Shown: positions 1 to 22,759, numbered from the stretch's first letter. The stretch: 22,759 bases of DNA from Chlamydiales bacterium (GCA_047611865.1 JBLFWS010000040.1:1-22759), one strand, 5' to 3'. Notes: generated by a model not told the origin, from the letters alone. Made by a program: numbers and translations.

Positions 1-2
1 AA

Positions 3-722
3 GGCTCAGAATACGTGTCTGGTGTGAAGGTTCAAACTCCAGCAACTAGGGCTAAGTTAGCCAAGCTTCAAGCGAAAGACTTAACGAATCTGGAAAGACG
101 TTTCAATGAGTCTGCTGAGAAGAGAGCTAATGTCATTATGGATACAATCTCTACCGGTGCTAAGAAAGGTCAGCCAGAGTACTTAGAGCTTGCTCAAAAA
201 CTTCGCACAGAGTTTTCAGATTGGCAGCTAGGACATAACAGCGAGTTGATCGGAAAAATTGATGGTTTCTTAGCGACAGCTGAGAGTGACATGGGCGCAG
301 CTAAAGATGAAGTTGCTGCTTTCCGTCAAGAGAGAAAGGATGCAATGGCAGATAGAATGGCTGCTTATACGGCTGTTCATACGGAAGCTGCTCATACGGC
401 AGCTGCTGAGGGAATGACCTTTAATCCTAAAGCTGCAGTAACTAGTGCTGCATATGATGCAGTTAGTTTTGATAGATACCAGGGTCAAATTGCTAGAACA
501 GTAGACTTTAATAAATTCTCTAATGATAGCAATGCTAAACCTGATGGTTACGGTGCTCGTTTGACCGGACTTTCTAGACGTATAAGAATTGCTCAGCATA
601 TAGCTGTAAAGCCACCAAAGCAAGGTAGAGCTAGAAGGACCGTAGCTGGTGTTGCAGCAGTTGTAAGATTGATTCCTGGAGGAGGTTTTGTAGTTGGAAG
701 GACTCCAGTTGCAGTACAATAA
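3..722 (+). CDS. Hypothetical Ala-rich, largely helical protein; 5'-truncated by the window edge
   Basis: The frame is open from nt 3 (ggc tca gaa tac gtg...), so the GTG at 15 is probably not the true start. Strong bias to T/A-ending codons (GCT, GAT, AAA, GTT) supports real coding. A terminator follows. No family recognised. Confidence 0.75.
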   Translation, partial: GSEYVSGVKVQTPATRAKLAKLQAKDLTNLERRFNESAEKRANVIMDTISTGAKKGQPEYLELAQKLRTEFSDWQLGHNSELIGKIDGFLATAESDMGAAKDEVAAFRQERKDAMADRMAAYTAVHTEAAHTAAAEGMTFNPKAAVTSAAYDAVSFDRYQGQIARTVDFNKFSNDSNAKPDGYGARLTGLSRRIRIAQHIAVKPPKQGRARRTVAGVAAVVRLIPGGGFVVGRTPVAVQ

Positions 723-750
723 TTTAAGTTCTAAAAAAAGAATTTAAGCG

Positions 751-783
751 AAAACCTCACCTTGAAAAAGGTGGGGTTTTTTT
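751..783. terminator. Bidirectional Rho-independent terminator between the convergent orphan ORF and sdhB
   Basis: AAAACCTCACCTT-GAAA-AAGGTGGGGTTTT-TTT hairpin, with a T-run on the right and an A-run on the left. Confidence 0.85.
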
Positions 784-806
784 GTGCTTAAAATACGTCA
801 ATGTCT

Positions 807-1577
807 TCAGTCTTCTCTGTCGGGAAAGCTAAAGAAGTCACGAAAGGCTTGTAAGGTGGTGTCTCGGCCGAGAGCAGCGATTGCATCAGTTAGGGGGATT
901 TCTTTGGGGCAGACTCTGACACAATTTTGAGCGTTCCCGCAACCTGAGATTCCACCTTCTTCCATAAGGGGACGGAGTCTTTTGTCGCGCTGCATTTTTC
1001 CGGTGGGGTGGGCATTAAATAGACGTACTTGTGCGATGGGAGCGGGGCCTACAAAAGAAGAATTATCATTAACCTCTGGGCAAGCCTCTGAGCAACAGCC
1101 ACACGTCATGCATGTTGATAAGGTGTACATGATCTCTTGCTTTTTCTGACTGATCTTGGGGCCAGGACCTGTATCGAAAGAACCGTCCACATCGATCCAG
1201 GCATTTACCTTTTTGAGGTTTTCAAACATCTGATTTCGATCAACGATTAGGTCTCTAACCAAGGGGAACTTGGTAAAGGGGGCTAAAGTGACGGTATTAC
1301 TGGAGCTGCCTTTGAGTAGGTTGCTGATCAGTGCCGTACATGCTTGGCGTGGTTTTCCGTCTACGAGCATAGAACAGGATCCGCACACTTCTTCCAAACA
1401 GCCATCTTCCCATACAACGGGCTCGACTCTTTTCCCTTCTTTATTGACAGGTTTTTTACGGATTTCCATTAATGAAGAGATTACATTCATGGAATGGACG
1501 AGGTCGAGCTCGAATTCTTCCCAATATTGCATGCCGGGGTGGCCACGAAATATTTTTAAGGTAAAGGTATCTGCCAT
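807..1577 (-). CDS. sdhB: Succinate dehydrogenase iron-sulfur subunit
   Basis: Cys clusters CLEEVCGSC...QAC, CMTCGCCSEACP and CGNAQNCVRVCP. Start reassigned from 1610 to the ATG at 1577 (MADTFTLKIF), which has an AGAGGGG Shine-Dalgarno upstream. Confidence 0.95.
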   Translation of the reverse strand: MADTFTLKIFRGHPGMQYWEEFELDLVHSMNVISSLMEIRKKPVNKEGKRVEPVVWEDGCLEEVCGSCSMLVDGKPRQACTALISNLLKGSSSNTVTLAPFTKFPLVRDLIVDRNQMFENLKKVNAWIDVDGSFDTGPGPKISQKKQEIMYTLSTCMTCGCCSEACPEVNDNSSFVGPAPIAQVRLFNAHPTGKMQRDKRLRPLMEEGGISGCGNAQNCVRVCPKEIPLTDAIAALGRDTTLQAFRDFFSFPDRED

Positions 1578-1610
1578 TACTATCCCCTCTAGGGCGTGGT
1601 TTCCAAACAT

Positions 1611-1635
1611 GAAAAAGTGCTTATGGCACCTTTTC
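1611..1635 (-). promoter_or_regulatory. Intercistronic stem-loop between sdhA and sdhB
   Basis: Minus strand reads GAAAAGGTGC-CATAA-GCACTTTTTC, a 10-bp stem with one G-U pair. Confidence 0.4.
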
Positions 1636-1662
1636 TGTACTTTTGTCTCGACCGCAACTTAG

Positions 1663-3558
1663 TTAAATAGGCAATCGTAAATTTGCGGGAACATTGTCCA
1701 ATTTGGGTTTGACCTTTTTAGCTGTGGTGTAATCTCTCATAATAGGTTTTAAGTGACGTGTATCGACCTTAGCGTAGGAAATGTCCGGTTCTCCATTATG
1801 AGGATCGTGAGAGGCGATGGTCGTTTTAAGCCAGTTTTCATCATCTCTATCAGGGAATTCTGGTTTGTAATGGGCTCCCCGGAATTCATTGCGGAGTAAA
1901 GCCCCTTTTGTGATGACGAGGCTAAGCTCTAGCATACTTTTAAACTGGTTTGCAAAAGCGTAGGTTTGATTAGCGAAGCGTCCACGGTCATCCAGGGAAA
2001 TATTTTGGTATCTATCGCGAATTTCCTGTATTCTTTTTATTGTCTGCGCAAGGCCTTCATTACTACGCTTTACTGTAACATTACTGATCATTGTATCGGA
2101 AAGCTCGTCATGAAGGACGTGAACATTTTCTTCTCCGTTGCGGGATAGGAGATCTTTTTTAAAGTTCTCTTCTTCCTGTAAGCTTCTTTCAAATACTGAC
2201 GAAGGAGTATCCTGGAAATTGGAAGAAAGGTTTTCCAGGTACTTGGGAACTTCTACACCAGTGACAAGTCCTCCGAAAATGCAGGACAGCAAAGAGTTAG
2301 CACCTAATCGGTTTGCTCCGTGGTATTGAAAGTCGGACTCCCCTGCATTGAAACATCCTACGAGGTTTGTCATCTGCCGATAGCGCTTTTCTCTATCCGG
2401 GTCGTCTGCCGCGGGCCAGTCTACCCAGGCTCCTCCCATAGAATAGTGCACAGCGGGGAAGATTTTCATGGGGACGTGTTTGGGATCGTCGCCAGTGAAT
2501 TTTTCATAAATGTCTAATACGGATTTGAGCTTTTGTTTGCTTTCTTCGGGTAGGTGAGTAATGTCGAGGTTTACCTGCATCTCGCCATTGACACCCATGC
2601 CAAGTTCACAAACACGAAGGACTTCTCTTGCCCCGATATCTCTTGGCACCAGGTTACCGAAGGCAGGATACATTTCTTCTAGGAAATACCAGGGCTTGCC
2701 GGTCTTTCCGCAGGAAATAGTTTCCCCGTTTGGTGCGAGGATCGTTTTGGAAGAATTGCCTTCTACCCACACTCGGCCTCCCTCTCCCCTCACAGATTCA
2801 GATATTAAGCGTAGTTTGTCGGCTCCAGGGATGGCAGTAGGATGTATTTGTATAAATTCTCCGTTAGCATAATGCATGCCTTGCATAAACAGACGGCCAT
2901 TGGCAGCTCCTGTACAGAACGTAGAGTTTGTAGATTTTTTGAAAATCAGGCCAGGGCCACCAGTAGCAATCACGACAGCATCGGCTTTAAGGATGCCAAG
3001 CTTTTGATTGAAGAGGTCCATGATGACAACACCGCGTGCGATGTTATTGGAATCAAGTATGAGGCGCATAAATTCATGATGTTCATACTTCTCCACCGTT
3101 CCCTTGACTTCATGGCGGCGAACTTGTTCATCAAGGGAGTAGAGCAATTGTTGTCCAGTAGAGGCTCCACAAAAAGCAGTTCTGTTGTATAGCGTCCCAC
3201 CGAAGCGGCGGAAATCAAGGCTCCCCTCTGGTGTACGATTGAATGTGCAGCCAAAACGGTCCATCATTCTGATGAGGGCGGGGGCGCTCATACACATTTC
3301 TACGATGGGGGGTTGGTCTGCAAGGAAGTCTCCTCCCTTAATCGTGTCGTAGGCATGAATAGTTGGAGAGTCGTCTTCTCCCATGAGGTTCATGGCGGCG
3401 TTAATACCTCCCTGAGCACATACGGAGTGAGATCGTTTTACTTTTGTAACGGAGACGAGCTTTACGCTACACCCATTTTCTGCGAGTTTCATGGTGGCTG
3501 ATAATCCAGCCAAGCCGCCACCAATTACGATGACTTGTTTGGGGGAGGGATTGCTCAT
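1663..3558 (-). CDS. sdhA: Succinate dehydrogenase flavoprotein subunit (Bacillus-like)
   Basis: GGGLAG FAD-binding loop, RSHSVCAQGGIN covalent-FAD His motif, QIHPT, SESVRGEGG, HYSMGG, HGANRLGANSL, RNEFRGAHY. Confidence 0.97.
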   Translation of the reverse strand: MSNPSPKQVIVIGGGLAGLSATMKLAENGCSVKLVSVTKVKRSHSVCAQGGINAAMNLMGEDDSPTIHAYDTIKGGDFLADQPPIVEMCMSAPALIRMMDRFGCTFNRTPEGSLDFRRFGGTLYNRTAFCGASTGQQLLYSLDEQVRRHEVKGTVEKYEHHEFMRLILDSNNIARGVVIMDLFNQKLGILKADAVVIATGGPGLIFKKSTNSTFCTGAANGRLFMQGMHYANGEFIQIHPTAIPGADKLRLISESVRGEGGRVWVEGNSSKTILAPNGETISCGKTGKPWYFLEEMYPAFGNLVPRDIGAREVLRVCELGMGVNGEMQVNLDITHLPEESKQKLKSVLDIYEKFTGDDPKHVPMKIFPAVHYSMGGAWVDWPAADDPDREKRYRQMTNLVGCFNAGESDFQYHGANRLGANSLLSCIFGGLVTGVEVPKYLENLSSNFQDTPSSVFERSLQEEENFKKDLLSRNGEENVHVLHDELSDTMISNVTVKRSNEGLAQTIKRIQEIRDRYQNISLDDRGRFANQTYAFANQFKSMLELSLVITKGALLRNEFRGAHYKPEFPDRDDENWLKTTIASHDPHNGEPDISYAKVDTRHLKPIMRDYTTAKKVKPKLDNVPANLRLPI

Positions 3559-3559
3559 C

Positions 3560-3814
3560 TTATGCTTGATCCTTTTCTAGGAGAAGGTTGTATATCCAGG
3601 CCAAGAAGAAAAAGAAGAAAAAACCGTCAGCAAAGCCATACAGAAGACCTAGGAAGCAGCCCCAAAGGGAAGCGTTGTATCCTGGGTAGATGTCTATGAT
3701 AATTTCTACAAGCTTTGGGGCATAGCCGAAAAAAGAGGAAAGCAGGGTGATTAGAAATAGAGACAGGCCAGAAAGAGTTCCACCAGCAATACCGAGTTTT
3801 ACTTTGTTCAACAT
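3560..3814 (-). CDS. Small two-TM membrane protein, resembling the widespread family often annotated 'bacteriophage holin'
   Basis: 84 aa with two hydrophobic helices and the motif IYPGY..S..G...GL.YGF.DGF......AW.YN. SD AGGAGA upstream. Its stop is 1 nt before the sdhA ATG. Confidence 0.75.
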   Translation of the reverse strand: MLNKVKLGIAGGTLSGLSLFLITLLSSFFGYAPKLVEIIIDIYPGYNASLWGCFLGLLYGFADGFFFFFFLAWIYNLLLEKDQA

Positions 3815-3837
3815 AATTATTCTTCTCCTGATTATTT

Positions 3838-4836
3838 CTAATATTTTAAATTAATCCAGTATGTTCCCCAGACAGAAGCCAAGCCAAAAAAGGCGAGTAG
3901 ACCCATAAGTCCCGTTGTAATAGTTCTCATTGTTCGTTGAGACTGAGGCGTTACCGCAATTCCCCAGCTTATGAGGAAGGTCCAAAGGCCATTTGATGCA
4001 TGGAAGCAGGCCGAAAGAACAAAGATGGTGTATAATGCCAGCATGAGGGGATTTTTAAAAGTATCTCTTACAACGAGTAAGGTAGCCGTCCCAAAGCTAG
4101 AGGAGGTAGTGATTACTTCTCCTTCACTTATGGCTTTACTTTGAAGTACTCCAAGCCATTCCTTTTTCAGATTATATTCCTGGACTTCTTCAAGATATTC
4201 TTCTTTGTCAGGGTCGTAAAACGTCTTCTTCGGAATTTCCAATAAGTCAATGGCAAGGGTAGCTTCATCGACAGTACTAGTGGCTTCCAGCTTTTCTAGT
4301 GAAACTTGTTCTTCGTGAATTTTTTTTGCGTCAAATATTTGAAAATCAAGTCGTTCGCTGAGAGTGTAAAGACCATCATCCATAGAAACCAGGGTCATGT
4401 AGGTCGTATTGGCTCCGCTGCCACTATGCTCAGGGTAATTGATAAAGCGCATTTGAATGACATGGGCGAATATCCCTATAAGGAGAATCCATGAAGTGAT
4501 CCTCTGCCAGGTATACGCCTGGTTGCGGTGGTATTCTCCGAGGGCGGGAGTGCTGCCGTCCGAGGGGAAGCTATTGATGCTTCCAGTTCGTAAGTACTGG
4601 ACTCCCCAGATCATGTGAATGGCAAATGGAACTCCAAGCAAAAATGCTTCTATAAAGGGTAGGTATGGCAGGTCATGAATGGAATTTACCATTTTGATGA
4701 AACCGTAGCCATCCTGGCCTATCAGTAAAGCAGCTTGTGAGTTGGTCAACAAGTGCTCTAATAAGAACAAGACGAGAAACACACCCATGAGGGAGTGAAT
4801 TCTTCTCCATATAAATGACGTTGCTAGATTGCTCAT
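3838..4836 (-). CDS. sdhC: Succinate dehydrogenase cytochrome b558 subunit (single-subunit, di-haem, type B anchor)
   Basis: Four haem-ligand His motifs (RRIHSLMG, AIHMIWG, FAHVIQMR, CFHASNGLW), five TM segments, and position upstream of sdhA/sdhB. Confidence 0.92.
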   Translation of the reverse strand: MSNLATSFIWRRIHSLMGVFLVLFLLEHLLTNSQAALLIGQDGYGFIKMVNSIHDLPYLPFIEAFLLGVPFAIHMIWGVQYLRTGSINSFPSDGSTPALGEYHRNQAYTWQRITSWILLIGIFAHVIQMRFINYPEHSGSGANTTYMTLVSMDDGLYTLSERLDFQIFDAKKIHEEQVSLEKLEATSTVDEATLAIDLLEIPKKTFYDPDKEEYLEEVQEYNLKKEWLGVLQSKAISEGEVITTSSSFGTATLLVVRDTFKNPLMLALYTIFVLSACFHASNGLWTFLISWGIAVTPQSQRTMRTITTGLMGLLAFFGLASVWGTYWINLKY

Positions 4837-4842
4837 GTCATC

Positions 4843-4871
4843 ACTTTAGCAACACAGAAATCTTTTGACAA
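4843..4871 (-). promoter_or_regulatory. Putative sigma70/sigma66 promoter of the sdh operon
   Basis: Minus strand TTGTCA-N17-TAAAGT with an extended-10 TG. The -10 box ends 6 nt before the sdhC ATG. Confidence 0.5.
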
Positions 4872-4959
4872 GAGTAAGAGTTTGTTAAATGGTAACGAAG
4901 CTAAGGGTGATTTGGGGGTCGTTGATTTAAAGGGGTTTATGTTTTAGCGTAATGAGAGA

Positions 4960-7900
4960 TTATTGCTTGCTTGTCCCAAAGGCCCCTGTGATTTTCTTGA
5001 CGTTATCAGTAGCTTGGAAAGCACCGGATGCTTCTTCAGCATTCGGACCATAGAAAGCTCCCGCAAAACCACTCGATGTACTTACCCCGTTATATGTTGT
5101 AGTTCCAGCAAAGTGATGAGTTCCGGAACCGATAGACCCGGTGAGGGAAATGTCTGAAATGTCAGTCCCTAAGTTTATAGAGCCTGTTAAGTTTCCGTTG
5201 CTGAAATCCACATCTAGAGAAGCCGATCCCAAGCGAAGATCACCGAAGGTATCTGTACCATCGAAGACACTGGCAATGGCTGCTCCCGAATAATGGGCTG
5301 TTGGGGTAGCTGATGCGACGTTGGTCATATTAGGGAGATTTGCAGTAGTATTGTCGCCTATGCCAAAGAATCCGAAAGCTCTTTTATTTGTGCTGGCACC
5401 TTTTGTTCCCCAGATTCCCCAGGAAATATATGTAAAACTATCTGTACCGGGTAGGCTTGATACCCAGGTATTGGGAATGTCTAAAGTTTCGGATGTGAAT
5501 GTTGAGCCAAATGATCCGGCATTATTACTTTCCGAGGATTGAAGGTTGGTGATGAAGGCTTCTTTACTGATAAAGGTGTTGATGTCGCTGCTTGAAGTTG
5601 TCAGGTTAAAAGAGGCTGAATTTGAAGAGTCTACTACAGAGACTGTGGCACTGGTACTGCCAAAGGAGCTAGCTATTACTAAATCCAGTGTGCTTAAGCC
5701 ACTCAGGAGGCTGACGGAGTTATTACTGTCGATACTCACACCCTTCATTGCCCCATGAAAACTTAAGGATGGTAAAACAGAGTAAGTTTCTGCCTGGGCT
5801 GCTAAACTAACACCATACTGGGCTTCGAGAGTGCTTGGTGATGACGTGTCCACATATTGTCTCTGAAACTCTAAGAACAAACTTTGGCCATTAGTACTTG
5901 CAAAACTTCCTGAAAATGATCCACTGCTATCAATGGATGTGGAGTACATTCCTCCACTTGTGACATTGGAGCCCTCTTTTGAGAGTACTGTGGTCCAGCC
6001 GCTGAATGTTTCGTTATTAACAATGGAACTCGTTTGGCCTTTGGTGATGACGATACTTCCGCTAGGGAGGAAAGTCATACCTGTAAGATAGTTATTGGTG
6101 AGGTTGGCAAGGTAGTAAGAGAAGCCGAAATCGGTGAATACCGGAGAGGTGCTTTGAGTACTTGTATGAGTATCTATACCGCTGTGGAGGCTGGCGCCCT
6201 TATAAAGCAGATAATTATTCGTTGATTGCACAGGGGATTTAATACCGGCTACCCAGAAGTTGTGCAGGCCGGGATAGATGCTATTATTTGGGTCGTCTTC
6301 CACAGCATTCCAGATTCCCCACATAACCCCTTGGGGAGAACTACTTTGCGAGTTTATTGTGACTTCGGGTGGATCTAGAGCGAAGATAAAACTGGCATCT
6401 TGTAAAATTTTGAAACTACTATCACTGGAACCCAATTCACTGAATAAATGATCGTGGTTTAAACCATAGCTATTCTCAATGCTGAGACTATTTGTGATTT
6501 GATTGTTATTACTATCTGTTCTTTTTAGGCTTAAGCTTCCACTAAGGCTTTTGTTAGCAAAGTCAGTCGTTAAAGTGATGTCATTTGTTATATGATCAAA
6601 CTCAAGAGCGCTTGTGCCTTTAATGTTTATACCGTGACCAAAGCCTGTATAAGTGGCATCTGCGTCTATGGTGATTGTTTCATTAGTTTGGTGGAATCCA
6701 GCAGAAGTGAAAAAGCCATCTGAACCGTCGCTTCCTTGCACACCTAGACCTTGTCCATCGCTACCATATATATGACCATTTCCAGAGAAAGTGTTTAATA
6801 GGGTGTCGTTGAGTATTAGTGTGTCGAAGTTGAAATCGGTAGTAGCGTCAGCATTATCGCCAATTACCAAGCTGGTGGTAGACGGTTGGTATCCTAGTGT
6901 GTTGTAGAGATGTACGCTTGAAATACTTCCATCGGTACCGAGGATACCCGTATAAATAAAGGCGGGAACTTTGATTTCATCAAACAGAATGGGGAGGCTA
7001 AAAGTACTTGTATTTGTAGTCGTACTAGTAGGAATACTGTCTGTTTCTTCTTGACCAAATTGAGCGAGGTCAAAATGGGTAAATGAAGCACCGATGACTT
7101 TCCCTTGATCAAAGTCGGCAATGGTTCCAGAATCAAAGCCTAGGCTAAATATGTTTGAACCCTTTGTAAGGAGAGCCCCTCGTACATCCTGGAAGATACC
7201 TGTCGAAAGAGTAGAGGAAAGATCATGAGAATCAGTGGTATACATACGAACCCCTGATAGGGGGATCTGTGATGCAGTGCTTTCTGAACCAAAAAAAAGT
7301 AATTCTTCTGTTCCTGTTGTTCCTACAATGCTTTCTCTATCTACAACGAAAAATTCGTTTAAATTATCGTACATTCTTTGAAAAAATTCTGTCCCGGAGG
7401 AGATTTCGTCTGAAATTGTTTGAGTATAGCTCGAACCACTAATGGTGGGTAAACTTTGCTCGAATAATTCACTGGAGCCTTCAAAGGTAATCTGTAATAT
7501 TCCAGAACCTTCCAGGCGATTTCCGAAAGTTTTTCCTCCTCCACTTGAGAAGACACCATCTGTAACGGCAACTCTGGCAAAATGACCGGTGTAATCGAAG
7601 AGGGAGCTCTCATCAGAGATAGCGGCATCTTGGGAGATGACCGTCTCACTATAGATAACATCAGAAGCTACGTCAGAAATATCTTGCACATCGGAAACAA
7701 TTTCAGTGGTGTCGGGTACGTAGATCTTAAAGTCTGTATCAGGAATGACGTCTTCAAAGCTGTAGTTTTCCAATGCGTCAATAGAAAATGCCTCTGCATA
7801 GGCTTCACTTTCATAAGAAAAATCGATTGTAGCGACAGGCTCATCGATCGACGTATCGTAGTCCATAAGTCCAAATTCATCTGTTTCTACGTCAAATTCA

Positions 7901-8994
7901 TTTGAGGCAAGGCTGTCTTCGTATTCTGGAACTTCACCAGCTGCATATGTACCCTCTTCCACATCTTGAGATTCATCATAAGTCGCTGTGTCTTCAAGCT
8001 TTCCTTCTTCTTCGACAAGGGGGGCCTCTTCTTCAGGTGCCTCTTCTTCGGTTTCAGGAAGGGACTGTTCATCACTCTCAGGTTCTTCATCTTCAAGAGC
8101 TTTCTCTTCAGCTAATGGTTCCTCATCTTCATTTTCTTCCGGCTCTTCTTCAGCTACCTGCTCCTCTTCCTCACGTTCTTCGTCCTCTTGCTCGTTTTGT
8201 TCACTAGAAGCTTCTTCTTCCTTCGCCTTTTCCTCAGCTCGATTTTTCTTTGCTTTATCGATACGTTTATTCTCTTCTACTGCGTATTTCTTTCCTGGAG
8301 ACTGAGTGAAAGTGACTTTGTTGACGGAACCTTTATCATTAATGGTAAAACCTTTACCAGAGCTTGTAACTAACCTTACTGGAGGGGCAGATGAACCGGG
8401 AGGGCGAGTTGTTGGAGCCATTGTGACAGCGTGTCCACCTTTTTTCATTAATTCCAATTTTTTAGGTCGTCCTGGAATTCGGCCATCAGAGGTGGATACT
8501 TCGGCAGAGGTTCCTCTGATACCTATAACAGCAGTTGCTGTCTCCAGCTTGAAGTTTTGTGGAGCGATCTTTCCAATTTTTCCGGCCATAAAGGTAAGTA
8601 GGCCATTGTTTACTTGGCCTGTGTAGTTAACGTCCCCATCGGGTCGGAATGAATAGGATTTTAACGTCAGATCACTGCTGCCATGTATACTGATTTTGGA
8701 TTGGTCCATAAAGGCGATTTGCATGAAAGCACCCAAGCCTGTGTCAATGCGATCACCCACTGATAGGAGGTCCTTTAGTTTGGCTAGCTTTTTTGTTCCA
8801 TCTTTTTTTCTTATAAGAGCTTTACCTTTGAGAGAAACGACGATTGCTATTTTTTCATCATTTTTAAAAGGGCCTTGCACTTTAGGGGCATAGGTAGGTT
8901 TAGCTTCTTCACCTTCGGAGGCCGTGGAAGGGAAGGCTCCAAATAAACAGCAGCTTAGGAAAAAGTGCAGAAAAAAGAGAGAGTACCTCTTCAT
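4960..8994 (-). CDS. Exported FecR-domain protein with acidic linker and C-terminal TbpB-like beta-barrel modules (paralogue A)
   Basis: N-terminal signal peptide MKRYSLFFLHFFLSCCLFG. FecR-like segment GDRIDTG...F.D.S.I...S.L....Y...F.L.T.TAVIGIRGT. Glu-rich linker, Ser/Thr/Gly-rich beta modules, and C-terminus FAGAFYGPNAEEASGAF...ITGAFG. Confidence 0.8.
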   Translation of the reverse strand: MKRYSLFFLHFFLSCCLFGAFPSTASEGEEAKPTYAPKVQGPFKNDEKIAIVVSLKGKALIRKKDGTKKLAKLKDLLSVGDRIDTGLGAFMQIAFMDQSKISIHGSSDLTLKSYSFRPDGDVNYTGQVNNGLLTFMAGKIGKIAPQNFKLETATAVIGIRGTSAEVSTSDGRIPGRPKKLELMKKGGHAVTMAPTTRPPGSSAPPVRLVTSSGKGFTINDKGSVNKVTFTQSPGKKYAVEENKRIDKAKKNRAEEKAKEEEASSEQNEQEDEEREEEEQVAEEEPEENEDEEPLAEEKALEDEEPESDEQSLPETEEEAPEEEAPLVEEEGKLEDTATYDESQDVEEGTYAAGEVPEYEDSLASNEFDVETDEFGLMDYDTSIDEPVATIDFSYESEAYAEAFSIDALENYSFEDVIPDTDFKIYVPDTTEIVSDVQDISDVASDVIYSETVISQDAAISDESSLFDYTGHFARVAVTDGVFSSGGGKTFGNRLEGSGILQITFEGSSELFEQSLPTISGSSYTQTISDEISSGTEFFQRMYDNLNEFFVVDRESIVGTTGTEELLFFGSESTASQIPLSGVRMYTTDSHDLSSTLSTGIFQDVRGALLTKGSNIFSLGFDSGTIADFDQGKVIGASFTHFDLAQFGQEETDSIPTSTTTNTSTFSLPILFDEIKVPAFIYTGILGTDGSISSVHLYNTLGYQPSTTSLVIGDNADATTDFNFDTLILNDTLLNTFSGNGHIYGSDGQGLGVQGSDGSDGFFTSAGFHQTNETITIDADATYTGFGHGINIKGTSALEFDHITNDITLTTDFANKSLSGSLSLKRTDSNNNQITNSLSIENSYGLNHDHLFSELGSSDSSFKILQDASFIFALDPPEVTINSQSSSPQGVMWGIWNAVEDDPNNSIYPGLHNFWVAGIKSPVQSTNNYLLYKGASLHSGIDTHTSTQSTSPVFTDFGFSYYLANLTNNYLTGMTFLPSGSIVITKGQTSSIVNNETFSGWTTVLSKEGSNVTSGGMYSTSIDSSGSFSGSFASTNGQSLFLEFQRQYVDTSSPSTLEAQYGVSLAAQAETYSVLPSLSFHGAMKGVSIDSNNSVSLLSGLSTLDLVIASSFGSTSATVSVVDSSNSASFNLTTSSSDINTFISKEAFITNLQSSESNNAGSFGSTFTSETLDIPNTWVSSLPGTDSFTYISWGIWGTKGASTNKRAFGFFGIGDNTTANLPNMTNVASATPTAHYSGAAIASVFDGTDTFGDLRLGSASLDVDFSNGNLTGSINLGTDISDISLTGSIGSGTHHFAGTTTYNGVSTSSGFAGAFYGPNAEEASGAFQATDNVKKITGAFGTSKQ

Positions 8995-9147
8995 CAGAAC
9001 CTTTATTTTTCGAAAAAATTAAGCACAGTTTATTTCAAGATGTACTGTGATCCACATGTACCATCGTCATAAAATGGATTTACTTTAGAGATAAAGGACA
9101 GAGGAGATTGGCCTGCGTGTTACAGGAATCTTACGTTGAAATATTTA

Positions 9148-12100
9148 TTACTTTGCGGCCCCAAAAGCACCAGTAATTTTAATGTTGCCGCCATCAAAGG
9201 CTTTGAATGAACCGGCAGCCTCTTCTGCTGCAGGCCCGTAAAATCTCCCGCTATAGCCATTTGTGACGGTATTACCACTGAAGGTAGTGTTACCGGAAAA
9301 GGCAGCGCTATTGATACTACTGCTGTTTAAACCAATGGTGTGGGAACCAAGAGAGATACTTCCAGTAACATTCCCAGCTCCGGAAAAGTCTACAGATAAG
9401 GTGGATGTTCCAGTAGCTGCAGTGGCTAAGGAACTCGAATCATTAAAAATTGCTCCAATGGAGGGGCCGTGATAAGTGAATACGGTGGACCCACTGGCTT
9501 GTATAGCTCCTATGTCTGGAATAAGTGAACTATCATTTCTGCCTGATCCAAAATATCCAAAGGCCGTGTGTGCAACCCCTGTTGTTTGCCATTGGCCCCA
9601 GCTTATGTACTGAAAATTTTCTAGTCCGGGTAGGCTTTGAATATAAGAGATATTTGAGTCTATTGTGCTAGACGGAAATGCACTCCCGATGCTTACAGGG
9701 CTTAACGCTGCTGTATGTTCTACCTTTGAAAAAAAATGGTCTTTATCGATAAAAGTATTTTGGTTTTCTAGATCATCATGATGTAAGAAGCTTTTGCTTA
9801 GAGTAATAAGGGAATAATCAGCTGCCGGAGCTGCGTTATCAAATGTCACATGTCCAAAAATGCGATTGTTAGAAGCTTTGATATCGAATGTAGAAGAACT
9901 ATTGTCTAGTAAGCTGATGCCGGAGGAAGAAGCAACGATTCCATTTAGATCACCATGGAGGCTTTCTGAGGAGAATTTCCCGACATTCTTACCTGCCAGA
10001 GCACCAGTAATAACTGTTGAGTTGTCGGAAGCCGAAAATGTGCCAATTCCTTCATCGACTAAGGAGCCAATGAAATCGATAGAAAAAGTTTTCTCATTAC
10101 GGACCCCATTCAGTGTTGTGGATCCCTCAAAACGTGTGATACTTTGGAAGCTGCCGTTGAGATCAACCAGAAGGTCATCTCCATATAAGACGCTTCCATA
10201 CAAAATTCCGTTGGAGAAATTGACATCTAAGCTGCTACTTCCGAAGCGAATGACACCGTTTGGATTTTGGGCATCAAAAACGCTCGCGATAGAGGGGCCA
10301 CTAAAGTGGTAAACGGATGTGCCTGAGTTTCCTGCATTGGTCAAATTAGCGGCGACATTGAAATCGATAACTTCACAAAATCCGAGGTATCCAAAAGCGC
10401 GATTTTCATTTATAATTCCTTTTGCTCCCCACTTGCCCCAGCTAACGTATTTATAATCTTCCAGGCCCGGCATAGCGACTATGTAACTATTAGTTGGGTC
10501 AAGTAGATCTAATGGGAAATCAGGGCCAAAGGATACGGGGGCTATCGATGGAGGACTTCCCAAAGCACCGATAGTAGATGTAATAAAAGCGTCTTTACTG
10601 ATGAAGGCGTTTATACCTGAGTTAAGGTTTGCACCGAGTATTTGTGTCGAGACTTGAAGAAAGTTGTCATTGATGGTAATGGCTGCAGTAAAGTCTAATT
10701 CATTTTGACTATTATCGAGGGTGGTGGATCCGAATATACCTAGATCAGCTCCAGAGCTTCCTCCTTGTATGGTTTTTATAGAGCCGCTATTTGAAAAAAT
10801 CAGTCCTTCTATAGTGCCCGGGTAAATAGCTTCGGTAAGGACTGGTGTTTCTTTGACTCTCGTAGCGACTCCTACTCCAAACTGAGAGTTAACGGCGGAA
10901 GTATTATTGAGGCTCCTGCTAAATTCATAGCTCAAGCTTTCTCCGGAAGTAGAGGCGAAAATTCCGTTTAATGTTCCAAGGTCATCAAAAGAAGCACTAA
11001 ATAATCCGTTGGCAGCATTGTTACCGTTAGTGGAAAATCCAGCGAGTTGGCCGGTGTAAGTATTGTCATCGTGGGTACCCCTGAAGACTTGAATGTCTCC
11101 TGAAGAAAAAAAGCTTAATCCCAGCATTTTCCCGTTATTACGGTCTACTAAATATTTCGAGATACCAAAGTCGGAAGCGGCCTCAGATTTCGTGGAGGTG
11201 CTATTGTAAACTGCGGTTCGAATAGAAGAGCCTGTATAATGTAACATGGGATTACTGGAGGATAACTTTTGAGCTATTCCGGCACTCCAGAAGTTGTGCA
11301 TACCAGGATAGAAATTCTTAATATTTCCGCCGGCAGACTCTTCTTCTACCACGTTCCACATCCCCCACATAACCCCTGTAGGCTTAGAGAATTCTCGGCT
11401 TGTTGGATTAAGTATGGAGGGCAATTCAAAGCTGCTAAGAAAGCTGGCATCTGGATTGCTGACAAAGCTTTCCTCTCCGGAAAGTTCACTAAAAAGGTTT
11501 TGATTGTCTATTGCTGTACTATGTCTGGAAGCAGAAATGGTTTTCGTATTGTTATCATTTCCTGTGAAGTTAAGGAAGCCAGTAAGAGAAGATAGAGAAA
11601 AAGAGGGGGACAGTTCCATTTCACCTTGAACATGAGATAAGCTTAAGCTTTCTGGAGAAACCTGTAGTCCTTGTGTATGACCGATATATTTGCCTTCGGT
11701 ACTTGATAACTTGACTTTGGTCTTATTAAGGAAAGAAGCTCCTGCAAAATAACCTCCTCCTAAGTCATCAGCCTGAACACCGATCCCTTGGGCTTCAGAG
11801 CCAAAAAGTTGGCCATTTCCAGAGTAACTTGTGAGTAGTTTGTTATCGAAAATTAAAGATTTTGGATCTGCGGTAGCACTTAAAGTGGGAGGAGTCGCTA
11901 CAAAGCCTAGAGTATTGTAGAGGTGTAGTTGAGTGATGGAACCATCAACTTCAAGCTGCCCGTTGTAGTACACTGAAGGGAGGCTAGCTTGAAACAGGAG
12001 AGGCGCTTTGCTTGAATTTACTTGATTCGTTGAATCGTCTTTATAGAGGAAGTTTCCAGCAAATGTTCCTAAGTTATTTCCATAGGAGCTTCCACTAATT

Positions 12101-13860
12101 TTATTATGAGTAAAATCGACTGTAGCATTGTTAGAAAAGGCAGCATTTAAGAAATTTCTATTCTTAACGAGTATAGATTCTCTAAGAAGGGGGAAGTCTT
12201 CTACAGAGCTATGAGAGTTAGGTGTATTGAGGTTCGTTTCTCCTTTAATGAGTAGAGAATCCGCATGGCCGTTGGGGGTGTTTTGGGAACTGTAAAAACG
12301 GACTCCAGAGCTGGGGATATTTGCTGAAACAGCATTTGTGACGTTTTCAGGAAAGGGGATTGTTGAGTTGATGGAGGCTTTCCCAAAGAAAAGAAGTTCG
12401 TCAATCTTTTCTGAAGGGTCATTGATCACATGGTTGATGATGAAAAACTCGTTCAGATTATCGTAAATTCTTTTGAATGAACGGGCCCCTTCTGTCACTG
12501 TATCGGCTATAACTTGTTGGTATGTAGTTGCTGTGGGTGTAGGAAGCGTAAAGTTGAGGTTTGTTTTTGACTTGAGTATATTGATAAGAAGTTTTTGTGT
12601 GTCCGAATATACTTGGGGTAAAATCCTGCTGGCGAAGCTATTTACGAAGTCATTGTTAGAATGTAAACCCGTAAGAAATCCTGAATAGTCTCCAGAAGAT
12701 CTTGTAAGTCCTCCAAGCTTTTTCTCATTTGACTGAGCTGTTTCATTAAAGATTATAGTGGAGGCTTTTTCTTTCAAATTATCAATTTCTTGGGATATCA
12801 AATAATTGTCGGTGATATGAGGAGCCTTTTTGAAGGCTTTAGCGAACTTTTTGATCGATTTAAAAGGAAATCTTTTAACATCGAATTCTATTCTGTCAGC
12901 TTCGATGATACTTTCCTCTTCCATAAGGGAGACCGTATTTTGGTCCTTACTTATGAGGGAAGTCTTTTCCGTATCTTGTTCATTTGAATCGGCTTTTTCT
13001 ACAAGCAGGGTATTTCTTTGGACTTCTGCAATGCGTGTGTTTTCTTGCACAGCATATTTTTCACCCGGTGACGTGGAAAAGAACGCAGTATCCATTTCTC
13101 CAGTAGGGCCGATGATAAATCCCGTGCCTGAATTTGAAACCACAAGGACTGGTGGGCCTTCATATTCTCCGCGGAAGGCGGGCTCTAATGTAATTCCTAT
13201 TCCACCTTTTTTCATTATTTCCATCATGGAGGGGCGACCAGGAAGAGTTCCATCTGATGTCAAAATCTCTCCAGAAGATCCTTCAATTCCTACTACTCCC
13301 TGACTGGTTTTGATGTGGAATTTGTGTGGGGCATGTTTTCCAATTTCTCCTGCCATAAATGACATGAGGCCATTTTTCATTTGGGCGACATATTCCATGT
13401 TCCCTTTAGGAGTATATTCATAGGCTTCGACAGTTAAATCGCTGCTTCCATGAAGACTGAATTTTGAATGATCGATAAACTCGACTTGAATGAAAGCTCC
13501 AAGACCGGTGTCGATTCGATCTCCAACAGAAATAGCCGTTTTGTGGCGTATGCTTTCTCTCGTTCCATCGGCTTTAGTTAAGATGCTCAAACCCTTGTTT
13601 GATATGACTATTCCGACTTGTTTGGACTCTTTGATTTTCACTGGTAGTATTGGAGTTGCAACGTAATCTTTGGAAATATGTTGAGCAGACAGACCAGATA
13701 TCATCAAGGAACTTATGATTAGTATAAAAACAAAGAGTCGCCAGGGGCTATACACAAACTTAGATAAGTAGCTGGAGTTTCCAGGTAGGTCTAGATGTGG
13801 AAAAATCGGGCCAAAAACCGATTTTTGGAGTTGTTTGTGCATAAGCATTAAGGTCCCCAT
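9148..13860 (-). CDS. Exported FecR-domain protein with C-terminal TbpB-like beta-barrel modules (paralogue B)
   Basis: Collinear with paralogue A: SVGDRIDTGLGAF, MKKGG, YDNLNEFF, LYNTLG, GVMWG.WN, YPG.HNFW.AGI, FYGP.AEEA.G.F...ITGAFG. The hydrophobic signal-like segment ends at LSA|Q (aa ~59), so the true start may be the GTG at 13755. Confidence 0.8.
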   Translation of the reverse strand: MGTLMLMHKQLQKSVFGPIFPHLDLPGNSSYLSKFVYSPWRLFVFILIISSLMISGLSAQHISKDYVATPILPVKIKESKQVGIVISNKGLSILTKADGTRESIRHKTAISVGDRIDTGLGAFIQVEFIDHSKFSLHGSSDLTVEAYEYTPKGNMEYVAQMKNGLMSFMAGEIGKHAPHKFHIKTSQGVVGIEGSSGEILTSDGTLPGRPSMMEIMKKGGIGITLEPAFRGEYEGPPVLVVSNSGTGFIIGPTGEMDTAFFSTSPGEKYAVQENTRIAEVQRNTLLVEKADSNEQDTEKTSLISKDQNTVSLMEEESIIEADRIEFDVKRFPFKSIKKFAKAFKKAPHITDNYLISQEIDNLKEKASTIIFNETAQSNEKKLGGLTRSSGDYSGFLTGLHSNNDFVNSFASRILPQVYSDTQKLLINILKSKTNLNFTLPTPTATTYQQVIADTVTEGARSFKRIYDNLNEFFIINHVINDPSEKIDELLFFGKASINSTIPFPENVTNAVSANIPSSGVRFYSSQNTPNGHADSLLIKGETNLNTPNSHSSVEDFPLLRESILVKNRNFLNAAFSNNATVDFTHNKISGSSYGNNLGTFAGNFLYKDDSTNQVNSSKAPLLFQASLPSVYYNGQLEVDGSITQLHLYNTLGFVATPPTLSATADPKSLIFDNKLLTSYSGNGQLFGSEAQGIGVQADDLGGGYFAGASFLNKTKVKLSSTEGKYIGHTQGLQVSPESLSLSHVQGEMELSPSFSLSSLTGFLNFTGNDNNTKTISASRHSTAIDNQNLFSELSGEESFVSNPDASFLSSFELPSILNPTSREFSKPTGVMWGMWNVVEEESAGGNIKNFYPGMHNFWSAGIAQKLSSSNPMLHYTGSSIRTAVYNSTSTKSEAASDFGISKYLVDRNNGKMLGLSFFSSGDIQVFRGTHDDNTYTGQLAGFSTNGNNAANGLFSASFDDLGTLNGIFASTSGESLSYEFSRSLNNTSAVNSQFGVGVATRVKETPVLTEAIYPGTIEGLIFSNSGSIKTIQGGSSGADLGIFGSTTLDNSQNELDFTAAITINDNFLQVSTQILGANLNSGINAFISKDAFITSTIGALGSPPSIAPVSFGPDFPLDLLDPTNSYIVAMPGLEDYKYVSWGKWGAKGIINENRAFGYLGFCEVIDFNVAANLTNAGNSGTSVYHFSGPSIASVFDAQNPNGVIRFGSSSLDVNFSNGILYGSVLYGDDLLVDLNGSFQSITRFEGSTTLNGVRNEKTFSIDFIGSLVDEGIGTFSASDNSTVITGALAGKNVGKFSSESLHGDLNGIVASSSGISLLDNSSSTFDIKASNNRIFGHVTFDNAAPAADYSLITLSKSFLHHDDLENQNTFIDKDHFFSKVEHTAALSPVSIGSAFPSSTIDSNISYIQSLPGLENFQYISWGQWQTTGVAHTAFGYFGSGRNDSSLIPDIGAIQASGSTVFTYHGPSIGAIFNDSSSLATAATGTSTLSVDFSGAGNVTGSISLGSHTIGLNSSSINSAAFSGNTTFSGNTVTNGYSGRFYGPAAEEAAGSFKAFDGGNIKITGAFGAAK

Positions 13861-13957
13861 GCAGTGTACAAATGATCAAGGTAGAGTATATTTACTTTCT
13901 GTTAAGATGTAGTTGTTGTTTAATAATCAGGAGTAAAGTTATTAACTACACAGCTGT

Positions 13958-13986
13958 ATTATACTATAGAATGGAAAAACAGGCAA
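13958..13986 (-). promoter_or_regulatory. Putative sigma70/sigma66 promoter for the FecR/TbpB-like genes
   Basis: Minus strand TTGCCT-N17-TATAAT, with a perfect -10 box about 100 nt upstream of the ORF. Confidence 0.6.
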
Positions 13987-14144
13987 TATTACTTGCCGTT
14001 AGTATCTATATGTAGTAGTAATAGGGCATTAAGACTTCTTGTTGGCTTCTGAGCCTTTCAGCAAAAGTATTTATCACTCAGAAAAATCTACAAAATTCTG
14101 TGTAAATCGGAGATGAGGAACGAAAACTAAGCCACAAATTAGGG

Positions 14145-14918
14145 CTAAATAGAGAATAATCGCTTGGCGTTTTCAGAAGTGACTCTTGCTAAGTCTTCTG
14201 TGGACATTCCTTTGACTTCTGCGATGACTTTTGCCGTTTCTGGAAGGTAAGAGGGTTCGTTTCTTTTTCCTCTATGGCTTTGTGGAGCCAGATAGGGGCT
14301 GTCAGTCTCTATTAACAACTGATCCGGAGGAACAATTTTAGCAACCTCGCGAAGTTCATGGCTCTTTTTGAAAGTAACTATTCCACTCAATGACAAAAAC
14401 CAACCTCTTTCAATAACTTGACGGGCTTCTTCTATTGTTCCAGTAAAGCAGTGAAGAACACCTGGTGCAAGAGATCCGTTAATGATATATTCTGCATCTA
14501 AGATTTCAAAAAAGTCAGCAAAGGCCTCTCGGCAGTGGATGACAACAGGTAGCTTGCAATCTAGTGCAAGGTGGAGATAGCGTTTCAGGAAGTCTTTTTG
14601 AATGGATTGAGAAGAGTGAGTATAGTAATAGTCGAGACCCGTTTCACCAACAGCTACGAGCTTCCCATTACGAGCTTGCTCTTCTATGAAAGGAAATACT
14701 TCTTCCCCTTCTTTTTCCACATCATGGGGCGTAGTGGCCGCTGTGTTATATATCCAGGGATACTTTTCAGCAAGAATGATTCCATCTTTTAAAGTCCCAA
14801 CATCTGTGCAGATGTTGACAATGGTACTTACATTTGCTGTTTTTGCGCGTAAAAGAATATCTTCTAGGTCTTCTGCAAGTTCTGGTGTGGTGATATGAGC
14901 GTGTGAATCTATAAACAT
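14145..14918 (-). CDS. tatD: TatD family DNase/hydrolase
   Basis: DSHAH, VGETGLDY, VIHCREA, GVLHCFTG, LIETDSPYLAP, RGKRNEP motifs. Confidence 0.95.
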   Translation of the reverse strand: MFIDSHAHITTPELAEDLEDILLRAKTANVSTIVNICTDVGTLKDGIILAEKYPWIYNTAATTPHDVEKEGEEVFPFIEEQARNGKLVAVGETGLDYYYTHSSQSIQKDFLKRYLHLALDCKLPVVIHCREAFADFFEILDAEYIINGSLAPGVLHCFTGTIEEARQVIERGWFLSLSGIVTFKKSHELREVAKIVPPDQLLIETDSPYLAPQSHRGKRNEPSYLPETAKVIAEVKGMSTEDLARVTSENAKRLFSI

Positions 14919-14927
14919 GAGAGTACC

Positions 14928-17204
14928 TTATCGGATTTTGTCTAAATATTCAATGATGATGTCTTTTGTAAGTAGCTGGGGGAGGATGTGTGGGGCCTCC
15001 AATGGATCACCACTGTATAGAAGGTAAAGGGGAACTCCTGATCTCCCAAACTTTTCTAATTCTCTGGTGATGACAGGATCTTGTACTGTCCAGTCGGCGA
15101 CTAATGTAGCAACGCCTCTTCTGGCGAACTCATCAGCAATCTTTGTAGATTGCAGGGCAACTTTGTTGCCCTGACAGATTAAACACCACTTAGCTGTGAA
15201 ATCAATAAATACTGGATTCCCTTGTGCTAGCAGGACTTCCAGACGCTCCGAAGAAAATGGAGCCCAGATCTTGTATTGCCCTTGTTCGCTTTTATTATTT
15301 GAGATTTTATCAGGGGTAATGGTTTGTGCACTTGCAGCTTCAACGACCAAGAAGACTCCTGTGGTGAAAAGAGATATAGCTAAGATCATGCCAACGGCTT
15401 TGCTAACCCGACTCTTATATAAATTCCCCCAACTTCCATAAATCCATGAGGCAATACCCATAAAAAGAAGGGCAAGAAGTAAAAAGAAAACGGAATTATT
15501 GTCTGTCTGAGCACCTAAGACCCAAATTAACCATATGGAGGCGGCCATCATGAAAAAACCCATCACTTGTTTGAAGACGATCATCCATGCTCCAGGCTTT
15601 GGCAGAAGTCTTATCGCAGAGGGGAATATAGAAAAAAAGAGATAGGGGGTAGACATACCTAGACCAACGAAAGTCAAGATTATCAAAGCTTGCAGAGGCG
15701 GCATGGTTAGAGCAATTCCAAGTGTTGGTCCAAGGAATGGGCCTATGCAGGGGGTGGCAACAACAGTGGCGAGTATACCGCTGAGGAGACTACCTATATA
15801 TACTGAGCGTGTTTGCTTATGGGGATCTCCAGAAACAGAAAATAATCCAATAGTAAAAACTTCAAATAGGCTAAGTGAGCATAAAAAGAAAAATACAGCA
15901 AGTGATGCTACAAATAAAGGCTCCTGTAATTGGAAGCCCCAGCCAACACTGGCCCCTCCCATTCTTAGAGCAAATAAAAGGATTCCCAAGGACCAGAAGG
16001 ATAGTAGTACTCCGGTCGTAAAGAACACTCCGTGCAAGAATAATTGAAAGCGACTTTGTCCTGATAGGCCAAGGAAATGAAGTATTTTTAAGGATATTAC
16101 AGGAAACACACAAGGCATTAGGTTAAGGATCATGCCACCAAGAAAAGCAAAGAAAAGAAGATTGCTAAAAGGGGGCAGTTTTTCCAGGTTTAATGTTACT
16201 CCGCCAAATGTTTCAGAGCCTTTTTTAGAGTGTTCGGGAGCTTCACTTTTTTGGATCTTATCATGAGTGAGGTTATAGGATTTCATGTTACCCGAGAGCA
16301 ATGGGGTGTTGATCTCCATAGCCCCTTCTTTTCCGCTTCCATCCCATCCATTCGAAGAAACGAGCACACCGGTGACATAGGGGATTTCAGCTGAAAAAGA
16401 GTCATTGATATTTTTAATATTAAGGGTATATCTGGAAGTATCAACAATGAGCTCTTGTTTAGCATGAGTATCTATAAGTCCTGGCTGATAGGGATAAAAA
16501 TAAACATCAGATAGGGAGAGGTTTTCCATATTGGAAGGAGTAAGGTGTAAAGTAATGCCTCCATCAATGGATTGAGCACTAACATTCCATAGTTTATTAG
16601 GAAGGTTTTCTCGTGCCAGAGCAAAATCATTAGCAGTCTGTTTATTTACAATAGGAGGTGAGGATTTCACCGCTAGCGTAATGCTTACTTTTTCTAAACC
16701 AGGAAGGCACTGGTCTTTACAAGCAAACCAGTGGACATTTACGGCGAGTGTTAGTTCGTCCATTTCTAAAAGTGACACGGGAGGAATTAAGCGGGTTAAA
16801 AGTAGAACTTTTCCCTGATAGCCGAAATTAACGAATTCATTTGTCTCAAAACGTTCAGGGTAAGGCCATTGTAGAGAATCGACAGTAAATCCTTCTGGCA
16901 ATTCCCACTCTAATTTACTAGCTAGTCCGAGATCTCCAGGATTTTTCCAGTATGTGTGCCATCCGTTAGCAATGTCGAGTTCTACTCCAAGCCAGAAAGG
17001 TCGGCCAGGTTGGATGGACTCTTCCTCAGCAAGAAGCTTTGTCTGTATGGGGTCTAGATCCTCAAAAAGTTCGAAGTAATCGAACTCCCCTTTTTTCAAA
17101 AAGGCGAGTTGAGCGTCTAACTTTGGAAGAAAGCATAGGAATGTTAAAAAAAGCAATGCAGTACGAAAATATTTACTCAAGGTCTGTCTCCAATAATCTA
17201 GCAT
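14928..17204 (-). CDS. dsbD: Thiol:disulfide interchange protein DsbD
   Basis: N-terminal domain WHTYWKNPGD...CKDQC, membrane domain LNLMPCVFP and ATPCIGP, C-terminal thioredoxin DFTAKWCLICQ...GVPLY. Confidence 0.93.
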   Translation of the reverse strand: MLDYWRQTLSKYFRTALLFLTFLCFLPKLDAQLAFLKKGEFDYFELFEDLDPIQTKLLAEEESIQPGRPFWLGVELDIANGWHTYWKNPGDLGLASKLEWELPEGFTVDSLQWPYPERFETNEFVNFGYQGKVLLLTRLIPPVSLLEMDELTLAVNVHWFACKDQCLPGLEKVSITLAVKSSPPIVNKQTANDFALARENLPNKLWNVSAQSIDGGITLHLTPSNMENLSLSDVYFYPYQPGLIDTHAKQELIVDTSRYTLNIKNINDSFSAEIPYVTGVLVSSNGWDGSGKEGAMEINTPLLSGNMKSYNLTHDKIQKSEAPEHSKKGSETFGGVTLNLEKLPPFSNLLFFAFLGGMILNLMPCVFPVISLKILHFLGLSGQSRFQLFLHGVFFTTGVLLSFWSLGILLFALRMGGASVGWGFQLQEPLFVASLAVFFFLCSLSLFEVFTIGLFSVSGDPHKQTRSVYIGSLLSGILATVVATPCIGPFLGPTLGIALTMPPLQALIILTFVGLGMSTPYLFFSIFPSAIRLLPKPGAWMIVFKQVMGFFMMAASIWLIWVLGAQTDNNSVFFLLLALLFMGIASWIYGSWGNLYKSRVSKAVGMILAISLFTTGVFLVVEAASAQTITPDKISNNKSEQGQYKIWAPFSSERLEVLLAQGNPVFIDFTAKWCLICQGNKVALQSTKIADEFARRGVATLVADWTVQDPVITRELEKFGRSGVPLYLLYSGDPLEAPHILPQLLTKDIIIEYLDKIR

Positions 17205-17261
17205 TAAGTAGTTATATTAGGTTTGTGGGGTTTATTATTCAAACCTGAGATTTCAAAAAAT

Positions 17262-17290
17262 AGGATACCTAGTAGCTTAATCGTTGTCAA
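17262..17290 (-). promoter_or_regulatory. Putative promoter of dsbD-tatD
   Basis: Minus strand TTGACA-N17-TATCCT (perfect -35). Confidence 0.65.
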
Positions 17291-17313
17291 AAAATAGTGA
17301 CTTTGACTAGACT
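17284..17313 (+). promoter_or_regulatory. Putative promoter of dprA(-topA)
   Basis: Plus strand TTGTCA-N18-TAGACT. Its -35 overlaps the -35 of the dsbD promoter. Confidence 0.4.
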
Positions 17314-17367
17314 ACTTGTAATTTTCCGTCAAGTATTTCCATATAAGAGTCTTAGCCTAGGTACCCC

Positions 17368-18459
17368 TTGAATGAAACAGATGCCCTTGTGGCACTGACC
17401 CACACACAATTCCTTGGTTCTATCAGAGTTCGACTTTTGGTGAAGTACTTTGGATCGGCACTTGCAGTTCTTGAGGCGGATTCCAGAGAGATAGAGAGCC
17501 TCCCAGGTTTTGGTGAAAAGCTTTCAAGATCTCTTTCAAAATGTATTGAAGGGAGCGAGTGGCGTAGGGATATAGAACTAGCCAACCGTTACTCCACAGC
17601 AATAATTCCGTTTTATGATCCTCGATACCCACGGTTGCTATTAGAGATTCCTGATTTCCCTCCTGTGCTTTATGTGAAAGGAACCCTACAAGCAGGAGAT
17701 AAACAGGGGATTGCTGTCGTTGGCACCCGAAATGCAGGGATATATGGAATGGAAATGGCGGAAAGGTTAAGCCATGATCTAGCCAGTCTTTCATTTACTG
17801 TTGTTAGTGGATTAGCTCGAGGTGTCGATACAGCAGTACATTGCGGCGCTTTACAAACGGGTCGGACTTTGGCAGTTCTTGGTTCAGGGATAGCAAATAT
17901 CTATCCTTCTGAAAATAGAGGGCTTGCAGAAAGAATAGCTTCACAAGGAGCTGTTATGAGTGAGCTGCCTATGACTGCTCTCCCAGATAGGCGACACTTT
18001 CCCAGGCGGAATCGATTGGTCAGTGGTATGACAATGGGAACTGTCCTCATAGAGGCCCCAGAAAAAAGTGGAGCTATGATTACTATGGAAAGAGCTTATG
18101 GTCAAGGGCGTAAACTTTTTGTGCTTCCAGGGCGGGCGGATAACCCTAATTTCCGAGGAAATCATAGCCTTATTAAAAAGGGATTTGCCAAACTTGTGGA
18201 AAATGCACGAGATATCGCGGATTCATTTCAAGACTTGTTTGGATTTTCAACGGAAGTTATTGAAAGAAAGAGGCAAGGCTTACCTTTGGAGAGCGAAGAA
18301 AAAAATCTCCTTGCGAAAATGCCTGATGAAGAGTTGACTGTAGAAGAATTAATAAGAGTGACAAACACACCTATAGTACGGCTGAATGTTTTACTAATGA
18401 GTCTGGTACTGAAAAAATGGCTTAAAGAATTTCCTGGTAAGATCTATAAAAAGATATAA
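17368..18459 (+). CDS. dprA: DNA-processing protein DprA (Smf)
   Basis: YPRLL.EI.D.PP.LY.KG, IAVVGTR, VVSGLARGVD, HFPRRNRLVSG, EAPEKSGA, C-terminal winged helix. TTG start. Usual position upstream of topA. Confidence 0.95.
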   Translation: MNETDALVALTHTQFLGSIRVRLLVKYFGSALAVLEADSREIESLPGFGEKLSRSLSKCIEGSEWRRDIELANRYSTAIIPFYDPRYPRLLLEIPDFPPVLYVKGTLQAGDKQGIAVVGTRNAGIYGMEMAERLSHDLASLSFTVVSGLARGVDTAVHCGALQTGRTLAVLGSGIANIYPSENRGLAERIASQGAVMSELPMTALPDRRHFPRRNRLVSGMTMGTVLIEAPEKSGAMITMERAYGQGRKLFVLPGRADNPNFRGNHSLIKKGFAKLVENARDIADSFQDLFGFSTEVIERKRQGLPLESEEKNLLAKMPDEELTVEELIRVTNTPIVRLNVLLMSLVLKKWLKEFPGKIYKKI

Positions 18460-18603
18460 AGCCGGCATAGGCGACCTTTAGAAATTTTTTTCCCATTGGC
18501 GAAATGTGACGAGTAGTGGAAATTGTATCTGCAGAAGTATATAGTAGATATTGTAAACAGAGATGACCGTACATTGTTAAGGTAAGGAGTGCAATAGGAA
18601 AAG

Positions 18604-21186
18604 ATGGAAAAGTCATTAATTATCGTAGAGTCACCAGCGAAAATCAAAACTCTACAAAAATTTCTCGGGCCGAACTTTGTGTTTGAGTCTTCTGTGGGTC
18701 ACATACGCGACCTCCCTCAAAAAGGCTTTGGCATCGATGTAGAAAATAATTTTGAACCTGAGTACGAGGTACTTCCAGATAAAAAACAGGTTATCCAAAA
18801 AATTATCGCCGCAGCTAAAGAATGTAGCACCGTTTATCTTTCTCCTGACCCCGACCGCGAGGGAGAGGCCATTGCTTGGCATATAGCCTCAATTTTACCT
18901 GAGGGTACAAACATTAAACGCGCAACTTTCAACTCTATTACGAAAGAAGCAGTGATTAAGGCTTTGGATAACCCAAGAGATATTGATTATTCCCTGGTAA
19001 ATGCCCAACAGGCTCGGAGACTTCTTGATAGAATTGTGGGATATAAAATATCCCCTATACTCGCCCGACGCATCCAAAGAGGGAAAAGAGCTCCTGGTGA
19101 GGGTTCCCTTTCTGCCGGAAGAGTACAGTCGGTAGCTTTGAAGCTCGTCGTTGACAGAGAAAAAGAAATTGATGAGTTTAATCCAGTAGAGTATTGGAAT
19201 GTCGTAGCGACACTCAACAATAAGGAAAGTCAACGCGACTTTTCAGCGTATTTATACTCTGTAGAAGGTAAGCGTGTAGAAAAAGAGCCTGTCGAAGGGA
19301 AAGAAGTATATATTGTTGGAGACAAAGATACCGCAGATAATATTCTCGATAGAATTAAGCAGTCAGACTTTGTCGTTACTAAGGTTGACAGAAAGGAAAA
19401 ACGACGAAACCCTGTTCCACCATTTATTACTTCGACTATTCAACAAGAAGCTAGCCGCCATTACGGTTTTTCATCCGCAAAAACAATGACTATTGCTCAG
19501 GGCCTTTATGAAGGGGTTGATATGGGCACCGAGGGAATGGAGGGTTTAATTACCTACATGAGAACCGACTCTGTGCGTGTTGCCCCAGAAGCCATAACTG
19601 AACTTCGTGAGTATATAGTAGCTCAATTTGGACAAGAGTTTTGTCCAGAATCTCCTCGTTCTTTTTCTTCAAAAAAAACAGCTCAAGATGCTCACGAAGC
19701 TATCAGACCAACAAATATGGAGCACCCTCCTGAGAAGGTCAAAGAATTTTTAAGTATAGATCATTTTCGCCTTTACTCACTAATCTGGAAGCGATTTGTT
19801 GCCTCACAGATGAATCCTGCAGTATACGATACTGTTTCCGCGGATGTTTCCTCTGATGAAGTTGTTTTAAGAGCTACTGGGTCAATATTGAAGTTTCAGG
19901 GCTTTTTGGCGGTCTACGAAGAGAAGGCAGATGATGATGAAGAGGAAGGGAAAGATAAGGATCTCCCAGAGCTCGAAGAAGGGCAAGTGCCCTTACTTCA
20001 GGATGTTACTGCGGATCAGTCTTTTACTCGTCCCCCTCCCCGCTATTCGGAAGCTTCTCTGGTTAAAGAACTGGAAAAGTCAGGTATAGGGCGTCCATCC
20101 ACTTACGCTACCATTATGAATAAGATCCAGAGTAGGGAGTATACGGTTAAAGAAAATCGGCGCTTGAAACCTACTGAACTGGGTCAAGTTATTGCCCAAA
20201 TGCTTGAAACGAGCTTTAAGCAAATTATGGATATTGGTTTCACAGCTAAGATGGAAGATGATCTGGAACAGGTTGCTGAAGATCATAAGGATTGGAGAGA
20301 GCTGATCAGTGATTTTTGGAAGGAGTTTATCCCAACTGTAGAAATCGCAGAAAAAGAAGCATTTGTTCCAAAAATCCTCACCGATATTGACTGTCCAAGC
20401 TGTGGAACTAAGCTGCAGAAGATATGGGCCCGGAATAAGTACTTTTATGGATGTTCAGGTTACCCCGATTGTAATTACACGACGACAGAAGAAGAGCTGA
20501 ATTTTAACAAAGGGGACTATGACGAAAAGTTCAATTGGGATCAGCTTTGTCCTATCTGTACTAAAGAGATGAAGGTTCGTCATGGCCGTTTTGGCTGCTT
20601 TCTTGGTTGTGCTACTTATCCTGATTGTAAGGGTATCATCAATATACCTAAGGTGGGAGAAGAGGTTATTCCTGTTGATCAGCTTCCTCCTTGTCCAGCT
20701 TTAGATTGTCCTGGAAAAATCATTCCTAAAAAATCGCGTTTTGGCAAAACATTTTATTCTTGCTCTACGTTTCCTGAGTGTAATGTGATCGTTAACGAAA
20801 TTGAAGAGTTGGATGTAAAATATCAAGCCTATCCAAGAACTCCTTATGTGAAAAAGGTTCGTGGCAAAAAAGGTGCTGCTGAAGCTGATGCAAAAGGCAA
20901 AGGGAAGAAGACAAAGGCTCGGAAGCCTCGCGGTCCGAGTACAATGTCTCCGAGTCCTCTTTCACCTGAGCTACAGGCATTAGTAGGAGTCCCTGAGATG
21001 CAACGCACACAGGTGATCAAGCAAGTGTGGGTCTATATCAAAGATAAGGGCCTTCAAGATCCCAAGGATAAGCGTATTATAATGCCTGACGAAAAGTTGG
21101 GTGCTGTGTTGGGAACAACAGAGCCTATTAATATGTTTAAGCTAACAGGAGCGATCAGTAAACACATAATGAAAGTCGCGAAGTAA
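18604..21186 (+). CDS. topA: DNA topoisomerase I with zinc ribbons and C-terminal SWIB domain
   Basis: IVESPAK toprim start, DPDREGE, SAGRVQS, catalytic GLITYMRTDS, GIGRPST, three Cys4 zinc ribbons, Lys-rich linker, then SWIB LSPELQALVG...RTQVIKQVWVYIK..GLQDPKDKR.I.PDEKL. Confidence 0.97.
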   Translation: MEKSLIIVESPAKIKTLQKFLGPNFVFESSVGHIRDLPQKGFGIDVENNFEPEYEVLPDKKQVIQKIIAAAKECSTVYLSPDPDREGEAIAWHIASILPEGTNIKRATFNSITKEAVIKALDNPRDIDYSLVNAQQARRLLDRIVGYKISPILARRIQRGKRAPGEGSLSAGRVQSVALKLVVDREKEIDEFNPVEYWNVVATLNNKESQRDFSAYLYSVEGKRVEKEPVEGKEVYIVGDKDTADNILDRIKQSDFVVTKVDRKEKRRNPVPPFITSTIQQEASRHYGFSSAKTMTIAQGLYEGVDMGTEGMEGLITYMRTDSVRVAPEAITELREYIVAQFGQEFCPESPRSFSSKKTAQDAHEAIRPTNMEHPPEKVKEFLSIDHFRLYSLIWKRFVASQMNPAVYDTVSADVSSDEVVLRATGSILKFQGFLAVYEEKADDDEEEGKDKDLPELEEGQVPLLQDVTADQSFTRPPPRYSEASLVKELEKSGIGRPSTYATIMNKIQSREYTVKENRRLKPTELGQVIAQMLETSFKQIMDIGFTAKMEDDLEQVAEDHKDWRELISDFWKEFIPTVEIAEKEAFVPKILTDIDCPSCGTKLQKIWARNKYFYGCSGYPDCNYTTTEEELNFNKGDYDEKFNWDQLCPICTKEMKVRHGRFGCFLGCATYPDCKGIINIPKVGEEVIPVDQLPPCPALDCPGKIIPKKSRFGKTFYSCSTFPECNVIVNEIEELDVKYQAYPRTPYVKKVRGKKGAAEADAKGKGKKTKARKPRGPSTMSPSPLSPELQALVGVPEMQRTQVIKQVWVYIKDKGLQDPKDKRIIMPDEKLGAVLGTTEPINMFKLTGAISKHIMKVAK

Positions 21187-21208
21187 TTCAACATTGATAG
21201 AATTTAAC

Positions 21209-21265
21209 AGCATCATCTTCCATTTATAGTAGAATAGATAAATGGCAGATGATGCTTTGTTTTTT
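21209..21265 (+). terminator. Rho-independent terminator of topA
   Basis: AGCATCATCTTCCATTTAT-N10-ATAAATGGCAGATGATGCT (18/19 paired), followed by TTGTTTTTT. Confidence 0.8.
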
Positions 21266-21292
21266 CATCCTGCTCATTCCTGATGTATCAAT

Positions 21293-21319
21293 TAGGGCGT
21301 GTTTTGAAAACAGGCCTTA
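21293..21319. repeat. 27-bp mini-palindrome resembling two fused terminal repeats
   Basis: TA-GGGCGTGTTTT-G-AAAACAGGCCT-TA. It resembles the left end of the adjacent element (TAGGTCGTGTTTTCAAA) and shares its TA. Confidence 0.5.
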
Positions 21320-22222
21320 GGTCGTGTTTTCAAATTAGGGAATGTCTGATTTTATGATATTTTGCTGTATAGGCAAAGCACCATGAGGAGCAAAGTTCCG
21401 TTACAGTAATAGCCTGGTCCGAAGTGAGCCCTTGGCGAGCGCAGGGCTAGGAATAATCCCACACGTAATTATAAGCACTGAACGTGCGACACAAAAAGAC
21501 TTCGTTACGTTTTGTGTCGCACGTTCAGTGTATATGCGTAAAGCTAAGGAATAAGTGGTTGTAAGAGAAAGGTTAAGATAGATAATCCTTACCCTCGAAG
21601 TGGGTTACAGAAGGTAGCCCAGTGTAAGTGCGAGGGAGCTTGCGACCGAGACACGCAGCTCTGGGTATCTGAATAGACAAAATCATCACCCTTGAAAAGG
21701 GTGATGGAAATGCTAAAATACCTAATGAGCTTAAGGAATTTCCAGCACCCTTTTCGAGGGTGCACAATTAAATTCGCATATACCCAGAGCTACGTGTCTC
21801 GGTCGCAGGCTCCCTCGCACTTGCACTGGGCTATCTTCTATAACCCACTTCGTGGGTATCCTTGCTTACACTTTTTATTTACGAATTCTTTGCGCTAAAA
21901 TGTAAAATCACTTTGTTTTTAGCAAAACAAATCGCTGCAGATTTAAGTTATTATTTTATTCAAACAGCTCCCTTATATTTACTTACAACCTTAGCTTTAC
22001 GCATATGCACTTTCAGTGCTCAAAATTTCTAAGCTTATCCTTTCCTAGCCCTGCGTTCGCCAAGGGCTCACTTCGGACCAGGCTATTGGTGCGGCGGAAC
22101 TTTGTTCCTCATGGTGCTTTGCCTACGCGACAAAACAGATAAGTAGGTGAGTTATGACCAATCCCAAATCAAAACAAAATGCCCCCAAAATCAGACATTC
22201 CCTAATTTTAATACACGACCTA
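21318..22222. mobile_element. ~905-bp non-autonomous, MITE-like element made of five nested inverted-repeat pairs
   Basis: IR1 21318-21353/22187-22222 (34/36). IR2 21370-21453/22042-22125 (77/84). IR3 21474-21565/21982-22020 (gapped). IR4 21590-21668/21780-21858 (73/79). IR5 21687-21711/21738-21762 (23/25). TA at both outer ends and no transposase ORF. The repeat structure is directly seen; mobility is inferred. Confidence 0.65.
21476..21530. repeat. Perfect 21-bp local hairpin with a 13-nt loop
   Basis: CACTGAACGTGCGACACAAAA-agacttcgttacg-TTTTGTGTCGCACGTTCAGTG. Confidence 0.9.
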
Positions 22223-22759
22223 GCACATCGTAACTTCTATATCTTGATATTTTCTCATTAAGTCCCGAAAGCGGGCAGCGTCTTCAAAGCGGAATTCTTT
22301 TGCAGCTTTTTTCATCGCTGTTTCGTAGCCTTCGATGCGCTTTGAAACTTCATTAGGAGTTAAATATTCGTGTTCTGCTTCGAGTGGGGTGGGTTCTTCA
22401 ATTAGGGACTTTTGATCAGAGTTGTTAGAGGCTTTCTTGGCTTCAAGAGATAGTCCCAGTTCTCGCTTTGTGGATGTTGGAGTAATGCTGTGTTCTTTAT
22501 TATATTCTTCTTGAAGTTTCCTTCTCGACAAGGTGATGTCTACTGTTTTTTGGATAGAATCTGTCATTTTGTCAGCATACATAATGACTCGGCCTTCAAC
22601 ATTTCGAGCTGCACGTCCACAAGTTTGAATAAGAGCCGTATGACTGCGCAAAAAACCTTCCTTATCAGCATCTAAAATGGCAACTAGCGATACTTCTGGA
22701 ATATCGAGACCTTCCCTCAATAAGTTAATACCAACAAGAACATCGAATACACCTCGTCT
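22220..22759 (-). CDS. uvrB: Excinuclease ABC subunit B, C-terminal part; 5'-truncated by the window edge
   Basis: Frame open to the window end: [46 protein letters not shown], and the C-terminal UVR coiled-coil [18 protein letters not shown]. Confidence 0.97.

Follow-up and report, generated by a model that had tools for sequence, protein, structure and literature searches.

A compound palindrome of 905 bp lies between the convergent genes topA and uvrB in a Chlamydiales bacterium. In this study, we analysed the whole stretch of DNA that carries it (22,759 nucleotides, GCA_047611865.1, JBLFWS010000040.1:1-22759; hereafter the window) and confirmed that the palindrome is real and that its structure is far beyond chance. 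We tentatively read it as a group of MITE- or REPIN-like palindromic elements that were inserted one inside another and have been decaying in place. The coordinates of the features are listed in Table 1.

Table 1. Features of the compound palindrome and its surroundings (positions counted from the first nucleotide of the window).
Feature	Coordinates	Strand	Description
Whole compound palindrome	21318..22222		905 bp, non-coding; TA at both ends (21318-21319, 22221-22222)
A, outermost left arm	21318..21353		36 nt, TAGG start; 34/36 paired, 2 mismatches
A', outermost right arm	22187..22222		Ends in CTA, read on the - strand as TAG, the stop of uvrB
B, left arm	21360..21453		94 nt; 83/94, 11 mismatches
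B core	from 21370/21371		TAGG start; 76/83, 7 mismatches
B', right arm	22042..22135		Partner of B, by inverted-repeat detection
C, left arm	21527..21549		22/23 with C'; homology continuous with B
C', right arm	21989..22011		Partner of C, by inverted-repeat detection
D / D' arms	21590-21671 / 21777-21858		82 nt, 75/82
E / E' arms	21687-21711 / 21738-21762		25 nt, 23/25
Central loop between E and E'	21712-21737		26 nt
E-loop-E'	21687..21762		Inverted doublet of a small GC-rich hairpin, 76 nt
Local hairpin, left arm only	21471..21535		26 bp
Left C-D spacer	21550-21590		35-41 nt; non-homologous to its right counterpart
Right spacer, inner element to C'	21864..21988		AT-rich, unpaired, about 125 nt
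Inner palindromic element	21591..21857		267 bp, ACCC...GGGT; D, spacer, E, loop, E', spacer, D'
ATCCTT, left direct-repeat copy	21585..21590		Putative target-site duplication
ATCCTT, right direct-repeat copy	21858..21863		Putative target-site duplication
topA with C-terminal SWIB domain	18604..21186	+	Toprim, Topoisom_bac, three zinc ribbons, SWIB
topA terminator hairpin	21209..21256	+	19-bp stem, 95%, then T-run TTTGTTTTTT; outside the palindrome
Partial direct copy of the A terminus	21292-21311 vs 21317-21336		16/20 (hand count)
Dyad just outside the left end	21297-21315		GCGTGTTTTGAAAACAGGC, 11-bp arms
Terminator-like site	21706 to 21684	-	E left hairpin and tail ATTTTGTCTA; consensus match
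uvrB, 3' part	22220..22759	-	C-terminal 179 codons; runs off the window
Predicted empty-site junction, whole unit absent			...GGCCTTA / GCACATCG...
Predicted junction, inner element absent, single ATCCTT			...GATAATCCTT / GCTTAC...
Element ends, for comparison with transposase ends			TAGGTCGTG... and ACCCTCGAAG...

A preliminary description of this DNA had reported five concentric inverted-repeat pairs. As shown in Table 1, inverted-repeat detection recovered all five at the same coordinates, with an identity of 94% for A, 88% for B, 96% for C, 91% for D, and 92% for E. The GC content was 50-60% in the blocks and 25-35% in the spacers. No other inverted repeat of at least 22 nt within 2 kb was detected in the rest of the window, and the topA loci of three chlamydial relatives contained short, weak inverted repeats only. 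The location between convergent topA and uvrB was also borne out: a TopA-SWIB fusion on the + strand and the C-terminus of UvrB on the - strand flank the palindrome. The topA-uvrB spacer measures 1033 nt (about 130 nt without the palindrome), compared with 1-284 nt for the other 10 spacers of the window. No ORF of at least 80 aa was found inside the palindrome, and topA and uvrB were the only ones of that length overlapping 21150-22300. A search for tRNA and tmRNA found none, and the 12 ORFs of the window included no transposase, recombinase, or RAYT-type gene.

The folding of the region was then compared with that of shuffled sequences. The minimum free energy of 21300-22240 as RNA was -521.4 kcal/mol for the + strand and -511.3 kcal/mol for the - strand, against shuffle means of -238 and -251, respectively (z = -33 and -34). 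On either strand, 0 of 20 shuffles were as stable. Within 21318-22222, the number of inter-arm pairs was 288 under RNA parameters and 262 under DNA parameters, in agreement with the giant rod of about 260 paired positions proposed earlier. When the arms were folded singly, the left gave z = -8.4 and the right z = -1.7. The value of the left arm is due to its private hairpin at 21471-21535; the right arm has a 13-nt mini-hairpin at the same place (GCACTGAAAGTGC, - strand reading), a difference of 44 nt. The region therefore folds essentially between the arms.

In a gapped alignment, the left arm was set against the right arm in reverse complement, and the likeness of the spacers was scored against 500 shuffles. 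The B-C spacer was homologous in the two arms, with 1 of 500 shuffles scoring as well. For the A-B and D-E spacers, 380 and 440 of the 500 shuffles were equal or better, and for the C-D spacer 75 and 270 were. The idea that the left C-D spacer is a part of the right one, that is, a deletion derivative, was not significant (75/500 shuffles) and was set aside. The D-E spacers are 15 and 14 nt long, yet show no likeness above shuffles; because their lengths are nearly equal, the difference did not come from indels. The spacers had been described as unrelated and unequal. That they are unrelated is correct for three of the four (A-B, C-D, and D-E) and incorrect for B-C. Judged by the alignment, B and C are to be taken as one homologous block, broken by a more diverged patch and by the 44-nt hairpin of the left arm.

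The blocks had also been described as all different in sequence. This fails for B and C, and likewise for the outer end of D and E, which have a 15-nt hairpin motif in common (ACCCnnGAAnnGGGT). Four copies of the motif are present in the palindrome, with 0.2 expected, and none was found in the rest of the window, including the other 10 intergenic spacers, or among the 80 other loci listed. Block mismatches numbered 2/36 in A, 7/83 in the B core, 1/23 in C, 7/82 in D, and 2/25 in E, giving 19/249 in total, and divergence was homogeneous across the layers in a low-power test (chi-square p = 0.95). Uniform divergence of this kind speaks against nested insertion and is more simply explained by a single duplication, within the low power of that test. 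Blocks that are 88-96% complementary around unrelated spacers fit terminal repeats around unrelated interiors, and three shuffle-like spacers out of four do not fit an evenly decaying duplication.

We next examined the ends of the repeats for direct repeats. The scan covered all 203 position pairs at which the inner ten bases were at least 9/10 complementary, and it looked for direct repeats of at least 4 nt abutting them. The sole non-palindromic direct repeat among the 203 pairs was ATCCTT, where 0.06 would be expected for repeats of at least 6 nt. The other scan matches were self-complementary tetranucleotides within the blocks, or TCCT overlapping ATCCTT at a neighbouring pair. The ATCCTT pair looks like a target-site duplication around the inner 267-bp element. 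A pure inverted duplication predicts inverted, not direct, flanks, so the core was read as a discrete inserted element.

The outer layers gave no decisive footprint. The repeat-end scan found no unambiguous target duplication at layers A and B, and TA, being self-complementary, is uninformative as a footprint at the outer ends. After excision of 21320-22222, uvrB ends ...E V T M C TAA; two of the four possible bases would restore a stop, which again leaves the outer layers without a decisive footprint. TAGG begins both A and the B core. At the left edge, blastn of the region against the window returned a self-complementary stretch at 21303-21334. A target duplication at one layer only, and sizes above those of known bacterial MITEs, are points against nested insertion. 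Serial nested insertion had been offered as one of two explanations of the pattern. The ATCCTT pair and the three shuffle-like spacers support it for one layer, whereas five separate insertions are not borne out, since B and C are one block, A and B lack an unambiguous target duplication, and the layers are equally diverged.

In the nested-insertion reading, which we favour tentatively, an outer element of about 630 bp, made of A and B-C, both starting with TAGG, would have landed at a TA overlapping the uvrB stop codon, beside a short dyad. This insertion would have spared the original spacer between the convergent genes, about 130 bp long and including the terminator of topA. The almost fully palindromic 267-bp element would then have entered the outer element at its centre, which is AT-rich and unpaired, bringing the four ACCCnnGAAnnGGGT hairpins and duplicating 6 bp (ATCCTT) as it was inserted. 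The arms would have drifted to about 92% identity under the local strand mutation bias, and one of them may have gained or lost the 44-nt hairpin. Nested insertion accounts for ATCCTT on either side of the inner element, for spacers without likeness, for TA at both ends, for a site at a gene end by a dyad, and for the outsized spacer between topA and uvrB. The palindrome is probably old, and we infer that it has no selected cellular function.

Transcription of the region was considered next. Rfam 15 gave no match in the whole window at the gathering score. A scan of 21100-22400 at E <= 1 returned three sub-threshold eukaryotic models only (two microRNA precursors and one snoRNA), which were set aside as generic hairpin matches. 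One terminator-like site was found by consensus, with 1.0 expected. The best promoter-like site, at 21692-21719 (+) in the centre of the palindrome, matched 10 of 12 positions, and promoter-like sites were not enriched (5 found, 3.3 expected). Neither mRNA is expected to hold both arms, because the topA terminator precedes the palindrome and the E hairpin is terminator-like on the uvrB strand. The right arm and the centre probably form a long structured 3' UTR of uvrB, a by-product of the insertions, which would end at the E hairpin and its T-run.

The mismatches between the arms were also informative. Of the 19 mismatches in 249 block positions, 13 were transitions. G stood opposite T in 10 mismatches on the + strand and in 3 on the - strand (binomial p = 0.09). 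At 4-fold degenerate sites, the + strand was enriched in G and T, and the GC skew of the coding strands was -0.03 for + genes and -0.50 for - genes. Enrichment in G and T is the usual signature of the leading strand. The excess of G:U-compatible mismatches was rejected as evidence for RNA, as it matches this regional strand skew. The mismatches follow the strand bias of the region, and the two arms have therefore diverged at this very site, with no sign of RNA selection.

Further copies and relatives were sought in several collections. Blastn of 21280-22240 against the window returned self and arm-to-arm matches only, with none in the other 21.8 kb. The palindrome had no match in plasmid and phage collections, and none at E <= 1 among the 80 loci listed (1.34 Mb). 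These loci came from a scan with very general patterns derived from a TopA alignment, and three were chlamydial among the matches listed, with TopA identities of 68, 59, and 57%. In 0 of the 3 chlamydial loci among the matches listed was uvrB within 10 kb of topA. A degenerate DNA pattern, built from two stop-free frames that cross D/E, was used to probe the GTDB species genomes for the D/E core. Of its 169 matches 0 were confirmed, and the source locus was not returned either. The source genome is therefore absent from the GTDB collection or masked in it, and the probe result applies to the other genomes there. A second copy of any layer was not found in the sets searched, which is an observation against nested insertion. 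As the source genome lies outside those sets, the multicopy status that defines MITEs and REPs is unproven for these layers.

Predicted proteins were searched as well. The frames 21677-21898 (+) and 21906-22142 (+), used as bait for predicted proteins from other copies, yielded no candidate. The frame 21573-21767 (-), searched against 1.84 billion representatives, gave 2 marginal matches (E about 2e-4) to long proteins of 545 and 2103 residues, the 545-residue one being matched in 7 stretches, and both were set aside. For TopA, one match was 100% identical, labelled as a Chlamydiales MAG, and the next best was 74% identical; therefore no close relative is known. The preliminary description knew of no such element in Chlamydiae. 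Among titles and abstract openings of the literature on MITEs and repeats in Chlamydiae and Parachlamydia, none described one, so that this statement holds to that extent.

A single event could also have produced the palindrome. A local inverted duplication of about 400 bp of one arm, by fold-back or template switch and possibly seeded by the central hairpin, is an unlikely competitor of nested insertion; in this reading, putative gene conversion would keep the GC-rich blocks alike while indels scramble the AT-rich stretches. Equal divergence in all five blocks (19/249, heterogeneity p = 0.95), the strictly collinear order and orientation of the blocks, and the single homologous B-C stretch with a hairpin indel are what such a duplication would leave behind. 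The local strand bias of the mismatches agrees with it as well, as the differences then arose in place, and no further copies were found in the window, the 80 loci listed, or the GTDB species genomes. In E. coli, palindromes reportedly give rise to inverted duplications of which they form the centre (PMC3315005). However, the A-B, C-D, and D-E spacers are shuffle-like, and a divergence of about 4% per arm cannot erase homology. Nor can indels explain unrelated D-E spacers of nearly equal length (15/14 nt), and the inner flanks are the direct repeat ATCCTT where an inverted repeat is predicted. Two independent copies, head to head, of a dispersed repeat that is not itself palindromic (about 270-400 bp, comprising A-B-C and either including or lacking D-E) are highly improbable. 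Arms that differ by about 8% plus indels, and spacers that differ between the copies, would be natural for members of a repeat family, but single arms lack their own terminal repeats and flanking duplications (none in the repeat-end scan), the right arm alone is barely structured (z = -1.7), and the mismatch bias suggests divergence in place. A third copy was not found in the window or the 80 loci listed.

Selection for a long hairpin had been the other explanation offered at the outset, and it gained nothing from the analysis. The rod itself would have a function, whether in RNA or in DNA that is extruded or single-stranded, with the blocks as helices and the spacers as free internal loops; conceivable roles are a double-stranded RNA, a topological element by topA, or a bidirectional barrier separating the convergent genes. 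We regard this as improbable. The extreme fold (z about -33), helices that are conserved around unrelated loops, the 10 versus 3 G:U-compatible mismatches favouring the + strand, and the central promoter-like site (10/12) are in line with it. The 10:3 bias, however, is not significant (p = 0.09) and follows the G/T enrichment of the + strand, and the promoter-like sites are not enriched (5 vs 3.3 expected). Moreover, topA terminates upstream, transcription on the uvrB strand reaches the terminator-like E hairpin before the left arm, no Rfam family matches, and nothing comparable lies downstream of topA in the 3 chlamydial relatives among the matches listed. That the 905-bp rod was selected as a structure in its own right, either a double-stranded RNA or an extrudable cruciform acting as a barrier or sensor between the converging units by topA, is more improbable still. 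A milder reading is that this might be the first family of palindrome-targeting mobile elements in Chlamydiota, nesting concentrically into hairpin tips. The least probable explanation is an artefact of assembly in a short-read metagenome bin, by a hairpin path or by a repeat-mediated misjoin. The TopA protein is labelled as MAG-derived and is also recorded on a 5297-bp contig, which would fit an assembly break nearby. Hairpin-contig artefacts, in contrast, are exact reverse complements, while here there are 19/249 mismatches, several indels, and unrelated spacers. On the right, the sequence also runs on into another gene, which is intact and has its stop codon directly at the repeat, and the 76-nt E-loop-E' centre should fit within single reads.

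If the layers are mobile, this locus would be a documented case of MITE- or REPIN-like palindromic elements in Chlamydiota, and of very long palindromes arising in a compact genome as elements insert into each other's unpaired centres. It would then also be relevant to the question of how long palindromes, a hazard in E. coli, are tolerated by bacteria. If the palindrome is single-copy, it would be a naturally occurring case of a palindrome, large, old, and interrupted, that has persisted in a bacterial chromosome. Annotators need call no hypothetical proteins in this gene-free stretch of 0.9 kb, and it may break short-read assemblies.

Other known systems were compared with the locus by their defining features. 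Invertible switches combine inverted repeats with a recombinase; inverted repeats are present here, but no recombinase domain occurs in the 12 ORFs of the window. The putative intrinsic terminator at 21706 to 21684 (-) has the GC-rich hairpin and T-run of the consensus. Like eukaryotic nested MITEs and foldback transposons, the palindrome would consist of elements within elements, and it has long modular inverted arms that make up most of the unit. Unlike them, it is known from one locus and belongs to another domain of life, with other transposases. The papers found on nested MITEs were plant and fungal only. The long repeats and short asymmetric centre are shared with palindrome-centred duplications and SbcCD-sensitive palindromes of E. 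coli (PMC3315005, PMC4787754). The interruptions and the central spacer should make a long palindrome tolerable. The E. coli cases are experimental constructs and large rearrangements with contiguous homologous arms, whereas unrelated spacers and one direct-repeat footprint were found here.

The E-loop-E' centre is close to REP, REPIN, and BIME units. These include spaced inverted doublets of a short GC-rich hairpin (PMC3733652; PMC3116915, PMC3337134), and E and E' are 25 nt each around a 26-nt loop, each with ACCCnnGAAnnGGGT. REP dimers are described as regularly inserted inside larger palindromes (PMC3733652); the palindromes here are likewise concentric, one within another, and the inner element has the hairpin of E at its ends as well. 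REP units are tagged at one end with the tetranucleotide GTAG or CGTC (PMC3733652). In 21318-22222, CGTC/GACG occurred 0 times and GTAG/CTAC 4 times, none of them beside the four hairpins. Unlike REP sequences, the hairpin does not recur in any of the other 10 spacers between genes, all 4 motif matches in the window lie inside the palindrome, and no RAYT-type gene is present in the window. Duplications of 6 bp are not known from REP transposition.

Bacterial MITEs are also among the closest known systems. They carry inverted repeats and TA at their termini, show target duplications, fold into long stem-loops, and are typically under 200 bp (about 100-200 bp) (PMC2229807). The palindrome is larger, with 267 bp for the inner and about 630 bp for the outer element (905 bp when nested, versus <200 bp), and its repeats span nearly the whole length. 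It also differs in being known from one locus, with no partner transposase in the window. It is non-coding (no ORF of at least 80 aa and no protein match), although its 267 and 905 bp exceed 100-200 bp. Like the stem-loop MITEs ERIC/IRU, YPAL/RU-2, Correia/NEMIS, and RUP, it is intergenic and bounded by terminal inverted repeats (A 34/36; D 75/82), with TA at the outer termini and a target-site duplication at the inner 267-bp element only (PMC2229807). YPAL targets lie in or beside dyad symmetry, and the palindrome lies at a gene end by or in a dyad and is predicted to give long-hairpin transcripts, as such MITEs do (PMC2229807). These results suggest that, by its likely workings, the palindrome resembles repeats of the MITE/REPIN type that nest in dyads.

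We examined the genes and signals around the compound palindrome that lies between the convergent topA and uvrB genes. In three chlamydial relatives whose topA loci were compared (L001, L002, and L003), uvrB was not found within 10 kb of topA in any (0/3), and dprA upstream of topA was kept only in L003. Families thus do not share the neighboring placement of topA and uvrB. An identical TopA protein is on record from another source, where its contig is just 5297 bp long, which would be consistent with a separate assembly that breaks near the palindrome. The strong topA terminator hairpin was absent from the output of the consensus terminator scan, which we attribute to its restriction to loops of 3-8 nt.

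The coordinates of the individual features are listed in the table below.

Features of the window outside the palindrome
Feature	Position	Strand	Size	Description
84-aa ORF	3560-3814	-	84 aa	flanked by the genes for the succinate dehydrogenase flavoprotein and the cytochrome-b-like subunit
sdhC-like gene	3838-4836	-	332 aa	succinate dehydrogenase cytochrome-b model matches
Giant gene 1	4960-8994	-	1344 aa	FecR and TbpB_B_D / Slam-dependent-lipoprotein-like matches
Giant gene 2	9148-13860	-	1570 aa	FecR and TbpB_B_D / Slam-dependent-lipoprotein-like matches
topA terminator hairpin, strong	21209-21256		19-bp stem, 10-nt loop	followed by TTTGTTTTTT

The 4-fold degenerate sites across positions 1-22759 showed a strong compositional skew between the strands. 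Coding-strand GC skew at these sites was -0.03 for + strand genes and -0.50 for - strand genes, implying that in this stretch the leading strand is the + strand.

In the succinate dehydrogenase region, succinate dehydrogenase cytochrome-b models matched two separate parts of the sdhC-like protein, a b558-family model at residues 7-135 and a b556 cytochrome-b subunit model at residues 246-317. These two matches suggest that the protein is a fused or duplicated membrane anchor. The neighboring 84-aa ORF occupies a position where a membrane-anchor subunit would be expected. It had no Pfam match in the domain search of the window ORFs, and its NCBIfam match, 'bacteriophage holin holin_4', barely exceeded the cut-off (71.3 bits vs 70).

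The two giant genes are arranged in tandem and are paralog-like. Each of the encoded proteins has a FecR domain at its N-terminus and a TbpB_B_D / Slam-dependent-lipoprotein-like beta-barrel at its C-terminus. In a chlamydia-like genome, this combination of domains is unusual.
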